Shown here piece after piece: positions 1 through 64,000 of a stretch of 64,000 nt of DNA. Source of the stretch: Escherichia phage dhaeg. The DNA lies in sequence record MN850609.1; one strand, given 5' to 3'. Positions within the stretch are counted from its first letter, which is position 1. The number at the start of each line of letters is the position of its first letter. The notes under the pieces are model-generated. The model was not told the DNA's origin, searched no databases, and saw only the letters and a list, made by a program, of their open reading frames with translations. The position numbers and the translations under genes were made by a program.

Positions 1-16
1 CATTTATCTAACCTTA

Positions 17-511
17 ATGCACGCCTTCGCTGAACGCGCCATTGAACGTTTAGACTCAGACCAATATACCTGGTATGAACCTACTTCAAGAATGCAAGAG
101 TTTGGTACTCTTCGACTTGACGGTGGGCGTCAAACAGGTAAAACAAGTGCCATTGCCCAGTTCGCAGCTGATTGGGTTTCCAAGGGTAATGATGTGATTG
201 TTATGTCAAGTTCTTCGCACCGGTCACGCGAAATTTGTAATGTAATAAAAAGGGTTTCTAAGGCCCAACCACACCTTCAAGTAGAAGGTCCTGGGTTTGT
301 TGTATATGATACCGTACGTTCATTTTTAGACGAAGATAACTTCCATAAGTATCGTGGTCTATCAGTTACTCGATTATTGATTATTATCGAAGAGCCAATG
401 CGCCTTCCAGCGATGGATAAGTTCTATGAAGCTTACCAGGTAATGATGAATAAATTTATGTGCCAGGGTTCTAAACCTCTGCCGCTGTTCTTTGTGATAG
501 GAATGCAATGA
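17..511 (+). CDS. hypothetical protein with Walker A-like motif (GGRQTGKTS); frame open to window edge so N-terminus may lie upstream
   Basis: 164-codon ORF; GxxxxGKT motif; stop overlaps next start. Confidence 0.45.
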   Translation: MHAFAERAIERLDSDQYTWYEPTSRMQEFGTLRLDGGRQTGKTSAIAQFAADWVSKGNDVIVMSSSSHRSREICNVIKRVSKAQPHLQVEGPGFVVYDTVRSFLDEDNFHKYRGLSVTRLLIIIEEPMRLPAMDKFYEAYQVMMNKFMCQGSKPLPLFFVIGMQ

Positions 512-804
512 TGACTGATGAAGAGCTTTTTGAGTTCTGTTATTTCTCACGTAAGGTTCGAAGAGAGGACCTTACTACAAATTTCGAATATGCTTATTTC
601 TATCCATTAGAATATGTATTCATGTCAGGGCCCTTTAAGGGCTCTCGTTTTAGATGTCATGCCCCAAGCATCCGATTAATGAAACAGGTTCCTTACTTCA
701 CTCTCGAGTTCATCTCTGGGCCGTGTAAGGGTATTATTACTCGCAGTCTCTTGACGTATGACCAAGAGATTCATATGATTTCTGACTGGAAAAAATATGT
801 CTAA
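508..804 (+). CDS. hypothetical protein
   Basis: 98-aa ORF, ATGA overlap with upstream ORF. Confidence 0.4.
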   Translation: MMTDEELFEFCYFSRKVRREDLTTNFEYAYFYPLEYVFMSGPFKGSRFRCHAPSIRLMKQVPYFTLEFISGPCKGIITRSLLTYDQEIHMISDWKKYV

Positions 805-1015
805 ATTGACAATTGAAGGCTCTGATGAAGCTCTGAAGAGATTTGTTGAATGGTTTAATGGGCCGGGTGAACAAGACTTTCTGGAAGTCTGGGACGGCGG
901 CCAATGGAATGGTAAAGAAATTGTTTACCCAACTACTTATATCTCCGTGCAAGGTTGGACTGAAGGCCTTCGTTTGGTGGAATATGATATCGCAACTGGC
1001 GAGGAAGTGAAATGA
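797..1015 (+). CDS. hypothetical protein
   Basis: 72-aa ORF, overlapping start/stop with neighbours. Confidence 0.4.
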   Translation: MSKLTIEGSDEALKRFVEWFNGPGEQDFLEVWDGGQWNGKEIVYPTTYISVQGWTEGLRLVEYDIATGEEVK

Positions 1016-1290
1016 TTGAAGACATCAAAGGTTACAAGCCACATACCGACGATAAAATAGGTAAAGTGAATGCCATTAAAGATGCTGAAGTTCGATTGGG
1101 CTTAATCTTTAAAGCATTAGAAGAAGAATATGTTGAAGCCTTTACATGCTCCGGTGTTGATAAAATGAGTGATGAAGAATTCGACCTTACTCATGAACGC
1201 CTCGCCCAGATTCGTACGGCAATCGAACGCTTGAAAGAAGCATCCATGTGGGCCTGTCGTTCCGTTTTCCAACCGGAAGAGAAATACTAA
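1012..1290 (+). CDS. hypothetical protein
   Basis: 92-aa ORF, coupled to neighbours. Confidence 0.4.
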   Translation: MIEDIKGYKPHTDDKIGKVNAIKDAEVRLGLIFKALEEEYVEAFTCSGVDKMSDEEFDLTHERLAQIRTAIERLKEASMWACRSVFQPEEKY

Positions 1291-1499
1291 TGAAAATCGA
1301 AAGTTTGCAAGAATTCCAACGTATCATCAGTGAAGCCTGTACTGGCTACCACAAATACTTGCTTGACGACCAAATGGCTTGTATTGAAGAAGGTGAATTG
1401 CAGTACGCAGCCCAGCGCCTTGAACAGGTGAAAGAGTTTTATCCGGTGCTGGTAGAAATTTGTTCTGCTGTCGGAAAACTTACCCCATTCCAAGAATAA
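1290..1499 (+). CDS. hypothetical protein (start moved to internal ATG at TAATG overlap)
   Basis: ORF 1248-1499; ATG at 1290 overlaps upstream stop. Confidence 0.4.
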   Translation: MKIESLQEFQRIISEACTGYHKYLLDDQMACIEEGELQYAAQRLEQVKEFYPVLVEICSAVGKLTPFQE

Positions 1500-1503
1500 A
1501 GCA

Positions 1504-1532
1504 GTTTACATCTCCTGTAGACGTGGTACTAT
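1504..1532 (+). promoter_or_regulatory. early sigma70-type promoter (GTTTAC -35, TACTAT -10) with spacer/SD inverted repeat CTCCTGTAG/CTACAGGAG
   Basis: GTTTAC, 17-bp spacer, TACTAT; conserved AGACCTATCAACT block downstream. Confidence 0.65.
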
Positions 1533-1560
1533 AGACCTATCAACTACAGGAGATTACAAA

Positions 1561-2019
1561 ATGTCAGAAATTAATTCAGAAGTATTCATCCGCCGCAACA
1601 AATTACGTCGTCAGTTCGAAACCGAATTTCGTGAACTTAACGCGTCCATCAAAAAAGCCGCCATTAAGAGCGGTGTCCCAGCTTTCTTTATTAAGTACTC
1701 TAATCACTTGTTGGACCGTGCTATCCAACGTGAAATTGACGAAAAATATGTTTTCTCTTTGTTCAAGAAGCTCCATAATCATGTTAAAGAAATCCATGAA
1801 TTTTTAATCCAGGAGCCTCTTCCTGACATAGAATCTGAAATTGTCCCAGGTAAAGTGTATCGTCCACTGCGTCTCGAGATTACCGATAAAACCTTATGGT
1901 TGGGTATGACCGTAGATCGTAAACATCCTGATAAAGGATATTCATTAAAATGTCGTATGGCATTTGTTAATTCTAAACGTTTAGAAGGTAAAACCAGCAC
2001 GAAAGTAATCTATCTTTAA
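1561..2019 (+). CDS. regB: RegB endoribonuclease (cleaves GGAG in early mRNA Shine-Dalgarno regions)
   Basis: 152 aa; close match from memory to T4 RegB (EVFIRRNKLRR, HLLDRAIQREIDE, RLEITD); synteny upstream of tk. Confidence 0.85.
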   Translation: MSEINSEVFIRRNKLRRQFETEFRELNASIKKAAIKSGVPAFFIKYSNHLLDRAIQREIDEKYVFSLFKKLHNHVKEIHEFLIQEPLPDIESEIVPGKVYRPLRLEITDKTLWLGMTVDRKHPDKGYSLKCRMAFVNSKRLEGKTSTKVIYL

Positions 2020-2031
2020 TAATGAGGTCTC

Positions 2032-2571
2032 ATGAAAAAAGTATTAGCCACTTTACTATTGACAGTTAGTATGTCTGCCTATAGCGTAGAGCCTACTTTC
2101 AGTAATGAACAACTCGATAATTTACATTATGCGTATGCTTTCGGTGAACAATACCAAAAGTCGGGAAAGTTCAAAGAAAACCCTAATCAAAAAGGATTAG
2201 GATATATAATGGCCGGATTATTATGGCAGGAATCATCTGCTGGAATTAATCAAGGTTTAAATAAAGATAAGCACCATGCTTATGGCATGTTCCAAAATTA
2301 CTTGCCTACGTTAAGAAGTCGTGTTCAACAGGTAGGTTGGAAGATGTCAGACAAAGAAATAATTCGCATGGTCCAAAAACGACAGAACAGTGCCTCTTGG
2401 GCCTACATTGAGCTGTCTTATTGGATTGATGTTCACAAAGGTGACCTGAGAAAAGCGATTGCTTCTTATAATGCGGGCTGGAATGTCAAAGCAGGCAGTA
2501 AATATGCTTCCGAAGTTCTAGAAAAGGCCAATTACCTAAAATCTAAAAAGATGTTTGAGGCGGTATATTAA
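2032..2571 (+). CDS. secreted lytic transglycosylase (SLT domain) protein
   Basis: N-terminal signal peptide; SLT-like motifs WQESS, GMFQ, SYNAGW. Confidence 0.55.
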   Translation: MKKVLATLLLTVSMSAYSVEPTFSNEQLDNLHYAYAFGEQYQKSGKFKENPNQKGLGYIMAGLLWQESSAGINQGLNKDKHHAYGMFQNYLPTLRSRVQQVGWKMSDKEIIRMVQKRQNSASWAYIELSYWIDVHKGDLRKAIASYNAGWNVKAGSKYASEVLEKANYLKSKKMFEAVY

Positions 2572-2928
2572 ATGATTAAACAGATGACTATAGCGCTTAT
2601 GTTGATTGCTCCGGGAGTATTAGCATCACAGGTTGATGATACAAATAATTCAATTGTCGAGTATGCCACCCGTACAGCAAAAGATTATTGTCATCCGAGT
2701 AATACTGAATGTGTTATTGAATTCAGTTCAAAAATAACAGCTGCTTTTAAAGATGGACAGAACGACGTCGAGCATCGCCGAATGAAAGAGAAAACTCTTT
2801 CTAAAAGATACGAGCAACGTCTAAACGTTACTGAATGTGTTCCGTCTGATAAAAAGTACAAAGAAATGTGCGCGTCTATGGTAGACAGACTCGTTGACTC
2901 TTACAACCGAGGGCTAAACTCTAAATGA
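2572..2928 (+). CDS. secreted hypothetical protein
   Basis: 118 aa, signal-peptide-like N-terminus, cysteines. Confidence 0.45.
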   Translation: MIKQMTIALMLIAPGVLASQVDDTNNSIVEYATRTAKDYCHPSNTECVIEFSSKITAAFKDGQNDVEHRRMKEKTLSKRYEQRLNVTECVPSDKKYKEMCASMVDRLVDSYNRGLNSK

Positions 2929-3404
2929 TTATTGATTATATTAAGGGCGATATCGTCGCCCTGTTTCTTCAAGGTAATATTATTGCACACGGGTGCAACT
3001 GTTTTCATACTATGGGTTCAGGTGTGGCTGGTCAATTAGCAAAGGCCTATCCTAAAATATTAGAAATTGATAAGACCACTACTGAATATGGTTCTCGTGA
3101 TAAATTGGGTGATATGTCTATTGTTTTTAAACATAAGCCTAATGGATTTGCAATGTGCTATAATTTATACACCCAATACGAACCAGGCCCTAATCTTGAT
3201 TACGGTGCTTTAGTAAACTGTATGATAGAATTAAATCTACAAGCAAATGACCTTTTGTTTAAACCAAGAATTTATATTCCTCGCATTGGTTGTGGTATTG
3301 CTGGTGGTGATTGGGACAAGGTTTCTAAATTAATCGACATGTTTACTCCTGATATTGATTTAATAGTGGTGGATTATGAAAGCACATTACCCACATCCGT
3401 TTGA
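2925..3404 (+). CDS. macro domain protein (ADP-ribose binding / ADP-ribosylhydrolase fold)
   Basis: 159 aa; Gly-rich macro motif NCFHTMGSGVAGQLAKAYP; ATGA overlap upstream. Confidence 0.6.
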   Translation: MIIDYIKGDIVALFLQGNIIAHGCNCFHTMGSGVAGQLAKAYPKILEIDKTTTEYGSRDKLGDMSIVFKHKPNGFAMCYNLYTQYEPGPNLDYGALVNCMIELNLQANDLLFKPRIYIPRIGCGIAGGDWDKVSKLIDMFTPDIDLIVVDYESTLPTSV

Positions 3405-3588
3405 CCCTAAAAATAAAGCTGAAATTATTCGGCGCTGGACTGAAACTCGAGTAACCAAATGCCCTATAAAAAGTCAGCATAACACCGATAAATGGTATAT
3501 TGGTGAATATGTTGAATATACTTTTATAGATAAAAATAAACGTAAACAGCATGTAGAAGAATATTGCTTAAAGGTACAATGGTTATGA
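3376..3588 (+). CDS. hypothetical protein
   Basis: 70-aa ORF overlapping macro gene end; GGTGG RBS. Confidence 0.3.
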   Translation: MKAHYPHPFDPKNKAEIIRRWTETRVTKCPIKSQHNTDKWYIGEYVEYTFIDKNKRKQHVEEYCLKVQWL

Positions 3589-3791
3589 GCCAAGCCCGAA
3601 TTCTTAAAACAGCCAAATGTGAAAAATGCGAATGGCCGGTAATCGCAGCTTTATGCAACGATGAAATGAATTGCGAATATGATTACTGGTGGTACTGTTC
3701 TAATAAAGGATGTTCTAATCATAAAGGTGAAGGTTTTCATTCTGGTTATTGCGAACATCCTAAATTTGTGCGATATGGTGAACCTAAATGA
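3585..3791 (+). CDS. Cys-rich small protein (putative zinc-binding)
   Basis: ATGA overlap at 3585; CxxC and several Cys/His. Confidence 0.4.
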   Translation: MSQARILKTAKCEKCEWPVIAALCNDEMNCEYDYWWYCSNKGCSNHKGEGFHSGYCEHPKFVRYGEPK

Positions 3792-3973
3792 GTTTGAGTA
3801 AAGAACAGAAAGACAAATTGTTTGAGCTTATCCATGAGCTTTTGGATGAACATGCCGAAGCAAACGCTTTTTACGATGAATATGGCCCGATAGATGCCGA
3901 CCATCAGGAAGAATTTGCTAATCGATTTGATGAGAAAGAAAACGAATTAATTGCTTATGTGAATAGTCTTTAA
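3788..3973 (+). CDS. hypothetical acidic protein
   Basis: 61-aa ORF, ATGA overlap. Confidence 0.4.
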   Translation: MSLSKEQKDKLFELIHELLDEHAEANAFYDEYGPIDADHQEEFANRFDEKENELIAYVNSL

Positions 3974-3982
3974 GAAGGTAAT

Positions 3983-4555
3983 ATGGCTCAACTTTATTTT
4001 CACTATGCGGCAATGAACTCAGGTAAGACAGCTTCATTGCTAACGGCGGCTCATAACTACAAAGAACGTGGTATGGGCGTGCTCCTTTTAAAGCCTGCGA
4101 TAGACAATAGAGAATCAAGCCATACCATTTCGTCTCGTATAGGGATTAGTCAAGAGGCTAATGCAGTGACTCCGGATATGGACCTATACGAGTTCTATCG
4201 TTGGGCTGAATCTCAAAAAGATATCCACTGTGTGTTTGTGGATGAAGCACAGTTCTTAGAACCTGCACAGATAAAACAACTGGCAAAGATAGTAGACAAT
4301 TATAATGTTCCAGTTATGTGTTATGGACTAAGAACTGATTTTCAGGGTAAACTGTTTCCTGGTTCTGCCGAATTACTCGCTACGGCAGATAAACTCGTTG
4401 AGTACAAAGGTGTGTGCCATTGTGGCCGTAAAGCTACTATGACTGCTAGGGTCCAAGATGGTATCGCAATTAAGGACGGAGCCCAAGTTTCTATAGGTGG
4501 CAACGATTCTTACGTGTCATTGTGCAGGAAGCACTGGATAGAAATAACGAGTTGA
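3983..4555 (+). CDS. tk: thymidine kinase
   Basis: 190 aa; P-loop MNSGKT; C-terminal Cys zinc motif; TK1-family signature. Confidence 0.9.
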   Translation: MAQLYFHYAAMNSGKTASLLTAAHNYKERGMGVLLLKPAIDNRESSHTISSRIGISQEANAVTPDMDLYEFYRWAESQKDIHCVFVDEAQFLEPAQIKQLAKIVDNYNVPVMCYGLRTDFQGKLFPGSAELLATADKLVEYKGVCHCGRKATMTARVQDGIAIKDGAQVSIGGNDSYVSLCRKHWIEITS

Positions 4556-4562
4556 GGGTACT

Positions 4563-4841
4563 ATGGACCTAAATTCAAAGATTTTAATTCTAGCGTTCGC
4601 TGTGGCCATCTCTTATATTGTTCTTTCGCCCATCATGGATGATGTGGCTTACAAAAGAGAGATAGAAGTTGTAGCAGCGACGTATAATGCTAATAATAAA
4701 GAATGTCCTAATAAAAATGGAATGGATTTAATTAAAGCGCATTATATGCTTTCCATTACCTCGCCTATACAGAGGAATTGGGTTGAATATAATTTTAACG
4801 ACGTGTTCTATTCTTATTGTCGTAAGCTTAAAAAGCTATAA
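4563..4841 (+). CDS. small membrane-anchored protein
   Basis: 92 aa, N-terminal transmembrane helix. Confidence 0.45.
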   Translation: MDLNSKILILAFAVAISYIVLSPIMDDVAYKREIEVVAATYNANNKECPNKNGMDLIKAHYMLSITSPIQRNWVEYNFNDVFYSYCRKLKKL

Positions 4842-4844
4842 ATA
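4837..4844 (+). promoter_or_regulatory. candidate T4-type late promoter TATAAATA
   Basis: exact TATAAATA octamer about 90 nt upstream of rI-like gene. Confidence 0.3.
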
Positions 4845-4934
4845 GTAATACTAACCGTAGAGCTTTAGCTTTTGGTAATCGCTATCGGTTAAGGCCGAAA
4901 GGCAAATTCGTATAAAATAACAAAGGACTTTTGT

Positions 4935-5228
4935 ATGGGTATTTTCCGTACAGTGGCTTGTATCCTTATGATTGGATGTTTAAGCCCGACATCTTCACTA
5001 GCAAACAAATCCGACCCTAAATTGATGGATGCCTTTGCTAGTAGTGCGATGCCAGTTTATGCGCAAATGAGTAAACCTAGTGTAAAGGCTTCCGAAGACT
5101 ACTGGGCTTATGTAACTGCTTCTTGGAAAATTTCAAATTGCAATACAATAGAGTCTTGCTCGATTGAAGGTCGGGCTATCGGAGAACGATACGCTAAACT
5201 AATGAAGGTAGATGATGAAATTCAATGA
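4935..5228 (+). CDS. rI: rI-like lysis inhibition regulator (periplasmic, signal-anchor)
   Basis: 97 aa; N-terminal TM/signal; C-terminal similarity recalled to T4 rI; synteny next to tk. Confidence 0.5.
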   Translation: MGIFRTVACILMIGCLSPTSSLANKSDPKLMDAFASSAMPVYAQMSKPSVKASEDYWAYVTASWKISNCNTIESCSIEGRAIGERYAKLMKVDDEIQ

Positions 5229-5598
5229 TTTCGTACTTAGTCGAGGGACTGAAGTAGATTCTTATATTGGCTGGCTGTTGGTTTCTTTAGCCTATTTTAA
5301 GTCAGCCCATTTGGAAACCAAAAGCTATGCAAGACACAAAGCATATGACTTCTATTATACAGAAGTTCAAGGACCACTAGACCAGTTCAGTGAACAGTAT
5401 TTAGGATTTAGTGGCAAAGAATATAAAGCATCACTACCGTCTGCTTCAGAACTGCCTAAAGACCCCATAGATTTTCTTGATGAACTTATTAAAGCGTCTG
5501 ATAAAATCTACAAAAATCTTCCTAAGGCCATCCAATCGACTTTGGACGACATCACTGGTGTCTTTTACCAGACTAAGTATTTGTTAACGTTAGAATAA
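5212..5598 (+). CDS. hypothetical protein
   Basis: 128-aa ORF followed by terminator. Confidence 0.45.
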   Translation: MMKFNDFVLSRGTEVDSYIGWLLVSLAYFKSAHLETKSYARHKAYDFYYTEVQGPLDQFSEQYLGFSGKEYKASLPSASELPKDPIDFLDELIKASDKIYKNLPKAIQSTLDDITGVFYQTKYLLTLE

Positions 5599-5603
5599 TC
5601 AAA

Positions 5604-5629
5604 GGTCTCACTTCGGTGGGACCTTTTTT
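5604..5629 (+). terminator. rho-independent terminator
   Basis: GGTCTCAC-TTCG-GTGGGACC hairpin plus T6. Confidence 0.75.
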
Positions 5630-5638
5630 CGTTTTAGT

Positions 5639-5667
5639 GTTTACATCCTCTAGGAACGTGATACTAT
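5639..5667 (+). promoter_or_regulatory. early promoter (GTTTAC / TACTAT)
   Basis: GTTTAC, 17-bp spacer, TACTAT, AGACCTATCAACT block. Confidence 0.65.
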
Positions 5668-5695
5668 AGACCTATCAACTAATGAGGAGAATAAA

Positions 5696-5926
5696 ATGAA
5701 AACCATCACCAACCTGAAAGTTATCGATATCGCTAAAGCTTCTAAAGCACTTAAAGTTAAAGCTGAAGATTTTGAAAACGCTACCTTTGCTATTATCGAA
5801 CAAAACGGTAAAGTAACTGGTTTAGAAGTTTATGAAGCTACTAAGTTCCAATCACAGCCTAAAATGGTTATTGGTACTAAATCTGTAGCTATCGAAAAAG
5901 CTTTGGCATTATTCGAAAAAATTTAA
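5696..5926 (+). CDS. hypothetical protein
   Basis: 76 aa; GAGGAG RBS. Confidence 0.5.
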   Translation: MKTITNLKVIDIAKASKALKVKAEDFENATFAIIEQNGKVTGLEVYEATKFQSQPKMVIGTKSVAIEKALALFEKI

Positions 5927-5939
5927 TGAGGAAAATATT

Positions 5940-6122
5940 ATGTTAACTACCGAACAGATTGAGAAAATTATCAAACTCGCCCAGCACATTGAAAACGCAT
6001 CCAATGACCTGGCTGTTGAATATTGTGAAGGTTATTCGTATTCCGGAATAGAGCAGTGTAAACGAGATTTGGCTAACTCTAAAGCAGCCTTGGTTGAGTA
6101 TCTTAATGGGTTGAAAGCATAG
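5940..6122 (+). CDS. hypothetical protein
   Basis: 60 aa; GAGGAAAA RBS. Confidence 0.45.
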   Translation: MLTTEQIEKIIKLAQHIENASNDLAVEYCEGYSYSGIEQCKRDLANSKAALVEYLNGLKA

Positions 6123-6379
6123 TGGCCGTTGGATTTGCTAAGGACGGGGCCGAACAGCTCGAAATGGAAGCGGTCGTACAGGCCGCTATAGTACACGCCC
6201 GTAAGCAAGTAGCAGTTGAACGTGAATCGGCTAAATATTGTTTTGATTGTGATGAAGAGATTCCTGAAGCACGACGTCAAGCTATTAAGGGTGTGATATA
6301 CTGTGTAGGTTGTCAGTCAATGCATGATGAAATTTTTAAACGTGAGCCACGTAACTGTTGGCATAGGAGCATGAGATGA
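6122..6379 (+). CDS. TraR/DksA-family C4 zinc-finger protein (likely RNA polymerase secondary-channel binder)
   Basis: CFDCDEEIPEARRQAIKGVIYCVGCQ matches TraR/DksA zinc-finger signature; GTG start overlapping upstream stop. Confidence 0.6.
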   Translation: MAVGFAKDGAEQLEMEAVVQAAIVHARKQVAVERESAKYCFDCDEEIPEARRQAIKGVIYCVGCQSMHDEIFKREPRNCWHRSMR

Positions 6380-6470
6380 TTTACTATCTTGAACCTTGGG
6401 CTTGGCTTACAATGCTTATTGGTCCAGTTTTAATAGGTTTATTCTTTTCACGGTTAGCGAGGAAACTGTA

Positions 6471-6680
6471 ATGTTATACGACCCGAGTGGTAATTCTGAA
6501 GATGGTGTTATTGTTTTGAAACCTGAAACATTAGCAGGTTCAGGTGATGATATGACTGTTGAAGTGGTAGAGTGGAATCTTATTAAAGGCGGAATTGTCC
6601 TGGAACAAGATGACGAGGTCATTTATCTGGATGCAAGCCAAGTCGAAGAGCTTTATAGTATTTTAAAACATAACCGGTGA
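6471..6680 (+). CDS. hypothetical protein
   Basis: internal ATG with GAGGAA RBS in ORF 6396-6680. Confidence 0.4.
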   Translation: MLYDPSGNSEDGVIVLKPETLAGSGDDMTVEVVEWNLIKGGIVLEQDDEVIYLDASQVEELYSILKHNR

Positions 6681-6683
6681 TTT

Positions 6684-6866
6684 ATGAAAACCAAAGAAAA
6701 GCACTTAAAGCTTGAAGAGCTTATCGAGGCCTATGCTGGTACAGTTGCCAGATTCGAAACAGCATTTTGTCACCATTACTCGGTTGATGATTGTACTAGG
6801 CTTTCTAAAGAAGAAGATAAAGCCCTTAAAGAATTGCTAAATTTTATTAAACAAAATGTGAAATGA
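6684..6866 (+). CDS. hypothetical protein
   Basis: 60-aa ORF. Confidence 0.4.
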   Translation: MKTKEKHLKLEELIEAYAGTVARFETAFCHHYSVDDCTRLSKEEDKALKELLNFIKQNVK

Positions 6867-6876
6867 GGAACGGAAA

Positions 6877-7437
6877 ATGATTATTGAAACATCTGGGCTG
6901 TTTGGTGACCTGACTGCTGAAGTAGTTGATAATGCAATTGTGCTTTCACAAGAAGACGATAAAATCGTACTGACTATCCAAGATATCAAGCCGCTTTATG
7001 ATTTAAAGGTTTTGGACAAACACGAATATCTTAATGGCAGATTTAGAGGTGTATTTGATATTAATGATGGTTTATGGGCCCAGATTTATAACCATGACAA
7101 AGGGTTTAATTTGGAAACAGACGGAGAATGTCTGAGCATTAGCGATTCTAGTAATTTCTTTAAATGTATTTTTAAACTGTTCCAGGAAGAATGCAAGCCG
7201 GAAGTTGAATGGAAAGTCCCTGGTCAAGATGCCGTAATTCGTTCTAGTGAAACATTTGAAGGTGATGAAGAAGAAATGGATTATGATACCGAACTAACCG
7301 TGTATCAACACCAGGGCCGTGATTTGCTATCCTTGGTCCAAAGACACGACGGTGAAAATGAAGTTGTATTTACGAAGGACGAGCTAAAAGTTTTAGTATC
7401 TTATCTGAACTCTGTTATCCCAACTATGAACTCTTAA
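6877..7437 (+). CDS. hypothetical acidic protein
   Basis: 186-aa ORF with GAGGAACGGAAA RBS. Confidence 0.5.
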   Translation: MIIETSGLFGDLTAEVVDNAIVLSQEDDKIVLTIQDIKPLYDLKVLDKHEYLNGRFRGVFDINDGLWAQIYNHDKGFNLETDGECLSISDSSNFFKCIFKLFQEECKPEVEWKVPGQDAVIRSSETFEGDEEEMDYDTELTVYQHQGRDLLSLVQRHDGENEVVFTKDELKVLVSYLNSVIPTMNS

Positions 7438-7446
7438 GGAAATATT

Positions 7447-7899
7447 ATGATTATCAATGAAAACTCTTGGCATGTTAAATTACATGACCGCTTTTATGCC
7501 AGTTATTCGCGTCCGCGATCATTATGCGCATACTTCTGGAAAATGGTTTGGGTGTGCTTTATGTGTTCTGTGCTTGCAGGTAGTACTATTTTCGGCTTAA
7601 CTGTTGCAGGTGCCGGTATATTGGAGCAGTTCTTTGTATTGAGTACTCCTGTTGGTTTAAGTTTAGGTTTTATTTTAGGACTGATTATAATAGCCCTTAT
7701 TCTAGCGGTAGCTTTTGGTTTGGTGTATGGTCTAATGAATTTATGGGCCCGGTACGATTTACGTAAAGAAGAAAAAGAATGGGAACGCATTAAAGCTAAA
7801 CGTGAAGGAAAGGAAATTAAAGAAAATGTTTTCATTCAATATATTAAAGCTCGTAAATCTAAGATGTGTCCGGTAATCCATTTTGAGGCTAAGAAATGA
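7447..7899 (+). CDS. integral membrane protein
   Basis: 150 aa, two or three hydrophobic helices, basic C-terminus. Confidence 0.5.
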   Translation: MIINENSWHVKLHDRFYASYSRPRSLCAYFWKMVWVCFMCSVLAGSTIFGLTVAGAGILEQFFVLSTPVGLSLGFILGLIIIALILAVAFGLVYGLMNLWARYDLRKEEKEWERIKAKREGKEIKENVFIQYIKARKSKMCPVIHFEAKK

Positions 7900-8906
7900 G
7901 AACAGTTATGAAAGGCTACTTCGGTAGCCACCTTTATGGAACAAGTACTCCGGAATCTGATGTCGATTTTAAAGAAATCTTTGTTCCACATCCGCGTGAT
8001 ATTCTGTTAGGTACGGCAATGAACCATACCAACCTGAACACGAATAACACTGCTTCCAAAAACACTAAAGATGATGTTGACCATGAGCTTTACAGTCTGA
8101 AATATTTCTTTAAACTAGCTGCTGAAGGCGAAACCGTTGCTCTGGATATGCTCCACACTCCGCCTGAAATGGTGGTTAAATCTGATTTACCTGATGTATG
8201 GAAATTTATCCAAGATAACCGTTCGCGTTTCTATACAACCAACATGAAAGCCTATTTAGGGTACGTCCGTAAGCAAGCTTCTAAATATGGTGTTAAGGGT
8301 TCTCGACTGGCTGCTTTACGTGGTGTACTGGCAATTGTTAACCAGATTCCTGAACAGTGGGTTGATTATCAAGAAGATGGTTCTACTAAGCAACGACGTA
8401 CTAAGGTAGAAGATATTAAGCACCGGCTCCCTGAAAATGAGTTCTGTGAATGGGTATTTCATAACCACGAGAAAACAGGTCCTCAAACGTTCTATACCGT
8501 CCTCGGTCGTAAATACCAAACTACTTTGTCATTAATCGAGCTCAAGCAATCTCTGAATAAACTTGATGCCGAATATGGTGAACGTGCTCGTAAGGCCGAA
8601 GCCAATGAAGGTATTGACTGGAAAGCTCTGAGCCACGCTTATCGTGCTGGATATCAGTTGAAGGAAATCTATCAAACAGGCGATTTGGTTTATCCACTTA
8701 AAAATGCTTCTATTATTAAAGCAATAAAAGCAGGTGATATGCCTTTTAAAGTGGTCCAAGGGCTGCTAGAAAACATTGTTGATGAAGTTGAAGTCCTGGC
8801 TGTACAAGCTCATAAGAACGGTATACCTGAGAAGGTGGACATGAAGTTCTGGGACAAGTTCGTCGAAGAGGTGTATCTTGACAACCACAACTCTTATTAC
8901 CGCTAA
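7896..8906 (+). CDS. nucleotidyltransferase-fold protein (Pol-beta superfamily motif GS...DVD)
   Basis: 336 aa; GSHLYGTSTPESDVDF motif; ATGA overlap upstream. Confidence 0.5.
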   Translation: MRTVMKGYFGSHLYGTSTPESDVDFKEIFVPHPRDILLGTAMNHTNLNTNNTASKNTKDDVDHELYSLKYFFKLAAEGETVALDMLHTPPEMVVKSDLPDVWKFIQDNRSRFYTTNMKAYLGYVRKQASKYGVKGSRLAALRGVLAIVNQIPEQWVDYQEDGSTKQRRTKVEDIKHRLPENEFCEWVFHNHEKTGPQTFYTVLGRKYQTTLSLIELKQSLNKLDAEYGERARKAEANEGIDWKALSHAYRAGYQLKEIYQTGDLVYPLKNASIIKAIKAGDMPFKVVQGLLENIVDEVEVLAVQAHKNGIPEKVDMKFWDKFVEEVYLDNHNSYYR

Positions 8907-9102
8907 AGAAGAAATCAAGGTTTTCCTGTCATATGGAAGACCTCATAAAACCTGTCGTTGGTATCTTGAAGTAGTTTGTAGAGAAACCGGTAGACGAATC
9001 AATTTCAAGTACGTATGCAAGCCTACGTCTAAGCAGATAAGACGGTGTATTAACTGGGCTATCAATAATATCCGCTTCCATAATTATTGGAGCGCAATTT
9101 AG
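8878..9102 (+). CDS. hypothetical basic Cys-containing protein
   Basis: 74-aa ORF overlapping end of upstream gene; stop abuts terminator. Confidence 0.3.
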   Translation: MTTTTLITAKEEIKVFLSYGRPHKTCRWYLEVVCRETGRRINFKYVCKPTSKQIRRCINWAINNIRFHNYWSAI

Positions 9103-9124
9103 GAACCTTCGGGTTCCTTTTTTT
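9102..9124 (+). terminator. rho-independent terminator (GGAACC-TTCG-GGTTCC + T7), copy 1 of repeated cassette
   Basis: perfect hairpin plus T-tract; identical hairpin at about 43401 and 63909. Confidence 0.8.
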
Positions 9125-9143
9125 GGGTTCAGCACAAAAAAGT

Positions 9144-9172
9144 GTTTACAACCTAGTAGAGCATGTTATTAT
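9144..9172 (+). promoter_or_regulatory. early promoter (GTTTAC / TATTAT)
   Basis: AAAAAAGTGTTTAC, 17-bp spacer, TATTAT. Confidence 0.6.
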
Positions 9173-9209
9173 GGACCTATCAAATCTACTGAGTGAAACG
9201 GAGAATATA

Positions 9210-10190
9210 ATGTTAACTATCAAAATCAACAAAGGTATCTATCGAGGTAATGAAATCTCTGGTACGTTCATGAGTTCAGGTAAAACCTGGTTCCCTAATA
9301 AAATTCATGAATCCGAAGCTCACCTCGGTGACGGCAAGGTATTTGTACAGATTGATGGTGTTGAACGTGGTGTGTGGGTGTTCAAATGTGACATCGAAAT
9401 GGAAGGTGCTGAAGCTCCTGCAATGGTCACCGAATCCGCTGAAGAAATGAAACACCGCATCAACAAACGTTTTAAAGTAATGAACATGATGACTAACGGA
9501 ATCATCGATGGTAAAATTCGTTCCCTTATCATCTCTGGTGCCGCAGGTATTGGTAAAACATACTCTTTGGATAAAGCATTACAAAATGCCCATGAAAATG
9601 AAACTATCGAATATAAATCAATCAACGGAAAGATTAGTGGAATCGGTCTTTACGAGCAGCTTTGGAATAACCGCGGCCCTAATAGTGTTCTTCTTATTGA
9701 TGATGTTGATGTATTCTCTGACATGGATATCCTGAACCTTCTGAAAGCCGCATTGGATACTGGTGAAAAACGTAAGGTGTGTTGGAGCACTTCAAGTTCT
9801 TACCTCGACGATAAAAATATCGATAAAGAATTCGAATACGAAGGCACCATCGTGTTCATCACCAACGTTGATATTGACCGTGAATTAGAGCGTGGAACTA
9901 AACTTGCTCCACACCTCCAGGCTTTAGTATCTCGTTCCGTTTATCTCGACTTGGGTGTTCACTCAAACGAAGAGATTATGGTTCGGGTTGAAGACGTTAT
10001 CCTGTCCACTGATATGATGCAAAACCGAGGTCTGACCGATGCCGAGACTTATCAAGCTTTAGCATGGATGAAGGCTAATGTATCTCGTCTTCGTAACGTA
10101 TCATTACGTACAGCTCTTTATCTGGCGGACTTCATTGCCACCGATAAAAATGACTGGAGCGAAATCGCTGAAGTTACACTTCTGAAATAA
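9210..10190 (+). CDS. AAA+/P-loop ATPase
   Basis: Walker A GAAGIGKT, Walker B LLIDDVD; start placed at ATG after promoter (listed ORF start 9087 spans terminator and promoter). Confidence 0.6.
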   Translation: MLTIKINKGIYRGNEISGTFMSSGKTWFPNKIHESEAHLGDGKVFVQIDGVERGVWVFKCDIEMEGAEAPAMVTESAEEMKHRINKRFKVMNMMTNGIIDGKIRSLIISGAAGIGKTYSLDKALQNAHENETIEYKSINGKISGIGLYEQLWNNRGPNSVLLIDDVDVFSDMDILNLLKAALDTGEKRKVCWSTSSSYLDDKNIDKEFEYEGTIVFITNVDIDRELERGTKLAPHLQALVSRSVYLDLGVHSNEEIMVRVEDVILSTDMMQNRGLTDAETYQALAWMKANVSRLRNVSLRTALYLADFIATDKNDWSEIAEVTLLK

Positions 10191-10200
10191 AGGTGAAATT

Positions 10201-10542
10201 ATGTTCGAACAATTTAGTTATGACCTTATAAAAACAGAGTTGAAATACTCTAATGCCATGAAACAGTCTATTGAAGACTATGATAATGAATTTAAACACC
10301 AATTCGCCGAGAAGGTTTACAAAACCGATTGTGAAGAAGGAGACTACAAGAGACTGGCCTTGGCCGCGAAGACCCAAGCCTTAATAAATCTAGACCGTAA
10401 GCAGGTTAAGTTGGCAGGCGACTTCAGAGATGAACTCTGCGCCATCAGGAACGAATACCTTATTCGTATTAAACACCAACGGAAAGAGAACACCCAATCC
10501 GCATGGTTTAGTGGGCAAGCCGGTGAAAAAAGTTTTTATTAG
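10201..10542 (+). CDS. hypothetical protein
   Basis: 113-aa ORF. Confidence 0.45.
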   Translation: MFEQFSYDLIKTELKYSNAMKQSIEDYDNEFKHQFAEKVYKTDCEEGDYKRLALAAKTQALINLDRKQVKLAGDFRDELCAIRNEYLIRIKHQRKENTQSAWFSGQAGEKSFY

Positions 10543-10544
10543 TT

Positions 10545-10573
10545 GTTTACATCTCCAGTAGAAATGATACTAT
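10545..10573 (+). promoter_or_regulatory. early promoter (GTTTAC / TACTAT) with spacer/SD inverted repeat
   Basis: GTTTAC, 17 bp, TACTAT; CTCCAGTAG vs CTAATGGAG. Confidence 0.65.
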
Positions 10574-10599
10574 AGACCTATCAACTAATGGAGGTTATC

Positions 10600-11124
10600 A
10601 TGAACGCTAAAGATATTTTTTCACTGATTAATTTTAACAATGGTAATTTCAAATCTGAAAAACAAAGCAAGTTCTTTAACGACGTTGCTTGTGGTAATGA
10701 GATTACCGTATCTGGAGGAGAGATTTACAAAAGCCGTTGGAACTGGATTGTTATCATCGATTCAGTTGGTATTGTAGAGCTCTATAAAAACACTAACAAA
10801 AAACGTACTCTTCACTGGAGTCGTGAAACCAATCAAGCTTATCAAGCCGAGCGTAATAAACGTTTAATGCCTACTGAATCTGACCTGGCAAACGTTAAAT
10901 CAGATATCGCTTATTTTGATAACTTGATTGCCGAACAACAAGCGGTTATTGATAAGTTTGACGAAATCAAAGCTTGTAAAGAGATTCCTGAATTTATGCG
11001 GGAATCAGTAAACGAACAGTATGCCCTCACTTCAGGTCGTATCGAGCAGTACAAATCACAACGAGCTGAACGCCAAGCTCTGCTTCAGAAATTTGAAGAG
11101 CGTTTAAAGACGGTTCTCGCATAA
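10600..11124 (+). CDS. hypothetical protein with C-terminal coiled-coil tail
   Basis: ATG after GGAGG RBS; heptad-like C-terminus. Confidence 0.5.
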   Translation: MNAKDIFSLINFNNGNFKSEKQSKFFNDVACGNEITVSGGEIYKSRWNWIVIIDSVGIVELYKNTNKKRTLHWSRETNQAYQAERNKRLMPTESDLANVKSDIAYFDNLIAEQQAVIDKFDEIKACKEIPEFMRESVNEQYALTSGRIEQYKSQRAERQALLQKFEERLKTVLA

Positions 11125-11125
11125 A

Positions 11126-11150
11126 CGCTTTATACCAAGGATGGTATAAT
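11126..11150 (+). promoter_or_regulatory. candidate middle-type promoter (MotA-box-like CGCTTTA, 12 bp, TATAAT)
   Basis: GCTTTA motif 12 nt upstream of TATAAT. Confidence 0.35.
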
Positions 11151-11187
11151 GGTTCTAGGTTCTTAATTACTTACTGAGGAAATTATT

Positions 11188-12033
11188 ATGTCACAAGCAA
11201 TTAATCAAATTCGTTCTGAAGTTAAAAAAGTTGTTAAATTTGGTCGTATTCCTAGTTCTAAAGAAGTGGTTGAAAAGGTCCTATATATGATGTGGGACAA
11301 GTTCAATGTTTGTACTGTTAAAGATGACTTTATTAAAATCTTTGACAAGACTAAAGGTTCGTTTACGTTAGAAGACCGGGTCATGAAAACTCTTCGTAAA
11401 ACAGGTATGTTGTCTCGTGCTAATGCCAAAATTATTCTTAAAAATTATAACAAAGGCTACGACCTTTATGGTCGTTTAATCCCGGCGATGTCATTTGGTG
11501 AAGTTGTTCAAGACCTTCATGCCAACCAACGACGTTTACTGGCTCTTGGCGCTCGACTTGCAAAAGGTCTTGATAAACAAATGACATTTAAGACTAACGG
11601 TTCAGGTGATTGGATTATCTTTAATATTGTTAACCACCCTGGAAATGAAAATGAGTATACCATTTCGACTTTTAGTGGTTGTCAATACGACAACTGGAAG
11701 TTCCATCTGCGCTTGGCCCTGTCTGAATTAGAACAACACGGTGTTCTTAGTTTTGGTGATGCTGAAACTGGAGTAGGTCAGCGTATTAAACTTTATAAAA
11801 TTAAAGACCTGGCTGAAGAGCATTCAGAACAAGCTCCTAAAATGGAACCTGTACCAGTGCGCAGCAATGAGAAACATCAGGCCCAGATTGAGTATTTTAG
11901 CAATTTGCTTACTTGCTTGAATGTTACAATCCAACAACAAGATGATGAGATTTTCCGACTCTCTGGTCTTAATGCCAAAGCTAAGGCTGAACGCCAGAAA
12001 TATATCGATATCCTAAATCTTCTTAAGGATTAA
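11188..12033 (+). CDS. hypothetical protein with C-terminal coiled-coil tail
   Basis: 281 aa; conserved TIR ACTGAGGAAATTATTATG. Confidence 0.5.
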   Translation: MSQAINQIRSEVKKVVKFGRIPSSKEVVEKVLYMMWDKFNVCTVKDDFIKIFDKTKGSFTLEDRVMKTLRKTGMLSRANAKIILKNYNKGYDLYGRLIPAMSFGEVVQDLHANQRRLLALGARLAKGLDKQMTFKTNGSGDWIIFNIVNHPGNENEYTISTFSGCQYDNWKFHLRLALSELEQHGVLSFGDAETGVGQRIKLYKIKDLAEEHSEQAPKMEPVPVRSNEKHQAQIEYFSNLLTCLNVTIQQQDDEIFRLSGLNAKAKAERQKYIDILNLLKD

Positions 12034-12117
12034 TTATGGAATGGCTCGCTGTTCTTGGTTATGTAATCGTAGCCACGGGTGTTCTGTGGCTAATTTTCTC
12101 AAACATTATAGGTTAAT

Positions 12118-12333
12118 ATGGAAATCTTAGGTTTTATTCTCCTTTACTTTGTGCTAGGATTTATGACGACCTTTATCATTCATAAATCAGGTGATTGGAA
12201 TCCGATCGAAATTGAATCAAGCTATGATGCAGTATTCATTACACTAGTATGGCCCCTACTTTGGGTTGTTTTGGTCATTATGATGGTGTTTTGGCCTATC
12301 GCTAAATTCTATGAAAAATTATTTGGACTTTAA
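12118..12333 (+). CDS. small membrane protein
   Basis: 71 aa, two hydrophobic helices. Confidence 0.45.
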   Translation: MEILGFILLYFVLGFMTTFIIHKSGDWNPIEIESSYDAVFITLVWPLLWVVLVIMMVFWPIAKFYEKLFGL

Positions 12334-12334
12334 T

Positions 12335-13204
12335 ATGAACATTAAAACACGTAAAGAATACTCTATATACGACCATGACACAACTCGTCGTATCGCTATT
12401 GACAGGTTAGCCGACTTTGGTCATATTTGTAATGGTAATTATACTTATGGCGTAGGTCGTAAAGGAACTTATATTTCTTCTTTGAACGATTATTGCCGTC
12501 GCCCAGCCCACCTGTTTGGTGCAACATTACGAGCTAATATCAAAGACCTCTTGGCTACTGCAGGACGTATTTCTACGGTTCCTGTTAATATCAAGAATAT
12601 TAATTTTACGGCCCGTAACCTAGTCATTAATATTCTGTCTGACGGTATTCAAGTTCGTTTTCGCCCCACCTCAAAAGGTAATAAGGCCCTTCGTGAAGCA
12701 TTCGAAACCTTATTCAGAGAAGCAATGACTCGTATTAAGGCCGTAGAATCATATAAAGTTACAACCGATGAATATGCTGATTGTTCCGGGCAAGCCGATG
12801 CAGTGTATATCAGAGTTAAACTAACTAGCGAATATCTTTTATCTTATGCCCCTTATCAACCCCAACAAAAGGACCCACAAATGGAACGTCGTATCTCTGC
12901 AGTATCATGTGACAGCGTAGGCCAGTATGCAGCCTATGACAAATTCAAAACCACCGCTGTGCCTAGTCCATTCAATTCCGAACCGTATCATTGGAAAATT
13001 AAACCTGATAATTCTTTGGTTGTTACTAACCCTACGATGAAACCTATTGAGACCTATTATGCAGATAGCATTCAGGAATCAATCCATCGTTTAAATGGTC
13101 AGATTGAAGATGAGAAAAAGAGCATTCAAGACGTTCTTAATCGCATCAAGAATATGGAAAACCAGCGTGACAAGCTTCGCGCGGCACTATTAGCTCTAAA
13201 ATAA
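12335..13204 (+). CDS. hypothetical protein with C-terminal coiled-coil tail
   Basis: ATG immediately after upstream stop. Confidence 0.5.
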   Translation: MNIKTRKEYSIYDHDTTRRIAIDRLADFGHICNGNYTYGVGRKGTYISSLNDYCRRPAHLFGATLRANIKDLLATAGRISTVPVNIKNINFTARNLVINILSDGIQVRFRPTSKGNKALREAFETLFREAMTRIKAVESYKVTTDEYADCSGQADAVYIRVKLTSEYLLSYAPYQPQQKDPQMERRISAVSCDSVGQYAAYDKFKTTAVPSPFNSEPYHWKIKPDNSLVVTNPTMKPIETYYADSIQESIHRLNGQIEDEKKSIQDVLNRIKNMENQRDKLRAALLALK

Positions 13205-13205
13205 T

Positions 13206-13235
13206 GTTTACATCCAAGGACGGATGGAGTATAAT
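13206..13235 (+). promoter_or_regulatory. early promoter (GTTTAC / TATAAT)
   Basis: GTTTAC, 18-bp spacer, TATAAT. Confidence 0.55.
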
Positions 13236-13263
13236 CCTTTTATCAACTACTGAGGAGAATATC

Positions 13264-14274
13264 ATGACCCGTACTGAATACATCAATGCCTTTACTACGT
13301 ATATCACTGACAATACCCCTCCATTAACCCCATATGAGGTGATAGTTTCCAATATCAATAAATGGGTAGACCAAATTGATGAAGATTTGTCGCTGTATTT
13401 TAAATCTGAAATAGAAAAGATTGCAGGGCGTTTGTTTATCCCTGATATCATAGATACATTTAAAGGTTCTCGACTTCTTTCGCGGCTGGTTAATAAGGAT
13501 ATCCTTTCAGAGTTTGGCAAAGAGAAACACCCAGGTTCCAGCCACGTTGTTAGCTACCAATGGTTTGGTGATGTTTTAAAAAGCTATATCAAAATGAAAG
13601 GTATGGATCCTAGTGGTCTATTTCCACAGCGTTGGACTAGTGAATTTAAGGCTAACTCTGCATTAATTCTCAAAGCGGCCTCTAAAACCATAGTTTCTGG
13701 TGATTCCCGTACTATTCACCCTATGGCTAATTGCATGATTAAAACAAATAGTTATAAAGGAAAAGCAATTATTTCTGTTATTTGGTCACCTAATAGGAAA
13801 CCTAAAGATGACGCGGAAGTTGTAAAGTATCAAGATATTGCTTACGACACCTTGAATATTATCGAACAAGCCTTAGCTTTTATGGATACAGTAGAGAAAT
13901 ATGAGACTCAAGAAGTAAAACATTTCTATGGCTGGAAAGGATACGAGGTCTTAGTAAAAGTTCGCGAAATCAAATGCCATGTTCCAAAAACTGACGCTGA
14001 AATTTACCAAGAAAAATGTGAGGAAATTGTGAACACTGATAAAGAGCCTGCTACATTAGAAGACTTGATTAACGACTTGAATAGCCCTATCATGGCTCCT
14101 ACACCAATTACTAAATCCAAGTTACCGGAAATCGTTGCCTTAGAAAAAGCGTATAAAGATGCCCTTGCTATTAACAAAAAACTGACTGGCCAATATACCG
14201 CTGCCAAGAAACTTTGGGAAGAGTCTACCAATCGTTTAGACCGTCTTGAACAAGCTCTGGAGCTGTTGAAATGA
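13264..14274 (+). CDS. hypothetical protein with C-terminal coiled-coil tail
   Basis: start at ATG after promoter and GAGGAG RBS (listed ORF start spans promoter). Confidence 0.5.
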   Translation: MTRTEYINAFTTYITDNTPPLTPYEVIVSNINKWVDQIDEDLSLYFKSEIEKIAGRLFIPDIIDTFKGSRLLSRLVNKDILSEFGKEKHPGSSHVVSYQWFGDVLKSYIKMKGMDPSGLFPQRWTSEFKANSALILKAASKTIVSGDSRTIHPMANCMIKTNSYKGKAIISVIWSPNRKPKDDAEVVKYQDIAYDTLNIIEQALAFMDTVEKYETQEVKHFYGWKGYEVLVKVREIKCHVPKTDAEIYQEKCEEIVNTDKEPATLEDLINDLNSPIMAPTPITKSKLPEIVALEKAYKDALAINKKLTGQYTAAKKLWEESTNRLDRLEQALELLK

Positions 14275-14492
14275 AATATCAATTAGCCGATGATATCGAC
14301 CAAACTATTCCTGATTGGAATCAAATTATTAAAATTGTCGAACGTCGTGAAAAAGCTTCTAAGAACGTTCCTAACTGTCCTGAGTGCGGAACTGAACAAG
14401 TCCAGTTGACTCAATGGCGTCATAATCCGCTTCAGTATAAATGCCGTCATTGTAAACACCGATTTGAGCGAGATGAAAATGGCAAAGCGTAA
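14271..14492 (+). CDS. zinc-ribbon protein
   Basis: 73 aa; CPECG ... CRHCKH motif. Confidence 0.45.
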
Positions 14493-14715
14493 AGAATATG
14501 TAGAGGCCGCTGATAAGGCGGTCCGTGAACTTACTTTGGCTTATTATAAAGAGCACGGTAAATTTCCGGACAGTTATTCAGTATTGAAATCTGCTTTAAC
14601 TCGTTCGTATAATAATATACTATCTGATGTATATGATTTAAAATACGAACACCTCGAAAAATACGGAACAGAACTTGACCGTTCTGAAGCATTCAAACAA
14701 GTATTAGGAATTTAA
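14464..14715 (+). CDS. hypothetical protein
   Basis: 83-aa ORF, start ambiguous (ATGs at 14464/14473/14479). Confidence 0.4.
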
Positions 14716-14716
14716 A

Positions 14717-14980
14717 ATGTTTAAAGTTTATGGTTACGATTCAAATATTCACCGTTGTGTTTTCTGTGATAATGCCAAACGTCTACTTGATGTTAAGAAA
14801 CAACCTTACGAATTCATTAACGTGATGCCGGAAAAAGGTGTATTTGATGATAAGAAGATTGCTGAACTCTTGGCTGCTCTTGGTCGTGAATCTCAAGTAG
14901 GTTTGACCATGCCTCAGGTATTTGCTCCTGACGGAACTTCTATTGGTGGCTTTGACCAACTGCGAGCATATTTCAAATGA
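14717..14980 (+). CDS. nrdC: glutaredoxin (NrdC-like)
   Basis: 87 aa; CVFC active site; C-terminal GGFDQL typical of glutaredoxins. Confidence 0.75.
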   Translation: MFKVYGYDSNIHRCVFCDNAKRLLDVKKQPYEFINVMPEKGVFDDKKIAELLAALGRESQVGLTMPQVFAPDGTSIGGFDQLRAYFK

Positions 14981-15144
14981 TTGAATTATTGTTGGGTATT
15001 TTGTATCTTATCATCGGTATTGGTTATGCTAAGACCCTAGCTAAATTAGATGATTTCGGTGCAGGTGACTTTTGTTGGTGGCTGACGTCTATGATTTGTT
15101 GGCCTTTATTTCTGGTTGGTGCTTCATTCTGGAACTTTAAATGA
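14977..15144 (+). CDS. small hydrophobic membrane protein (unlisted ORF)
   Basis: 55 codons read by hand; ATGA overlaps at both ends. Confidence 0.35.
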   Translation: MIELLLGILYLIIGIGYAKTLAKLDDFGAGDFCWWLTSMICWPLFLVGASFWNFK

Positions 15145-15449
15145 TTGGATTAAATGAACAGACCATTTTTCTAGGTGATGGTACTGAAGACGACCTAGAA
15201 TATAAACTATACGAATATATGGTTTGGTTGGCTAAAGCAGAAGGTATTGATTTTGTTGTGGCTAACCCGTATGGCGAGAATACTGTTGTAATCGGTGGCA
15301 CTGCTTATGAAGTCCAATGGCAATACGTTGGGCTAGAATCTGAAGAATTTGAAGAAGATGAGCATGGTGATTGGCATCCGGTTGGCCCTTGGTATTGGGA
15401 AAACGGCGAGCCTGATTTTGAAGTAAGTAGTTGGTGGTGTGACCGTTAA
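15141..15449 (+). CDS. hypothetical acidic protein
   Basis: 102-aa ORF. Confidence 0.45.
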   Translation: MIGLNEQTIFLGDGTEDDLEYKLYEYMVWLAKAEGIDFVVANPYGENTVVIGGTAYEVQWQYVGLESEEFEEDEHGDWHPVGPWYWENGEPDFEVSSWWCDR

Positions 15450-15495
15450 GCCATGGTATGTCGCTCGGTGGGAAACTACCGAGCCAGAGGAACCG

Positions 15496-15525
15496 GTTTA
15501 CAACGATTCCGAAATAGAGTATAAT
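15496..15525 (+). promoter_or_regulatory. early promoter (GTTTAC / TATAAT)
   Basis: GTTTAC, 18 bp, TATAAT. Confidence 0.5.
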
Positions 15526-15565
15526 GAACCTTCAAACAATGATTTAATCGATATGGAGTTTGGAT

Positions 15566-15739
15566 ATGAGTACCAAAATTGAAGTTGGCCGTCACAAAGG
15601 CCGTCTGATTGAGCATTCGCTTTACGAGTTGTCGGATTCGGGTTCTTTACCTGACCTAGAATCCGATTTGATTAAAGCTGCTGCTGACTATATCCATTGG
15701 CTTGAAGCTCAACTTCGCTTTGCTGATAAGGCGTTCTGA
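15566..15739 (+). CDS. hypothetical small protein (unlisted ORF)
   Basis: 57 codons read by hand; GGAG RBS. Confidence 0.35.
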   Translation: MSTKIEVGRHKGRLIEHSLYELSDSGSLPDLESDLIKAAADYIHWLEAQLRFADKAF

Positions 15740-15815
15740 TGAAAACTTCTACTGTAATCTTGTGCTTATGGGGAATTTTTAATTTGGGTATGCTTGTTTA
15801 CTTGGTGGGTCAATT

Positions 15816-15992
15816 ATGAAAACTAAATTAGTCTATACTGAAAAGTTAAATGGTGACAAGGTCTGGAAACTTCTTATCAAAGGAAGTCCTACCGACCAGT
15901 TTATGGCCACCTGTATAGGGTTGTATACCCGTCCTACCAAAAAGATGATTCGTCAATTTAAACGGTTGCATCGCTCATTTTATAATGTTTAA
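15816..15992 (+). CDS. hypothetical small basic protein (unlisted ORF)
   Basis: 58 codons read by hand; coupled via 26-codon hydrophobic mini-ORF 15739-15819. Confidence 0.3.
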   Translation: MKTKLVYTEKLNGDKVWKLLIKGSPTDQFMATCIGLYTRPTKKMIRQFKRLHRSFYNV

Positions 15993-15998
15993 TAAATA

Positions 15999-16021
15999 CC
16001 CTTATCTAATAATGGTAAGGG
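15999..16021 (+). promoter_or_regulatory. RNA hairpin sequestering the gene 49 Shine-Dalgarno
   Basis: CCCTTA / TAAGGG stem with AAGGG SD in the 3' arm, 6 nt before ATG; TAATAAATA just upstream. Confidence 0.5.
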
Positions 16022-16027
16022 TTTATT

Positions 16028-16501
16028 ATGTTGCTGACTGGCAAATTATACAAAGAAGAAAAACAAAATCTTTATGATGCACAACATGGTAAGTGTTTGA
16101 TTTGTAAACGTGAATTAAACCCTGATGTTCAAAGTAACCACCTTGACCACGACCATGAATTGAATGGGCCAAAAGCCGGTAAGGTTCGTGGTTTACTATG
16201 TAATCTGTGCAATGCTGCAGAAGGACAAATGAAGCATAAGTTCAACCGTTCTGGTTTGAAAGGTCAAAACGTTGACTACCTCGAATGGTTAGAGAATTTG
16301 CTGGTCTATCTGAAAGCTGATTATACCGAAAATAATATCCATCCTAATTTCGTTCCTGATAAAACCAAAGAGTTCAGTAGATTAGGTAAGGAAGAAATGA
16401 TTGCTGAAATGCTTTCACATGGAATGACTTATAATGAATCTGACACAAAGAAACAAATGGTCGATTCATTTAAAAAACAACTGAGGAAATCGCTTAAATG
16501 A
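16028..16501 (+). CDS. 49: endonuclease VII (Holliday-junction resolvase, gp49)
   Basis: 157 aa; CLIC ... HLDHDHELNG ... CNLCN motif typical of T4 Endo VII. Confidence 0.8.
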   Translation: MLLTGKLYKEEKQNLYDAQHGKCLICKRELNPDVQSNHLDHDHELNGPKAGKVRGLLCNLCNAAEGQMKHKFNRSGLKGQNVDYLEWLENLLVYLKADYTENNIHPNFVPDKTKEFSRLGKEEMIAEMLSHGMTYNESDTKKQMVDSFKKQLRKSLK

Positions 16502-16610
16502 TTAATTTTTATGGCTACACATTCTATGCTTTAGCCGAATCAGTGAATGATGCTGTACGTCTTATGGGTGTTGAGTATCCTGCTCAATGGTTATTTGTTG
16601 TAACTAACAT

Positions 16611-16838
16611 GTGGGTTCTTTAATGAATAAATTTCGTAATGCAGTTTCTGATATCTTGGCCAATATTACATTTGTCTTGTTTATTGTGTGCCTTTTAATC
16701 CTAGTCATCCCATTTGGATTGCTGTTCGTTATTATTGGTGCGCTGAGTACTGAAAAGGGTCTCGAAGAGTCTGAGTTCGAAAAACGAATCCAGTCTGTCC
16801 ATAGTGTTATTTCTAAAATGATGAAGGTGAAAGAATGA
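16611..16838 (+). CDS. small membrane protein
   Basis: 75 aa, one long hydrophobic segment. Confidence 0.45.
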   Translation: MGSLMNKFRNAVSDILANITFVLFIVCLLILVIPFGLLFVIIGALSTEKGLEESEFEKRIQSVHSVISKMMKVKE

Positions 16839-17131
16839 AACGTTTTGAAGAATATGTAGCTACTGATTGGGGTGCCTGGGACAAGTTCGGTCAAGAATGG
16901 TATTTCCATGATTGCGACCTTAACCCGGAATTCTTTAAAGATAAGGAAGATGACCTCAAGGACATCTATGCTCTATCAGAGATTCACGGTATTAAACCTA
17001 CTGTCTACTTCTCTTTTGATGATATGGGATTCCTTATCCAGATTTACGTCCCGTATGGAACTAATGAAGACGAAGTTATCAAAACTTGGGACTACCAAGG
17101 AGTTATTTCCTGTGGACCAAAAGTTAACTAA
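16835..17131 (+). CDS. hypothetical acidic protein
   Basis: 98-aa ORF, ATGA overlap. Confidence 0.45.
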   Translation: MKRFEEYVATDWGAWDKFGQEWYFHDCDLNPEFFKDKEDDLKDIYALSEIHGIKPTVYFSFDDMGFLIQIYVPYGTNEDEVIKTWDYQGVISCGPKVN

Positions 17132-17429
17132 AATTGAGATTTACGGTATCCCTGAGACAGTCATGCGCTGTCCAGGGTGCATTGCAGTTCTATCGCTCCT
17201 AAATTCCCTTTCTATCCCACATACTTTCTATCCTGTGATTAACCAGACGCCGTCAGGCGCAGTATATGACAAGCCTCTTATAGTATCATTGGCCAAACGC
17301 GCCGGCTTCAAGAGCTTAGCTATACGCTATCCTGTCATCTTTGTTGATAATAAGAAAATAGAAAATATTCCTGCTTTTAAAGCACTTTTGATTGAACTTG
17401 GTTATGACCGAGATTTAATTGAAGATTAG
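17112..17429 (+). CDS. glutaredoxin/NrdH-like redoxin (CPGC), proposed GTG start
   Basis: C-terminal 105 codons of ORF 16872-17429 have a thioredoxin-fold pattern; AAGGAG 9 nt upstream of GTG. Confidence 0.35.
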   Translation: MDQKLTKIEIYGIPETVMRCPGCIAVLSLLNSLSIPHTFYPVINQTPSGAVYDKPLIVSLAKRAGFKSLAIRYPVIFVDNKKIENIPAFKALLIELGYDRDLIED

Positions 17430-17430
17430 T

Positions 17431-17459
17431 GTTTACTTCCTCTCCTCACGTGTTATAGT
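17431..17459 (+). promoter_or_regulatory. early promoter (GTTTAC / TATAGT) with 13-bp spacer/SD inverted repeat
   Basis: TCTCCTCACGTGT vs ACACATGAGGAGA. Confidence 0.6.
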
Positions 17460-17488
17460 CTATCCTATCAACACATGAGGAGAACATT

Positions 17489-17665
17489 ATGACTATCCAA
17501 GATAAAGAAATTAAAGTCCACCAGTATTATTCAATCAACGGCAAAGCTGTTCTAGTAACTGAAATATCTAGCCTGGACGTGTGGTATACCATAATTGACC
17601 TTAATATTAAAATGATTTGTGACCGTGGTGTATTTTGTTCGATAGCTAAGGAAATTAAATTATGA
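17489..17665 (+). CDS. hypothetical small protein (unlisted ORF)
   Basis: 58 codons read by hand; GAGGAG RBS; ATGA overlap downstream. Confidence 0.4.
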   Translation: MTIQDKEIKVHQYYSINGKAVLVTEISSLDVWYTIIDLNIKMICDRGVFCSIAKEIKL

Positions 17666-17916
17666 GCCTGAAATTACATTCAATGAAAAATGTCATCACC
17701 CTTAATCTGGATGATGAGCGCCTAATTTTTCTCACCGTCACTGATAAGAATATTGAAATTGCAAATGGTCCTAAGACTTATTGCTGCCCAGTGAAGAATT
17801 GGAAGCATGTAACCTTTTTGACCCTGGCCGACCGTCTGAAAGACCTTAAGTTGGATTTGGATATCAAAGATATCCAGTACATTAAAAATCTTATTGGATA
17901 CAAACTGTTGAGGTAA
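17662..17916 (+). CDS. hypothetical protein
   Basis: 84-aa ORF. Confidence 0.45.
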   Translation: MSLKLHSMKNVITLNLDDERLIFLTVTDKNIEIANGPKTYCCPVKNWKHVTFLTLADRLKDLKLDLDIKDIQYIKNLIGYKLLR

Positions 17917-17918
17917 CT

Positions 17919-18212
17919 ATGGGTAAAACTATCCGTCGTAAAGAATTGCCTGTAAAAGATTTTTATTATTCCGGACGCCGTAAAGCACCATACGGCGTAA
18001 GTCAGGAAAGAGTTGAAGAAAATATCTTCCGTTCTGACAAGTGGAAACGTATGCGTGGCGTTGATTCTGAAGTTAAGAATGAAATGAACCGCCAACTTCG
18101 TAAAGAAGTAAGAAAACTGAAAAAAGATGTTTACAGCGACGATGAACCTGATTACAATACTTCTCATCGAGTTGCAAAACGTAAATCAAACGAATGCTAT
18201 CGTTACAGCTGA
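17919..18212 (+). CDS. hypothetical basic protein
   Basis: 97 aa, Lys/Arg-rich. Confidence 0.45.
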   Translation: MGKTIRRKELPVKDFYYSGRRKAPYGVSQERVEENIFRSDKWKRMRGVDSEVKNEMNRQLRKEVRKLKKDVYSDDEPDYNTSHRVAKRKSNECYRYS

Positions 18213-18219
18213 GGAAAAT

Positions 18220-18351
18220 ATGAATATCAAACGTATGCTTTTTAAACAAGGATTATACACTTTAAATGTTGCTCCAAAAGGCGATACGACTAAGTGGTCA
18301 GTAAATGACTGGATTGAATTTATTGATGAAAACGGTAACTGGAAAATTTAA
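18220..18351 (+). CDS. hypothetical small protein
   Basis: internal ATG with GAGGAAAA RBS in ORF 18127-18351. Confidence 0.35.
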   Translation: MNIKRMLFKQGLYTLNVAPKGDTTKWSVNDWIEFIDENGNWKI

Positions 18352-18552
18352 ATGAATCCTGAATCTAAATTATCACAACGAATTGCTGAAGCCCGTCGTC
18401 AGTTCTTTGAAAATATGATAGCCCAAGGTATTGATGACGAAGTTTTTCTAAACTGGTTTTGGAATAACAAATATTCAAAATGCTCAGGAGCAATATTGAT
18501 ATCAGCCGCGATGATGTATGAAGGCTGGAAAGGCGCCAAAGCACAAAAATAG
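18352..18552 (+). CDS. hypothetical protein
   Basis: 66-aa ORF. Confidence 0.4.
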   Translation: MNPESKLSQRIAEARRQFFENMIAQGIDDEVFLNWFWNNKYSKCSGAILISAAMMYEGWKGAKAQK

Positions 18553-18581
18553 TTTACAAACTCTTGGGACCAGAGTATAAT
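18552..18581 (+). promoter_or_regulatory. early promoter (GTTTAC / TATAAT) with palindrome GGGACCA/TGGTCCC bracketing the -10
   Basis: GTTTAC, 18 bp, TATAAT; perfect 7-bp inverted repeat. Confidence 0.6.
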
Positions 18582-18620
18582 GGTCCCACGGATTATAAAT
18601 TTTAAACTGAGGAAATTATT

Positions 18621-18950
18621 ATGTCACAAGCTATTAAAAACGTACTGAACTCTTTCGCTTTCGATAAAGTTAACGAACTGATGAAAACCGGCTTTGTAAC
18701 TCCTCAGGTTCTTGACCAATGGGTTGCTGAACTGTTACCAATCATGCACTCTAAAGACCAAAAAATTGGTAAGAACGGTATTCGTGAAATCCTGGTTCAA
18801 TATATTCTCGACGAGTTTGATGTGGCCGCCTTTGGTGTCGAATCTAAAGCTTGGCAGCCGGGTGAAATCACAGACAAAACCATCCGTCGTATGAAGAATC
18901 AACGTAAGAAAAAATTCGTTGACCTGAAAATTGTTAAGGCTGCTAAATGA
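18621..18950 (+). CDS. hypothetical protein
   Basis: 109 aa; shares TIR and first codons (MSQAI) with gene at 11188. Confidence 0.5.
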   Translation: MSQAIKNVLNSFAFDKVNELMKTGFVTPQVLDQWVAELLPIMHSKDQKIGKNGIREILVQYILDEFDVAAFGVESKAWQPGEITDKTIRRMKNQRKKKFVDLKIVKAAK

Positions 18951-19195
18951 GTAATTTGCCTGAAGATGTATCGGTTATAATAGTCCTTAAAGCTTTAGCC
19001 GGTTTCCAACGTACCCCTATGATGAATAATAGCGAAACTATTATAAAAGCGGCTAATATGTTAAGTGGAAGTCATCGCGATTTCAGGATATTTCCTATAA
19101 GCTCTAAGACCACTTATATGAAAATGCCCGATCCTAAAATAGCTTGGGACGAAGGCATGACATTAAATGAATTTGAGGATTATTTAAATGATTAA
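18947..19195 (+). CDS. hypothetical protein
   Basis: 82-aa ORF, ATGA overlap. Confidence 0.4.
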   Translation: MSNLPEDVSVIIVLKALAGFQRTPMMNNSETIIKAANMLSGSHRDFRIFPISSKTTYMKMPDPKIAWDEGMTLNEFEDYLND

Positions 19196-19454
19196 AATAA
19201 AACTCTCTAATTACGATAAAAACTTGGAAATGATTGCTATGAAAGAAGAACTCCTGAATGATGTCCGCTTTACTGGTTATGCAGTTCAATTTAATAGTGA
19301 TGGGGTTCTCCAGATTGAGGGTGACCACTTTATTATTGAATATGAATTTAAACAGTACTGGCTATACGCTAAAGATGAGGTCGGCGGTATTGATTACGTT
19401 GATGAGTTTGATAATCTTGATGATGCACTAGAAGGAGCCCGATTCCTACAATGA
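19188..19454 (+). CDS. hypothetical acidic protein
   Basis: 88-aa ORF. Confidence 0.4.
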   Translation: MIKIKLSNYDKNLEMIAMKEELLNDVRFTGYAVQFNSDGVLQIEGDHFIIEYEFKQYWLYAKDEVGGIDYVDEFDNLDDALEGARFLQ

Positions 19455-19714
19455 CGCCTGTATCCATAACATTAGCTTATGAAGGCTTAGGATTTTTCTT
19501 AATAGATAACTATATGAATGTTGAGTTTATTTGCGGAGAGACTTCTGAAGTGTGGAAGTCTCATATTTCCAAATACAACCAATCCGAATATTTAGTCCTT
19601 TACCAACAATTCTGCCTTTATATTCAAAGCCAAGGATTTGAAGGAGCCCCTTCCTTCGAAGAGTTCAAAAAAATTCTTGAAACAGTATTTCAGGCTTATT
19701 GCTTACTCCGTTGA
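19451..19714 (+). CDS. hypothetical protein
   Basis: 87-aa ORF. Confidence 0.4.
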   Translation: MTPVSITLAYEGLGFFLIDNYMNVEFICGETSEVWKSHISKYNQSEYLVLYQQFCLYIQSQGFEGAPSFEEFKKILETVFQAYCLLR

Positions 19715-19741
19715 TGCTTTAAACGGGTCTTCAAATACTAT
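19715..19741 (+). promoter_or_regulatory. candidate middle-type promoter (TGCTTTA box + TACTAT)
   Basis: MotA-box-like TGCTTTA about 14 nt upstream of TACTAT. Confidence 0.35.
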
Positions 19742-19780
19742 GATATAATAGACCTATGATTTGAGTTATCTGAGGTAACA

Positions 19781-20338
19781 ATGACCGAAATTAAACTGAC
19801 TAAAAATAACTATGTAAATAATAAGGAGCTTCTGAAAGCCATTACCCAGTGGAAAACAGAGCTCCGAGAAAATACCGATCCTAATAAAATAGTTCGTCAG
19901 AACGATGTTATCGGCTTGGCTATTATGCTCATTGCTGAAGGCCTTTCTAAGCGTTTCAACTTCTCCGGGTATACCCAATCTTGGAAGCAAGAAATGATTG
20001 CTGATGGAATCGAAGCTTCTATTAAAGGCCTTCACAACTTCGACGAAACAAAATACGACAACCCACATGCATATATCACTATGGCTTGTTTTAATGCCTT
20101 TGTTCAGCGTATCAAGAAAGAACGTAAAGAAATGGCAAAGAAATACAGCTACTTCGTCCATAACGTTTATGACGCTAATGACGACGACATGGTAGGTATC
20201 GCAGATGAAACTTTTATCCAGGATATTTACGACAAAATGACTCAGTATGAAACCTCTTTAGTTAAAGCGCCAGGGTCTGATAAGAGCGCCGAATCTAAAG
20301 TTGGTGAGCTGGATTTTTTATATGGAACTCAAGATTAA
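19781..20338 (+). CDS. 55: late-transcription sigma factor gp55
   Basis: 185 aa; near-identity recalled to T4 gp55 ([34 protein letters not shown]). Confidence 0.85.
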
Positions 20339-20549
20339 CCTGGTAGGCCTTTTAGAAGAAGTAGATGGAGAGTATTCGGCAATTCCTTATGTTCTTAAAA
20401 TGTATCTTAAGGATATTGCCAAGCTTCCTATTGTAATAGACCCAAAACACCCTGATTCGGTAGAAATTAAAGCTGAAAAAGGAACATTAACTTATAACTA
20501 TCACGTTACCGACGAAGATTTTTATATAAAACTGAATTACAAGGATTAA
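20322..20549 (+). CDS. hypothetical protein
   Basis: internal ATG of ORF 20301-20549, overlaps gp55 end. Confidence 0.4.
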
Positions 20550-20550
20550 T

Positions 20551-20862
20551 ATGCAAAGCACCGACATTTCTCAATTGACCGAAGAGCAAATTGAAGAAGC
20601 CCAGAAGCGTTTAGAAGAGAATAATGCTAAAGAAGCCGCTTCTCAAGCTGCCAAAATTCTTAAAAAGAATGCCCGTGAAATTAAGCGTCTTAATACACAT
20701 GCTCAGGGCGCTGTTCTCGAAAACAATTTCGAAGCTTACAAATATGCTATAATTAAATTACGTGGTATTTACCGTCAACCAACTACTGACGAAATCGTTA
20801 GAGTTATGTGGGAAACTACGCGTAAACAGATTTGGGAAATTATCAATGGCGCTAGTAAATAA
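20551..20862 (+). CDS. hypothetical protein
   Basis: 103-aa ORF. Confidence 0.45.
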   Translation: MQSTDISQLTEEQIEEAQKRLEENNAKEAASQAAKILKKNAREIKRLNTHAQGAVLENNFEAYKYAIIKLRGIYRQPTTDEIVRVMWETTRKQIWEIINGASK

Positions 20863-21049
20863 ACCCTTTAAACGGCTTCTTATTGGAGCCGCCTTCAGAC
20901 TTCGCTCATACGGTAATATTTGTATTAAGCAGACTGAAACCGAATATAAAATGGTTGGGCAATATTCCGATGAAATTTTTCGGATTGAGCCTGTAGCCAA
21001 GGTTTGGGTGGATTCTCATCAACTTAAGAAATGGTGGAAACGATGGTAG
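20846..21049 (+). CDS. hypothetical basic protein
   Basis: internal ATG of ORF 20762-21049. Confidence 0.35.
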   Translation: MALVNKPFKRLLIGAAFRLRSYGNICIKQTETEYKMVGQYSDEIFRIEPVAKVWVDSHQLKKWWKRW

Positions 21050-21151
21050 GATTTTATGAAAGCGGATGTAACGAAGACGAACATCCGGATTTTTAAGCTT
21101 ATGAATGACGAATACGAAAAAGTTTAAGAGGTCGTATGAATGACGAATTCG

Positions 21152-21313
21152 ATGGATTTTGATAAGATTAAATCTGACAAAAATGAGATGATACTTAAAT
21201 TTGAAGCTGCTCGTATTAAAGCGGAAAATGAAGGTACTATTACTTATAAGAAAATCAAGTTCAGGTCTTCTCATGAACCTCTGTATGGCGTATTAATTGG
21301 TAAAGGAGCTTAG
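21152..21313 (+). CDS. hypothetical small protein (unlisted ORF), preceded by two tandem 8-codon mini-ORFs
   Basis: 53 codons read by hand; stop lies in terminator stem. Confidence 0.3.
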   Translation: MDFDKIKSDKNEMILKFEAARIKAENEGTITYKKIKFRSSHEPLYGVLIGKGA

Positions 21314-21324
21314 GCTCCTTTTTT
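21303..21324 (+). terminator. rho-independent terminator
   Basis: GGAGC-TTAG-GCTCC plus T6. Confidence 0.7.
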
Positions 21325-21337
21325 GCTTTCTGAATGG
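21314..21337 (+). promoter_or_regulatory. candidate middle-type promoter for gene 47 (TGCTTTC box + TAAAAT)
   Basis: MotA-box-like motif 11 nt upstream of TAAAAT. Confidence 0.3.
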
Positions 21338-21370
21338 ATGATAAAATAGATTTAATTAAGCGAGGATATT

Positions 21371-22393
21371 ATGAAAATATTAAACACAGGTGACTGGCAC
21401 CTTGGAGTTAAGAACGACGACCCTTGGGTCCAAAACATTCAATTGACCGGCATTAAAGATGCTATCAATTATTCTAAAGCAAATGGTATTACTGTATGGA
21501 TTCAATACGGTGATATTTTTGATGTCCGTAAAGCCATTACTCATAAGTGTATGGAATTTGCTAGACATATTTCAGATTTGCTTAAAGAAAACGGCATTAC
21601 CATGTATACCGTTGTTGGTAACCATGATGCCCACTACAAAAATACCTTGACTCCTAATGCTGCTTCTGAAGTTCTCGGTAAATATGACCATATCAAGGTT
21701 ATTGAAAAACCTACTACGGTTAACTTTGATGGCACCGAAATTGATTTGATTCCATGGATGTGTGAAGAAAACACGACTGATATCATGGACCATATCAAAA
21801 ATACCACAGCAGATTTCTGTGTTGGTCATTGGGAATTAAATGGTTTCTATTTCTATAAAGGAATGAAATCCCATGGTTTAGAACCTGATTTCCTTAAAAA
21901 GTATAAGCAAGTTTGGTCTGGTCACTTCCACACTATTTCTGATGCAGCAAATGTTAAGTACATTGGTACTCCATGGACCCTGACTGCAGGTGATGAGAAC
22001 GACCCTCGTGGTTTCTGGATTTTCGATACCGAAACCCATAAAATGGATTTCATCATTAATGAAACCTGTTGGCATCGTAAGATTCATTATCCTAATGCGA
22101 CTATCGATTACAAAGATTTTACCAACATAGCAGTTCGTGTTATAGTCGATAAAATTGATGATGGCCTTACTAAGTTCGAATCAGAGCTTGAAAAGGTTGT
22201 TCACTCTTTACGTATTGTGTCTAAGGTAGATAATAGTGTTGATATCGATGATTCTGAAGAGGAAGATGAAGTTAAATCTCTCTTGGATATGATGTATGAT
22301 TATATCGACGCCCTTCCTGATGGCCACACTGAAGCCGATGTTAAAGCCCTTAAGACTATGGCTGCACAACTTTATAATGAGGTTACACGATGA
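21371..22393 (+). CDS. 47: recombination endonuclease subunit gp47 (Mre11-like)
   Basis: 340 aa; phosphoesterase motifs GDWHLG, GNHD, GHWE; strong similarity recalled to T4 gp47. Confidence 0.85.
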   Translation: MKILNTGDWHLGVKNDDPWVQNIQLTGIKDAINYSKANGITVWIQYGDIFDVRKAITHKCMEFARHISDLLKENGITMYTVVGNHDAHYKNTLTPNAASEVLGKYDHIKVIEKPTTVNFDGTEIDLIPWMCEENTTDIMDHIKNTTADFCVGHWELNGFYFYKGMKSHGLEPDFLKKYKQVWSGHFHTISDAANVKYIGTPWTLTAGDENDPRGFWIFDTETHKMDFIINETCWHRKIHYPNATIDYKDFTNIAVRVIVDKIDDGLTKFESELEKVVHSLRIVSKVDNSVDIDDSEEEDEVKSLLDMMYDYIDALPDGHTEADVKALKTMAAQLYNEVTR

Positions 22394-22653
22394 CTTTAGA
22401 TGAATTCAAAAAATCGGGACTTGAACTGGAACACGACTGTATAGTTATTGATGATGATGGTCAACCTAGTACAATTAAGTTCTGGTTTGAAGCCGTGAGC
22501 ACTCGTGATACCGGCGAGCTTATTAAAGTTTATGTTGCTACCGATTGGGCTGTAGAATTTAGTTTTAATGTAATGGAAGATGATACTCCAGAGGCATTAA
22601 TTCATATGGCTGAATCATGCATCAAGGATGCTTATAACGATGAAGACTTTTAA
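22390..22653 (+). CDS. hypothetical acidic protein
   Basis: 87-aa ORF between 47 and 46. Confidence 0.4.
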   Translation: MTLDEFKKSGLELEHDCIVIDDDGQPSTIKFWFEAVSTRDTGELIKVYVATDWAVEFSFNVMEDDTPEALIHMAESCIKDAYNDEDF

Positions 22654-24322
22654 GTTAAAGAAAGTAACGTATAAAAATATTATGTCGGTAGGGCAGCAGC
22701 CTATTACAATCCAACTTGACAAGGTCCAAAAGACCTTAGTCACTGGTAAAAATGGTGCAGGGAAATCAACATTCCTTGAAGCTGTAACATTTGCTCTGTT
22801 CGGTAAGCCTTTTCGCGATGTTAAGAAAGGGCAGTTGATTAACTCAAGTAACAAGAAAGACCTTTTGGTCGAACTGTGGATGGAATATGATGGCAAAGAA
22901 TACTATATCAAACGCGGGCAAAAACCCAACGTTTTTGAAATCTCTTGTGACGGTGAACGTCTTGATGAATCTGCCAGCAGTAAAGACTTCCAAGCGGAAT
23001 TTGAACAGCTTATCGGAATGTCCTACGCAAGCTTTAAACAAATTGTCGTACTCGGCACAGCTGGATATACCCCTTTTATGGGCCTATCCACTCCTGCAAG
23101 AAGAAAACTCGTCGAAGACCTCTTAGAGGTTTCTGTATTAGCGGATATGGATAAGTTGAACAAATCTTTGATTCGTGAGACTAATAGCCAAATCCAAGTA
23201 ATAGACGTTAAGCAAGATTCTATTACCCAACAAATTAAAATTTATAACGACAACGAAGAACGTCAACGTAAATTATCCGGCGAGAACGCTGCCCGTCTAC
23301 AATTAATGTATGATGAGCTCGTTAAAGAAGCCAGGACTGCGAAGGCGAGCATAGAATCCCTGACTGATGAATTACTCAATGTTATCGTAGATGATGACCC
23401 TAGCAACTCCATGAGTGACCTGAGTAATAAAGGATTTGCAATCAAAAATGATATGGCAACCTTTACAAAGGTAATTAAGTTATACGAAACCGGTGGCCAT
23501 TGTCCTACGTGTATGCAAGGGTTAGAAGAGCATGGTAATATCCTTACTAAAATTAAGGATAAAAACTTTGAGCTTCAAAAATCTTTGGATAAGATTAATG
23601 AGCAATACCAAGAACTCAAGCTCATTAAAGACCAAGTAACCGAACAACGCAATAAAGCTTTGGCTATTAAATCTCAGATAGCTACTCATAAGCAGCAAGC
23701 CATTACTGCTGTAGAGAAAGCTAAAAAGGTTAAGGTATTAATTGACCAGGCAGCAGCTGAGTTCGTAAGTAATGCCGAAGAGATTGCTGCGCTTCAAGCA
23801 GAGCTTGATAAAATCGTCTCTACCAAATCGTCCTTGGTAATGGAAAAATATCATCGTGGAATTCTGACAGAAATGTTGAAGGATACTGGTATTAAAGGTT
23901 CCATTATTAAGAAATACATTCCTATCTTTAATAAGCAGATTAATTCTTATTTGAAGATTATGGAAGCGGACTACGTCTTTACCCTAGACGAAGAATTCAA
24001 TGAGACGATTAAATCACGTGGACGTGAAGACTTTAGTTATGCTTCATTTTCACAGGGTGAGAAAGCACGTATTGATATCGCACTACTTTTTACATGGCGT
24101 GATATTGCTTCTAGGGTATCAGGTGTTAATATATCCACACTGATTCTTGATGAGGTATTTGACAGTGCAACTGACGCTGAAGGCGTTAAGAGCATTGCAA
24201 CCATCTTGAATAGCCTTGAGGATACGAACGTGTTCATTATCTCTCACCGAGACCATGACCCACAAGCTTATGGCCAACATCTTCAAATGAAGAAAGTTGG
24301 ACGATTCACGGTGATGGAATGA
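22640..24322 (+). CDS. 46: recombination endonuclease subunit gp46 (Rad50/SbcC-like ATPase)
   Basis: Walker A GKNGAGKST, coiled-coil middle with CPTC zinc hook, Walker B LILDE; start at MKTFKL by alignment with T4. Confidence 0.85.
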   Translation: MKTFKLKKVTYKNIMSVGQQPITIQLDKVQKTLVTGKNGAGKSTFLEAVTFALFGKPFRDVKKGQLINSSNKKDLLVELWMEYDGKEYYIKRGQKPNVFEISCDGERLDESASSKDFQAEFEQLIGMSYASFKQIVVLGTAGYTPFMGLSTPARRKLVEDLLEVSVLADMDKLNKSLIRETNSQIQVIDVKQDSITQQIKIYNDNEERQRKLSGENAARLQLMYDELVKEARTAKASIESLTDELLNVIVDDDPSNSMSDLSNKGFAIKNDMATFTKVIKLYETGGHCPTCMQGLEEHGNILTKIKDKNFELQKSLDKINEQYQELKLIKDQVTEQRNKALAIKSQIATHKQQAITAVEKAKKVKVLIDQAAAEFVSNAEEIAALQAELDKIVSTKSSLVMEKYHRGILTEMLKDTGIKGSIIKKYIPIFNKQINSYLKIMEADYVFTLDEEFNETIKSRGREDFSYASFSQGEKARIDIALLFTWRDIASRVSGVNISTLILDEVFDSATDAEGVKSIATILNSLEDTNVFIISHRDHDPQAYGQHLQMKKVGRFTVME

Positions 24323-24510
24323 GTGATTTTATAACAGGCCAGCATTTGTTGGCCGTTCCAGAAATAAAGAGATACGTTTTAGTTAACAACTTCTCTGGAG
24401 ATGAACATCTTGTTACTGAAGAATATCTCCAAAATGCTTTTAAGTCAGAATATGATAAAATCATGTCAAATAGAAATCCAGCATGGTTTGTCTACGAGTA
24501 CTTTGATTAA
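24319..24510 (+). CDS. hypothetical protein
   Basis: 63-aa ORF, ATGA overlap. Confidence 0.4.
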   Translation: MSDFITGQHLLAVPEIKRYVLVNNFSGDEHLVTEEYLQNAFKSEYDKIMSNRNPAWFVYEYFD

Positions 24511-24512
24511 AT

Positions 24513-24536
24513 TGCTTTAAAATATTGATTTATAAT
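24513..24536 (+). promoter_or_regulatory. candidate middle-type promoter (TTGCTTTA box, 11 bp, TATAAT)
   Basis: MotA-box consensus-like motif with canonical spacing. Confidence 0.4.
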
Positions 24537-24566
24537 ACATTTACCAACCAAATGAGAGAAAATATT

Positions 24567-24986
24567 ATGTTTGCTACTTCTAATGGCGTTACCGTTAAAG
24601 ATATCCAAGTTAAAACCATCCGTACTGATTCCAACCCACATAATCAGAACCGTATTCGTAAATCATGGGTACTGAATATTGATACCAACTCTGCACGTCG
24701 ATTGCAGTCTCTTCCACAAGAAACTAAGTTCATGCTCTACGGTATTATTGATAACGACGTATCTGATAAGTGGGTAGAAATCATGCGTCGCCATTATAAT
24801 GATTCACTGGCTGCAGGTGCTAAACTTGTTATCGACCGCGACGGTTCTGAACGTTTAGAAGATGATTATTGCGTCGACCCTGATGAGCAGTTGCTTGAAG
24901 CCGGTGCTATTGTTGCTTCCCAGATTCCAGAGTATATTGAATCTCTGCCTGAATCCATTCGTAAACAAATGATCGTAATTGCTTAA
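24567..24986 (+). CDS. hypothetical protein at the rpbA position between 46 and 45
   Basis: internal ATG of ORF 24525-24986; identity by position only. Confidence 0.3.
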   Translation: MFATSNGVTVKDIQVKTIRTDSNPHNQNRIRKSWVLNIDTNSARRLQSLPQETKFMLYGIIDNDVSDKWVEIMRRHYNDSLAAGAKLVIDRDGSERLEDDYCVDPDEQLLEAGAIVASQIPEYIESLPESIRKQMIVIA

Positions 24987-25011
24987 TAATTTGACTTGAT
25001 AAGGAAACATT

Positions 25012-25710
25012 ATGAAATTCTCTAAAGAAACCCTGAATATTCTTAAAAACTTCTCCGGTATTAACCCAGGCATTATGCTTAAACCAGGTAACACCATTCT
25101 GACCCGATCTGTTACCGGTGCAAGTTATGGTGAAGCTACTGTAAGTGATACATTCGATATCGAAGCAGCCATCTATGATTTGAACGGCTTCTTAAGTATT
25201 CTGTCTTTGGTATCGGAAAGTGCTGAAGTTTCAGTAAGTGAAGACCAAACCACATTAATTATTAAAGACCAACGTTCAACAATTAAGTGGCCTATTGCTG
25301 ACCCAAGCACAATCGCATTCCCAAGTAAAGCTATCCCGTTCCCTGTGGCTGAAGTTATTTTCGATTTGAAAGCCGAAGATTATCAACAGTTGATGCGTGT
25401 GTCCTCTGGTCTGAGTATTGATACATTTGCAATCACTGTAGACGATGGTAAAATTGTTATCAACGGTTATAAACAAGTCGACGATAAAGAATTAACTCGT
25501 CCATTGTATTCTCTGGTCGTGGCTGACCATGATGGTCCTGACTTTAAGTTCATCATTAACAAAACCAATATGAAAATGATGCCAGCCGATTATCATGTAT
25601 TGCTATGGGCGCGCGGTGAAGGTCAGGATGCTCGATTTGCAGCTAAGTTTGAAGGTACACAAGCTTCTTATGTATTAGCTATGGAAGCAGGCTCAAGCCA
25701 CTCGTTCTAA
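25012..25710 (+). CDS. 45: sliding clamp gp45
   Basis: 232 aa; high similarity recalled to T4 gp45 throughout. Confidence 0.9.
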   Translation: MKFSKETLNILKNFSGINPGIMLKPGNTILTRSVTGASYGEATVSDTFDIEAAIYDLNGFLSILSLVSESAEVSVSEDQTTLIIKDQRSTIKWPIADPSTIAFPSKAIPFPVAEVIFDLKAEDYQQLMRVSSGLSIDTFAITVDDGKIVINGYKQVDDKELTRPLYSLVVADHDGPDFKFIINKTNMKMMPADYHVLLWARGEGQDARFAAKFEGTQASYVLAMEAGSSHSF

Positions 25711-25716
25711 AGCATA

Positions 25717-25733
25717 GGGAGGAATTTCCTCCC
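25717..25733 (+). other. stem-loop GGGAGGA-ATT-TCCTCCC between clamp and clamp-loader genes
   Basis: perfect 7-bp inverted repeat, no T-tract, directly before TATAAT. Confidence 0.45.
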
Positions 25734-25771
25734 TTGGAGTATAATGTAAAAACAAACCTGAGGAAATTAAT

Positions 25772-26731
25772 ATGCTTACAGTAAATAATAATGAATTCAT
25801 GTTCGAACAGAAATATCGTCCAGGTACTTTATCTGAATGTATTCTGCCTGCTCATGATAAAGAAACTCTCCAAGCCATTGTTAATAAGGGCCTAATCCCT
25901 AACATTATCCTAGTCTCTGCTTCACCAGGCACAGGTAAAACTACCGTGGCTAAAGCATTGTGTGCTGATACAAATTCAGACATGTTGTTTGTTAACGGTT
26001 CCGACTGTCGTATTGATTTCGTTCGTAACGAACTTACTCGTTTTGCATCTTCTAAATCTATCGAAGGTAAACGTAAGGTAATTGTTATTGACGAATTCGA
26101 CCGTGCTGGTGTAGCTGAAGCTCAACGCCACCTTCGTTCATTCTTAGAGGCCTATTCCTCAAACTGTTCTGTAATTATTACAGCAAACAATATTGATGGT
26201 ATCATCGGTCCACTTCAATCTCGTTGTCGCGTAATTAAATTTGGTGAAGCCACTCCAGCTGACCAAACAGCCATGATGAAAGAAATGATTCATCGTGCTG
26301 TAGCAATTTGTAAAAACGAAAATATCGAAGTCGAAGACCTTAAAGTTATTGCTGCTTTAGTTAAACAAAACTTCCCTGACTTCCGTAAAACAGTTAACCA
26401 ACTAGACCGTTATTCCTCAAGTGGTAAAATCGATGCAGGCATTTTGAGTATTGTAATGAATACCAATTCGCCTATTGATGAAGTAGTGGCTGCACTGAAA
26501 GATAAAAACTTTAAAGAACTCCGTGCATTAGCTCCTCGTCATGTCAATGATTACGCCAACTTTATTATGGCACTGGCTAACGAACTCTATGGTAAATTGC
26601 CTGGACCGAGCATTGTTAGAATGTATGAAATCGTCGGTGAAAATAACCAATACCATGGTATTGCTGCTAACCCAGAAATTCACCTGACTTATCTTTTTAT
26701 CCAACTTGCTCTGGAGCTCCAATGGCTATAA
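25772..26731 (+). CDS. 44: clamp loader large subunit gp44 (AAA+)
   Basis: 319 aa; Walker A SPGTGKTT; near-identity recalled to T4 gp44. Confidence 0.9.
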   Translation: MLTVNNNEFMFEQKYRPGTLSECILPAHDKETLQAIVNKGLIPNIILVSASPGTGKTTVAKALCADTNSDMLFVNGSDCRIDFVRNELTRFASSKSIEGKRKVIVIDEFDRAGVAEAQRHLRSFLEAYSSNCSVIITANNIDGIIGPLQSRCRVIKFGEATPADQTAMMKEMIHRAVAICKNENIEVEDLKVIAALVKQNFPDFRKTVNQLDRYSSSGKIDAGILSIVMNTNSPIDEVVAALKDKNFKELRALAPRHVNDYANFIMALANELYGKLPGPSIVRMYEIVGENNQYHGIAANPEIHLTYLFIQLALELQWL

Positions 26732-27294
26732 GTCTTTTTGATGATGACGTTGAACTGAATGAACATGAAGTTGCTTGGAAACAACGTAACGACGCTGCTA
26801 TTCAAGCCTTAGCCGATTCATTTAAAGAAAAGGCTGAAAACGAATTGTTTGCCATTATGAACGATATCACATACGGTAAAAAACAACGTAACTTAGCTCA
26901 ATCAGAAAACTATAATCAATTTTGGCTAGATAATAGTTTGAGCCAACACGTAGATTGCATTATGCAAGCCGCGATGGTTAACTGTCTTAAACTTGACGAC
27001 CAAAGCCACTTCAACTATCTTTTACATGCTGTTCCTAAGGGTAAGAGATTTGGTAAATGGGCTAAGGCCCATGATGATGAAGTTAGTGTAGTTTTTATTA
27101 CTCGTTTATTAATGAAATACCATTCAATTAATAATGATGACGCTTATCGTTATCTCGAGACTTATAAAATTAAAGGCCATCTTCCGGCGATGCTTAAGAA
27201 GATGAAAGGGTTGGTTACGGACGAGTTCCTGAAATCCGTAACTAAAAATGTGAAAGAACAAAAAGACTTGAAAAAGAAAGCATTGGAATGGTAA
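26722..27294 (+). CDS. 62: clamp loader small subunit gp62
   Basis: 190 aa; similarity recalled to T4 gp62; overlaps gp44 stop. Confidence 0.85.
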   Translation: MAISLFDDDVELNEHEVAWKQRNDAAIQALADSFKEKAENELFAIMNDITYGKKQRNLAQSENYNQFWLDNSLSQHVDCIMQAAMVNCLKLDDQSHFNYLLHAVPKGKRFGKWAKAHDDEVSVVFITRLLMKYHSINNDDAYRYLETYKIKGHLPAMLKKMKGLVTDEFLKSVTKNVKEQKDLKKKALEW

Positions 27295-27300
27295 ATTAAA

Positions 27301-27663
27301 ATGATTGAAATTACTCTGAAGCAACCTGAAGACTTCCTAAAAGTGAAAGAGACCCTGACTCGTATGGGTATCGCTAATAATAAAGAAAAGAAACTATATC
27401 AATCCTGCCACATTTTGCAAAAGCAAGGACGGTATTATATTGTCCACTTTAAAGAGATGTTGCGTATGGACGGTCGCCAGGTAGATATCGATGGTGAAGA
27501 CTACCAACGCCGCGATTCTATCGCCCAGCTTCTTAAGGATTGGGGACTTATTGATATTGTAGACGATTCTGAATTGTTCGAAATTACTAATAATTTCCGT
27601 GTCATTTCCTTTAAACAGAAAAATGACTGGGAACTATTGTCTAAGTATACCATTGGTAATTAA
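27301..27663 (+). CDS. regA: translational repressor RegA
   Basis: 120 aa; similarity recalled to T4 RegA. Confidence 0.85.
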   Translation: MIEITLKQPEDFLKVKETLTRMGIANNKEKKLYQSCHILQKQGRYYIVHFKEMLRMDGRQVDIDGEDYQRRDSIAQLLKDWGLIDIVDDSELFEITNNFRVISFKQKNDWELLSKYTIGN

Positions 27664-27664
27664 T

Positions 27665-27880
27665 ATGATTCTTGAAATTGAAATGTGTGAACGTCTTAAA
27701 GAGGTGTACGGGCTTTCACCAACTCAAACTGTTTTTGACCTTTCCGAAGAGCTCCAAATAGAATTTCAAAAGGACCTCCATAAGTTACTACATCCAGGTC
27801 AGCAAGTCTTCCAGGCTATGATTAGAACTAAAGGCGAAGATGGCAATCCGACTATTAAACGTTTGACAATAGAAATTTAA
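27665..27880 (+). CDS. hypothetical protein
   Basis: internal ATG of ORF 27599-27880 directly after regA stop. Confidence 0.35.
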   Translation: MILEIEMCERLKEVYGLSPTQTVFDLSEELQIEFQKDLHKLLHPGQQVFQAMIRTKGEDGNPTIKRLTIEI

Positions 27881-27884
27881 GCAA

Positions 27885-27905
27885 AGGGACTTCGGTCCCT
27901 TTTTT
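27885..27905 (+). terminator. rho-independent terminator
   Basis: AGGGAC-TTCG-GTCCCT plus T5; overlaps -35 region of polymerase promoter. Confidence 0.7.
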
Positions 27906-27963
27906 GGAGTATAATGATTCATCAACAAACAAAAGACAATCACTCGTCTATAAAGGAAATGAA

Positions 27964-30675
27964 ATGCAAGAATTCTATTTGACAGTCGAACAAATCGGTG
28001 ATAATATTCTCGAACGTTACATCGATAAAAATGGTAACGAACGTAGTCGTGAAGTTCCTTACAAGCCTACAATGTTTATGCATGCTAACCCAGAGCAAGC
28101 CGTAAAATATATTGACATCTACGGTAAGGGCTGTGTTAAGAAAGAATTCGATTCAATGCGCGATGCTTCTCAGTGGATGAAGCGCATGGACGATATGGGT
28201 CTCGAAGCCCTTGGTATGGATGACTATAAATTAGCCTATTTGTCTGATACCTATCGTAAAGAAATCAAGTATGATTCTTCTAAGATTCGTATTGCTAACT
28301 TCGACATCGAGGTAACATCTCCTGATGGATTCCCTGAACCTGCCCAGGCTAAACATCCTATCGATGCCATTACTCACTACGACTCGATTGATGATAAATT
28401 CTATGTATTCGACCTTTTAGTTTCACCTTATGGTACGGTCGAAGAGTGGTCGATTAAAATCGCTGAGAAACTCCAAGACGAAGGTGGTGACGAAGTTCCA
28501 CAGGAAATCATTGACAAAATCGTTTATCTTCCGTTTAATTCTGAAGAAGAAATGATGCTTGAGTATCTTAATTTCTGGCAACAAAAAACTCCTGTGATTT
28601 TGACTGGATGGAACGTTGAATCATTTGACGTGCCATACGTTTATAACCGTCTGAAAAATCTGTTTGGTGAGAACACTGCTAAGCGATTAAGCCCGCATCG
28701 TAAGACTCGTGTTAAAGTTATCGAGAACATGTACGGCGCTCGCGAAATTATTACACTGTTCGGTATCTCTGTTCTGGATTATATCGACCTTTATAAAAAA
28801 TTCAGCTTTACTAACCAGCCTTCTTATTCTCTGGATTACGTTTCTGAATATGAATTGAAAGTAGGTAAGTTGAAATATGATGGTCCTATCTCCAAGTTAC
28901 GTGAGACGAACCACCAACGATATATTTCCTATAACATTATCGACGTATATCGTGTTGTGCAGATTGATATGAAACGCCAGTTCATTCTTCTTAGTCTGGA
29001 CATGGGTTACTATGCCAAGATGCAGATTCAGTCGGTGTTCAGTCCAATTAAGACTTGGGACGCTATTATCTTTAATAGCCTTAAAGAACAGGGTAAAGTT
29101 ATTCCTCAGGCCAAATCGCATGCGGTTCAACCTTATCCAGGCGCTTTCGTTAAGGAACCTATTCCTAACGCGTACAAATATGTAATGAGTTTCGACCTTA
29201 CATCTCTGTACCCGAGTATCATTCGACAAGTGAATATAAGCCCAGAGACCATCGCAGGGACATTCGCAAACGCGCCGATACATGAATATATTGCCGGAAC
29301 TGCTCCGCGTCCTAGCGACACCTACAGTTGCTCTCCTAACGGCATGATGTACTATAAAGACCGTGATGGTGTGATTCCTACAGAAATCACGAAGGTGTTC
29401 TTACAACGTAAAGAACATAAAGGTTATATGCTTGCAGCTCAACGTAATGGTGAGTTAATTAAAGAAGCATTAGAAAATCCTAATCTGTCTGTTGATAGTC
29501 CATTGGATGTTGATTATCGTTTCGACTTCTCTGACGAAGTCAAAGCCCAGATTAAAAAATTGTCAGCCTCTTCTTTAAAAGAAATGTTGTTCAAAGCCGA
29601 ACGTACTGAAGTCGCAGGTATGACTGCTCAGATTAACCGTAAATTGCTTATCAACTCCCTTTATGGTGCACTTGGTAACGTATGGTTCCGTTACTATGAC
29701 CTCAGGAACGCAACTGCAATAACATTGTTTGGTCAAATGGCCCTCCAATGGATTGAACGTAAGGTTAACGAATATCTGAATGGTGTGTGCAAGACTGAAA
29801 ACCAGAAGTTCGTGCTCTATGGTGATACCGACTCCATTTATGTTAAGGCCGATGCAATCATCAATAAAGTAGGCGAAGACAAATTCCGTGATACCAACCA
29901 CTGGGTCGACTTCTTAGATAAATTTGCACGTGAACGTATGGAACCAGCTATTGATGCAGGCTTCCGTGAGATGTGTGAATACATGAACAATAAACAGCAC
30001 TTGATGTTCATGGACCGAGAAGCTATCGCTGGTCCTCCACTTGGTTCTAAAGGTCTTGGTGGATTCTGGACAGGCAAGAAACGTTATGCACTGAACGTTT
30101 GGGACATGGAAGGTACTCGCTATGCCGAACCACACTTGAAAATCATGGGTCTCGAAACCCAGAAATCAAGTACACCTAAAGCGGTTCAGAAAGCTCTGAA
30201 AGAATGTATCCGACGTATGCTTCAAGAAGGCGAGGCCTCTTTGCAAGAATATTTCAAACAGTTTAATAAGGAATTTAACGAACTAGACTATGTAAGCATT
30301 GCTGCAGTATCCAGTGCTAACAACATCGAGAAATATAATGAAGGCGGTTTCCCTGGTTCTAAATGTCCGTACCACATCAAAGGTTGCTTAGCTTACATGC
30401 GTGCTTCTGCCGGTGATTTGACTATGCCTCGTATCGTTGATGGTGAAAAGGTATATGTACTGCCACTTAAAGAAGGCAACCCGTTCGGTGAAGCTTGTAT
30501 GGCATGGCCGTCAGGTATTGAACTTCCGATTCAGATTCGTGACCAAGTCCTCCGTTGGATGGACTACAATGTACTGTTCCAAAAGACCTTTATCAAACCT
30601 CTGACCGGTTTTACTGAGTCTGCTAAAATCGACTACGAGAAAAAAGCAACATTATTTGACATGTTTGACTTTTAA
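27964..30675 (+). CDS. 43: DNA polymerase gp43 (family B, 3'-5' exonuclease proofreading)
   Basis: 903 aa from MQEFYLTVEQIG; Exo motifs, KxxxNSxYG, YGDTDS; listed ORF start 27904 spans the TATAAT. Confidence 0.95.
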   Translation: MQEFYLTVEQIGDNILERYIDKNGNERSREVPYKPTMFMHANPEQAVKYIDIYGKGCVKKEFDSMRDASQWMKRMDDMGLEALGMDDYKLAYLSDTYRKEIKYDSSKIRIANFDIEVTSPDGFPEPAQAKHPIDAITHYDSIDDKFYVFDLLVSPYGTVEEWSIKIAEKLQDEGGDEVPQEIIDKIVYLPFNSEEEMMLEYLNFWQQKTPVILTGWNVESFDVPYVYNRLKNLFGENTAKRLSPHRKTRVKVIENMYGAREIITLFGISVLDYIDLYKKFSFTNQPSYSLDYVSEYELKVGKLKYDGPISKLRETNHQRYISYNIIDVYRVVQIDMKRQFILLSLDMGYYAKMQIQSVFSPIKTWDAIIFNSLKEQGKVIPQAKSHAVQPYPGAFVKEPIPNAYKYVMSFDLTSLYPSIIRQVNISPETIAGTFANAPIHEYIAGTAPRPSDTYSCSPNGMMYYKDRDGVIPTEITKVFLQRKEHKGYMLAAQRNGELIKEALENPNLSVDSPLDVDYRFDFSDEVKAQIKKLSASSLKEMLFKAERTEVAGMTAQINRKLLINSLYGALGNVWFRYYDLRNATAITLFGQMALQWIERKVNEYLNGVCKTENQKFVLYGDTDSIYVKADAIINKVGEDKFRDTNHWVDFLDKFARERMEPAIDAGFREMCEYMNNKQHLMFMDREAIAGPPLGSKGLGGFWTGKKRYALNVWDMEGTRYAEPHLKIMGLETQKSSTPKAVQKALKECIRRMLQEGEASLQEYFKQFNKEFNELDYVSIAAVSSANNIEKYNEGGFPGSKCPYHIKGCLAYMRASAGDLTMPRIVDGEKVYVLPLKEGNPFGEACMAWPSGIELPIQIRDQVLRWMDYNVLFQKTFIKPLTGFTESAKIDYEKKATLFDMFDF

Positions 30676-30677
30676 GT

Positions 30678-30707
30678 GTTTACATACCACATGGAACGTG
30701 GTAGTAT
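30678..30707 (+). promoter_or_regulatory. early promoter (GTTTAC / TAGTAT)
   Basis: GTTTAC, 18 bp, TAGTAT, CCTATCAACT block. Confidence 0.55.
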
Positions 30708-30737
30708 CCTTCCTATCAACTACATGAGGAAATTATA

Positions 30738-30974
30738 ATGGAAGCTTTAATCGTTAGTGCTGGTGTTTTAGGATTCGGTTCTCTGGTTATTATGTTCATT
30801 GGTTACTTTTTACCATGGATTCTGGCTCTTCTGCGAGGCACTCGTAGCAATGTCGGAATCTTCTTCCTTAATCTCCTGTTAGGATGGACGATGATTGGTT
30901 GGGTAGTGGCTTTAATCTGGGCTATCGTCGCTGAACGTAAATCAAACGCACAAATCATTATCGTTAAACAATGA
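30738..30974 (+). CDS. imm: superinfection immunity protein Imm (membrane)
   Basis: 78 aa; two TM helices; LLGWT.IGW..ALIWA motif; position after gene 43. Confidence 0.65.
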   Translation: MEALIVSAGVLGFGSLVIMFIGYFLPWILALLRGTRSNVGIFFLNLLLGWTMIGWVVALIWAIVAERKSNAQIIIVKQ

Positions 30975-31108
30975 AGATAATTATTTTATTTCTTATAATG
31001 GTTGCCTTTACCATTTATTGGGCAGTGGCAATTCCTCCAATGATTCCAACATTAATCATGGGATGGATTATTCTTATAGCACAAATTAAGTATAACTGTT
31101 TTAATTGA
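30971..31108 (+). CDS. small hydrophobic membrane peptide (unlisted ORF)
   Basis: 45 codons read by hand; ATGA overlap with imm. Confidence 0.35.
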   Translation: MKIIILFLIMVAFTIYWAVAIPPMIPTLIMGWIILIAQIKYNCFN

Positions 31109-31115
31109 GGATATT

Positions 31116-31616
31116 ATGAAAAAGTTAATTATCGCAATGAGTATGCTCCTATCAGGTTGCGCGGTCCAATACGGCGATGCAGTTTCGGCTGATGAAGTTG
31201 GTAAAGCTCGTATTGCAGCTGAACAGAAACAATTCGACGGCGAAATGAAATTCCGTGCTGGTTCTGGACTTGTGTATACCCGAGCTAATAATCAATGTGG
31301 TAATAACTGTGCAAAATATGCTCAAAGGGAAATCGAATTCCAACGTGAACAAGAGTCTAAGCGTGAAGCGGTACTAGCCAAACACCAGGCAGAAATGAAG
31401 CGCCAAGATGATTTGTACAAAAAGCAGAAACTGTACGCGATGTGTGTAAACCATATCAATCTACAGATTTCCGTCCACGAGGCCCGTTATTACGAAATGC
31501 TCGAAACCGAGAGCTTCGATAAGGCGCGCGATTATAAGAAACAAATCAACAAGCTTAAGACCAAAGTGCCTGCTGCAGTAGAACAGTGCATGGAATACGG
31601 TAAAGATAAGATTTAA
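31116..31616 (+). CDS. lipoprotein
   Basis: 166 aa; signal peptide with lipobox LLSGC. Confidence 0.5.
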   Translation: MKKLIIAMSMLLSGCAVQYGDAVSADEVGKARIAAEQKQFDGEMKFRAGSGLVYTRANNQCGNNCAKYAQREIEFQREQESKREAVLAKHQAEMKRQDDLYKKQKLYAMCVNHINLQISVHEARYYEMLETESFDKARDYKKQINKLKTKVPAAVEQCMEYGKDKI

Positions 31617-31676
31617 GCAATAGAAATTTATTAAAAATAGTGTATAATGTATCTACATTCACTTGAGGAACAGATA

Positions 31677-33350
31677 ATGAAAAAGGTTGTTATTTTAGGC
31701 GCAGGTCTTGGCTCACGGTTGTATCCAATTACTAACGAAATCCCGAAGGTATTGGTTAACTACAAACAACATACTGTATTAAAACATTTGTATGATTTGT
31801 ATAGTAACCAATCAGATGAAATTATTCTGGTTATCCACAGCAAATTTAACGACCTCGTTAAAGGCTATATTAAATCCATTAACATGATTACTGGCGATAA
31901 GCCTAAATTCACTATTCGTAACGTTGATGTTGCTAATGGTTCGGCCCATGCTATCGATTGCATTGCCGAAGATATCATTGGCCATAATGTCTTGTTTAAC
32001 TGGTGTGACATCATTCCTATCGGTCATAAAGTTGAATGGGGTAACGACTACTGTTATACCTATGGAACCGACTGTCGTTTTACATTCGAAGAACCATATT
32101 TACGTGAAATTGGTACTGGTGGTGGCGTAGTTGGTTTGTATCAGGTGGCTAACTGGACAGGTTTCGACCGTTCTAATTATGGTGAAGACCTTGCTGATAA
32201 CCTGGATTCAATGGTCTATTTGACCGAACGTAAACTAGACTTTGTAGTTGATGTCGGTGACAAATTGAAACTGGCTAAGGCCCATGAAGAATCTGAAATC
32301 AATCGTGAATTTAATAAATTAGAATTCACTGAGAATCTGGCCATTAAAGTACCAACTAACGAATTAGGTAAAGAAATTCAATCTAAAGAAATCAATTGGT
32401 ATAATTCTATTGATTCTGAATTTGTTCCTAGTATTGTGGACTTTTCTCCAGGCGAATTCATTAAAATGGAACGTATCTTTGGTCGTACCATGGCAGATGC
32501 CTACCGCTTTATGTCCAAAGAAACTAAAGTCCTCATGGTTTATAAGGTCATTAGTGCATTACGTTCATTTGGTGGAACTATCGATAATCCGTCCGATGAA
32601 CAATGGTATTCTGATGTTAAGAAAGAAGTATTGGACAAGGTCCTTATTCGTAATGCTTCTATTGCTGGATTGATTGAAGGCTTTGCTCCACAAGGCATTA
32701 CCCACGTTAACGATTTCAAAGTAGGCGACCCTGAAAAACTTCTCCGCCATGCACTAGAAATTCTGTCTGAACATAAAGAACCATACCAACTTATTCATGG
32801 CGACCCGCACTACAGTAATATTATGCTGTCGGACGAAGGTGATATTAAAATCATCGACCCACGCGGTTATTTCGGTAATAGTTCTAAAGGCCCTGCGATT
32901 TATGATGAAGCTAAGGTGCTTTATTCTATCGATGGCTATGATAAATTTAACTCAGACCCTCTATGGGGTGGATTAACTCGTAACGGAACTCGTGTATTCG
33001 TTGATATCGAAAAGGTTATGCCTTTAGACGATATCCCTATGTGCACATTTAAGCACAAGCTCTGGATTGCCGTTATTTGGATGGCTCTGGCAGGTTACTT
33101 TAAGAATAACCCTCTGAAAGCTCTGGGTGCTTATTATAATGGTTTGTATCAACTGAGTGTGCTGCTGAAGCGGCATCCTCGTAAGCGTAAGCTTATTACG
33201 GGTGAATTTGTCGATGAAGTTCGTGACCCTATTACGGCTCAAATTATTACTCGTTGTCCTGATAAGTGGGTTTTGCTTGACCAGGAAACTGGTGTAAAAT
33301 ATAAACCTACAGGTTCTACTGAACTCCACAAACAATGGAAGAAAATTTAA
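31677..33350 (+). CDS. bifunctional LicC-like nucleotidyltransferase / APH(LicA)-like kinase fusion
   Basis: N-terminal ILGAGLGSRLYPITNEIPKVLV (sugar- or alcohol-phosphate NTP-transferase G-loop); C-terminal HGDPHYSNIML...IKIIDPRG (kinase catalytic loop); GAGGAA RBS; extended -10 TGTATAAT upstream. Confidence 0.65.
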   Translation: MKKVVILGAGLGSRLYPITNEIPKVLVNYKQHTVLKHLYDLYSNQSDEIILVIHSKFNDLVKGYIKSINMITGDKPKFTIRNVDVANGSAHAIDCIAEDIIGHNVLFNWCDIIPIGHKVEWGNDYCYTYGTDCRFTFEEPYLREIGTGGGVVGLYQVANWTGFDRSNYGEDLADNLDSMVYLTERKLDFVVDVGDKLKLAKAHEESEINREFNKLEFTENLAIKVPTNELGKEIQSKEINWYNSIDSEFVPSIVDFSPGEFIKMERIFGRTMADAYRFMSKETKVLMVYKVISALRSFGGTIDNPSDEQWYSDVKKEVLDKVLIRNASIAGLIEGFAPQGITHVNDFKVGDPEKLLRHALEILSEHKEPYQLIHGDPHYSNIMLSDEGDIKIIDPRGYFGNSSKGPAIYDEAKVLYSIDGYDKFNSDPLWGGLTRNGTRVFVDIEKVMPLDDIPMCTFKHKLWIAVIWMALAGYFKNNPLKALGAYYNGLYQLSVLLKRHPRKRKLITGEFVDEVRDPITAQIITRCPDKWVLLDQETGVKYKPTGSTELHKQWKKI

Positions 33351-33733
33351 TGTCGCATCGAGTAGAAAATAAGCCACATTTATGTTTTGATATCGATAAC
33401 ACAATCACGATTTGGAACCATGACCGTGATTATGAGAACTTTAAACCGGACACCGAAATGGTGTCCATGATTAATAAGCTTTATGATGAAGGGTACGAGA
33501 TTACATTGTTCACTGCCCGTGGCATGACTTCATGTGGCCCAGGTCGAATCTTGGTTGAAGTAGTTCCTGCATTGGTTAAGAATCTTGAAAAAATTGGATT
33601 GAAATATCACAATTTGCTTACACACAAGCCGAGTTATACTTTTATCATCGATGACCGAGCAATCCGTCCTGACCACTTTAAAGAATTGGTTCGTGAAGGA
33701 ACTCTTGATAGTTATAAGGCCTATCATCCATGA
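33335..33733 (+). CDS. small cap-less HAD-superfamily phosphatase
   Basis: motif I CFDIDNTIT, motif II ITLFTAR, motif III/IV K...IIDDR; start may be 33335 or 33350. Confidence 0.6.
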   Translation: MEENLMSHRVENKPHLCFDIDNTITIWNHDRDYENFKPDTEMVSMINKLYDEGYEITLFTARGMTSCGPGRILVEVVPALVKNLEKIGLKYHNLLTHKPSYTFIIDDRAIRPDHFKELVREGTLDSYKAYHP

Positions 33734-34266
33734 ATCCAAAAATCATTGTTATAGACGGCCCGGATAATTCCGGGAAGTCCACTTTAATTAAAAATCTGTT
33801 ATCCAATAAGAAATACCGCCTTATTGATTTTCCTAAAAAGATTAATGGCAAGTGTATTTCATTAGGAACTGATAACGATAAGGCTTTAGTTGAAACTCTG
33901 TATAAGTTTTTAGACCCTAATTTCGTTTATATCCTTGACCGTGGTTATCCAAGTAATATTGTTTACTCAGGATTCCTTCGTGGTGAAATGGACCCTTATG
34001 TAGAACTGGAAGATTGGAAAGGGTTTAAATCTGAATTTAACGTTATCGAGGTTATTTTAACTCGCAACCCATTAGACGAAGACTTCGAAGATGACCTTAT
34101 TAAATTAACCAAAGATGAGTTCAACCTAACTATCCAGCAATACGAAACATGTTTTGAAAACGTGTTTAAAATCTTAAATCATGACGGTCATAATAATTTG
34201 CTTAATGTTGATATGGTAGAATTAAAACGTCTGAACGAATATATTGAAAATAAGGTGAATAAATGA
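33730..34266 (+). CDS. thymidylate-kinase-like P-loop (d)NMP kinase
   Basis: IVIDGPDNSGKST P-loop and LDRGYPSNIVYSG (TMPK DRY-like motif); ATGA overlap. Confidence 0.55.
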   Translation: MNPKIIVIDGPDNSGKSTLIKNLLSNKKYRLIDFPKKINGKCISLGTDNDKALVETLYKFLDPNFVYILDRGYPSNIVYSGFLRGEMDPYVELEDWKGFKSEFNVIEVILTRNPLDEDFEDDLIKLTKDEFNLTIQQYETCFENVFKILNHDGHNNLLNVDMVELKRLNEYIENKVNK

Positions 34267-34961
34267 AACACATTACCGCTGTTAGTTTTGAAAACGCATT
34301 TAAACAAATGAACGAAGAAATCCTGGAAGCTCCACAGTTTGCAGTTGATTCTCGTATCGGACGCTGTTATGAAATTGGTTCTGCTTCAGTAGAAGTACTG
34401 GATGCCAGCACCTATAAATTCACCGACCCACGTATCAATCGTATCAGTTATGAATATGCCGAATCCTTTTGGAAATTTATGATTTCTGGTGGTACTGACG
34501 CTGCCGAAGCATTTAAGGAATACCCTAATGTTGCTAAGTTCATTGATAAGCCGAAAAGTGACGTATTGCCTGCAAACTTCAACACTTTCTATGGACCTCG
34601 AATTGTGGCCCAGCTCCCAGCCCTACTTAAAGAGCTTAAAGAAAAGGCTAACTCGCGAAGAGTTGTGTTCCAGATTCTCCAAGAACAAGACCAAGCCCTC
34701 CTTGATTCTGACGAATCCTTAGAATACCCGTGCACCGATTCAGTAACGTATTATATTCGTGATGGTCGTTTGTATGCACATACCCATATGCGTTCACAAA
34801 ACTGCGCTGTTGTTATGCAGCTGGATTTCTATCTGCAGGGTAAACTGATGGCATTTATTGCCGAACAGTGTGGTGTCGGTTTAGGTACGTATTCCCACAC
34901 CATGGTAAGTGCACACGTGTTTGAACGTGATTTTGACTACGTCCGAGGTTTCCTGAAATGA
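34263..34961 (+). CDS. 42: dCMP hydroxymethylase (thymidylate-synthase fold; gene 42 homolog)
   Basis: 232 aa; TS/dCMP-HMase family motifs (HMRSQN-like); synteny with imm and uvsX. Confidence 0.75.
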   Translation: MKHITAVSFENAFKQMNEEILEAPQFAVDSRIGRCYEIGSASVEVLDASTYKFTDPRINRISYEYAESFWKFMISGGTDAAEAFKEYPNVAKFIDKPKSDVLPANFNTFYGPRIVAQLPALLKELKEKANSRRVVFQILQEQDQALLDSDESLEYPCTDSVTYYIRDGRLYAHTHMRSQNCAVVMQLDFYLQGKLMAFIAEQCGVGLGTYSHTMVSAHVFERDFDYVRGFLK

Positions 34962-35851
34962 GTTTGTTTATCGTTCCTATTTTCAGTATGCGTAGTTACG
35001 AAACAGGTGAATATGCCGTCCTTAAGGACGGTAATTTTCAACTCCATTTAAATCGTGCTCGTCCAGGTGATTATCTGGCTTATCCTAGAAATTCGAGCGA
35101 TATCAAAGAATGCATTGAATTATTCCCAGAACTGAATTTCGTACCACTTTGGTATAAAGAAAATGCTTATGAAACCCGTAAACATTTCTGGTCCGAAAAT
35201 GAGTTTGTAGTCGATTCACTAATCGAATACTATGATTGCTCAGGACTGGTAACCGATATCACCGGTTATGATGGTGCTCATACTGTACAATTCAACTTTA
35301 ATATCACAATGGACCCTGAAGTTCCTCGTTATTATATCGACGAGTTCATTGATATTGATGTGGCTTCAGTTGAACGTTCACTTTATACTACAGTCCTGAA
35401 TCAATGCCAGAAAGACGTCCTGGTGTCACGAGGTGCATCCTCTGATAAGATTTTTGTAGACCAAAAGGTAATTAATCCTGCAGTAATTGAGCGTTACTCT
35501 GATGGTCTAGCGCCTATTAAAATTGATGGTATTTTCCATCCATTCCGTATTTCGGATAAGTGCTATCAATTCGAAAGAGTTGTAGACCAAGCTGCCGCTG
35601 AAGGTGCTCGTCTTTATATCACCGACCCGAATGATTCATTTAAGCGTGAAGACTATCGTCCTGATGTAGAGATTGTTAAATTCAAACCGAGTAAGGTTGA
35701 ATATTATCAGATTCTGAAATCAAGACCACATATCATTTATCATGAGAACCCAGGTTTAGTATTCCATCCTGGTCTGGCTGAATTCATTTATTTCGGTGCC
35801 CATATTCATTCTGAGTACGAAATGCCACGTTATGAGGACGTAGTATGCTAG
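34958..35851 (+). CDS. hypothetical protein at the beta-glucosyltransferase position; putative DNA base glycosyltransferase
   Basis: 297 aa; occupies beta-gt locus between 42 and uvsX; coupled to 42 by ATGA; no clear similarity to T4 beta-gt recalled. Confidence 0.35.
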   Translation: MSLFIVPIFSMRSYETGEYAVLKDGNFQLHLNRARPGDYLAYPRNSSDIKECIELFPELNFVPLWYKENAYETRKHFWSENEFVVDSLIEYYDCSGLVTDITGYDGAHTVQFNFNITMDPEVPRYYIDEFIDIDVASVERSLYTTVLNQCQKDVLVSRGASSDKIFVDQKVINPAVIERYSDGLAPIKIDGIFHPFRISDKCYQFERVVDQAAAEGARLYITDPNDSFKREDYRPDVEIVKFKPSKVEYYQILKSRPHIIYHENPGLVFHPGLAEFIYFGAHIHSEYEMPRYEDVVC

Positions 35852-35976
35852 GTCCTCTATTGCTTTTTATAGGTTTGTTATTATTCTCTTTCGGAGCCCT
35901 TCTAGTATTATGCTGGCTCGAGAAACGAGAAGTTCGGAAGATAGTCGATAAGGCTATCAACCGAGGAATTAAGTAA
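35845..35976 (+). CDS. small membrane peptide (unlisted ORF)
   Basis: 43 codons read by hand; hydrophobic N-terminus. Confidence 0.3.
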   Translation: MLGPLLLFIGLLLFSFGALLVLCWLEKREVRKIVDKAINRGIK

Positions 35977-36001
35977 TGCTATAGCTGTGAAGTGATATAA
36001 T
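35977..36001 (+). promoter_or_regulatory. candidate middle-type promoter for uvsX (TGCTATA box, 12 bp, extended -10 TGATATAAT)
   Basis: MotA-box-like motif plus TGnTATAAT. Confidence 0.4.
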
Positions 36002-36054
36002 TACCCTATCTTAAAAACGTGAGAAAAATATAATGGTGCCTATGGAAAAATATA

Positions 36055-37227
36055 ATGTCCGATTTAAAATCCCGTTTGATTAAAGCTTCTACTTCTAAAA
36101 TGACTGCCGATCTGACCAAATCTAAATTGTTTAATGGTCGTGACGAAGTTCCTACTCGTATTCCTATGCTTAATATTGCATTGGGTGGTGCGTTGAATGC
36201 AGGCTTACAATCAGGTTTGACAATCTTTGCTGCACCGTCTAAACACTTTAAAACGTTGTTTGGATTAACTATGGTTGCGGCATATATGAAGAAATATCCA
36301 GACGCAATTTGCTTGTTCTATGACTCTGAGTTCGGTGCTTCAGAATCTTATTTCCGTTCAATGGGTGTTGACCTGGAACGTGTGGTTCATACGCCAATCC
36401 AGTCAGTCGAACAACTGAAGGTTGACATGACCAACCAATTAGAAGAAATTACTCGTGGCGAAAAGGTTATTATCTTTATCGACTCCATCGGTAATACTGC
36501 TTCTAAGAAAGAAACCGAAGATGCTTTGAACGAGAAAGTTGTAGGTGATATGACTCGTGCTAAGTCTCTGAAATCTCTGTTCCGTATCGTAACACCTTAT
36601 TTGACTATCAAGGATATTCCTTGCGTAGCAATTAACCATACGGCTATGGAAATTGGTGGAATGTATCCTAAAGAGATTATGGGTGGTGGTACTGGTATTC
36701 TGTACTCTGCTTCTACCGTATTCTTTATCTCTAAACGTCAGGTTAAAGATGGTACCGAGCTCACTGGTTATGACTTCACCCTTAAGGCCGAAAAATCTCG
36801 TACTGTTAAAGAGAAATCAACGTTCCCAATTACTGTGAACTTTGAAGGTGGTATCGACCCGTTTAGTGGTCTGCTCGAAATGGCTACTGATATTGGCTTT
36901 GTCGTGAAACCTAAAGCTGGTTGGTATAATCGTGCATTCCTTGACGAAACTACAGGTGAAATGGTTCAAGAAGAAAAATCATGGCGTGCTAAAGCTACCG
37001 ATTGTGTCGAGTTCTGGGGACCGCTGTTTAAACATGCCCCGTTCCGTGAAGCAATCGAGAATAAGTATAAGCTTGGTGCAATTAATTCTATTAAAGAAGT
37101 CGATGATGCCGTGAACGACCTTATTAACTCTCGTGTCTCTAAGAACGTTGCAGTTAAATTGAGTGGTGACGCTCAAAGTGCTGCTGATATCGAAAACGAT
37201 TTAGAAGAGATGGATTTAGATGACTGA
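36055..37227 (+). CDS. uvsX: UvsX recombinase (RecA-like)
   Basis: 390 aa; N-terminus MSDLKSRLIKASTSK as recalled for T4 UvsX; RecA-fold motifs. Confidence 0.9.
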   Translation: MSDLKSRLIKASTSKMTADLTKSKLFNGRDEVPTRIPMLNIALGGALNAGLQSGLTIFAAPSKHFKTLFGLTMVAAYMKKYPDAICLFYDSEFGASESYFRSMGVDLERVVHTPIQSVEQLKVDMTNQLEEITRGEKVIIFIDSIGNTASKKETEDALNEKVVGDMTRAKSLKSLFRIVTPYLTIKDIPCVAINHTAMEIGGMYPKEIMGGGTGILYSASTVFFISKRQVKDGTELTGYDFTLKAEKSRTVKEKSTFPITVNFEGGIDPFSGLLEMATDIGFVVKPKAGWYNRAFLDETTGEMVQEEKSWRAKATDCVEFWGPLFKHAPFREAIENKYKLGAINSIKEVDDAVNDLINSRVSKNVAVKLSGDAQSAADIENDLEEMDLDD

Positions 37228-37549
37228 TTTATCTGATTTAGATAATTTTGTTAAAGATACTGAAGAGGGTCCTAGTGACCCTCGTTATTATGAGAAATCG
37301 TTAGATATAATCCGTAAGTCAATGGGTTCTGTTAAGCAGGAAATTATGCTTACATTACCCGATGGCACTGCTCACATCATTTATGTGATGAATATTGTTA
37401 TTGAGAAAGATGGAAAAGTGTCGGTTGATTTCGGAACTCCTTCCGAAGACCGAAAAGAAGAGCTAGCGCTTCATGTAGAAAAATGTGTTACAATGCAAAT
37501 ACAAGAAGAACTGGATAAAATTAAATCTAAGAGGTGGTGGAAGTGGTAG
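37220..37549 (+). CDS. gene 40-like protein (by position between uvsX and 41)
   Basis: 109 aa; synteny only. Confidence 0.35.
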   Translation: MTDLSDLDNFVKDTEEGPSDPRYYEKSLDIIRKSMGSVKQEIMLTLPDGTAHIIYVMNIVIEKDGKVSVDFGTPSEDRKEELALHVEKCVTMQIQEELDKIKSKRWWKW

Positions 37550-38973
37550 AAACTATTTTGGCTCAACTGCTAGGCAATAGTGATTATTTCACTAAGGTCT
37601 GGCCTTATATGAATGATTCTTATTTTGACCAGGGTCCGGCAAAGACCCTTTTCAAAGAAATAAAAAAACATGTCAATGAATATAATGCGGTGCCTTCTAA
37701 AAATGCTTTGAGTATTGCATTAGATAACAGCACCCTTTCAGAAGTTGAACACCAAGGAGCTAAAGAGCTTTTAAATTCTCTGAATGCAGGCCCTGAAGAC
37801 CAAGAATGGTTGGTTAAAGAGACAGAGAAATATGTTCAGAAGGCAGCGATGTATAATGCCACTTCAAAAATTATTGAAATTCAAACTAATGCCGACCTTC
37901 CGGTTGAGCAACAAAATAGAAAACTCCCAGGTATTGGTGCCATTCCGGATATCATGCGCGATGCATTATCGATTTGTTTCGATTCTGAATTAGGCCATGA
38001 CTGGATGGATGACTATGAAGAACGTTTTAAAAGTTATTCTGATAAAGCCCGTAAGGTTCCATTCCGTCTTAATATTCTGAATAAGATTACCAAGGGTGGC
38101 GCTGAGTTTGGTACTGAAAACGTATTGTTGGCAGGAACAAACGTAGGTAAGTCTCTTGGACTATGTTCATTGGCTGCTGATTACCTTCAATCCGGTTATG
38201 ATGTTCTTTATATCTCCATGGAGATGGCAGAGGAAGTATGTGCTAAGCGTATCGATGCCAACCTTCTGGATGTATCACTGGATGATATTGATGATGGTCA
38301 CGTCTCATGGCCTGAATATAAAGCTAAGATGGATAAGTGGCGTTCAACTGCTACTTTAGGTCGTTTAAAGATTAAACAGTACCCTACTGGTGGTGCTAAT
38401 GCCGATACATTCCGTGCATTATTAAACGAATACAAGCTCAAACAAAACTTTGTCCCACAGGTCGTTATCGTCGACTACTTGGCTATCTGTGCTTCATCTC
38501 GTACGAAAGTTTTCTCTGAAAACAGTTACGGATTGATTAAGATGGTTGCCGAAGAACTACGTGGCCTTGCAGTAGAGAAGAAATTATTGCTGTGGACTGC
38601 AGCCCAGACTACTCGTGGTGCGAATGTTGCGGCCGAAATCGATATGGCCGATATTGCTGAATCCTTTGGTATTGCACATACGGCAGACTTCATGTTAGGT
38701 GTGGTCGAGACAGAAGAGTTTGCTCAGATGGGTATGCAGATGGTTAAGCAGCTTAAATCTCGTTATGGCGATAAGAGCTACTACAACAAATTTAAGATTG
38801 GTGTTAAGAAAGGAAACCAGCGTTGGTATGAAGTTGAAGACGATTCTAACCCAGGTCCAGTGAACACCGTTCGTGAGGCTACAGGTGAAATGAACCGCCA
38901 AGCAGAGGTCAATCGCCAGTCGCGTGTTAATAGAAGCGATTTAGACGATTTAGCAGCATCTATCAAATTTTAA
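37543..38973 (+). CDS. 41: replicative DNA helicase gp41 (DnaB-like)
   Basis: Walker A GTNVGKS; similarity recalled to T4 gp41; GTG start after GAGGTGG RBS (listed ORF begins 37534). Confidence 0.85.
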   Translation: MVETILAQLLGNSDYFTKVWPYMNDSYFDQGPAKTLFKEIKKHVNEYNAVPSKNALSIALDNSTLSEVEHQGAKELLNSLNAGPEDQEWLVKETEKYVQKAAMYNATSKIIEIQTNADLPVEQQNRKLPGIGAIPDIMRDALSICFDSELGHDWMDDYEERFKSYSDKARKVPFRLNILNKITKGGAEFGTENVLLAGTNVGKSLGLCSLAADYLQSGYDVLYISMEMAEEVCAKRIDANLLDVSLDDIDDGHVSWPEYKAKMDKWRSTATLGRLKIKQYPTGGANADTFRALLNEYKLKQNFVPQVVIVDYLAICASSRTKVFSENSYGLIKMVAEELRGLAVEKKLLLWTAAQTTRGANVAAEIDMADIAESFGIAHTADFMLGVVETEEFAQMGMQMVKQLKSRYGDKSYYNKFKIGVKKGNQRWYEVEDDSNPGPVNTVREATGEMNRQAEVNRQSRVNRSDLDDLAASIKF

Positions 38974-38993
38974 GGAGCTTCGGCTCCTTTTTT
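38974..38993 (+). terminator. rho-independent terminator
   Basis: GGAGC-TTCG-GCTCC plus T6. Confidence 0.75.
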
Positions 38994-39002
38994 GTTTTAA
39001 GG

Positions 39003-39031
39003 GTTTACTTCTCCTGTAGGCATGATACTAT
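39003..39031 (+). promoter_or_regulatory. early promoter (GTTTAC / TACTAT)
   Basis: GTTTAC, 17 bp, TACTAT, AGACCTATCAACT. Confidence 0.65.
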
Positions 39032-39055
39032 AGACCTATCAACTTGGAGAACAAA

Positions 39056-39373
39056 ATGAAAACCATCGACTGTAAAGCAGAATATAAAGTGTATTATCAT
39101 GGAAGTTGTAGTGTTGCTAATATTGGTAATATGCTTTGTCCTCCTGAGGAAACAGGAGTTCTGTCTGAAACTGGTCGTAAGAAAAACCTAAATCGTGTGT
39201 TCTTTACTGAGGACATTGGTTTGGCTAAGATTTATGCTGGACGAGCTGCTCGTTCGGTGGGAGGAGAACCTCGTCTTTATCGTGTAATTGCTCCGGTAGA
39301 TGTGGTTTGTTTAAATGATACCAAAGGCGCTACGGTTTATCACGCTGAATGGGCCTTCTGTGAGGAAATCTAA
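39056..39373 (+). CDS. hypothetical protein
   Basis: internal ATG with GGAG RBS in ORF 39044-39373. Confidence 0.45.
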   Translation: MKTIDCKAEYKVYYHGSCSVANIGNMLCPPEETGVLSETGRKKNLNRVFFTEDIGLAKIYAGRAARSVGGEPRLYRVIAPVDVVCLNDTKGATVYHAEWAFCEEI

Positions 39374-39577
39374 ATGTATAAATTAGAGAACGTAGTGTTT
39401 ATTGGTTGGTTTGAAAACGGTAATATGTTTACCAAAGAAACTGCGCTGGATGTTAGTGACCAAAAAATGATTGAATGGGTTACAGTGCAGTATGCAGAAG
39501 TGAATAATGCACTGGTGAAAGCCTTTGTTAATGACAATAAAGTTTTTGAATATGATGCCCGCATTGAGGAAATCTAA
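39374..39577 (+). CDS. hypothetical protein
   Basis: 67-aa ORF, TAAATG junction. Confidence 0.4.
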   Translation: MYKLENVVFIGWFENGNMFTKETALDVSDQKMIEWVTVQYAEVNNALVKAFVNDNKVFEYDARIEEI

Positions 39578-39718
39578 ATGGAAGAGGTTGAATGTGTAGT
39601 ATGTGGTTGTTCGGTATGTGAAGACCAGGCGGTATTTGATGCTTGGGACAACGCAACTTGTTTAGACTGCGATAGCGAATACGAAGAAATTGCTCATAAA
39701 CATGAAGACGAGGAATAA
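39578..39718 (+). CDS. small acidic zinc-ribbon-like protein (unlisted ORF)
   Basis: 46 codons read by hand; CVVCGC...CLDC; GAGGAA RBS. Confidence 0.4.
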   Translation: MEEVECVVCGCSVCEDQAVFDAWDNATCLDCDSEYEEIAHKHEDEE

Positions 39719-39958
39719 ATGAATATCGTACTAATGAAGCCAACCCCTAGCTCTTTTTGGAATAAATCTTTTGGTAAGCATAATATGTTTATCCAACGCA
39801 CCGTAAGCAGCTGGGAACTAGTTCTTTCAGTCGGTCACAACGATTATGAACAAGAATATGTAGAGTTCTTCGAATTTCCTGTGAAGCCTACTAAGCGTCA
39901 GATTCGTCAGACCAAACGTAAATTCCGTAAAATTTATTTGGAAGATTCGTTAAAATAA
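39719..39958 (+). CDS. hypothetical basic protein
   Basis: 79-aa ORF. Confidence 0.4.
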   Translation: MNIVLMKPTPSSFWNKSFGKHNMFIQRTVSSWELVLSVGHNDYEQEYVEFFEFPVKPTKRQIRQTKRKFRKIYLEDSLK

Positions 39959-39959
39959 A

Positions 39960-39989
39960 GTTTACATCGGTCTATGGTAGTGATACTAT
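39960..39989 (+). promoter_or_regulatory. early promoter (GTTTAC / TACTAT)
   Basis: GTTTAC, 18 bp, TACTAT, AGACCTATCAACT. Confidence 0.65.
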
Positions 39990-40017
39990 AGACCTATCAA
40001 CTAATGAGGAGTTAAAA

Positions 40018-40311
40018 ATGAAAAAGTTATTAATCGCAGCAATCCTTACAGTAGCATCATGTGGCACGGCTCCGGTAACTGCCGGATTGGATAAAGACCT
40101 TTGTGAATGGTCTATGACTGCAGACCAAGAGTCAGTTGAACATCAGATTTACGCTGATATCATGAACATCACTAAACGCGACCGTCCTGATATGGTTAAA
40201 GAAGTATCTGACCAATTGGCTTCTAGTGGTGTTATGCAGTATAACTATGTTCTGTACTGTGATGCTAATTTCGATAACAAAAATATTGTTAAAGAGGTGA
40301 CAGGTGAATAA
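40018..40311 (+). CDS. sp: periplasmic lipoprotein, spackle (Sp)-like superinfection exclusion candidate
   Basis: 97 aa; signal peptide with lipobox VASC; position between 41 and 61; resemblance to T4 Sp recalled with uncertainty. Confidence 0.4.
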   Translation: MKKLLIAAILTVASCGTAPVTAGLDKDLCEWSMTADQESVEHQIYADIMNITKRDRPDMVKEVSDQLASSGVMQYNYVLYCDANFDNKNIVKEVTGE

Positions 40312-40744
40312 GATTAACAGAAATTTAGTTATCAAAAAGCTTCGTTGTAAAAATCCAAATGCACAAGCATACAGGATGTTTTGGAGCGACGACCACCAGT
40401 ACCTAGGTTATTTTCTTGTTGATAGTGATGATAGGATTATATTTGCCCATAAACTTCTTAATAGAGAATTAAACCACTGGGAAGAACTTATTGCAGTGAA
40501 GTCTAAATTATTTTCATGTAATACAATGCACCAATTGGTTTATTTTTTCTCTGATGGTATTCCTGACAAGGTTGAGTTTGAAGGGTTTGAATTTAAAGAT
40601 ATCCTCCGGGACAACGAATTGAATGATGCCGTTAATATGGATATCCCTAGCAAGTATATCAAAAACAGTCTGTTGAAAATTCTGGAAGCTCCGGTTTATT
40701 CAATCGACGACCAGATTTTTAATGCCTTTATGAACCGAGGTTAA
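40304..40744 (+). CDS. hypothetical protein
   Basis: 146-aa ORF. Confidence 0.45.
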   Translation: MNKINRNLVIKKLRCKNPNAQAYRMFWSDDHQYLGYFLVDSDDRIIFAHKLLNRELNHWEELIAVKSKLFSCNTMHQLVYFFSDGIPDKVEFEGFEFKDILRDNELNDAVNMDIPSKYIKNSLLKILEAPVYSIDDQIFNAFMNRG

Positions 40745-40745
40745 T

Positions 40746-40937
40746 ATGACTGCAATGTGTACAGGCTCTAAGATTTCTGTATTCGAACTGTTCGAAGAAT
40801 ATGAAATCGTATCAAAAGACCAAGAAGCTATCCATATTATTGCAGGTGATGGCTTAACTTGGATTATTCCACTTTACCACGAAGATACGTATGAAGTCAC
40901 TGATGCAAATGGTGATAAAGCTATTTTCGTAATATAA
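40746..40937 (+). CDS. hypothetical acidic protein
   Basis: 63-aa ORF. Confidence 0.4.
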   Translation: MTAMCTGSKISVFELFEEYEIVSKDQEAIHIIAGDGLTWIIPLYHEDTYEVTDANGDKAIFVI

Positions 40938-40940
40938 ATA
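40933..40940 (+). promoter_or_regulatory. candidate T4-type late promoter TATAAATA
   Basis: exact TATAAATA octamer 13 nt upstream of small ORF 40954. Confidence 0.35.
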
Positions 40941-40953
40941 AGGCCAGGAGCCT

Positions 40954-41115
40954 ATGAAATCTTTTAAAGAAGTTATGAACGAAGATATGGTCGCAGGCGA
41001 TGCTGATGGAAATCCATCTAATATTGCCTCCGGAACTACCTCAGGCGCAGTCGTCAACAAAGGGCCTGAACAAATCCCATCTAAAAAGCGTAAAGAAAAA
41101 TCCGAAAACGAATGA
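40954..41115 (+). CDS. hypothetical small protein (unlisted ORF)
   Basis: 53 codons read by hand; AGGAG RBS. Confidence 0.35.
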   Translation: MKSFKEVMNEDMVAGDADGNPSNIASGTTSGAVVNKGPEQIPSKKRKEKSENE

Positions 41116-41141
41116 TATAATGGCTCTATTAATTTAGAGCC
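41116..41141 (+). promoter_or_regulatory. extended -10 promoter (TGATATAAT) followed by hairpin GGCTCTA/TAGAGCC upstream of primase
   Basis: TGnTATAAT then 7-bp inverted repeat. Confidence 0.45.
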
Positions 41142-41153
41142 CAAGGAAAAATA

Positions 41154-42182
41154 ATGTCATATGTCGATAGAGAATTTGCTGTACGTGCCTTGAATTACCA
41201 ACCTAAATTCAGACAAGTAACTGGTAGTGATTTTAAATTAAACTGTCGTTGCCGTGTATGTGGTGACTCCCAAAAAGATGAAAACAAAGCTCGATTCTGG
41301 GCCTATCCGGCCAATGACGGCTCTGTAATGCTACACTGTTTTAACTGTGATTATTCGGCAGGAATTAAGAAGTACCTATACGAATACGAACCTGATTTAT
41401 ATCGGGAATATATTCTTGAGAAACATAAAGAGCAATCGTTCGGGAGACAAGCTGCACCTAAGGTGGAGATATCTGAAAAAATTAAAGCTAAGATGCCTGT
41501 AATCGAAAAGCTTAATTTCTGTGAACGATTAGATAGAATGCCGAAGGACCATCCTATTATCAAATATGTGACGTTACGTTGCATTCCTGAAAATAAATGG
41601 AATCGTCTATGGTTTACTAAAGAATGGCCTGCATTGGTTAACTCAGTTAATCCAGGAACCTATTCTAAAGAAATGCCTGAGCCCCGTTTGGTTATTCCTA
41701 TTTTCAATAAGGATAAACAAATAGAAAGTTTCCAGGGTCGAGCCTTGCGTAAAGATGCCCCACAAAAATATATTACAATAAAAGCTCATGACCAAGCTAC
41801 AAAAATATATGGAATGGATACGGTTGACGAACGTCAATTGGTATGGGTTATGGAAGGGCCTATTGATTCTTTATTTGTCCCTAATGCCATAGCAATTACT
41901 GGTGGGTCATTAGACTTATCAGTAGTTCCATGTAAAGAAACAAGAGCGTGGGTAATGGACAATGAACCCCGTCATCCTGACACAATTAAGCGTATGCAAC
42001 GCCTAGTTGATGCTGGCGAAAGGGTTCTATTCTGGGACAAGGCTCCGTGGCCTTCTAAAGATATAAATGATATGGTTATGAAAGATAAAGCTGATATAAA
42101 TGATGTATTGGCATATATGAAAGCTAATATAGCCCAAGGGTTAATGGCAAAAATGAGGCTTTCAAAATATTCTAAAATTTAG
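41154..42182 (+). CDS. 61: DNA primase gp61 (zinc finger + Toprim)
   Basis: 342 aa; CRCRVCGDS...HCFNC zinc-binding region; Toprim-like EGPIDSL, DNEPR. Confidence 0.8.
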   Translation: MSYVDREFAVRALNYQPKFRQVTGSDFKLNCRCRVCGDSQKDENKARFWAYPANDGSVMLHCFNCDYSAGIKKYLYEYEPDLYREYILEKHKEQSFGRQAAPKVEISEKIKAKMPVIEKLNFCERLDRMPKDHPIIKYVTLRCIPENKWNRLWFTKEWPALVNSVNPGTYSKEMPEPRLVIPIFNKDKQIESFQGRALRKDAPQKYITIKAHDQATKIYGMDTVDERQLVWVMEGPIDSLFVPNAIAITGGSLDLSVVPCKETRAWVMDNEPRHPDTIKRMQRLVDAGERVLFWDKAPWPSKDINDMVMKDKADINDVLAYMKANIAQGLMAKMRLSKYSKI

Positions 42183-42379
42183 ACAGGAACTCCGCTAAAG
42201 AATCCAATTATGCTTAACACGTGTTCCATTGTAACCGCTGGTAAAATTACCCCTTGGCTAGCGGCTACAGGGACTACTAGAAGATTCCAAAGGAATACGT
42301 CTAGCGCAAGAAAACCTAACATCATTTTCTTGTCTTTCTTTTCTGCCAATTTCCAGATTTGGTAAAAAATACTGCCCAT
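42179..42379 (-). CDS. small membrane protein on the opposite strand (convergent with primase)
   Basis: 66 aa; AGGAGG RBS 6 nt upstream of ATG on minus strand; no competing + strand ORF across 42183-42470. Confidence 0.55.
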   Translation of the reverse strand: MGSIFYQIWKLAEKKDKKMMLGFLALDVFLWNLLVVPVAASQGVILPAVTMEHVLSIIGFFSGVPV

Positions 42380-42408
42380 GTTATCCTCCTGTTAAATTAA
42401 TATTTATT

Positions 42409-42432
42409 CGCTTTAGTCTAACAGTTTATAAT
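42409..42432 (+). promoter_or_regulatory. candidate middle-type promoter for gene 56 (CGCTTTA box, 11 bp, TATAAT)
   Basis: MotA-box-like motif and TATAAT. Confidence 0.35.
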
Positions 42433-42470
42433 TATCTAACTTATTAATGAATTGAAAAAGGAAAAATATA

Positions 42471-42992
42471 ATGGCTCATTTTAATGAATGTTCTCAACTT
42501 ATTGCTGGTGCTGATAAAGCTGAAGAAGCTTATTTTAATGCTCTGATTCACGAAGATAAAGACCCTCTGCAAGTTATGCTTGATATGCAGAAATCATTAC
42601 AGGTTCGTCTGGCCACTGAAAAATCGGAATTCAACACCAATCCTGATGAACTAGCTACAGCAGGTCAAGTTGTTGATTGGCTTCGCAACCAGAAAGATTA
42701 TATTGATGATGAATTCCGTGAACTGCTGACTTCTCTTGGCGGTATGAGTAATGGCGAAAAAGCTGCCTCTAGTGTGTGGAAGCCTTGGAAAGCCCAACAT
42801 GCTGAATTCCGTAATCGTCGTATTGACGAGTTGTCTCCTGAAGACCAGCTCGAAATCAAATTCGAGATGATTGATATTCTGCACTTTGTTCTTAATATGT
42901 TCCAGGGTCTTGGACTGACCGCTGAAGAAATCTTTAAACTGTATTATCTGAAAAATGCCGAGAACTTTGCTCGTCAAGACCGAGGTTATTAA
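42471..42992 (+). CDS. 56: dCTP pyrophosphatase (dCTPase/dUTPase, gp56, MazG-like)
   Basis: 173 aa; near-identity recalled to T4 gp56 at both termini. Confidence 0.85.
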   Translation: MAHFNECSQLIAGADKAEEAYFNALIHEDKDPLQVMLDMQKSLQVRLATEKSEFNTNPDELATAGQVVDWLRNQKDYIDDEFRELLTSLGGMSNGEKAASSVWKPWKAQHAEFRNRRIDELSPEDQLEIKFEMIDILHFVLNMFQGLGLTAEEIFKLYYLKNAENFARQDRGY

Positions 42993-43160
42993 TGCCTCGT
43001 TTAAATAAACGTCAACTCAAAAAGTTGAATAAGAAAAGGGCTTCGGCCGCTATTTTATTACGTAACGAAATAACTAAAGAAATAGACAGAGAAATCATTG
43101 AAGCTTTGGCGAATTCAAAGTAATAAATACGCCTGTAATTAAACAACAAAGGAGTTAATT

Positions 43161-43394
43161 ATGGGTGGTTTCGTTAATATAAAAACCTTTACGCATCCAG
43201 CTGGTGAAGGTAAAGAAGTTAAAGGTACTGAGGTTTCGGTTCCGTTTGAAATCTATTCTAATGAGCATCGTATCGCTAATTCTCATTATCAGACTTTCCC
43301 TTCTGCAGTTGCGGCCTACTCAACCGTAGTTACTGATGCTGCTGATTGGCGAACTAAGAACGCGGCGATGTTTACGCCAACTGATATTGTTTAA
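43161..43394 (+). CDS. soc: small outer capsid protein Soc
   Basis: 77 aa; GFVNIKTF...HYQTFPS...AAYSTV as recalled for T4 Soc. Confidence 0.7.
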   Translation: MGGFVNIKTFTHPAGEGKEVKGTEVSVPFEIYSNEHRIANSHYQTFPSAVAAYSTVVTDAADWRTKNAAMFTPTDIV

Positions 43395-43400
43395 TTATAA

Positions 43401-43422
43401 GGAACCTTCGGGTTCCTTTTTT
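43401..43422 (+). terminator. rho-independent terminator (GGAACC-TTCG-GGTTCC + T6), copy 2
   Basis: identical hairpin to those at 9102 and 63909. Confidence 0.8.
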
Positions 43423-43433
43423 CGTTTTTAATG

Positions 43434-43463
43434 GTTTACTTTCTTATTGGACCGAGTTAAGAT
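43434..43463 (+). promoter_or_regulatory. early promoter (GTTTAC, weak -10)
   Basis: GTTTAC, about 17 bp, TAAGAT; GAGGAG RBS downstream. Confidence 0.45.
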
Positions 43464-43489
43464 AGACCTATCTTATAGAGGAGAACACT

Positions 43490-43699
43490 ATGTTAAATCG
43501 TTGGATTAAACCAAATAAAACTTTGGATGAAATTATCGCTAATCACGTATTGAAAAAGTACTTCTATACTCCTTGGTATACCGAAGTTATTGTCCATTCA
43601 TTTATGATGCATGAAGACGGTTCTGTCGAATTTAATGCCGAAATCCGTCACGAGACTGATGATATTGATAAAGTTGAATTTAAACGAGGTTTCCTATGA
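43490..43699 (+). CDS. hypothetical protein
   Basis: 69-aa ORF. Confidence 0.45.
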   Translation: MLNRWIKPNKTLDEIIANHVLKKYFYTPWYTEVIVHSFMMHEDGSVEFNAEIRHETDDIDKVEFKRGFL

Positions 43700-44013
43700 T
43701 TCGTTGGCTTAAGAATTTTTTCAAGACCAAACCTGGTGAAGGGATGGTTCCTATCTCGGGCCCAAAGGAATACGTTTACATGGGTGATGGTATGATGGAA
43801 GAAGTTATCCGTCAGCCTGAAAAAGCAGGTAATGTTGGTGTTGGTGCGTTACCACTGAATTCTAAAAAGTTAAAAGAACACCTAGAAACTCGTCGTACAA
43901 ACCATATTGATACCACTCCTATTATGGTTGCGGCTGCCGTTAGTTCTTGGACCGGCGATTCGTCTTATTCTGACTCAGGAAGCTGTGACTCTTCGTCAAG
44001 CTCGTGTGATTAA
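43696..44013 (+). CDS. hypothetical protein with Ser/Cys-rich C-terminal tail
   Basis: 105 aa; low-complexity SSYSDSGSCDSSSSSCD end. Confidence 0.4.
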   Translation: MIRWLKNFFKTKPGEGMVPISGPKEYVYMGDGMMEEVIRQPEKAGNVGVGALPLNSKKLKEHLETRRTNHIDTTPIMVAAAVSSWTGDSSYSDSGSCDSSSSSCD

Positions 44014-44213
44014 TGAAACCTTTATCATGGCTTAAAGATTGGCTAGACCGTCCTGGTGATTATCTTGATGACGGTTGGTTAGACCAAGCTAACGCAGAAA
44101 TGAAACATGAATCTGAGGAATGGATTCTTAAAGGTATCCGTGAAGAACGCGAAAAGAAATTAGAACGCGAGGCCCTTAGGATTATGCGTGATATCTATGG
44201 GGATAAATCATGA
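44013..44213 (+). CDS. hypothetical protein
   Basis: 66-aa ORF. Confidence 0.4.
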
Positions 44214-44377
44214 CTATTGAAGAAGCTGAAGCACGTACTAAAGAGGCAATGGATTTGCTTCTTAAAATTGGTAGTAAAATGATGGAAGAAAACGAGAAAT
44301 ACATCCAGGAAAATAAAATTCCGGATGGCCCTTTAGTAGGTAAACTAAAAAGAGGAAAACATAATGAAAGTTTATGA
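44210..44377 (+). CDS. hypothetical small protein (unlisted ORF)
   Basis: 55 codons read by hand; ATGA overlap upstream. Confidence 0.3.
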
Positions 44378-44855
44378 ACTAGAATTCCATGTGCGTGATT
44401 CATCCGGTCAAACGCGGCCTTATGATGCCACGGCTGCCCTTATCCTTGTTGACAACGGCATGAATTCTATCACCCAATTAGAAACACGATTAAAAGATAT
44501 TAAGCTGCCAGAAAATATTCTAATGAAGGCATATCATAATAAAAATGTTGATGTTGCTGAGGGGTGTCCTTTTAGCCTGGCTGAAGCATTACATATCAAG
44601 GGTTATCGTTATCCGGCGGACCCATATGCCGAAGGAACAATGGATATTTTCTATAAAGATACTGATAGAATGTCCAACGAACGTCTTAAAGGTCGTACAT
44701 ATTTGATTTCCACCACCGAAGACCTTACTGAAGTCGAACGACAGATTTGGAAACACTTTGATATTGGCTTACGTTTTACTATGACTGAAGAAGCTATTCG
44801 TGATGCTAAGTTACGAGCTCGTATGTATGGTTATGGTCCTATCGGTGGTTACTAA
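44364..44855 (+). CDS. hypothetical protein
   Basis: 163 aa; AGAGGAAAA RBS. Confidence 0.5.
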
Positions 44856-45043
44856 TGGACTTATTTGATATGTTCGTCATTCCGGACCCTGAGCCTGAAA
44901 CAACTCAGGAGCCGCCTATTGACCTTGTCAATGAACTTGATATGATTATACAGAAGCACGGCTTTAAGTTGCCTAAAGATGCCCTGGCCGACCTAGCTTC
45001 TTACTATCAAGACCCTCCACCATGGGCACCTTGGGTAAAATAA
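44855..45043 (+). CDS. hypothetical acidic protein
   Basis: 62-aa ORF. Confidence 0.4.
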   Translation: MDLFDMFVIPDPEPETTQEPPIDLVNELDMIIQKHGFKLPKDALADLASYYQDPPPWAPWVK

Positions 45044-45276
45044 TGAATTGGCTAACAAATATACCTACATCGGCATTAGATATAGACCGTAAACAAGCTC
45101 GTAAGGAAATCGAGCAAAAAAATATTCAGGCAAAAGCTCCTAAGATTATGACCAAGGCGCCGGAAATAAAAAGCTCTTATCAACCAAAAAGCTCTTATAC
45201 TTCATATACCCAATCCTTAACAGGCCAAGCTGCTGACATTGCAGTGTTTGGCGTCCCACTTGGTGTGTTTAAGTAG
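45043..45276 (+). CDS. hypothetical protein
   Basis: internal ATG at TAATG junction of ORF 45022-45276. Confidence 0.4.
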   Translation: MNWLTNIPTSALDIDRKQARKEIEQKNIQAKAPKIMTKAPEIKSSYQPKSSYTSYTQSLTGQAADIAVFGVPLGVFK

Positions 45277-45304
45277 TTTACACCTCCTCCCTTCATGTTA
45301 TAAT
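45276..45304 (+). promoter_or_regulatory. early promoter (GTTTAC / TATAAT)
   Basis: GTTTAC, 17 bp, TATAAT; ACCTCC in spacer complementary to downstream GGAGGT SD. Confidence 0.6.
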
Positions 45305-45328
45305 GACCTCTAAATCACTGGAGGTCAT

Positions 45329-45898
45329 ATGAACATCGAACAAAAATGTCTTTATCAAGACCGAATCAATTCTAAATTTTCAAAATCTGAACAAGCGTTG
45401 TTAGAGAAATGTCTGGATGCCAAAAAAGACCCTAACTTCCATTATGACCTAGACAAACTAGTTCGTAAGCATGTTACTTCGGTCGTTCCGGTAGAGCTTT
45501 ATCGTGGGATTACTCCAAGAGAACTTGAGCAACTTGAAGTTCTTTCTGTCGGATGCCAGTGGTCTCCCGGCCGTGTTACTTCTTTTAGTACACAATACTC
45601 TCAGGCTCGTCAGTTCGCAGGGGCGTGGGAATATGGAACTAAAACCATCTTAAGTCTCAGGAATGCACCGTTCATTTTCGACTACTACAATCATGCTATC
45701 GACCTTGTTCTTGCAGGGAATGTGGACGAACTTGAAATAGATGAAACCCGGATAGACCTCTATGATATGGTCGAAACTGAATGTGAGTTCATGGTCTCTA
45801 GTCTATCACGGTTCGAGATTGTGGAAATCGAAACTATCAAAAGAGACCCATACGAAATCGAGTACAAAATAATTCATTTAAAAATGTTAGATTTTTAG
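45329..45898 (+). CDS. modB: mono-ADP-ribosyltransferase, Mod family (modB position)
   Basis: 189 aa; R-S-ExE class motifs LYRG, SFS, ECEF; paralog of next gene; synteny between soc and dda. Confidence 0.6.
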   Translation: MNIEQKCLYQDRINSKFSKSEQALLEKCLDAKKDPNFHYDLDKLVRKHVTSVVPVELYRGITPRELEQLEVLSVGCQWSPGRVTSFSTQYSQARQFAGAWEYGTKTILSLRNAPFIFDYYNHAIDLVLAGNVDELEIDETRIDLYDMVETECEFMVSSLSRFEIVEIETIKRDPYEIEYKIIHLKMLDF

Positions 45899-45927
45899 TT
45901 TACAGGCAAGGATGCTTGTGGTACTAT
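45898..45927 (+). promoter_or_regulatory. early promoter (GTTTAC / TACTAT)
   Basis: GTTTAC, 18 bp, TACTAT. Confidence 0.6.
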
Positions 45928-45952
45928 CTTTCTATCAACTGAGGAGAATAAT

Positions 45953-46567
45953 ATGTTATATCCAAATCATAAATTATCAGAGTTCTATGACAATGTTAAA
46001 TGTGATGATTTCCGTGAAAACATTCAGGGTGAAATAGACGGGCAGTACTCTGATTTAGAACAGAGTGTCCTCTGGCAGTGCATGGAAAATAAACCTGATT
46101 CTATCCAAGAAACTTTGAACAAAATCATTCGTAAGAATCTAACTTCTGTAGTGCCTGACAAACTGTACCGTGGAATTTCTAAGAAAACTTTGAAATACCT
46201 CGAATCGGTAGGATGTGTTGGTGCCACAATTGAATTTGACAGAGTAATGAGCTTCTCTAAAGATTTTAAGGTGGCCCGTAACTTTGCTTCATATAATTTT
46301 TACGGAACCAAAAATATTTTCTGTATTAATGATGCACCTTTTGCATTTGATTACCAGGAAGCAATCTTTAAAATGATTTGTGGCGCTCCTCCCGAAGAGT
46401 TCAACGGGCCATATCCAGAAATAACTCGTACTTCAAACTTGCAATTAGTAAACGATGAAGATGAGATGATGTTCCCTGCGGGAACTACGCTACGCGTAGA
46501 CTCTATTGAGAGAGTTTGTGGATGGCAAGATTATACATTATGGAATCTTTCCGTTCTTTCTTACTGA
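45953..46567 (+). CDS. modA: mono-ADP-ribosyltransferase, Mod family (modA position)
   Basis: 204 aa; LYRG, SFS, EDEMMF; paralog of upstream gene. Confidence 0.6.
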   Translation: MLYPNHKLSEFYDNVKCDDFRENIQGEIDGQYSDLEQSVLWQCMENKPDSIQETLNKIIRKNLTSVVPDKLYRGISKKTLKYLESVGCVGATIEFDRVMSFSKDFKVARNFASYNFYGTKNIFCINDAPFAFDYQEAIFKMICGAPPEEFNGPYPEITRTSNLQLVNDEDEMMFPAGTTLRVDSIERVCGWQDYTLWNLSVLSY

Positions 46568-46636
46568 ACCACCCGGTTTAATTGAAAGGCAAAGTCCTTG
46601 ATTCATTATACCGTCGAAAATTTAAAGCAAAAAAGT

Positions 46637-46665
46637 GTTTACTTTATTAAGCAACATGATACTAT
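46637..46665 (+). promoter_or_regulatory. early promoter (GTTTAC / TACTAT)
   Basis: AAAAAAGTGTTTAC, 17 bp, TACTAT, AGACCTATCAACT. Confidence 0.65.
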
Positions 46666-46705
46666 AGACCTATCAACTAATCGTCCGTAAGATGAGAAAA
46701 ATATC

Positions 46706-47455
46706 ATGCCTACTATTAAAACTAACGATGAATTTGAGTTAAAGGTTTACAACCGCCGCAAACACACCAAAGCTTCTGCTTGTAAACGCGGTAAGGACTT
46801 CAATCTGTCTAGTAAGTATGTTCGTAGACTTCTCGAACAAAAAGTGTGCGCTTATTCGGGCGAGTACTTTGATGAAAATTCAGTTAATGACAAGATTTCA
46901 TTTGAACGTTTTAACAACGATATCGGCTATATTGAGGGTAATGTAATCCCAGTTAAAGTTAAGTATAACAGCTTACGTGCCGATTTGTCCCTTGATGAAC
47001 TGAAACGTGCTCAGACTCGTTTAGCAGTTCGTATTTCAGGTAGTTCTAAAATGCCTAATAGTTTTAAAGTTACTCCTGATAACTATTATAAAATCCGTAA
47101 AATCGTTAAAAATATAAAAGATACCCAAAGAGGTCTTAAAAAACGTGAAAAACGTCTTAAAGACCTTATTAAATCAGGAGCTACTGATAAGACTCCTTCT
47201 GTTATCGCAGTTAAGGCCCGTATCCACGGTTCTAACGCTTCAATCGGTACTATGGAAAAAGGTCTTAAATCTTTAATTGGTGGGCCTGATTGGCGTGTCA
47301 AGTTTAAATTGTCTGAAGCAGAAACGCGTTACGATATGTATGATAAAATTATTCAAGGTCTGGAGCGTTTAGAACACCTTTCTTTTATTGACAAATTGAA
47401 GTTGAAAAAAGGTCTTCCATTGAATGCTTCAATTTTTTCACTGATTAGAGGTTAA
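46706..47455 (+). CDS. Srd-like protein (by position between mod genes and dda)
   Basis: 249 aa; basic C-terminal half; synteny and size match T4 srd as recalled. Confidence 0.35.
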   Translation: MPTIKTNDEFELKVYNRRKHTKASACKRGKDFNLSSKYVRRLLEQKVCAYSGEYFDENSVNDKISFERFNNDIGYIEGNVIPVKVKYNSLRADLSLDELKRAQTRLAVRISGSSKMPNSFKVTPDNYYKIRKIVKNIKDTQRGLKKREKRLKDLIKSGATDKTPSVIAVKARIHGSNASIGTMEKGLKSLIGGPDWRVKFKLSEAETRYDMYDKIIQGLERLEHLSFIDKLKLKKGLPLNASIFSLIRG

Positions 47456-47456
47456 C

Positions 47457-47756
47457 GTGATGTACTATGCATACGTATTAGTTCACAAAGACAAAGATGG
47501 GTACGAACATCCGCTAGAATATGACGGAAAGGTGACCTTATACACCACAAAAGCGGGCGCAGAATATGAACTTGCCAACTATTCATATACTACAAACCGA
47601 TATTTACGCATGGGACGTATTGAAACAGTATGCACACCTAGAAAATGGTGGTTTGATAAGTGGGAAACAAAAACTGTTTTTCCGACTGAAGAACATGCAC
47701 GAGAATTGAAATTAGTTTTAGACACTTTATATGTTAAGCGAGTAAAATTGGCATGA
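47457..47756 (+). CDS. hypothetical protein
   Basis: 99-aa ORF. Confidence 0.45.
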   Translation: MMYYAYVLVHKDKDGYEHPLEYDGKVTLYTTKAGAEYELANYSYTTNRYLRMGRIETVCTPRKWWFDKWETKTVFPTEEHARELKLVLDTLYVKRVKLA

Positions 47757-49084
47757 TTACATTTGAAGACTTGAACATCGGCCAGAGGACGGCCTTTAAA
47801 GAAATCATTGAAGCTATTAAACGACGTAAGGGCGAATGGATTACATTGAATGGTCCTGCCGGTACAGGTAAAACGACCCTTACTAAATTTATTCTTGACC
47901 ACTTAGTCAAGAATGGCGAACTCGGAGTTATTTTGACCGCACCCACACACGCGGCCAAGAAGGTATTGTCGAAACTCGCAGGCCAAGAAGCATCGACAAT
48001 CCACCGAATCTTAAAGATTAACCCGACTACATACGAAGACCAGGATATTTTTGAACAGCGTGAAGCTCCTGACTTGAGCAAATGTAATGTTCTTGTGGTC
48101 GACGAAGGCTCAATGATTGACGGTAAGTTGTTTAAGATTATCGAAGCATCGGTTCCACCATGGTGCACTGTACTAGGGATTGGCGACCGAGCTCAGTTAC
48201 AGCCAGTAGAACCTGGAAGTGATGGTAGTCCTCAGTTGTCTCCATTCTTTACCCACCCTAAAATTAAACAGCTACACCTTACTGAAGTAATGCGTAGTAA
48301 TGCTCCTATCATTGAGGTTGCTACTGAAATCCGTAATGGTGGATGGTTCCGAGATTGTATATTCGAAGGCCATGGTGTCCATGGTTTCAAATCTCAAACA
48401 GCCTTAAAAGATTTTATGATGAATTATTTTTCCATCGTAAAAGATGCCGATGCCTTGTTTGAGAACCGGATGTTTGCTTATACGAATAAATCGGTTGAAA
48501 AGCTGAATAGCATTATTCGTAAAAAGCTTTATGAAACCGATGCGCCTTATATCAAGGGTGAAATCCTCGTGATGCAAGAGCCTTTTATGAAGGAGCTTGA
48601 ATACGACGGTAAGAAATTCTCTGAAACCATTTTTAATAACGGGCAAATGGTTCGTATTTTAGATGTGAACCATACCTCATTGTTCTTGTCTGCCAAGGAT
48701 GTAGGCACTCGCCAGATGATTAATTACTGGGACCTCCAGGTTGAATCTATCGATGAAGATGACGAGTACTACGTAGAACACTTGAAAGTTATTGATGAGG
48801 CTTCAGTTGAGAAGTTCCATTATTTCTTGGCTAAGGTGGCTACTGAGTACAAGGCTATGCGTGGAACCGGTAAGAAACCTAAGTGGGCTGATTTCTGGAA
48901 AGCCAAGAGAATGTTCACTAAGGTTAGAGCTCTTCCGGTGAGCACTGTTCATAAATCACAAGGCCTTACTGTCCAAAACAGTTTCATCTATACTCCGTGC
49001 ATGCACATGGCTGATGCGAATTTAGCTTCACAGCTGGCTTATGTTAGTATTACCCGTGCTCGTACTGATGCCTATTATGTTTGA
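47753..49084 (+). CDS. dda: Dda DNA helicase (SF1B)
   Basis: 443 aa; Walker A GPAGTGKTT; strong similarity recalled to T4 Dda throughout. Confidence 0.9.
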   Translation: MITFEDLNIGQRTAFKEIIEAIKRRKGEWITLNGPAGTGKTTLTKFILDHLVKNGELGVILTAPTHAAKKVLSKLAGQEASTIHRILKINPTTYEDQDIFEQREAPDLSKCNVLVVDEGSMIDGKLFKIIEASVPPWCTVLGIGDRAQLQPVEPGSDGSPQLSPFFTHPKIKQLHLTEVMRSNAPIIEVATEIRNGGWFRDCIFEGHGVHGFKSQTALKDFMMNYFSIVKDADALFENRMFAYTNKSVEKLNSIIRKKLYETDAPYIKGEILVMQEPFMKELEYDGKKFSETIFNNGQMVRILDVNHTSLFLSAKDVGTRQMINYWDLQVESIDEDDEYYVEHLKVIDEASVEKFHYFLAKVATEYKAMRGTGKKPKWADFWKAKRMFTKVRALPVSTVHKSQGLTVQNSFIYTPCMHMADANLASQLAYVSITRARTDAYYV

Positions 49085-49091
49085 GGAAAAT

Positions 49092-49331
49092 ATGATTAAA
49101 GTAACTAAAGACCAGTTTTATAAGTTGAAATTTGAGACGGAATATATTATTAAGGTCAATCAAGACAATACCAATATCCGTGGCAAGGCTCATAAGGTCT
49201 TGCATTCACTTAAAGAGATTGAAAGTGATTTTATTGCAGTGCAAAAACTGATGGACGACAATATCTCTTCGGTTTATATTGAAGACTATACGGTCGGCCA
49301 AATCCGAGACCTTATGAGGTATGTTAAATGA
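49092..49331 (+). CDS. hypothetical protein
   Basis: internal ATG with GAGGAAAA RBS in ORF 49041-49331. Confidence 0.45.
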   Translation: MIKVTKDQFYKLKFETEYIIKVNQDNTNIRGKAHKVLHSLKEIESDFIAVQKLMDDNISSVYIEDYTVGQIRDLMRYVK

Positions 49332-50002
49332 AAGATATAATTATTGACTTCGAAACCTTTGCTACTACTCAAAATGCGGCGGTTATTGACCTCGCCGTAA
49401 TTGCTTATGACCCCAATCCAGAGGTAGTAGAATCTTTTGAAGAGCTTACACAACGCGGCCTTCGTATTAAATTCGATTTGGCTTCTCAACGTGATAAACG
49501 TCTGTTCTCTAAAAGCACATTGCAGTGGTGGAAAGAACAAGGACCTGAAGCACGTAAAAACCTGGCTCCGTCTGAAATTGATGTGAGTACTTCTATCGGC
49601 CTTGGTAATTTCTTGGAATACTGCCGTAAAAACGAAGTGGACCAATGGAAATCCCAGATGTGGTGCCGTGGAATGTCCTTTGACTTTCCGATCTTAGTGG
49701 ACCTTATTCGCGATGCTTATCGTTCTGAAGGTGTTCCTGAGAACGAAATCGATACAACTAAGTTGGAACCGGTTAAATTCTGGAACCAACGTGATATCCG
49801 TACAGCTATTGAAGCGTATTCACTGACACGCGGATTGAGCATGTGCCCTCTGCCTAACGGAACCTTGAATGGCTTTGTTGCTCACGACTCTATCCATGAC
49901 TGTGCTAAGGATATCTTGATGCTGAAATATGCCCAACGATATGCTTTAAACCTGGAAGATGTTCCTGAGTATCCAGACCCATTAAGTATAAAAAATCGGT
50001 AA
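49328..50002 (+). CDS. dexA: exonuclease A DexA (DnaQ-like 3'-5' exonuclease)
   Basis: 224 aa; DEDD-type motifs FETF, HDSIHDC; synteny after dda. Confidence 0.7.
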   Translation: MKDIIIDFETFATTQNAAVIDLAVIAYDPNPEVVESFEELTQRGLRIKFDLASQRDKRLFSKSTLQWWKEQGPEARKNLAPSEIDVSTSIGLGNFLEYCRKNEVDQWKSQMWCRGMSFDFPILVDLIRDAYRSEGVPENEIDTTKLEPVKFWNQRDIRTAIEAYSLTRGLSMCPLPNGTLNGFVAHDSIHDCAKDILMLKYAQRYALNLEDVPEYPDPLSIKNR

Positions 50003-50006
50003 AAGT

Positions 50007-50035
50007 GTTTACTTCTCCTCATGACATGATACTAT
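50007..50035 (+). promoter_or_regulatory. early promoter (GTTTAC / TACTAT) with perfect spacer/SD inverted repeat CTCCTCATG/CATGAGGAG
   Basis: GTTTAC, 17 bp, TACTAT; 9-bp inverted repeat. Confidence 0.65.
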
Positions 50036-50061
50036 AACCCTATCAACATGAGGAGAACAAA

Positions 50062-50565
50062 ATGAAAATTTATCGAGTCGAGTCATCGTTCAGTATCTTA
50101 GATAATAGTGATGCTATCGCAATTACTCGCCAGCAATGCCGCCAATTAACACCTTATAGAGGCTCATTTGATGAATGGAGCGAAGGCTGGTTATTGGAAG
50201 TAGGTTTTGACAGGCCTAATTTTAGACACCATCATACTAATAATAAAAGCATCCCACTACCAAGTCAAGATGAATTGTTGGTTAAAAATTCTAATGCAGT
50301 AATTAAAACCAAATTCGAACATGAAGATTATAAAGGTGTAGATAACTATATCCCTGGTTGGTTTGTTAACCTCTACCATTTTGCTTTTGCCAGCGAGTAT
50401 GATATGATGCGCTGGTTCACTCGTGAAGAGCGTGCGGAATTATCTTCTAAAGGATTCTACCTTGCTGTTTACGAAATCCCTGAAGATGAGGTTGTCATTG
50501 GTGACCGCCAAGTAATGTTCCGCAAATCCCATGCTGAACTCGTAGATTTTATTGAAATGAGATAA
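50062..50565 (+). CDS. hypothetical protein
   Basis: 167-aa ORF. Confidence 0.5.
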   Translation: MKIYRVESSFSILDNSDAIAITRQQCRQLTPYRGSFDEWSEGWLLEVGFDRPNFRHHHTNNKSIPLPSQDELLVKNSNAVIKTKFEHEDYKGVDNYIPGWFVNLYHFAFASEYDMMRWFTREERAELSSKGFYLAVYEIPEDEVVIGDRQVMFRKSHAELVDFIEMR

Positions 50566-50567
50566 TT

Positions 50568-51119
50568 ATGAAATTTAATTATAATCCTAAATACACACCG
50601 AACCCAGCAGCCAAATTGATTGATTTTGATGTTTTAAGCACTTATGTGGCCCCTATTGAACCATTAGAAATTAAGGAAACCACTATGACTACTCAGACTA
50701 TCGAAATCGGCAAAACCTACAAACTGGTTGAACCTGAAATTAAAACTAAGGCCTTGATTTCTGGTTATAAAACTCTGACTGATGTTTTTGGCGAAGGCGA
50801 ATTTATTGTTGAAGAATTCGCCAAAAGTGACTGGTTTACTAAATCTTACGTAATCCACGGCCGCCGGTTAGATAATAATAGAATAGAGAAAACCCTAGTC
50901 TATGAAGCTGAATTTGGGCTTTTCCGTGAAGTCAGAGTCGAACAAGACCCTACCGACCTGTTGTGTGCTGCTGTGGCTATCCGTCGTCCTTTTGATAATC
51001 CTATCTGTGGTTGGGTAACAGACCAATGGATTGAAGATGGTGTTGAACTGCTGAACGTTGTACATGCTGGTGATTTTAGCATAGTACCTCGTAGTGCAGT
51101 GGTTAATGTATTGAATTAA
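50568..51119 (+). CDS. hypothetical protein, paralog family member A
   Basis: 183 aa; C-terminal TDQWIEDGVELLNVVHAGDF shared with next gene. Confidence 0.5.
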   Translation: MKFNYNPKYTPNPAAKLIDFDVLSTYVAPIEPLEIKETTMTTQTIEIGKTYKLVEPEIKTKALISGYKTLTDVFGEGEFIVEEFAKSDWFTKSYVIHGRRLDNNRIEKTLVYEAEFGLFREVRVEQDPTDLLCAAVAIRRPFDNPICGWVTDQWIEDGVELLNVVHAGDFSIVPRSAVVNVLN

Positions 51120-51121
51120 TA

Positions 51122-51150
51122 GTTTACTTTATCGAGAGCCATGTTATAAT
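51122..51150 (+). promoter_or_regulatory. early promoter (GTTTAC / TATAAT) with palindrome GAGAGCCAT/ATGGCTCTC bracketing the -10
   Basis: GTTTAC, 17 bp, TATAAT; perfect 9-bp inverted repeat. Confidence 0.6.
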
Positions 51151-51192
51151 GGCTCTCATGGATTATAAACCTTTAACCAAGAGAGAAAAATT

Positions 51193-51759
51193 ATGATTAC
51201 TATTTCCGATATCGGCAGTATCGTTCGTGTATCCAAAAAGTCTCGTTCAAAAGCTGCGGGCAGTTTAGTTGAAGTTGTTAGCATCCAACTTAAAGAAGGT
51301 GTCAGTGAAGAAAATTATGAAGTAAAAGTTCGTATCATTCCTAAAAATCGCCAGACTGAAACTCAATTCGGTTATGTGCGTGCTAAATTCTTGGAATCGA
51401 CTGAATTTACCGGATACATCGCTCCTGTAGTTGAAGAAGTTGAATCCCATGATGGGTATGTATGTGAAAGCAATGATATCCGTGGCGTAGTAGCTCAAGA
51501 CATTGAAACTATTGACCAATCTCATGTCGGCGTTGATTTCAAATGGAAATTAGGTCGAGGAGTGTGTTTTAATACTCCTAAACCGTTCAAATATGTTGAC
51601 GAACCTTTTGGTACTTACGAAACCAGTAGCATGTCTGGTTACATCACAGACCAGTGGGTTGAAGGTGGCGTTAAGCTCTATAACATCGTGTTCCTTGGAA
51701 CCTTTAAAGTGGTTCCTGAAAGCTTTATTGTTGAATATGCTAATATTCATCGTGCATAA
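51193..51759 (+). CDS. hypothetical protein, paralog family member B
   Basis: 188 aa; C-terminal TDQWVEGGVKLYNIVFLGTF shared with upstream gene. Confidence 0.5.
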   Translation: MITISDIGSIVRVSKKSRSKAAGSLVEVVSIQLKEGVSEENYEVKVRIIPKNRQTETQFGYVRAKFLESTEFTGYIAPVVEEVESHDGYVCESNDIRGVVAQDIETIDQSHVGVDFKWKLGRGVCFNTPKPFKYVDEPFGTYETSSMSGYITDQWVEGGVKLYNIVFLGTFKVVPESFIVEYANIHRA

Positions 51760-51772
51760 AGTTTAAAAACAG

Positions 51773-51801
51773 TATACAATACGGTAGGGTAGTGATACTA
51801 T
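51773..51801 (+). promoter_or_regulatory. early-type promoter with degenerate -35 and conserved TGATACTAT -10 block
   Basis: GTGATACTATTACCCTATCAAC. Confidence 0.35.
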
Positions 51802-51831
51802 TACCCTATCAACAAATGAGAGGAAAATAAA

Positions 51832-52050
51832 ATGGCTAAAGTTACTGTGAACTCGACTCGTGAAGAATTTGAAGATGTTCTGTTCAACCCTGATTTAATC
51901 GTGGTTCAAAAGGAACATTCTGATACGTTTTCTCATTTATCGTCGGTTTATGTATACGAAAATCAAGGTGATAAAAACCCTATATATGCAGTGTTCCGTG
52001 AAATCACTGCTGAAGGCACCGACTTCTGGAAGGAAACTTACAATGCTTAA
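51832..52050 (+). CDS. hypothetical protein
   Basis: 72-aa ORF. Confidence 0.45.
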   Translation: MAKVTVNSTREEFEDVLFNPDLIVVQKEHSDTFSHLSSVYVYENQGDKNPIYAVFREITAEGTDFWKETYNA

Positions 52051-52480
52051 TCAAGAACTCGAATTTGAAAAAGGTAAATGGTACTATTTTAAAGATGATG
52101 CTGCAGAAGCTGAATTCCGTAAGCTGAATTCCCATAATATTAGGACTCCTAATAATTCTTCTATAGCAGATATTATTGTCAATTCTGAAGGTTTTTGCCC
52201 TGTTAGATTAGCGGCAGGATATGTGATGAACGTAGACTTGGCTTATGGCGATAACATTGATATGGTTTTATATCCAAGCGAGCGTAAATTCTTTACGGAA
52301 ATGGTTGTAGTTGACAGTGAAGACGAATGGGCCGAAGATGGTTTCTCTGAAGACGAAGACCAGTCTGAAGATGCGGCTCCATTTGAACCGAGTGATTTCC
52401 CTTTGACTAAAATCACTATCTCTAATAATTCTGAAGCCTGGACTGTTTACCAGATGCTAAAAGCTCACTTTAAGGAATAA
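52043..52480 (+). CDS. hypothetical acidic protein
   Basis: internal ATG (ATGCTTAA overlap) of ORF 51950-52480. Confidence 0.45.
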   Translation: MLNQELEFEKGKWYYFKDDAAEAEFRKLNSHNIRTPNNSSIADIIVNSEGFCPVRLAAGYVMNVDLAYGDNIDMVLYPSERKFFTEMVVVDSEDEWAEDGFSEDEDQSEDAAPFEPSDFPLTKITISNNSEAWTVYQMLKAHFKE

Positions 52481-52481
52481 T

Positions 52482-52658
52482 ATGCCACTTTATGATTACA
52501 AATGCCAATCCGAAGACTGTGCAAAAGAATACGAAAAAATCAAGAAAATCTCTGAAAGAGATAATGATATTTGTCCTGATTGCCATAGGCTGGCTGTTCG
52601 GTTAGTCTCGGCCCCTAAACATGTTAATGGCGGTTTTTACGACCTGCTGACTAAGTGA
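52482..52658 (+). CDS. FmdB-family zinc-ribbon protein (unlisted ORF)
   Basis: 58 codons read by hand; MPLYDYKCQ...C...CPDC. Confidence 0.45.
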   Translation: MPLYDYKCQSEDCAKEYEKIKKISERDNDICPDCHRLAVRLVSAPKHVNGGFYDLLTK

Positions 52659-52664
52659 GAAATT

Positions 52665-52925
52665 ATGAAATACGTTAATCGTTCTATTGCAGCTCTGGTA
52701 CTAGCAGTTTCGTTGGTTGGTTGTACTGATGCCGATAATGCCGCCCGTGTATTGGATGCAAATGGCTACAAACAAATCCAAATCACAGGATACAACCTAT
52801 TTGGCTGTTCTGAAGATGATTTCCAACGTACAGGCTTTATTGCTGTAGGTCCGACAGGTAAAAGGGTTGAAGGAACAGTTTGTTCTGGGTTATTCTTTAA
52901 AAAGTCGACCATCCGATTTGATTAA
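52665..52925 (+). CDS. lipoprotein
   Basis: 86 aa; signal peptide with lipobox LVGC. Confidence 0.5.
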   Translation: MKYVNRSIAALVLAVSLVGCTDADNAARVLDANGYKQIQITGYNLFGCSEDDFQRTGFIAVGPTGKRVEGTVCSGLFFKKSTIRFD

Positions 52926-52941
52926 GGGCTTCGGCCCTTTT
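52926..52941 (+). terminator. terminator-like hairpin (GGGC-TTCG-GCCC + T4)
   Basis: short GC stem, UUCG loop, short T-tract. Confidence 0.5.
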
Positions 52942-52991
52942 ATGCTTTAAGTGAAATGGGATAATATTCTCCTACTACATGAGGAAATAAC

Positions 52992-54809
52992 ATGATTAAG
53001 AATGAAATTAAAGTACTGTCCGACATTGAACATATCAAAAAACGTAGTGGGATGTATATTGGCTCTAGTGCTAATGAAGCCCATGGTCGATTCCTGTTCG
53101 GTAATTTTACACAGGTGAACTATGTTCCAGGGCTAGTTAAATTAATTGATGAAATCATTGATAACTCTGTCGATGAAGCTATTCGTACTAATTTTAAATT
53201 CGCAAACAAAATTGATGTCCGAATTAAGAATAATCAGGTTTCAGTTTCTGATAATGGCCGTGGTATTCCACAAGCAATGGTTACTGACCAAAACGGTGAA
53301 CAAATTCCAGGTCCTGTAGCTGCATGGACTATTCCAAAGGCTGGTGGTAACTTTGGAGATGACGCAGAGCGTAAGACAGGTGGCATGAATGGTGTCGGTA
53401 GTAGTTTAACTAATATCTTCTCCGTTTTGTTCACAGGCATCACCTCTGATGGTGAGAATGAGATTACTGTTAACTGTTCTAACGGAATGGAAAACAAAGG
53501 TTGGACTACTAAGAAATCCAAAGATAAAGGCACTTCGGTTATATTCACTCCAGACTTTAACCATTTCGAAGAAAATAGTTTGACCCAAATTTATCTGGAT
53601 ATTACTTTAGATCGTCTTAAAACCCTAGCTGTAATTTATCCTAGTATCCAATTTACTTTTAATGGTAAAAAAGTAGATGGTAACTTTAAAAAGTATGCTA
53701 ATCAATTTGGTAAAGATGTAGTAATTCAAGAAACCGATAATGTCTCAATGGCATTTACTACATCTCCAGATGGTTTCCGTCAACTGACTTATGTAAACAA
53801 TATCCACACTAAGAATGGTGGTCACCACGTTGAATGCGTATTCGATGATATTTGTGAACACCTTCTGCCAGGCATTAAAAAGAAATATAGAGGAATTGAA
53901 GTAACAAAGGCTCGTGTTAAAGAATGCCTTACGATGGTAATGTTCATTCGTGATATGAGTAATATGCGTTTTGATTCCCAGACTAAAGAGCGTTTGACGT
54001 CACCATTCGGTGAAATTCGTAATCATATTCAAATTGATGCAAAGAAAATCTCACAGTATATTCTTAAAGACGAAGGGCTTATTATGCCTATCGTCGAAGC
54101 TGCTTTAGCACGTAAATTGGCAGCCGAAAAAGCAGCAGAAACAAAAGCCGCTAAGAAAGCTTTGAAAGCTAAGGTCCATAAGCATATTAAAGCCAATATG
54201 TACGGTAAAGATGCCGATACAACTCTGTTCTTGACTGAAGGTGATTCGGCGATGGGTCCTTTCATTGAAGTACGTAATAAAGACCTTCAAGGTGGTTATC
54301 CATTACGTGGTAAGGTTATGAATACCTGGGGTATGCCTGCAGTTGATATCATGAAGAACAAAGAATTGTTTGATATCTGTGCAATCACTGGACTGGTTAT
54401 TGGCGAACCTGCAGATAAAACTAACTATCGTAATATCGCTATTATGACCGATGCCGATGTGGATGGTACAGGCTCGATTTATCCATCATTGTTAGCCTTC
54501 TTTAGTCAATGGCCTGAATTATTCGAACAAGGCCGAGTACGATTCTGTAAAACTCCTGTAATTATTGCTCAGATTGGTAAAGAACAAGAATGGTTTTATG
54601 ATGTCCCTAGTTATACCAAAGCTAAGGACTCTCTACCAAAACATTCTATTCGTTATATCAAAGGACTAGGTTCTCTTGAGAAGGCTGAATACCGTCGAAT
54701 GATTCAAGACCCTAAATTTGATGTAGTTCAATTGCCTGAAGATTGGAAAGAACAGTTCGAAATGCTCCTCGGGAACGACCCTCAACTCCGTAAGGCCTGG
54801 ATGTCGTAA
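52992..54809 (+). CDS. 39: DNA topoisomerase II large subunit (gp39 with gp60-equivalent C-terminus as a single ORF)
   Basis: 605 aa; GHKL ATPase and Toprim motifs; N-terminus MIKNEIK.LSDIEHIKKRSGMYIGS as recalled for T4 gp39; continuous frame. Confidence 0.9.
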   Translation: MIKNEIKVLSDIEHIKKRSGMYIGSSANEAHGRFLFGNFTQVNYVPGLVKLIDEIIDNSVDEAIRTNFKFANKIDVRIKNNQVSVSDNGRGIPQAMVTDQNGEQIPGPVAAWTIPKAGGNFGDDAERKTGGMNGVGSSLTNIFSVLFTGITSDGENEITVNCSNGMENKGWTTKKSKDKGTSVIFTPDFNHFEENSLTQIYLDITLDRLKTLAVIYPSIQFTFNGKKVDGNFKKYANQFGKDVVIQETDNVSMAFTTSPDGFRQLTYVNNIHTKNGGHHVECVFDDICEHLLPGIKKKYRGIEVTKARVKECLTMVMFIRDMSNMRFDSQTKERLTSPFGEIRNHIQIDAKKISQYILKDEGLIMPIVEAALARKLAAEKAAETKAAKKALKAKVHKHIKANMYGKDADTTLFLTEGDSAMGPFIEVRNKDLQGGYPLRGKVMNTWGMPAVDIMKNKELFDICAITGLVIGEPADKTNYRNIAIMTDADVDGTGSIYPSLLAFFSQWPELFEQGRVRFCKTPVIIAQIGKEQEWFYDVPSYTKAKDSLPKHSIRYIKGLGSLEKAEYRRMIQDPKFDVVQLPEDWKEQFEMLLGNDPQLRKAWMS

Positions 54810-54852
54810 TAAATATGTATGGTACATGAGTGCCATACAATTAGGAGACTTT

Positions 54853-55005
54853 ATGAGAAAGTACTGGATAACGCTAGCCACCGGTGAATTTGGATACCTC
54901 TGGGCCGAGAAGAGACCTTTGTTCGCAGAGTATGTGACCATTATGGTAGAAACCTGGGAAGGCGAATTTTATCAAGTTCGAGGTCAAGTCTACAAAATTG
55001 AATAA
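54853..55005 (+). CDS. hypothetical small protein (unlisted ORF)
   Basis: 50 codons read by hand; AGGAGA RBS. Confidence 0.35.
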   Translation: MRKYWITLATGEFGYLWAEKRPLFAEYVTIMVETWEGEFYQVRGQVYKIE

Positions 55006-55009
55006 TTAA

Positions 55010-55027
55010 GGGCCTACGGGCCCTTTT
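55010..55027 (+). terminator. terminator-like hairpin (GGGCC-TACG-GGCCC + T4)
   Basis: GC-rich stem plus short T-tract. Confidence 0.55.
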
Positions 55028-55031
55028 CGGG

Positions 55032-55061
55032 GTTTACAACGGATTAAAAGTGTGATATGAT
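55032..55061 (+). promoter_or_regulatory. early promoter (GTTTAC, weak -10)
   Basis: GTTTAC, about 17 bp, GATATGA. Confidence 0.4.
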
Positions 55062-55079
55062 TCTCTAAGAGGTGAGAAT

Positions 55080-55403
55080 ATGATTATGCAAGATAACAGT
55101 ATAGTGAACACTGATAACTTGGCTTTATCCTTTATGGAAACCGCTATTCGTAACTGTAAAGATGAAGGAGTAGTGATTACAAGCGGTAAGGGGCTAGAAT
55201 ATCTTAAGGCTGTAAAATCTATTGCCTTAAAGATTAAAGATAACCAGGCGCTCTCTCCTGTTGTCCAGGAAAAGGTTCTGGAGATATTGTATCGCCACAG
55301 AGAGCACAAAAGTACAATGGGTTCTATGAGAAGAATTCTGGCCGAACTAGGTTCTACCAGAGAATATGTTCAACATGAGGTAGTTAAAAATGACAAACTT
55401 TAA
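55080..55403 (+). CDS. hypothetical protein
   Basis: 107 aa; GAGGTGAGAA RBS. Confidence 0.45.
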   Translation: MIMQDNSIVNTDNLALSFMETAIRNCKDEGVVITSGKGLEYLKAVKSIALKIKDNQALSPVVQEKVLEILYRHREHKSTMGSMRRILAELGSTREYVQHEVVKNDKL

Positions 55404-55593
55404 AGTCAACATTGATTTGTTCGATAAAGCTGTCCACAAAGAATTCCGGCTAATCCAGAGATTTTTTGATATCAATGCAGCCGAAGATTTTAAAGAACGC
55501 TTTAAGGAAATACGGTATAAAATACTCAACGACATCGCTACTAAGGAAGAGCTCCTTGAAGTAGCAGATATTTTTAAACGTAACCTGAATTGA
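55390..55593 (+). CDS. hypothetical protein
   Basis: 67-aa ORF. Confidence 0.4.
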   Translation: MTNFKVNIDLFDKAVHKEFRLIQRFFDINAAEDFKERFKEIRYKILNDIATKEELLEVADIFKRNLN

Positions 55594-55600
55594 GAAAAAT

Positions 55601-57811
55601 ATGATTATTGAAACCGAAAAAGAACAAATCATTGGTAATGGTGCTAAGTCCACAGGATTTACTATCCAGGCCTCGCCTAAGGTCTTTAAAATTCTTTCAT
55701 CAGACCTTTATAGTAATAAGGTGCGTGCTGTAGTTCGTGAACTAATTACCAACATGATTGATGCTCATATTCTGAACGGTAATAAAGAACGTTGGAAAGT
55801 GCAGGTTCCTGGTAAGCTAGACCCGCGTTTCGTATGTCGTGATTTCGGGCCGGGTATGAGTGATTTCCAGATTCGTGGTGATGAAAACGAAACGGGTTTG
55901 TATAACTCTTATTTCGCATCATCTAAAACTGCTTCTAACGATTTCATTGGTGGATTTGGACTTGGTTCTAAATCCCCGTTCAGTTATACAGAAACGTTTA
56001 ATATTACATCCTGGCATAATGGTGAAGTTCGCGGTTATGTAGCTTATATGGATGGTGACGGGCCGCAGATTAAACCCACATTCGTTGAACCGATGCAACC
56101 AGGCGACAAAACAGGTATCGAAATCACGGTTCCTGTCGACGAAGAAGATTTCCGTAAGTTTGAAACCGAAGTTCGTTATATCATGCGACCGTTCATTGGG
56201 CTTGGCGATGTTGATGGGGCCGAAGTTGATTATTTCCCTGAATTTGATGACTACTATGCTGTAACCGATACTGGTTACGGTGATTTTGAACGTTCAGGAC
56301 TTTATGCCGTTTATGGTGGTATTGTTTATCCATTGGATTCGGCTTATATTAAAGGCACATGGATGCGTACTCGCCATGATGTAGTTTATATTAAGTTCCC
56401 TATGGGTTCGTTAGATATTGCTCCATCTCGTGAAGTGTTGTCTCTTGATAAACGCACAATGGAAAATATTGCAACTCGTATCGAAGCCTTGGATGCCTTG
56501 GTCTTTAAAAACGATACACAGGAATGGGTTGAATCTGATAATCCACGTCATGTTTATCGTGACCTTTCTAACCTAGGTTATAGTGCTCGCGACTATCTTT
56601 CTAAAAGAGGCGTTACTAAAGAGTTCACAACTGAAAAATTAACATACGAGAAATTGTACCAACGTTATACACTTCAAAACGACCTTATTAATTTGGGTGT
56701 TGTTTACGAAGTTTGTATGGACCCACGTTTGAAACGAATTAAGCCGAGTGGTAATACTTCTTCGGTAGCAGGACTTAGTGGTTTATTAGGCATTAATAAT
56801 AAAGAAATCCATATTGTTTATGATGATGAAAAGGGTCGTGTGCCATTAGTTCGAGGACTTTGGGCTTTAGCAATGGACAATAGTGCTTCGGCTAAGAAAA
56901 TTGTTAAAGAGAACAATATTCCTAAATACAGAACAGACCTTATTTTCGTTGACCCGAATTCAATGTTGCAAATGCAACAACTTGAAAAGGTTAAAGAACT
57001 TTTTAAAGGCGATACAATTCATTTTTATAAAGTCTCTGAACTGAATAAAATTGTTAAACCATGGATTCCGGTTACTGTTCGTTCATCCGAACCTCGTCCT
57101 AAAACACCAAGTGCTTATCGTTGGTTCATTAAAGATGGGCGTTGGCAACAAGAGACCTTATACTTAACTGCTGCAGAAGCAGAAGAAATTACAGGGTACG
57201 TATTGTTTGGTAGTCGTTCTGATATCATGGGAATGGACGAAGCTTATGGTATCTTTGACATCAACACCACTACCATGTGCCGTATGGCTAATTTGATTGG
57301 TGCTACCGAATTCCATATCATTCGCCCTCAGATTGCCAAAAAGATTAAAAAGTTAGGCCAATGTGAATGCTTGATGGAAACCACATTAGAAGCTTATGCC
57401 GAAGCACTAGATGCTGTAGATATTGATGAATATATTGGTAGTAATACCCGTGCAAGGTATTATCTTGAAATCATTGCTAAGTTCCCTGAGCTTGGTTTTA
57501 TGACTAAATATTTCAGTGATAAGCCGGTGTCTGAAGCATATACTCGTCTGAGCAATTTCTATGATATATTCCGTTATATGAATTTCCATGGGTATATCAC
57601 TGATGACAAACTTTCTGTTATCAAGAAAATCTGTAACACGACGTTCAATACGTTAACCAATAATGCTTCAAGTAACAATGATAAAATGACTGTACAGTTT
57701 GAATCTGATTATCATTTAGTTTCGGACTACATGTATCGCCGTGGAACATCCATTACCGAGGCTTCTGTAGCTCAAATCGTTAAATTCATGAAAGCCGTGG
57801 AAGCGGCTTAA
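55601..57811 (+). CDS. rIIA: rIIA protein
   Basis: 736 aa; strong N-terminal similarity recalled to T4 rIIA (GHKL-like ATPase region). Confidence 0.9.
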   Translation: MIIETEKEQIIGNGAKSTGFTIQASPKVFKILSSDLYSNKVRAVVRELITNMIDAHILNGNKERWKVQVPGKLDPRFVCRDFGPGMSDFQIRGDENETGLYNSYFASSKTASNDFIGGFGLGSKSPFSYTETFNITSWHNGEVRGYVAYMDGDGPQIKPTFVEPMQPGDKTGIEITVPVDEEDFRKFETEVRYIMRPFIGLGDVDGAEVDYFPEFDDYYAVTDTGYGDFERSGLYAVYGGIVYPLDSAYIKGTWMRTRHDVVYIKFPMGSLDIAPSREVLSLDKRTMENIATRIEALDALVFKNDTQEWVESDNPRHVYRDLSNLGYSARDYLSKRGVTKEFTTEKLTYEKLYQRYTLQNDLINLGVVYEVCMDPRLKRIKPSGNTSSVAGLSGLLGINNKEIHIVYDDEKGRVPLVRGLWALAMDNSASAKKIVKENNIPKYRTDLIFVDPNSMLQMQQLEKVKELFKGDTIHFYKVSELNKIVKPWIPVTVRSSEPRPKTPSAYRWFIKDGRWQQETLYLTAAEAEEITGYVLFGSRSDIMGMDEAYGIFDINTTTMCRMANLIGATEFHIIRPQIAKKIKKLGQCECLMETTLEAYAEALDAVDIDEYIGSNTRARYYLEIIAKFPELGFMTKYFSDKPVSEAYTRLSNFYDIFRYMNFHGYITDDKLSVIKKICNTTFNTLTNNASSNNDKMTVQFESDYHLVSDYMYRRGTSITEASVAQIVKFMKAVEAA

Positions 57812-57825
57812 TCTAAGGAAATATT

Positions 57826-58794
57826 ATGTACAATATTAAGTGTCTGTCTAAATCCGAACAAGCCGATATCGTTGACCTTTATGCCACAGGTAATTATACT
57901 CAACAGGAACTAGCCGATTGGCATAGTGTTTCGGTTGACACCATCCGTAAAGTCCTGAAAAATGCTGAAGAAGCTAAACGTTCTCAAGTGGTTATTACCG
58001 GAAATATCAAAGTAACGGTTCCTAACGAACCTCGATTTGTTCCGGTGGATATTACTATCGGCGGTTCTCGTCCAGAAATTATCTGGAACGCCAGTTCTAA
58101 ATTCGTATCCATCACTGAAGGTCGTACAGTATGGAACACTACTAATAAGAACAAACATTTTGATGCCATCGTACAGGCTCTTAAAGAATCCCGTTTTGAT
58201 GATGCGATTAAACTGATTTCCATTAAAGAAGCTGTCAAGGCTTTCGTTAAAGGTAACGTTCGTATTGAAGGTGGACGTCTGGTTTATCAAGGTATTGAAT
58301 TACGTTCAGGGTTGATTGACCGTATTATCACCTCAATGGAAAATGGCGAAGATTTTGAATTCTACCTGCCGTTCCTTGAGAATCTGTTAGAAAACCCAAG
58401 CGAAAAAGCCGTACAGCGTCTGTTCGACTTCCTGGTCGCGAACGATATCAAAATCACTGAAGACGGCCATTTTATCACATGGAAAGTTGTTAACTCCGAT
58501 TACACCGACTGCCGTACCGGTACGTTTGATAACTCGCCAGGTAAGCCAGTTAAAATGCCTCGTTCGCGTGTAAATGATGACGACGAAGTAACTTGTTCAA
58601 CGGGTCTGCATGTTTGCTCTCGTAGCTATATCGGTCATTTTGGTAACTCTAACTGTAAAGTAGTTTCATGTAAAGTTAACCCACGTGATGTTGTTAGTAT
58701 CCCGGTCGATTACGGTGATGCTAAAATGCGTGTATGTTATTATGAAGTTCTGGAAGACGTCACTGAACAGTTCGCAAACGAATACAAATACTAA
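57826..58794 (+). CDS. rIIB: rIIB protein
   Basis: 322 aa; position and size match rIIB. Confidence 0.75.
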   Translation: MYNIKCLSKSEQADIVDLYATGNYTQQELADWHSVSVDTIRKVLKNAEEAKRSQVVITGNIKVTVPNEPRFVPVDITIGGSRPEIIWNASSKFVSITEGRTVWNTTNKNKHFDAIVQALKESRFDDAIKLISIKEAVKAFVKGNVRIEGGRLVYQGIELRSGLIDRIITSMENGEDFEFYLPFLENLLENPSEKAVQRLFDFLVANDIKITEDGHFITWKVVNSDYTDCRTGTFDNSPGKPVKMPRSRVNDDDEVTCSTGLHVCSRSYIGHFGNSNCKVVSCKVNPRDVVSIPVDYGDAKMRVCYYEVLEDVTEQFANEYKY

Positions 58795-58804
58795 ATTAAT
58801 AAAT

Positions 58805-58820
58805 GGAGGCTTCGGCCTCC
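58805..58820 (+). other. GC-rich UUCG stem-loop without T-tract directly abutting next RBS
   Basis: GGAGGC-TTCG-GCCTCC followed by TAATGAGGAATTATG. Confidence 0.5.
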
Positions 58821-58832
58821 TAATGAGGAATT

Positions 58833-59030
58833 ATGTTAGGTTTCCAAGCACGTGTAATTGAAGAATACGACCAACTGGTCTTGAAAATTAATGCTCTCGA
58901 AGAGTTTATTAAAGGTGGTGTTTTTGAAACTCTTGATATCCGTCAACAAGGGTTACTGATTGCACAACTGGATGCGATGGGTGCATATGCGCATTGTTTA
59001 GAGGTTCGTATTTCTTATTTCGGTGAGTAA
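58833..59030 (+). CDS. hypothetical protein
   Basis: 65-aa ORF. Confidence 0.45.
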   Translation: MLGFQARVIEEYDQLVLKINALEEFIKGGVFETLDIRQQGLLIAQLDAMGAYAHCLEVRISYFGE

Positions 59031-59331
59031 AATGATTAATTACCTAAATGTCGGTGAACGTGATATCAAGATTTCTAATTTGCGTGGGTTCCATCGAGCA
59101 GGTACTGTTTATTGTGCTAAGCTAGTTAAACATCCTGGCGATGTCCATTACGCTTTTCTAGAATGCGATGAGGTGGTCGAAGGTGAATTTCCTTTAATTG
59201 ATTCCGATATTTTAGAACCAAACGACCGGATTTATTATGGCGAACTTCATATTCGAGGCATTTATGGTGAAGACGAACCCGGGGTTACTCCGATTGGCAG
59301 CGATGCCGACATTTACCCTGAAGACATCTGA
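59023..59331 (+). CDS. hypothetical acidic protein
   Basis: 102-aa ORF. Confidence 0.45.
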   Translation: MSKMINYLNVGERDIKISNLRGFHRAGTVYCAKLVKHPGDVHYAFLECDEVVEGEFPLIDSDILEPNDRIYYGELHIRGIYGEDEPGVTPIGSDADIYPEDI

Positions 59332-59344
59332 TTTAACGGGTGAA

Positions 59345-59821
59345 ATGAAGGTCAAGATTAAGGATACAGTATTGTATTCCTTAAGCCAAGACCCATCCCA
59401 AGATAAGAAAGAAGTATTGACTAGGTGTGTTATTGCAACGTATGCAGAGTACATGGTTGCTGATTGGTTGAAAGGATACGTCAACAGTGGTCTGGAAGAC
59501 CATGACGACCCTTATACCTACGCCTGGGATGTTTTAGCCCATCCTATGTACTGTGGACTACGTGTAGAGGTCAAGACCCACCAATCTGATTCTAAGTGGA
59601 TTTCCTGCACTACAGGATACTCAGGTGACTTCCCTTATGGAACAGGGATAAACCTGGGACCGCTCTTGAATCATAAAGTTGCAGATTGTATAATTATATT
59701 CGACACTTCAGTAAATGAGGCAGGCGACGTCCTGTTCACTCCTAAGTTCTCTGGTGACAGAGAATCCATCAAAAAGCTAGTCCGTAAGAGTAATTACAAC
59801 GGCTGGTATCTCGCCTTATAA
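59345..59821 (+). CDS. hypothetical protein
   Basis: internal ATG of ORF 59237-59821 just after upstream stop. Confidence 0.4.
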   Translation: MKVKIKDTVLYSLSQDPSQDKKEVLTRCVIATYAEYMVADWLKGYVNSGLEDHDDPYTYAWDVLAHPMYCGLRVEVKTHQSDSKWISCTTGYSGDFPYGTGINLGPLLNHKVADCIIIFDTSVNEAGDVLFTPKFSGDRESIKKLVRKSNYNGWYLAL

Positions 59822-59835
59822 TTTTTAAAATAAGT

Positions 59836-59865
59836 GTTTACATACACCATGGATGGTGTTACTAT
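59836..59865 (+). promoter_or_regulatory. early promoter (GTTTAC / TACTAT) with internal palindrome ACACCATGGATGGTGT in spacer
   Basis: GTTTAC, 18 bp, TACTAT. Confidence 0.55.
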
Positions 59866-59893
59866 CTTCCTATCAACTAATGAGGAGAACAAA

Positions 59894-60160
59894 ATGGATA
59901 TCAAATTATATTACGCTAAACACAAAGTTACGGGTATGGTTGTTGCCGCTATGTATGATGCATCAGGTGAAGGTGATAATGTTACTACAGAGTTATCTCT
60001 TTCTGAATGTAAATTTCTTCGCCCGTTGATTGCATCAAAGGAAGATTTAAAAAAGCTTATTGATGGCAAGCTGGATAATGTTGATGGTATAGATATTCTT
60101 TATGACCTCCGCACTGCATTGCACCGTGGTTTGATTGAGATAAAAGAGGTTGTGTTTTGA
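59894..60160 (+). CDS. hypothetical protein
   Basis: ATG after promoter and GAGGAG RBS in ORF 59834-60160. Confidence 0.45.
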   Translation: MDIKLYYAKHKVTGMVVAAMYDASGEGDNVTTELSLSECKFLRPLIASKEDLKKLIDGKLDNVDGIDILYDLRTALHRGLIEIKEVVF

Positions 60161-60250
60161 GTAGCAAAACCTGGGGCTTTATTTGGATGACTTGTATTCC
60201 AATTATTTGTATATGCTTTAGTTTATTGTTGTGGAAATTAGCATAAATCA

Positions 60251-60280
60251 GTTTACATCTCAGATTTAGCATGTTATAGT
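60251..60280 (+). promoter_or_regulatory. early promoter (GTTTAC / TATAGT)
   Basis: GTTTAC, 18 bp, TATAGT. Confidence 0.55.
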
Positions 60281-60311
60281 ACTCATACACCAACAAACAA
60301 GGAACCCGAAA

Positions 60312-60503
60312 ATGATCCCAGTAACTATTATGATTTGGTTTGAACTTAACGGCGAACCACGTTATCGCGATTTAGAAACAAGGTTGTATGCTTTTGATGT
60401 TCAAGAAACTGCGGAGTTCTACGCATCCAGCCAGGTTAAAGGTCGGTGCAAAATCTTTGACAACCGCTCTAACCTTGAAATTGGGAGCGCAGGGTTTGAG
60501 TAG
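60312..60503 (+). CDS. hypothetical protein
   Basis: 63-aa ORF. Confidence 0.4.
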   Translation: MIPVTIMIWFELNGEPRYRDLETRLYAFDVQETAEFYASSQVKGRCKIFDNRSNLEIGSAGFE

Positions 60504-60558
60504 GTTCTGGCGCTTAATATGAGTGATATTATTTCCAGTAATAATGATAACAATCAAT

Positions 60559-60587
60559 GTTTACATCTCCATTAGACATGATATTAT
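60559..60587 (+). promoter_or_regulatory. early promoter (GTTTAC / TATTAT) with perfect spacer/SD inverted repeat CTCCATTAG/CTAATGGAG
   Basis: GTTTAC, 17 bp, TATTAT, AGACCTATCAACT. Confidence 0.65.
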
Positions 60588-60613
60588 AGACCTATCAACT
60601 AATGGAGATGATT

Positions 60614-60724
60614 ATGAAAAACTTACTTAAAGCAATTTGGAACATGTTTGTGTTATTGGTTGTATTGAGCATTTTCCCAATAGTTTTTATGATTGACCAT
60701 GTACGTGTATTCTTTAACTTCTGA
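60614..60724 (+). CDS. small membrane peptide (unlisted ORF)
   Basis: 36 codons read by hand; GGAG RBS. Confidence 0.35.
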   Translation: MKNLLKAIWNMFVLLVVLSIFPIVFMIDHVRVFFNF

Positions 60725-60734
60725 GGAAAATATT

Positions 60735-60980
60735 ATGAAACTTTTTAAAGATATCGCAGTTGGTGAAAAATTTGTCTTAGGTAATGGTCAACAATTGATT
60801 CGTATTTCTCCTTTAATGGATAATAGCGAGCGGCCTATTCGTACTGAAAACTGTTTGGATTATCCTTTTTATCAAAAGCGTTTTGCTATTGAAAATAATA
60901 CTGAGTGCTTCACAGTTGATGAACTGATGGAATCATCAGAAGAAGTTGACCTGTGGGATGGCGCAGTTGACCCTGAATAA
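60735..60980 (+). CDS. hypothetical protein
   Basis: internal ATG with CTGAGGAAAA RBS in ORF 60693-60980. Confidence 0.45.
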   Translation: MKLFKDIAVGEKFVLGNGQQLIRISPLMDNSERPIRTENCLDYPFYQKRFAIENNTECFTVDELMESSEEVDLWDGAVDPE

Positions 60981-60994
60981 TTGAGGAAATTATC

Positions 60995-61339
60995 ATGTCT
61001 AAAATCTTTTTTGGTAATGCTAAGGTAATGTTCTTTAAACAACTCAGCCTTCAGGATGCATCGGTGGCATTCAATCAAAGTATGATTCCCGGCGTACATT
61101 CAAAGATTATGACGAGTGCTGATTTCGTTTTCGTTCAAGACCCGGAAACAGGCTTTTATCGGTTCATTAAATTTCGTATGAGTATGGACCCTGGTTATCA
61201 TAGTGCTTACTACGTGAGTTATGAAAACGTTATCAAAGAACTACGTGATACTTACGGACAGGCTTTGAACCCACTGAACAAGGTTTATAATGCTCCCTTT
61301 TATACTAGCGGATTTATTTTAGAACAGCTACAAAAATAG
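60995..61339 (+). CDS. hypothetical protein
   Basis: 114 aa; GAGGAAATTATC RBS. Confidence 0.5.
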   Translation: MSKIFFGNAKVMFFKQLSLQDASVAFNQSMIPGVHSKIMTSADFVFVQDPETGFYRFIKFRMSMDPGYHSAYYVSYENVIKELRDTYGQALNPLNKVYNAPFYTSGFILEQLQK

Positions 61340-61367
61340 TTTACAACCTCGAGAATCATGTTATAAT
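61339..61367 (+). promoter_or_regulatory. early promoter (GTTTAC / TATAAT) with inverted repeat CGAGAATCAT/ATGGTTCTCG bracketing the -10
   Basis: GTTTAC, 17 bp, TATAAT; 10-bp repeat with one G-U-compatible mismatch. Confidence 0.6.
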
Positions 61368-61416
61368 GGTTCTCGTTGACTGGATAACAAAACATTAATC
61401 TACTGAGGAAATTGAT

Positions 61417-61866
61417 ATGAATACTTATATGACTCGTCGTAACGTTCTGTCTGCCGGTGCTACTACTGTTGCTTATGTTAAGAATGGCGAATACCAAAAT
61501 GGTAAGCCTTCTAAAGAAATCTCAGCCCAGCCAGGGTTCTACTTCTTTGTTAAAGGTGAAGCAGATTCTCGCGTCGTAGCTGCACGCTTTTATGTCGGCA
61601 ACCAACGTTCAGCTCAAGGTCTTGATGGTATCGTGGCTAACATTCGTAAGAAACGTTCACAATCAGCTCGCACTATGGCAGTGAATGGTGTTGTGTATGA
61701 AGTTCTTTATGTACCAGCTTCTAAAATGAAACCTCTGACTACAGGTTTTGGTAAGGGTCAAATTGCAATGGCTTTTACTCGCAACCATAGTTCCGACCTT
61801 CAGACACTGGAAGAAATGAACCGCATGTTGGCTGATAACTTTAAATTCGTTCTACAGAGTTATTAA
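61417..61866 (+). CDS. hypothetical protein
   Basis: 149 aa; conserved TIR ACTGAGGAAATTGATATG. Confidence 0.5.
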
Positions 61867-61867
61867 T

Positions 61868-62041
61868 ATGAGAACGTTCTTTGTAATGGGTTATCTATTT
61901 GTTTTAGCTTTATTAGTAGTTACCGGAGCCTTTATGGCTTTCGGTATGCCCTTTAATGATAAAGTTGCCGTCATGATGTGTTTATGTGGTGGTTATATCT
62001 GTTTTGAATGTTTATGCAAAATGTGTGGTATCTATGAGTAA
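61868..62041 (+). CDS. small Cys-rich membrane peptide (unlisted ORF)
   Basis: 57 codons read by hand. Confidence 0.3.
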
Positions 62042-62093
62042 TTTCCATAACGAACATGTGATGCAGTTCTATCGTAACAATCTTAAAACTAAA

Positions 62094-62108
62094 GGCGTCT
62101 TCGGACGC
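62094..62108 (+). other. UUCG stem-loop without T-tract abutting next RBS
   Basis: GGCGTC-TTCG-GACGC followed by TAATGAGGAAAATATG. Confidence 0.45.
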
Positions 62109-62121
62109 TAATGAGGAAAAT

Positions 62122-62286
62122 ATGGAACCGGTATTTAGATTCATTTATATGATTGCTGTAATGATATTGGTAATTCTTTTCGTCGCCGGTATTTTCGTTC
62201 CGCCTGTATGGTTTGCTTATTTCTTATGCGGATGGTTTACAATCGACGCTTTTGTTAAATTCATGGCTTCGTTGGTAGAAAAATGA
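62122..62286 (+). CDS. small membrane peptide (unlisted ORF)
   Basis: 54 codons read by hand; GAGGAAAA RBS. Confidence 0.35.
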   Translation: MEPVFRFIYMIAVMILVILFVAGIFVPPVWFAYFLCGWFTIDAFVKFMASLVEK

Positions 62287-62423
62287 TTAAGAAAATCTTG
62301 GGCTACTCTGTAGCCCTTGCTGCTTTATTAGTAGCGCTGTATTATGGAGTAATATTCGGTCTTATCCAAGTTGTGCTTTTTATTTCCGATGTTATTATGG
62401 TTATTCATTCACTAGTATGGTAA
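62283..62423 (+). CDS. small membrane peptide (unlisted ORF)
   Basis: 46 codons read by hand; ATGA overlap. Confidence 0.3.
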   Translation: MIKKILGYSVALAALLVALYYGVIFGLIQVVLFISDVIMVIHSLVW

Positions 62424-62427
62424 AATT

Positions 62428-63807
62428 ATGGCTGATGTAATTGATACCCTTTTTAAACAATCCTTAGATGTTTACGATGATGCTTTTACTCGTCGTGACT
62501 TAAAAAGCATTATCGACAATGAAGCGCTGGCTTATGCAATGTATACTGTCGAAAACCGCGCCATTCCAAATATGATTGATGGTTTTAAACCTGTACAACG
62601 TTTTGTAGTTGCTCGTTGTCTTGATATGGCTCGTGGTAATAAAGAAAAATTCCACAAACTAGCTTCTATTGCAGGTGGTGTAGCCGACCTTGGATATCAC
62701 CATGGTGAAGGTTCTGCTCAGGAAGCAGGGGCTTTGATGGCTAACACATGGAACAACAACTTCCCACTGTTGGATGGCCAAGGTAACTTTGGTTCTCGAT
62801 TAGTTCAAAAGGCTGCAGCCTCTCGTTATATTTTTGCACGAATTGGAACTAATTTCGCAAAGGTTTATAAGGATACAGAATATGCTCCGGTTCATGCGGA
62901 TGTCGAACATAAGCCACCAGCTTTTTATCTGCCTATTATTCCTACTGTTCTTCTTAATGGTATTTCCGGTATTGCAACTGGTTATGCAACTAATATTCTT
63001 CCTCATAGTTTTGATTCTGTTAAGAAAGCTGTATTGCAGGTTCTTCAAGAAAAACGCGTAACCAAGCCTAAGGTAGCTTATCCGGAATTCCTTGGTGAAG
63101 TTGTTGAGATTGAACCTGGAAGTTATGAGATTCGTGGAACGTATAAGTTCACCTCTCGAACCCAAATGCATATTACAGAAATCCCGTACAAATATGACCG
63201 TGAAACATACGTGGCTAAGGTGTTGGACCCTTTAGAAGACAAAGGGTATATCACGTATGATGACGACTGTGACGAGAATGGTTTCGGCTTCAAGGTTAAG
63301 ATTCGTAAAGAATATGAATTGCCTACTGAAGAAAATAAGAAGCACGAAAAAATCATGAAGGACTTCGGGTTAATCGAACGTCGTTCGCAAAACCTGACCG
63401 TCATTAATGAGAAAGGTAAACTTAAGGTTTACGAAGATGCAGTTGAACTGATTCGTGATTTCGTTGAGGTCCGTAAGACCTTTGTACAAAAACGTATTGA
63501 TGGTAAAATCATCGAAACCGAAGAAGCTTTCAAATTGGCACTGGCCAAAGCTACATTCATTAAAGATGTTATTGATGGCGTAGTGGTTATCCAAGGTAAG
63601 ACCCGTAAGGTTTTAACCGAAGAATTGGCCAGCAATAAAGTCTATGGTGAATATGCTGATAAACTCGTAACAATGAACATTTTCCATATCACTTCCGATG
63701 AAGCTAAGAAACTGGCTTTGGAAGCCAAGGCCAAGAAAGAAGAGCATCAATACTGGAAAACCACTGATGTTGTAACCGAGTATGTTAAAGATTTGGAGGC
63801 TTTATGA
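62428..63807 (+). CDS. 52: DNA topoisomerase II medium subunit gp52 (GyrA-like)
   Basis: 459 aa; strong similarity recalled to T4 gp52 (RDLKSIIDNEALAYAMYTVENRAIPNMIDGFKPVQRF). Confidence 0.9.
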   Translation: MADVIDTLFKQSLDVYDDAFTRRDLKSIIDNEALAYAMYTVENRAIPNMIDGFKPVQRFVVARCLDMARGNKEKFHKLASIAGGVADLGYHHGEGSAQEAGALMANTWNNNFPLLDGQGNFGSRLVQKAAASRYIFARIGTNFAKVYKDTEYAPVHADVEHKPPAFYLPIIPTVLLNGISGIATGYATNILPHSFDSVKKAVLQVLQEKRVTKPKVAYPEFLGEVVEIEPGSYEIRGTYKFTSRTQMHITEIPYKYDRETYVAKVLDPLEDKGYITYDDDCDENGFGFKVKIRKEYELPTEENKKHEKIMKDFGLIERRSQNLTVINEKGKLKVYEDAVELIRDFVEVRKTFVQKRIDGKIIETEEAFKLALAKATFIKDVIDGVVVIQGKTRKVLTEELASNKVYGEYADKLVTMNIFHITSDEAKKLALEAKAKKEEHQYWKTTDVVTEYVKDLEAL

Positions 63808-63908
63808 GCCTTGGAATCGAGTTCTTGTTACTCTGTATCTTTGCTGTTATCCTAGGCCTGGCGACAGGCTTAGCTATAGGTTTAATAGCAGCTCACTTTA
63901 AAAAGTAA
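63804..63908 (+). CDS. small membrane peptide (unlisted ORF)
   Basis: 34 codons read by hand; ATGA overlap with gp52. Confidence 0.3.
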   Translation: MSLGIEFLLLCIFAVILGLATGLAIGLIAAHFKK

Positions 63909-63931
63909 GGAACCTTCGGGTTCCTTTTTTT
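63909..63931 (+). terminator. rho-independent terminator (GGAACC-TTCG-GGTTCC + T7), copy 3
   Basis: identical to hairpins at 9102 and 43401. Confidence 0.8.
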
Positions 63932-63950
63932 GGGTTTAGTGCAAAAAAGT

Positions 63951-63979
63951 GTTTACTTCTGCTTTAAACATGATACTAT
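63951..63979 (+). promoter_or_regulatory. early promoter (GTTTAC / TACTAT)
   Basis: AAAAAAGTGTTTAC, 17 bp, TACTAT, AGACCTATCAA. Confidence 0.65.
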
Positions 63980-64000
63980 AGACCTATCAAAACAACAGAG

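Follow-up and report, generated by a model that had tools for sequence, protein, structure and literature searches.

The motB early promoter occupies positions 50007-50064 of the window, by which we mean the whole stretch of 64,000 nucleotides of Escherichia phage dhaeg (MN850609.1) that was analysed. Judged by sequence identity, the window is a JS98-like (Dhakavirus) T4-type early region with CLB_P2 as the nearest phage: positions 48000-52000 match Escherichia phage CLB_P2 at 100% identity and JS98, IME281 and others at 92-94%, and the first 25 kb are 94-99% identical to CLB_P2, with indels. Nearly all genes lie on the plus strand, and the window comprises early and middle genes, from regB to gene 43, uvsX, gene 41, modA, dda, dexA and motB. 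A pattern scan of the window for GTTTAC-N17/18-TAnnAT returned roughly 23 strong early promoters on the plus strand, many of which have a longer consensus in common, GTTTAC(a/t)TCTCC...ATGA-TACTAT-AGACCTATCAAC-TAATGAGGAGA...ATG. Middle-promoter-like sites were found at 24510, 34196, 52940 and 57661 by a MotA-box scan of the window, with no site immediately upstream of the focal genes, and an Rfam scan of the whole window returned no family at threshold. Early promoters of RB69, RB49 and 44RR are C-rich at -3 to -1, and in RB49 the predicted early-promoter consensus agrees with 5'-end mapping (Nolan 2006, PMC1524935). By this rule the predicted +1 is the A of CCT-A-TCAAC (CTATCAAC), 7 nt past the -10 box. 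The motB promoter has the following features.

50007-50012, plus strand: -35 box GTTTAC of the motB early promoter (sequence and promoter pattern scan)
50013-50023, plus strand: 5' arm TTCTCCTCATG, in the promoter spacer and predicted in read-through RNA only (pairing and folding)
50030-50035, plus strand: -10 box TACTAT with TGA just before it, within the hairpin loop (promoter pattern)
50042, plus strand: predicted +1, an A (position deduced from the rule above)
50047-50057, plus strand: 3' arm CATGAGGAGAA, including the Shine-Dalgarno sequence (SD) (pairing and folding)
50050-50055, plus strand: SD GAGGAG inside the 3' arm (sequence)
50062-50064, plus strand: start codon ATG of motB (sequence)

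The two arms are exact reverse complements that form 11 perfect pairs, and the site proved to be exactly as a sequence-only reading of this DNA had described it. RNA running from the -35 box to the ATG folded at -19.4 kcal/mol (z = -6.8), a stability that was equalled by 0 of 200 shuffles, whereas RNA from the predicted +1 had no significant structure (z = +0.75). The 5' arm sits in the stretch that separates the -35 box from the -10 box and upstream of the predicted +1, in agreement with what had been claimed of its position. The hairpin would therefore be possible only in read-through RNA. Further cassettes were located in the window.

1504-1563, plus strand: regB early promoter cassette, with arms ATCTCCTGTAG at 1510-1520 and CTACAGGAGAT at 1544-1554, -10 box at 1527-1532 and ATG at 1561 (pairing and folding)
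17431-17491, plus strand: early promoter cassette of a 58-aa ORF, with arms TCTCCTCACGTGT at 17441-17453 and ACACATGAGGAGA at 17471-17483 and ATG at 17489 (pairing and folding)
60559-60616, plus strand: early promoter cassette of a small ORF (MKNLLKAI...), with arms ATCTCCATTAG at 60565-60575 and CTAATGGAGAT at 60599-60609 and ATG at 60614 (pairing and folding)
10545-10602, plus strand: decayed copy, with arms ATCTCCAGTAG at 10551-10561 and CTAATGGAGGT at 10585-10595 and one mismatch (pairing and comparison with relatives)
39003-39058, plus strand: decayed copy, of which only TTCTCC at 39009-39014 and GGAGAA at 39046-39051 are left (6 bp; pairing and comparison)
45276-45331, plus strand: modA early promoter, with SD and start codon GGAGGTCAT at 45320-45328 paired with ATGACCTCT at 45303-45311 (minimum-free-energy fold)

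The gene at 1561 is one that we take to be regB from its N-terminus, MSEINSEVFIRRNKLRR, by likeness to T4 RegB; T4 regB itself is annotated as such. Five further promoters had been offered as examples of the same pairing, and they fared unevenly. The arms at 1510-1520/1544-1554 and at 60565-60575/60599-60609 formed perfect 11-bp helices (-18.3 and -19.8 kcal/mol, respectively), whereas those at 17441-17453 (13 nt, one C·A mismatch, -21.6 kcal/mol) and 10551-10561 were mismatched and the pairing at 45282 amounted to 6 bp only. Two coordinates were also corrected, the regB 3' arm having been off by 1 and the arm given as 17438 off by 3 (17441-17453). At modA the spacer segment ACCTCC (45282-45287) is an alternative partner, with GGAGGT, that does not appear in the minimum-free-energy fold; the arm ATGACCTCT overlaps the -10 box and discriminator and is also upstream of +1. 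A better-paired version of the 10545 cassette, CTACTGGAGGT, occurs in relatives. The 39003 cassette forms a 14-bp helix in a relative, and in the window an intrinsic terminator lies upstream of it at 38972-38989.

Three kinds of stem were distinguished, all with the 5' arm in the spacer (the modA arm excepted). Stems of the SD class have the SD itself as their 3' arm (about +5 to +17), the 5' arm being at -30 to -20; members are 1504, 17431, 50007 and 60559, together with the decayed copies 10545 and 39003 and, via a different arm, modA. In the post -10 class (18552, 51122, 51772, 61339 and 39960) the 3' arm begins just past the -10 box, and the whole stem is upstream of +1 with the SD left free. 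The third kind, intra-spacer palindromes, was seen at 59836 and 30678. The post -10 stems, detected by pairing, are listed here.

18552-18588, plus strand: TGGGACC at 18565-18571 with GGTCCCA at 18582-18588
51134-51142 with 51149-51157, plus strand: further post -10 stem
51785-51791 with 51802-51808, plus strand: further post -10 stem
61350-61355 with 61370-61375, plus strand: further post -10 stem
39969-39975 with 39988-39994, plus strand: further post -10 stem

As a control for chance, each spacer was paired with the leader of every promoter, a design that leaves the common CTCC/GGAG composition in place. Own pairs averaged -9.7 kcal/mol and cross pairs -7.3 kcal/mol when the whole leader was used (permutation p about 5e-6), a signal that mixes SD-pairing stems with stems closing right past the -10 box. 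Within the SD region only (20 nt before the ATG), the class-wide difference between own and cross pairs was not significant (p = 0.068). Strong promoter-specific SD pairing was found at 4 of the 23 early promoters (1504, 17431, 50007 and 60559). In the SD region 4/23 own pairs reached -14 kcal/mol or better compared with 2% of cross pairs, for which a binomial estimate derived by hand is about 1e-3, and the four own pairs ranked first or second against all cross pairs.

When RNAs were folded, read-through RNAs (z = -3.1 to -6.8) had the SD paired in minimum-free-energy and ensemble folds alike, whereas promoter-proximal RNAs were unstructured (z = -0.1 to +1.8). At six promoters the translation initiation region (TIR) was costlier to open in read-through RNA, by +7.6 to +16.2 kcal/mol. 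Among the roughly 106 genes scored, the most occluded TIRs in the window were those at 17489, 45329 and 50062, and these exceeded both positive controls, gene 49 (16028) and soc (43161), which are known cases from T4. A Mann-Whitney comparison of promoter-proximal TIRs, taken as a class, with the other TIRs showed no significantly greater occlusion of the former (p = 0.086). The SD pairing is real and is limited to a subset of promoters. Its earlier description as systematic and present at many promoters was too broad, as there are four strong cases, two or three weak ones and modA via another arm, and the class-level tests were not significant.

Conservation with covariation was observed both among paralogous cassettes and among orthologous promoters. 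A cassette scan of IMG/VR yielded 83 loci with 83 distinct cassettes, in JS98-like and other 165-175 kb T4-like genomes. An own spacer-leader helix of at least 9 bp was present in 26% of 173 distinct promoter-to-ATG cassettes, compared with 4.6% of cross pairs. The 55 helices of at least 8 bp divided into 33 of the SD class, which end exactly on the SD, 18 post -10 and 4 other, and distinct SD arm pairs of at least 8 bp numbered 17. When 76 unselected cassettes with a 17-nt spacer were placed in one fixed register, 53% of cells paired compared with 46.4 ± 0.9% in shuffles. The covariation score in that register was 0.245 compared with 0.164 ± 0.011, a value reached by 0 of 500 shuffles, and the true register of the 76 cassettes had the best covariation among all slid registers.

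In regB orthologues the pairing is kept in six or seven lineages, T4 included, with differing arm sequences. The arms are ATCTCCTGTAG/CTACAGGAGAT in Dhakavirus, TTTTCCTCTTGACTG/CAGTTAAGAGGAGAA in T4 (15 bp, -22.4 kcal/mol, z = -5.8), TTCTCCTCTAGTTG/CAACTAGAGGAGAA in a third lineage and TTTCTCCTCTTTATG/CATAAAGAGGAGAAA in a fourth; by lineage, the parts of the arms outside the SD are TGTAG/CTACA, TCTTGACTG/CAGTTAAGA (T4), TCTAGTTG/CAACTAGA and TCTTTATG/CATAAAGA. In two further regB lineages the hairpin is bipartite, with an outer stem on the SD and an inner one that encloses the -10 box, and one lineage (L092-L094) has a post -10 stem only, with the SD untouched. As the register of the arms is not the same from one lineage to the next, RNAalifold run on a MAFFT alignment of the regB promoters gave no more than the 6-bp CTCC/GGAG core, and per-sequence folds were used instead. 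Pairing at motB was found in two lineages, the second with an unrelated 17-bp helix that ends in GAGGA and among whose variants some pairs change from G-C to G·U and others from G·U to A-U; T4 motB has a stem without SD contact. In relatives the cassette of gene MNAKDIF forms 11 pairs, while the window copy has a mismatch and another lineage uses an unrelated helix of 14 bp; the gene MKTIDCK has 14 bp in a relative compared with 6 bp in the window. A chimeric cassette in one relative breaks the pairing. Given this cassette and the decayed copies at 10545 and 39003, the constraint appears to be weak or dispensable at some genes.

Counted within helices of at least 8 Watson-Crick pairs, sense-strand G·U exceeded A·C by 24 to 4 (SD class 10 to 2, post -10 class 14 to 2). 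After removal of related arms, a hand count left about 17 versus 4 independent events; a first count, made on helix extension, had given 7 versus 6. Since A·C on the sense strand is G·U on the other strand, the excess of G·U argues that pairing in the sense transcript is favoured. The bias, as counted from these sequences, thus favours sense-RNA pairing, as opposed to a DNA structure that is symmetric or the templated correction of palindromes. Compensatory covariation, as originally claimed, is upheld by pairing that is kept with different arms in paralogues and orthologues and by this strand bias. A sequence-specific protein binding site was rejected as a reading of the arms, which vary between promoters while remaining complementary.

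We propose that a subset of sigma-70-type early promoters would be composite cassettes in which the spacer (at modA, the -10 box and discriminator) encodes the 5' arm of a hairpin, the 3' arm being the SD of the gene that the promoter serves. RNA from the cassette's own promoter would start about 5 nt before the 3' arm, lack the 5' arm and present a strong, open translation site. RNA from upstream promoters would carry both arms and bury the SD in a helix of 11-15 bp (-18 to -22 kcal/mol). Because T4 has middle promoters upstream of regB (Pvs.7) and motB (Pdda.1, Pdex.2) (PMC2988021 Table 1), read-through RNA is present there later in infection. It follows from the proposal that translation of regB, motB, modA and several small ORFs would be confined, in essence, to the first minutes, when their own early promoter fires. 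Such read-through-specific occlusion of the SD, restricting translation to the early burst, is our best reading of the sequences, and we put its probability at roughly 0.55.

The same helix probably also protects read-through RNA from RegB. This nuclease needs a single-stranded GGAG followed by an A-rich tract, and RNA structure blocks cleavage (PMC3014915, PMC1702504). As RegB cuts only single-stranded GGAG, the helix should shield long transcripts; these would be spared while short ones would be cut, resulting in a double lock on early synthesis. The untranslated gene body might in addition expose read-through RNA to Rho, which would resemble attenuation. That the hairpin folds in vivo and acts on translation and on RegB cleavage is what we infer from the folds and from the conservation. 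Canonical UUCG-loop terminators lie immediately upstream of promoters 5639, 9144, 39003, 43434 and 63951. The first four of these have no strong SD stem, which fits the model in numbers that are too small to carry weight, and the SD of 63951 lies beyond the window end.

The early cassettes are PeSL-type promoter/stem-loop elements, which the sequence-only reading had not recognised. As in the PeSLs of Arbiol 2010 and Comeau 2014, a strong early promoter with a stem-loop inside or overlapping it, then an SD and an ATG, is repeated between genes. The published role of PeSLs is in attenuation and recombination, and their stems take five positions, namely upstream of the -35 box, overlapping it, between the boxes, overlapping the -10 box and just before +1, so that every published stem stops short of the start site (Arbiol 2010, PMC2839356); translation is never discussed in that paper. 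The post -10 class and the intra-spacer palindromes fit these positions. The SD class falls outside them, since its 3' arm is the SD itself. The SD stems were also considered as intrinsic terminators and rejected: their loops are 17-23 nt, the sequence after the 3' arm is A-rich and there is no U tract. A terminator scan of the window with a loop limit of 3-8 nt flagged no SD-class stem, their loops exceeding that limit.

It is conceivable, if rather unlikely, that these are ordinary PeSL cassettes whose stem serves attenuation or termination of read-through and provides recombination homology, with the SD overlap incidental. The layout of UP/-35, stem, -10, SD and ATG matches PeSLs (PMC2839356, PMC4122927), one of which has a stem that cut lacZ expression like a strong terminator (PMC2839356), and five promoters of the window have stems that enclose the -10 box and leave the SD untouched. 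PeSLs are tied to indels and cassette swapping; here only one of about six indel boundaries relative to CLB_P2 abuts a cassette, that of regB, the regB promoters of close relatives occur in two different upstream contexts, and the chimeric cassette described above was found in a relative. The long-looped SD stems without a U tract, unflagged in the terminator scan, are nevertheless difficult to reconcile with termination in a region where real UUCG-loop terminators are used elsewhere. Incidental overlap, moreover, does not account for an SD pairing that is absent from the five described PeSL subclasses, for the 33/55 helices of at least 8 bp that end exactly on the SD, or for the way in which different lineages re-create SD pairing at one gene from unrelated arms.

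Less probable again is that RNA protection is primary, the helix shielding intergenic GGAG from RegB and the RNA from decay, with silencing as a by-product. The requirement of RegB for single-stranded GGAG with an A-rich tract, and the protection afforded by structure, would suit this explanation. Like RegB targets, the occluded SDs are GGAG followed by A-rich sequence, of the RegB/S1 type, and regB itself provides the best-conserved instance. Against it, some occluded SDs are not of the RegB type, such as GAGGAU in the second motB lineage, and protection and SD occlusion are inseparable by sequence analysis alone. Control by RegB is trans-acting cleavage, whereas the hairpin, a cis element, would determine which transcripts the nuclease can reach.

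Translational coupling, in which a ribosome finishing the upstream gene melts the helix on polycistronic RNA and only then allows translation, appears slightly less likely still. The upstream stop codon is 8-11 nt before the 5' arm at 1504, 10545, 17431 and 50007, where a ribosome that terminates could touch the base of the helix; ribosome footprints put 8-11 nt close to the reach of such a ribosome. The gap is 42 nt at 60559, however, and 26 nt at modA when measured to the arm that the fold uses. Of the 11-15 pairs, no more than the first one or two would be melted by a terminating ribosome, and coupling leaves unexplained why these genes have a strong promoter of their own. Finally, a lack of any RNA function, with chance complementarity of pyrimidine-rich spacers to purine-rich SDs perfected by quasi-palindrome mutation or by a DNA-level role (cruciform, protein site), is very improbable: cross pairs do stand at -6 to -7 kcal/mol on average, given that many spacers begin with TCTCC, and T4 is the classic system for templated quasi-palindrome mutations, but arms that differ while staying complementary speak against a sequence-specific protein site, the 24 to 4 ratio of G·U to A·C points to sense-strand pairing rather than symmetric DNA structure or templated correction, and the pairing persists across genera with different arms.

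SD occlusion in read-through RNA has close precedents in T4. In e, soc, 49 and I-TevI (also segB and Aeh1 mobE) the SD or AUG is buried on long transcripts, and the transcript of the gene's own promoter lacks the 5' arm and is translatable (PMC3014915, PMC2988022). The early cassettes share a base-paired SD in upstream-initiated RNA and, from the predicted start, an own transcript without the 5' arm. The T4 examples are late genes with a gp55-type late promoter, TATAAATA, and sometimes a middle promoter, and their translation is delayed; all known cases of this kind are late genes with late promoters (Edgell et al. 2010, PMC2988022). Here, in contrast, the promoter is of the sigma-70 type and early, the 5' arm is in the -35/-10 spacer, the genes are the immediate-early regB, motB and modA, and translation would be ended early instead of being delayed. 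The appeal of the sequence-only reading to e, soc and 49 was therefore apt as regards SD sequestration; because those are late genes with late promoters (PMC2988022, PMC3014915), the temporal logic of the early cassettes is reversed. Neither the PeSL papers nor the T4 reviews nor Nolan 2006 were found to describe SD hairpins at early promoters, although older literature could do so. The early-promoter SD hairpin is a variant of the known RBS-sequestering logic of T4 and, as the T4 regB promoter carries the 15-bp helix, the idea is directly testable in the model phage.

Early protein synthesis in T4-type phages is shut off within minutes by a mechanism that is only partly understood (T4 reviews). 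More speculatively, the hairpins may constitute a licensing layer throughout the Tevenvirinae, in which immediate-early genes that bear them would be translatable and RegB-cleavable only on RNA from their own promoter, read-through RNA being silent and RegB-resistant. If true, some promoter/stem-loop cassettes would gain a function beyond termination and recombination. A cis lock of this kind, simple and post-transcriptional, would tie translation of products that are toxic or dose-sensitive, the RNase RegB, the ADP-ribosyltransferase ModA and MotB, to the firing of their own promoters. Such licensing would account for the brief burst to which synthesis of the regB, modA and motB products is limited and, combined with the cutting of short RNAs by RegB, for part of the rapid shut-off of early synthesis.

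In early promoters of the window, complementarity extends beyond the SD hairpin of a subset of them, in which a spacer arm between the -35 and -10 is predicted to pair with an arm holding the Shine-Dalgarno (SD) in read-through RNA. A conserved TATCA at +1 complements the TGATA that is conserved in the extended -10 (50027-50045 at motB and equivalent positions in other cassettes), giving a 5-bp inner helix within the hairpin loop; with the -10 at its centre, the entire promoter makes up one long, imperfect palindrome. Two palindromes lie wholly within promoter spacers:
59844-59859, ACACCAT-GG-ATGGTGT
30687-30701, CCAC...GTGG

In a second class of promoter stem the -10 is enclosed and the SD is left free. 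Such post -10 stems were observed at the following promoters:
18552-18588, SD free
51122-51157, SD free
51772-51808, SD free
61339-61375, SD free
39960-39994, SD free
The sense-strand G·U bias is also present in these stems, and the T4 motB promoter is almost identical to promoter 18552. Just 3' of the stems of promoters 18552 and 51122, at ~18590-18600 and ~51159-51169 respectively, lies GGATTATAAA, which is similar to the T4 late promoter TATAAATA; early and late promoters may be stacked at these two sites.

Near-identical intrinsic terminators with a UUCG tetraloop (AAGGAACCTTCGGGTTCCTT followed by a T run) were located at:
9101-9118, directly 5' of an early promoter
43399-43418, directly 5' of an early promoter
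63907-63926, directly 5' of an early promoter
38972-38989, directly 5' of an early promoter
5601-5626, directly 5' of an early promoter
52924-52939, followed at 52940 by a MotA-box-like site instead of an early promoter
All except the last form, with their early promoters, a repeated terminator-promoter module.

Away from early promoters, the translation initiation regions (TIRs) of gene 49 (16028) and soc (43161) were among the most occluded, with opening costs of 14.2 and 10.2 kcal/mol, in agreement with known T4 regulation. Opening scores were also high for gene 41 (37609) and gene 61 (41154).

Directly 5' of the regB promoter cassette, ~207 nt of the window (1291-1497) did not align by blastn to the locus of CLB_P2, the closest Dhakavirus phage, in which the equivalent flanks are joined directly; CLB_P2 thus appears to be without this segment. 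Among Dhakavirus relatives (loci L087-L100) the same regB cassette occurs in two differing upstream contexts. The boundary looks like a recombination junction in the style of PeSL, the promoter-early stem-loop cassette of T4-like phages. In one relative, the cassette of gene MNAKDIF is chimeric, joining a spacer arm ATCTCCATTAG that matches the window 60559 cassette (small ORF) to an SD arm CTACTGGAGG that matches the relatives' version of the window 10545 cassette (MNAKDIF), with pairing weakened from -17 to -11 kcal/mol. This chimera is evidence for crossover between cassettes.

Follow-up and report, generated by a model that had tools for sequence, protein, structure and literature searches.

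Tandem genes motB.1 and motB of Escherichia phage dhaeg as old paralogues with a common C-terminal barrel

Two consecutive open reading frames in the window, the whole 64,000-nucleotide stretch of DNA from Escherichia phage dhaeg analysed here (MN850609.1), had been described from the letters alone as ending in the same module, which raises the question of what these genes are, how they are related to one another and what a domain carried by two neighboring proteins might do. Both open reading frames are present on the + strand, at 50568-51119 and 51193-51759, and encode proteins of 183 and 188 amino acids. Over positions 49000-53000 the window matches Escherichia phage CLB_P2 (OL770107.1, OZ035781.1; Straboviridae, Tevenvirinae, Dhakavirus) at 100% identity and the type phage JS98, in which motB.1 and motB are annotated, at about 92% identity. 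The genes of the locus are as follows.

47753-49084, + strand: dda
49041-49331, + strand: dexA.1
49328-50002, + strand: dexA
50062-50565, + strand: motB.2
50568-51119, + strand: motB.1, 183 amino acids plus stop; phrog_2333 match over residues 1-183 (E 7.9e-85)
51193-51759, + strand: motB, 188 amino acids plus stop; Pfam PF17613, 'Modifier of transcription' (205.6 bits, E 5e-61), and phrog_1671 (E 4.6e-70)
51832-52050, + strand: cef
52043-52480, + strand: goF-like gene
52482-52658, + strand: 39.2
52665-52925, + strand: 39.1
52992-54809, + strand: gene 39

The gene order from dda to gene 39 agrees with the JS98 and T4 annotations (in T4, dda - dexA.1 - dexA - motB.2 - motB.1 - motB - cef - goF), and, as in those phages, motB.1 lies directly downstream of motB.2 and upstream of motB. 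It is therefore near certain that the two open reading frames can be identified as motB.1 and motB, early genes of the T4 type, and these are the proper labels for the pair. The MotB.1 protein is 100% identical to that of CLB_P2 and about 85% identical to JS98 MotB.1, and over its last 80 residues it shares 68% identity with intact T4 MotB.1. MotB is 55% identical to T4 MotB (E 2e-66), and two stretches of it cover most of the 162-position PF17613 profile, the best match being to profile positions 65-159. The pair had been placed where T4 carries dexA.1, dexA.2 and motB-region genes; the motB region stands, but dexA.1/dexA.2 do not belong in that statement, as they lie between dda and dexA in T4 and motB.1 and motB are downstream of dexA.

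The relationship between the C-terminal domains (CTDs) of the two proteins was already published in 2021, almost word for word as in the preliminary description. Patterson-West et al. 2021 (Viruses 13:84, PMC7827196) reported a common CTD and differing N-terminal domains for MotB and MotB.1, raised the possibility that one gene is a duplicate of the other, divided homologues into one MotB category and three MotB.1-like categories by N-terminal domain, and listed both JS98 MotB (YP_001595137.1) and JS98 MotB.1 (YP_001595138.1) in their Table S4. The domain common to the two window proteins is this published MotB/MotB.1 CTD. New in the present analysis are the acidic nature of the module, the exact count of two copies, the range of seven or more domain arrangements and the frameshifts in reference sequences of motB.1.

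The proposed C-terminal module of about 40 residues is real and spans 36-40 residues free of gaps. BLASTP aligned MotB.1 residues 144-183 with MotB residues 145-184, without gaps and with 18/40 identical and 27/40 positive positions (E 3e-11). The Smith-Waterman score was 108, compared to 31.7 ± 5.4 (maximum 62) when MotB was shuffled, with none of 5000 shuffles reaching 108 and a Gumbel-fit p of about 7e-9. Alignment of the family profiles with hhalign, using 31 MotB.1-type and 32 MotB-type sequences, gave a probability of 98.7% (E 2e-16). The earlier observation holds in all its parts. In addition, PF17613 scores 33.6 bits on MotB.1 residues 144-178, against a gathering threshold of 25 bits, and the match covers only profile positions 119-153 of 162, the C-terminal core. 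This core reads G-[WY]-[VI]-T-D-Q-W-[VI]-E-x-G-V-x-L-x-N-[VI]-V-x-x-G-x-F-x-[VI]-V-P-x-S. Of all parts of the two families the CTD is the best conserved: 13 columns do not vary among 19 diverse sequences. Invariant positions hold G, D, Q, W, E, G, V, L, N, V, P and S, and neither K nor R is among them.

Over their first 140 residues the two proteins, whose N-terminal halves had been called unrelated, have no similarity in sequence (score 31, shuffle mean 29.5, with 714 of 2000 shuffles scoring as high), though both N-terminal halves are predicted to form small beta-barrels. A KOW HMM searched against the whole CLB_P2 genome matched MotB only; as this KOW-like barrel is absent from MotB.1, MotB.1 is a paralogue with one domain in common with MotB and not itself a MotB. 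In total, it is near certain that motB.1 and motB are tandem paralogues, old ones, homologous only in a C-terminal barrel of approximately 45-60 residues.

The two genes are separated by a 73-nt spacer, in which a promoter had been proposed. An early-type promoter is found there, together with a hairpin.

51123-51150, + strand: motB early promoter of the sigma-70/T4-early type; TTTACT, a 16-nt spacer and the extended -10 element TGTTATAAT
51134-51157, + strand: 9-bp hairpin GAGAGCCAT/ATGGCTCTC, which spans the -10 hexamer of that promoter

The promoter has 10/12 consensus matches plus the TG. Its hexamers GTTTAC and TATAAT are invariant in JS98, T4 and wV7, and a promoter is annotated at the equivalent site in wV7. 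A scan for intrinsic terminators between motB.1 and motB found none, and the hairpin is followed by no U-run. As motB owns an early promoter in this spacer, its expression is expected to come from read-through as well as from its own promoter. The hairpin region has an MFE of -21.4 kcal/mol (z -4.3); the stem at the same site in T4 is GGGACCA/TGGTCCC, different but equally paired, a pattern of compensatory changes.

In order to compare the domain structure of the two proteins, AlphaFold2 (AF2) models of MotB.1 and MotB were built from family alignments. The predicted parts of MotB.1 are listed below.

Residues 1-42: N-tail, predicted disordered (AF2 pLDDT < 50)
50619-50666, + strand: short motif IDFDVLSTYVAPIEPL, residues 18-33, within the disordered N-tail
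50694-50933, + strand: N-terminal beta-barrel, putatively LSm/SH3-like and of GoF/Frd.2 type, residues 43-122 (AF2 pLDDT about 86-91)
50946-51116, + strand: CTD, residues 127-183, the core common with MotB being residues 144-183 (50997-51116)

The N-terminal barrel is predicted to consist of strands 50-53, 78-86, 93-100, 106-112 and 119-121 plus a helix at 61-74, and the CTD of five strands over residues 135-182 (pLDDT about 82-87). The MotB.1 CTD has a net charge of -5 and a pI of 4.2, and the whole protein a pI of 4.6-4.9. MotB.1 resembles the T4 and JS98 proteins of categories 2-4 of PMC7827196 in being a full-length member of phrog_2333 that lies at the same place and ends in the same CTD. 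It differs from T4 MotB.1 in an N-terminal domain too diverged for BLAST to link it to the T4 type and in 42 additional N-tail residues, which carry the IDFDV... motif. An LSm-like fold for the T4 MotB.1 N-domain, common to GoF and Frd.2, was reported by Kim et al. 2025 (PMC12152347); the hallmark of this family is a bent five-stranded antiparallel beta-sheet. Pointing to a likeness of the window protein to this family are a confident AF2 small barrel and a weak match of residues 44-127 to the GoF family phrog_622 (E 1.1e-4, compared to E 2e-24 for the goF-like gene of the window); hhalign of the MotB.1 N-domain against the window GoF was not significant (E 0.055). GoF and Frd.2 differ in having other C-terminal domains, the MotB-type CTD being confined, among these three proteins, to MotB.1.

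The IDFDV... motif is kept in relatives but its place varies, from before the barrel in the window phage to between barrel and CTD in RB68/RB69/Sf25-type proteins and some KOW-type proteins. Packing of the motif on the CTD, with the LSm barrel as an insertion, was considered and is unsupported, as residues 1-42 have AF2 pLDDT < 50. Codons 1-39 of motB.1 show nine synonymous and four non-synonymous differences from JS98, which indicates that the N-tail is translated and under purifying selection. Codon 40 is an ATG preceded by an internal Shine-Dalgarno sequence, together a strong internal start signal.

MotB is likewise predicted to contain two barrels, joined by a disordered linker.

51193-51396, + strand: N-terminal basic KOW-like barrel, residues 1-68, with an SxKSRSKAAG... 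motif
51397-51522, + strand: acidic disordered linker, residues 69-110 (pLDDT < 50 for residues 71-109; net charge -9)
51523-51756, + strand: CTD, residues 111-188, the core common with MotB.1 being residues 145-184 (51625-51744)

AF2 places strands at 10-13, 25-32, 43-48 and 58-63 in the N-terminal barrel (pLDDT about 80-89) and at 123-136, 140-157, 160-167, 170-175 and 179-182 in the CTD (pLDDT 79-92). The N-domain has a net charge of +4 (pI 9.7) and the CTD a net charge of 0. The protein resembles T4 MotB in its full-length Pfam match, in having motB.1 upstream and cef downstream and in its own early promoter. It differs in its linker, where a 24-residue acidic insertion faces a gap in the alignment with T4 MotB, and in a whole-protein pI of 5.3, compared to 9.2 in T4. 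The whole protein is acidic because of this linker, and arguments from charge are accordingly soft.

The number of copies of the module, and the company it keeps, were determined by HMM searches, as had been suggested in the preliminary description. Six-frame translations of the window and of the whole 172-kb CLB_P2 genome contain exactly two copies, those in motB.1 and motB (E 4e-25 and 1e-23), the next matches in either having E > 0.8. The CTD profile gave 38 matches among 1.84 billion representatives. Long proteins of 601-2743 amino acids match only through repeats of 13-30 residues, such as 'SGYATEQWVEDKGYLTEHQSL' and 'GHLGYQWQKNGVSL', and were judged short-motif coincidences and rejected as CTD homologues. 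Among relatives, the CTD occurs in at least seven domain arrangements.

Arrangement 1: KOW barrel and CTD (MotB)
Arrangement 2: KOW, 'IDxDV..S.Y..PI.P' motif and CTD
Arrangement 3: one LSm-like barrel and CTD (T4 type)
Arrangement 4: LSm-like barrel, motif and CTD (RB68/RB69/Sf25 type)
Arrangement 5: motif, LSm-like barrel and CTD (window phage, JS98)
Arrangement 6: motif, two LSm-like barrels and CTD (VR25/UPEC01 type, 251 amino acids)
Arrangement 7: an extra N-domain of about 65 residues and CTD (248-amino-acid type)

The alignments, together with these arrangements, bear out the earlier suggestion of a tandem, duplicated and diversifying family. The MotB/MotB.1 family is a clear case of domain shuffling in early host-takeover proteins, a mobile short motif included. 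We consider it highly probable that the observations on this locus are explained by old tandem paralogues, each of two small barrels with a flexible join, that have the C-terminal barrel in common.

What the common barrel does is a separate question, and most of what is known of this family concerns T4. T4 MotB, an early factor resembling a nucleoid protein, is toxic to E. coli, binds both unmodified and glucosyl-hydroxymethylated DNA tightly and without sequence specificity, co-purifies with H-NS and StpA, and doubles the burst size (Patterson-West et al. 2018, PMC6070864). Part of the later paper from the same group (PMC7827196) describes an altered H-NS footprint and de-repression of some H-NS-controlled genes, and its authors considered that either MotB domain could bind DNA. 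By orthology, given 55% identity and the same gene context, MotB of the window phage would act like T4 MotB, binding DNA and perturbing H-NS. Son et al. (2021) reportedly also found compaction of DNA by MotB. Composition and architecture suggest that the basic KOW-like N-domain would be the chief source of DNA affinity, and that the C-terminal barrel, acidic in MotB.1 and neutral in MotB, may be a common partner-binding or self-assembly module and not a DNA-binding surface. On this basis we tentatively propose, at somewhat less than even confidence, that the CTD is a docking module that places two nucleic-acid-binding heads (KOW for DNA; LSm-like, possibly for RNA) on one target. The modular use of the CTD across seven arrangements is consistent with this docking role. 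RNA-related activity has been reported for the GoF(D25Y) mutant only and not for MotB.1 (PMC12152347).

Structural comparisons were made with both two-domain models. No solved structure related by sequence to either protein was found, and matches in BFVD were to MotB.1, MotB and KOW-annotated phage proteins. The best Foldseek PDB matches for both models were tandem Tudor, Agenet and SAWADEE domains and KOW6-KOW7 of Spt5 (DSIF), all of them pairs of SH3-like barrels. These matches are weak (E about 3e-3, TM 0.25-0.4, identity 7-16%), because the relative orientation of domains in two-domain models is arbitrary, and they denote likeness of architecture, not membership, with no aromatic-cage or methyl-lysine role implied.

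The main alternative, which we regard as rather unlikely, is that the CTD is a nucleic-acid-binding OB-fold of the cold-shock type, so that MotB.1 would be a second nucleoid-type protein parallel to MotB. Small five-stranded barrels are commonly nucleic-acid binders, and the strong conservation of the CTD, with its 13 invariant columns, would suit such a role. Published HHpred results assigned T4 MotB an N-terminal KOW domain (residues 6-45) and placed its CTD among OB-folds (SCOPe b.40.4.5), with eIF5A closest (PMC7827196). MotB of the window does resemble eIF5A/EF-P (KOW plus OB-fold in that reading) in placing a second small barrel after an N-terminal KOW-like one, but differs in a CTD core of about 48 residues that AF2 builds from five consecutive hairpin-connected strands. 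Among the best 50 Foldseek PDB matches of each whole two-domain model there was no OB-fold protein, in a search with weak scores, and neither protein matched a Pfam OB family. Composition is also against a nucleic-acid-binding surface, as the module carries a net negative charge in MotB.1 and none in MotB, the whole MotB.1 protein is acidic as well, and the invariant positions are D, Q, W, E, G, N, P and S instead of K or R. The docking and OB nucleic-acid-binding readings are compatible and not mutually exclusive.

The published experiments on MotB.1 have to be read together with the state of the T4 reference sequence. In NC_000866.4/AF158101.6, motB.1 is annotated as 119 amino acids (13.8 kDa), with one extra G in the shared core (…TDQWI-G-EDGVELL…), and the out-of-frame remainder appears as a 29-codon open reading frame encoding MEDGVELLNVVHAGEYSVVPRSAVVAILN. 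This G is missing from 13 other records, eleven of T4 (including KJ477684-6, MT984581 and T4T) plus RB55 and RB59, each of which matches 260 nt of the 261-nt query. MT984581 annotates a 143-amino-acid MotB.1, and the frame-corrected 143-amino-acid protein is found on 256 contigs compared to 2 for the 119-amino-acid form. The annotated T4 MotB.1 is therefore a frameshift-truncated form, a matter unmentioned in Patterson-West et al. 2021 and Kim et al. 2025. A similar case is the RB69 reference, which has two extra bases in the motB.1 CTD where close relatives lack both, and whose 29-amino-acid 'category 3' open reading frame, RB69p012, is the out-of-frame tail of motB.1. As the constructs of Kim et al. 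were synthesised from NC_000866.4 and their MotB.1 was reported at 13.8 kDa, the protein assayed was 24 residues short at the C-terminal end of the conserved domain. For this truncated form of T4 MotB.1, none of the multimer models was confident and the reporter showed no effect (PMC12152347). Negative results with the 13.8 kDa protein may need repeating with the intact 143-amino-acid MotB.1. A more specific form of the docking proposal, which we hold to be quite unlikely in its full detail, is that the CTD is a Tudor/SH3-like docking module whose partner is H-NS/StpA, the other CTD-bearing protein or the MotB-DNA condensate, that the two heads are thereby delivered to the host nucleoid, and that an activity of MotB.1 was missed because truncated protein was assayed.

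These same frameshifts in the T4 and RB69 references could also be taken to mean that motB.1 has no function and is a copy of motB in decay, kept by linkage only. Under laboratory conditions T4 motB.1 amber and deletion mutants do plate with wild-type efficiency, and their burst size and latent period are also those of the wild type (PMC12152347). The frameshifts, however, are limited to the two old reference records, all other T4 genomes and all close relatives of RB69 being intact, and an intact motB.1 is found in hundreds of phage genomes (744 records matching). The CTD core hardly varies between proteins whose N-domains are of divergent types, and synonymous changes exceed non-synonymous changes even in the disordered N-tail, all of which makes loss of function very improbable.

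Finally, the age of the duplication was assessed at the nucleotide level. Within the module, motB.1 and motB share 55% nucleotide identity, with third codon positions identical in 16/40 codons, and therefore the duplication is old and the two copies have not been kept alike by gene conversion. That the genes adjoin and match over just 40 residues might suggest a recent duplication, gene conversion or a chance short motif, an origin that is scarcely credible given this divergence, which rules out the first two, and the shuffling results given above. The same two-gene arrangement, at equal divergence, is also present in T4, JS98, wV7 and RB69.

The T4 reference copy of motB.1 carries a frameshift in the C-terminal domain (CTD) common to MotB.1 and MotB, and extra bases are present in this domain of the RB69 reference copy as well.

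L001 (T4 reference, NC_000866.4 4500-10500) 2719-3151, about 7218-7650 of the record, minus strand: motB.1, frameshifted
L004 (RB69 reference, NC_004928.1 4500-10500) 3877-4373, minus strand: motB.1, two extra bases within the CTD

In T4, one extra G in the conserved C-terminal core truncates the product to 119 aa ("13.8 kDa"). This base is absent from 13 other records (eleven of T4, plus RB55 and RB59), in which the encoded protein is 143 aa, and the 143-aa form was found on 256 contigs compared to 2 for the short form. The frameshifted reference was the design source of published MotB.1 constructs. Both extra RB69 bases are likewise absent from close Mosigvirus relatives, and the annotated 29-aa open reading frame RB69p012, placed in "category 3" by Patterson-West 2021, is the out-of-frame tail of RB69 motB.1.

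Several further features were located in the window.

50619-50666: short conserved motif IDFDVLSTYVAPIEPL, within motB.1
50673-50687: AAGGA, a strong Shine-Dalgarno sequence inside motB.1, 7 nt upstream of the ATG at codon 40
51134-51157: 9-bp hairpin GAGAGCCAT/ATGGCTCTC at the early promoter of motB, spanning the -10 hexamer
51397-51522: inter-domain linker of CLB_P2/JS98-type MotB, containing an acidic insertion of 24 residues
51832-52050: cef, its 3' end overlapped by the start of the goF-like gene
52043-52480: goF-like gene, a phrog_622 member

The IDFDVLSTYVAPIEPL segment, predicted by AF2 to be disordered, varies in placement within the family; it lies N-terminal to the LSm-like barrel in the window MotB.1, whereas in RB68/RB69/Sf25-type and some KOW-type proteins it sits between barrel and CTD. 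Two isoforms of MotB.1 are possible. The short form (141 aa) is the one annotated in phage PP01, but compared to JS98, codons 1-39 show 9 synonymous and only 4 non-synonymous differences.

As the linker of CLB_P2/JS98-type MotB, with its acidic insertion, has a net charge of -9, the whole protein is acidic (pI 5.3), in contrast to the basic T4 MotB (pI 9.2). At the site of the promoter hairpin, T4 has a different stem, GGGACCA/TGGTCCC, indicating that pairing was preserved through compensatory changes. No U-run follows the window hairpin on its 3' side, and the structure may serve as a 3'-end stabiliser of a read-through motB.1 transcript.

Many "SGYATEQWVEDKGYLTEHQSL" repeats, similar to the MotB CTD core GY(I/V)TDQWVE, occur in three long fibre-like proteins (P0276, P0279 and P0287) matched in the CTD profile search; this likeness is probably a coincidental short motif. 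A marginal match of the goF-like gene to a choline-binding repeat (KGKWYYFKDD) is also probably without meaning. The overlap of this gene with the end of cef is the same in JS98.

Follow-up and report, generated by a model that had tools for sequence, protein, structure and literature searches.

The promoters of three early genes of a JS98-like T4-type phage, motB, 55.2 and ndd, each contain a stem-loop that surrounds the -10 box and is followed, 1-6 nt 3' of the hairpin, by a GGA(U/G) motif with an A-rich tail that matches the RegB/S1 cleavage consensus. These hairpin/promoter units are members of the PeSL (promoter-early stem-loop) cassette family of T4-type phages (Arbiol et al., 2010, PMC2839356; Comeau et al., 2014, PMC4122927), and the "second promoter class" with a hairpin that an initial annotation of this DNA had set apart essentially rediscovers the PeSL design. 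We consider it probable, with some reserve, that the stem-loop is an RNA boundary element (an attenuator and/or a barrier to 3' exonucleases) in a PeSL-type cassette beside a RegB site; both the boundary or barrier role and the coupling to RegB are what we infer.

The window, by which we mean the whole stretch of 64,000 nucleotides of Escherichia phage dhaeg that was analyzed (MN850609.1), derives from a JS98-like phage (Dhakavirus) and covers the early region. Positions 50000-53000 are 100% identical to Escherichia phage CLB_P2, and the remaining compared parts show ~98% identity to that phage. The cassettes with hairpins starting at 51134, 18565 and 61350 serve motB (51193..51759, + strand, PF17613), 55.2 (18621-18950) and ndd (61417-61866), respectively. 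Early promoters are located further upstream, at 50008 for motB, at 17432 for 55.2, and at 60252, 60560 and possibly 60967 for ndd. The window also contains regB (1561..2019, + strand; PF10715, E = 2e-69), encoding the endoribonuclease that is proposed to cut just 3' of the hairpins.

In the motB cassette the -35 element GTTTAC (51122..51127, + strand) overlaps the upstream stop codon TAG (51120-51122), the 5' arm GAGAGCCAT (51134..51142, +) lies in the promoter spacer, the -10 box TATAAT (51145..51150, +) is preceded by TGT (extended -10), and the 3' arm ATGGCTCTC (51149..51157, +) forms the discriminator and ends at ~+1. The resulting hairpin (51134-51157) is a perfect stem of 9 bp with a 6-nt loop, of which the first two 3'-arm bases (51149-51150) are also the last two of the -10 box; the promoter scan placed this promoter at 51123-51150, with 10/12 matches plus the TG. 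The 55.2 cassette has its GTTTAC at 18552..18557 (+), within TAGTTTAC and overlapping the upstream stop codon, and its hairpin TGGGACCA-GAGTATAA-TGGTCCCA (18565..18588, +; arms 18565-18572 and 18581-18588) is a perfect stem of 8 bp with an 8-nt loop, enclosing the TATAAT at 18576-18581. For ndd the -35 element (GTTTAC, 61339..61344, +) is likewise found within TAGTTTAC, and the hairpin CGAGAATCAT-GTTATA-ATGGTTCTCG (61350..61375, +; arms 61350-61359 and 61366-61375) has 10 bp, including one T.G (U.G) wobble, around the TATAAT at 61362-61367. TAG overlaps the -35 box in 3/3 cassettes, the hairpin starts ~12 nt past the upstream stop codon, and a ribosome-binding site (GAGG/AGAGAG) with an ATG follows 35-55 nt downstream, such that all three cassettes are intergenic units flanked by a stop codon on one side and a ribosome-binding site and start codon on the other.

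The four inverted repeats of the initial annotation are thus present at the places claimed, with the 55.2 arms starting at 18565. Their description as perfect holds for 51134 and 18565; the ndd stem contains a U.G pair and is therefore not a perfect DNA palindrome. The -10 hexamer had been placed in the loop, which is mostly accurate, except that its last one or two bases fall in the 3' arm. The 3' arm had also been expected to form the first nucleotides of the transcript, and here the geometry indicates otherwise: given the usual 7-nt distance between -10 box and start in canonical sigma-70 promoters, the arm would be the discriminator, from -8 to ~+1, and the start site the last base of the 3' arm or just beyond. 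As the promoter's own transcript would start at the end of the 3' arm, both arms are expected only in read-through RNA from upstream promoters.

The fourth repeat, the related primase hairpin GGCTCTA-TTAATT-TAGAGCC (41122..41141, +; arms 41122-41128 and 41135-41141, 7 bp), directly follows a TATAAT at 41116-41121 without a GTTTAC -35 box and ends 2 nt before the primase ribosome-binding site. It is conserved in another genus as GGCCTTA/TAAGGCC, with two compensatory pairs. RegB acts poorly on GGAA, the sequence that follows it (Durand et al., 2006, PMC1702504), and a RegB-like motif is for this reason regarded as absent at this hairpin.

The sequence TTTAC-N15-21-TATAAT occurs seven times in the window against 1.03 expected, a number reached in 0/100 shuffles, and 6/7 of these promoters are on the + strand and intergenic. 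A 38-nt segment was folded for every TATAAT of the window, 86 sites over both strands, and the motB, 55.2 and ndd sites were the top three, at -16.5, -16.0 and -13.3 kcal/mol, compared to a mean of -3.0 kcal/mol (sd 3.1) for the 86 sites and -8.3 for the fourth best. Stable hairpins are present in 3/6 of the + strand TTTAC-N-TATAAT promoters vs 0/80 other sites (hypergeometric p ~2e-4). Comparison with shuffled sequence, the check that the initial annotation had proposed, shows that the hairpins exceed chance, with dinucleotide-shuffle Z-scores of -4.9, -4.1 and -2.9; a cruder shuffle of the flanks, with G.U pairs allowed, gave p = 0.012, 0.034 and 0.005. A chance origin of the hairpins is ruled out by the rank of the folds and by both kinds of shuffle.

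A wider background was obtained by searching a viral contig collection for the patterns GTTTAC-N-TGTTATAAT and GTTTAC-N-GAGTATAAT, with at least 225 unique matches listed; these matches serve only as a background set, since most were chance matches in unrelated viruses. Among the 225 unique matches listed the mean was -3.4 kcal/mol, and 11/13 sites at or below -10 kcal/mol were T4-like cassettes of the family described here. In viral contig L220 (IMGVR_UViG_2751185645_000003), from which T4-like cassettes are absent, a 12-bp stem TTTCGTGCTCTT..AAGAGCACGAAA encloses a promoter-like site of the GTTTAC-N-GAGTATAAT type.

The hairpin is not a general property of the TATAAT class, as had been suggested, but of only 3/6 promoters: no hairpin bracketing the -10 box was found at 15497, only a weak hairpin of 5 bp is present at 13207, and the promoter at 45277 has instead a downstream hairpin over its ribosome-binding site. 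With half of the class lacking it, the hairpin is unnecessary for promoter function or for every gene boundary.

Conservation of the stem was assessed in the upstream regions of motB, 55.2 and ndd orthologues in viral contigs (those of motB located by tblastn), together with cassettes from the pattern search among the matches listed. This yielded 20 distinct cassettes, from the three loci and several genera, that align gap-free on the -10 box. The arms include GAGAGCCAT, GGGACCA, GGGAGCA, GGGGCCA, GGGGTCA, GAGGACA and CGAGAATCAT, among others, and a single pairing register applies to 20/20 cassettes, with the symmetry axis between bases 1 and 2 of TATAAT. In the core of 8 pairs ~98% of the cells are paired, and changes on both sides are seen in 7/10 pairs. 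The covariation score is 0.586, against 0.271 in shuffles (0/500 of which reach 0.586) and at most 0.28 in slid controls, in agreement with the earlier claim that the arms differ while pairing is preserved. Because the cassettes are related by descent and copying, these cell counts overstate the number of independent events; selection for pairing is nonetheless clear from the many different arm sequences and the slid controls.

The imperfections of the stems indicate on which molecule this selection acts. In the core of the 20 cassettes the non-Watson-Crick cells comprise 19 G.U on the sense strand and 0 A.C, with the G.U wobbles distributed over at least seven different columns and several loci; four other mismatches sit at stem ends. 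The + strand fold is more stable than that of the - strand in 20/20 cassettes, by a mean of 3.3 kcal/mol. That every non-Watson-Crick core pair is G.U and none is A.C points to a structure selected in sense RNA, and the asymmetry is what is expected for selection on a single-stranded molecule of the sense strand; it misfits a cruciform or an operator.

An inverted repeat that functions in DNA, as a cruciform, through altered promoter melting or as an operator for a dimeric protein, was among the roles initially put forward. That the repeat keeps one register with respect to the -10 box throughout the cassettes would fit such a role, and the PeSL authors speculated on a DNA-binding protein that targets the stem-loops. 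However, the imperfections are all G.T on the sense strand, the - strand fold is the weaker one throughout whereas a cruciform needs both strands, and the hairpin persists in relatives that lack the -10 box or the entire promoter. Arm sequence varies freely from one cassette to the next, which leaves no common binding site; the initial annotation was correct that no common protein site is evident. Moreover, cruciforms do not form readily from stems of 8-10 bp whose loops span 6-8 nt. Together, these observations make a DNA-level role very improbable.

Several relatives document this persistence. One orthologue (L041) has kept a GAGGAC-ctagt-GTCCTC hairpin and lost the -10 box, a group of others (L065-L070) has kept a hairpin GGCCGC..GCGGCC before ndd, and a third group (L026-L032) as well as T4 itself has a UUCG-loop hairpin before 55.2 (GGGC-UUCG-GCCC in L026-L032), followed by a U tract. 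In L041, L026-L032 and L065-L070 the hairpin and a GGA(G/U) A-rich motif are retained despite the absence of the -10 box or of the entire promoter. The 55.2 leaders of other genera (L025, L036, L039, L040, L042 and L044-L055) contain TTTGCTATAG.., which resembles a MotA-box middle promoter; there a hairpin brackets a TAnnnT -10 box, again with variable arms (e.g., ATAGAGAT..ATCTCTAT and TAGCCAT..ATGGCTA).

A structure that acts in RNA between two cistrons could be purely a terminator or attenuator, as in the original PeSL proposal, with the embedded promoter restarting transcription and RegB having no part. One phi1 PeSL stem-loop lowered lacZ expression to an extent similar to that seen with the rrnB T1 terminator, and it is the only stem-loop subjected to a test of this type in the parts of that study considered here (PMC2839356). 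Consistent with this reading, the T4-like phages mentioned above have the canonical GGGC-UUCG-GCCC hairpin with a U tract at the orthologous 55.2 position. Within the window, UUCG-loop hairpins with U tracts are found immediately upstream of GTTTAC early promoters at 9101-9118, 38972-38989, 43399-43418 and 63907-63926; at 55008-55025 a UACG-loop hairpin without a U tract has the same location. In contrast, the stems of the three cassettes are followed by AUGGAUUAU, CGGAUUAUA and UUGACUGGA, and the missing U tract makes intrinsic termination doubtful and excludes a canonical intrinsic terminator. The terminator scan returned 0 terminators in the motB cassette region (50900-51300), the only cassette scanned. 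The promoter-less L041 and L065-L070 keep hairpin and GGA motif, again with no U tract; what is conserved is a hairpin with GGA(G/U) rather than a hairpin with a U tract. We therefore regard a pure terminator as unlikely, albeit as an alternative to be taken seriously.

The GGA(G/U) motif is the second feature on which the boundary-element reading depends. The motB leader carries GGATTATAAAC (51160..51170, + strand), a GGAU with an A-rich tail that is orthologous to GGAGUAUAAAA of T4 motB; the corresponding sites are GGATTATAAAT (18590..18600, +) in the 55.2 leader and GGATAACAAAA (61382..61392, +) in the ndd cassette, and GGAUUAUAAAC and GGAUAACAAAA are candidate RegB/S1 substrate RNAs. The tails match the consensus at 5/7 (51160), 5/7 (18590) and 7/7 (61382) positions, and the GGA motifs are unpaired in the predicted folds. 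Orthologues have GGAGAATAAAC, GGAGTATAAAA, GGATAATAAAA, GGAGCACAAAA or GGAGTAGAAAA at the same place, with GGAU and GGAG alternating, and promoter-less orthologues also carry the GGA motif. The stable + strand hairpins of the window have such a motif within ~10 nt in 6/81 cases vs a background of 1.2% (Poisson tail ~5e-4).

In T4, strong intergenic RegB/S1 sites follow the consensus GG*AGRAYARAA, and GGAU is cut less well by RegB than GGAG, most T4 GGAU sites being resistant (Durand et al., 2006, PMC1702504). That the window sites are GGAU, and that two of the three tails match at only 5/7 positions, are the weak points of a RegB reading. Nevertheless, RegB does cut two GGAU sites in T4, and only two, one of them in ORF 55.2, and the T4 motB site is a model RegB/S1 substrate with demonstrated cleavage in T4 (Durand et al., 2006, PMC1702504). 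The T4 55.2 leader reads hairpin-UUUUU-GGAUAAUAAAA. Which of its two GGAU motifs is cut may be deduced from the strict A-rich tail of cleaved GGAU sites, and GGAGUAUAAAA is taken to be the model site since positions U5, U7, A9 and A10 of the "motB RNA" substrate match, both on the basis of the parts of that paper used here (PMC1702504). Judged by their sequence, the GGAU motifs of the window are probable RegB sites.

Similar combinations occur elsewhere in the window. Two hairpins that precede genes 44 and 43, AGGGAGGA-att-TCCTCCCT (25716-25746) and AAAGGGAC-ttcg-GTCCCTTT (27883-27914), are each followed by (T)GGAGTATAATG, which may represent either a RegB-like site or a middle-promoter -10 box. 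At 21302-21346, GGATGATAAAA comes 14 nt after AAAGGAGC-ttag-GCTCCTTT, a terminator-like hairpin that has a T tract; the tail of GGATGATAAAA matches the RegB consensus at 7/7 positions.

A processing site for RNase III or another enzyme in read-through RNA was also among the roles suggested in the initial annotation. Phage intercistronic hairpins can be RNase III sites, e.g., in T7, and the present structure would indeed form only in read-through RNA. RNase III normally needs a duplex of roughly two helical turns, however, and the stems are just 8-10 bp with no extended duplex; no Rfam family match was found anywhere in the window, and the conserved neighboring motif is of the RegB type. The part of the suggestion that survives is an RNA structure beside a processing site, namely a RegB-type one, and RNase III itself is a most improbable candidate.

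The boundary-element reading can be combined with the promoter architecture as follows. The stem-loop would be written into promoter positions without consensus, the only free sites of a very compact intergenic cassette; as the spacer holds the 5' arm and the discriminator the 3' arm, the loop falls on the -10 box. The stem-loop would act as sense-strand RNA, formed only in transcripts that read through from an upstream early promoter, and would mark and protect the point at which the upstream message ends, as an attenuator of transcription, as a block to 3'-to-5' exonucleases, or as both. The single-stranded GGA(U/G) 1-6 nt on could then be cut by RegB together with ribosomal protein S1, which would separate the motB, 55.2 or ndd RNA from the protected RNA upstream. 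RegB leaves a 3' phosphate, which is attacked by RNase II and RNase R, and by PNPase after the phosphatase of PNK has acted, and a 5'-OH end that is converted by PNK for RNase G/E. The downstream part would be exposed to this PNK/RNase G/E decay pathway, and a hairpin a few bases before the cut may protect the message on its 5' side during shut-off of the early gene that follows.

More tentatively, and with the balance of probability somewhat against it, the hairpin and the GGA(G/U) A-rich site could be one conserved two-part RNA module of Tevenvirinae early promoters, serving as a built-in shut-off timer. RegB/S1 would cut 3-8 nt past the hairpin, the upstream 3' end would be protected and the downstream early message degraded. 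The promoter's own transcript, with a predicted start 1-7 nt before the GGA, would lose its 5' triphosphate through this cut as well and be opened to PNK and RNase G/E. Were this true, motB, 55.2 and ndd could be shut off without harm to their upstream neighbors, and if the coupling is real it would explain how T4-type phages shut off single early genes within long polycistronic transcripts whose other members are not destabilized.

Several known systems share features with these cassettes. Intrinsic terminators and intercistronic stabilizer hairpins of bacteria also place a GC-containing hairpin just past a stop codon, between cistrons; in the window the hairpins differ in having no U tract, in being superimposed on a promoter and in being followed by a nuclease site. 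In T4 gene e-type regulation, a hairpin hides the ribosome-binding site in read-through RNA and the RNA of an internal promoter is translatable (reviewed in PMC3014915). The window cassettes share with this system a promoter inside an RNA structure that is formed only by upstream transcripts, whereas the 3' arm in the gene e type includes the ribosome-binding site and those of the three hairpins stop 20-35 nt short of the Shine-Dalgarno sequence. A role in hiding the ribosome-binding site was accordingly rejected for the three hairpins; such hiding is a trait of a different promoter class. The + strand promoters at 1505, 10546, 17432, 39004, 50008 and 60560 mostly have a TACTAT -10 box (TATAGT at 17432, TATTAT at 60560) followed by AGACCTATCAAC, and their spacer pairs with the Shine-Dalgarno region in long-range stems, as in TTCTCCTCATG..CATGAGGAGAA at 50008 (-18.6 kcal/mol). 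In this class read-through RNA would hide the ribosome-binding site, and also a GGAG RegB-type site, and the promoter's own RNA would not.

The closest relatives of the cassettes are in T4 and the PeSL family. Upstream of T4 motB is GTTTACAAACTCTTGGGACCAGAGTATAATGGTCCC-GT-GGAGTATAAAA, the same hairpin, followed by GUGGAGUAUAAAA; its first 38 nt, counting the preceding TA, match the 55.2 cassette of the window exactly, while its position is orthologous to that of the motB cassette, which has other arms (GAGAGCCAT/ATGGCTCTC) and the site GGAUUAUAAAC instead of GGAGUAUAAAA. This 38-nt cassette, TAGTTTACAAACTCTTGGGACCAGAGTATAATGGTCCC, is at 18550-18587 in the window and at ~7160-7200 on the - strand in T4 (L312; NC_000866). 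Also in T4, at ~20588 on the - strand (L323), the -10 box TATAGT of the promoter upstream of dmd is enclosed by a 10-bp stem, GACAAGACTA/TAGTCTTGTC (-20.2 kcal/mol). Reverse-transcriptase stops were mapped at the motB promoter by Durand et al. (2006, PMC1702504), and the portions of that paper used here leave the T4 motB hairpin undiscussed.

Different flanking genes around an identical 38-nt cassette fit cassette mobility, and PeSL cassettes have been proposed to mediate modular shuffling (PMC2839356, PMC4122927). It could be argued that the cassettes are mainly recombination linkers, with the hairpin serving recombination or being a passenger, as in that model. The sharing of TAGTTTACAAACTCTTGGGACCAGAGTATAATGGTCCC by two loci, the different cassettes at orthologous sites and several indels in small-ORF regions relative to the closest relative are in line with this. 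Compared to CLB_P2, indels or replacements in such regions are found at 1290-1498, 3379-3580, 14980-15141, 15747-15816, 21329-21369, ~57991 and 61867-62279, and some breakpoints abut cassettes (1498 by the promoter at 1505, 21329 by the hairpin at 21302-21321). Yet homology for recombination would reside in the conserved promoter parts and not in the arms, which vary; moreover, the changes are compensatory and specific to the sense strand, which shows that the pairing itself is under selection. Linker function is compatible with a role in RNA, and we find it improbable as the main explanation.

PeSL cassettes are intergenic and run from the stop codon of one gene, across an AT-rich stretch, a strong early promoter and a stem-loop, to the ribosome-binding site and start codon of the next, as in the window. 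The three cassettes have both the strong sigma-70-type early promoter (-35 box, spacer of 16-18 nt, -10 box) and the stable stem-loop by which a PeSL is recognized, and a stem-loop over the -10 box, as seen here, is one of the two commonest arrangements (PMC2839356). PeSLs are repeated many times among small, non-essential early genes and are shared by different loci in related phages; in the window, the scan gave 27 candidate + strand promoter cassettes, ~20 of them just upstream of a gene start, and PeSL-like sequences had been noted in JS98 (PMC2839356). The hairpins located just before GTTTAC promoters may be seen as a version of this cassette design with the stem-loop placed before the -35 box. 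There are also differences: the phi1/RB49 cassettes have stems that are mostly polyG/polyC and a TTGACA-type promoter, whereas the window has varied arms and the T4-type GTTTAC -35 box, and the PeSLs of T4 and PST are drawn with stem-loops just upstream of the promoter, whereas those of the window surround the -10 box. Neither a link to RegB nor the sense-strand G.U signature appears in the portions of the PeSL papers on which we draw (PMC2839356, PMC4122927). Thus, the hairpins bracketing the -10 box in this JS98-like phage are no new kind of element and take their place in the PeSL family, to which our analysis makes two additions beyond what those parts of the PeSL and RegB papers contain: selection for pairing in the sense strand only, and the regular occurrence of a RegB-type site after the hairpin, a combination that includes the classic motB substrate of T4.
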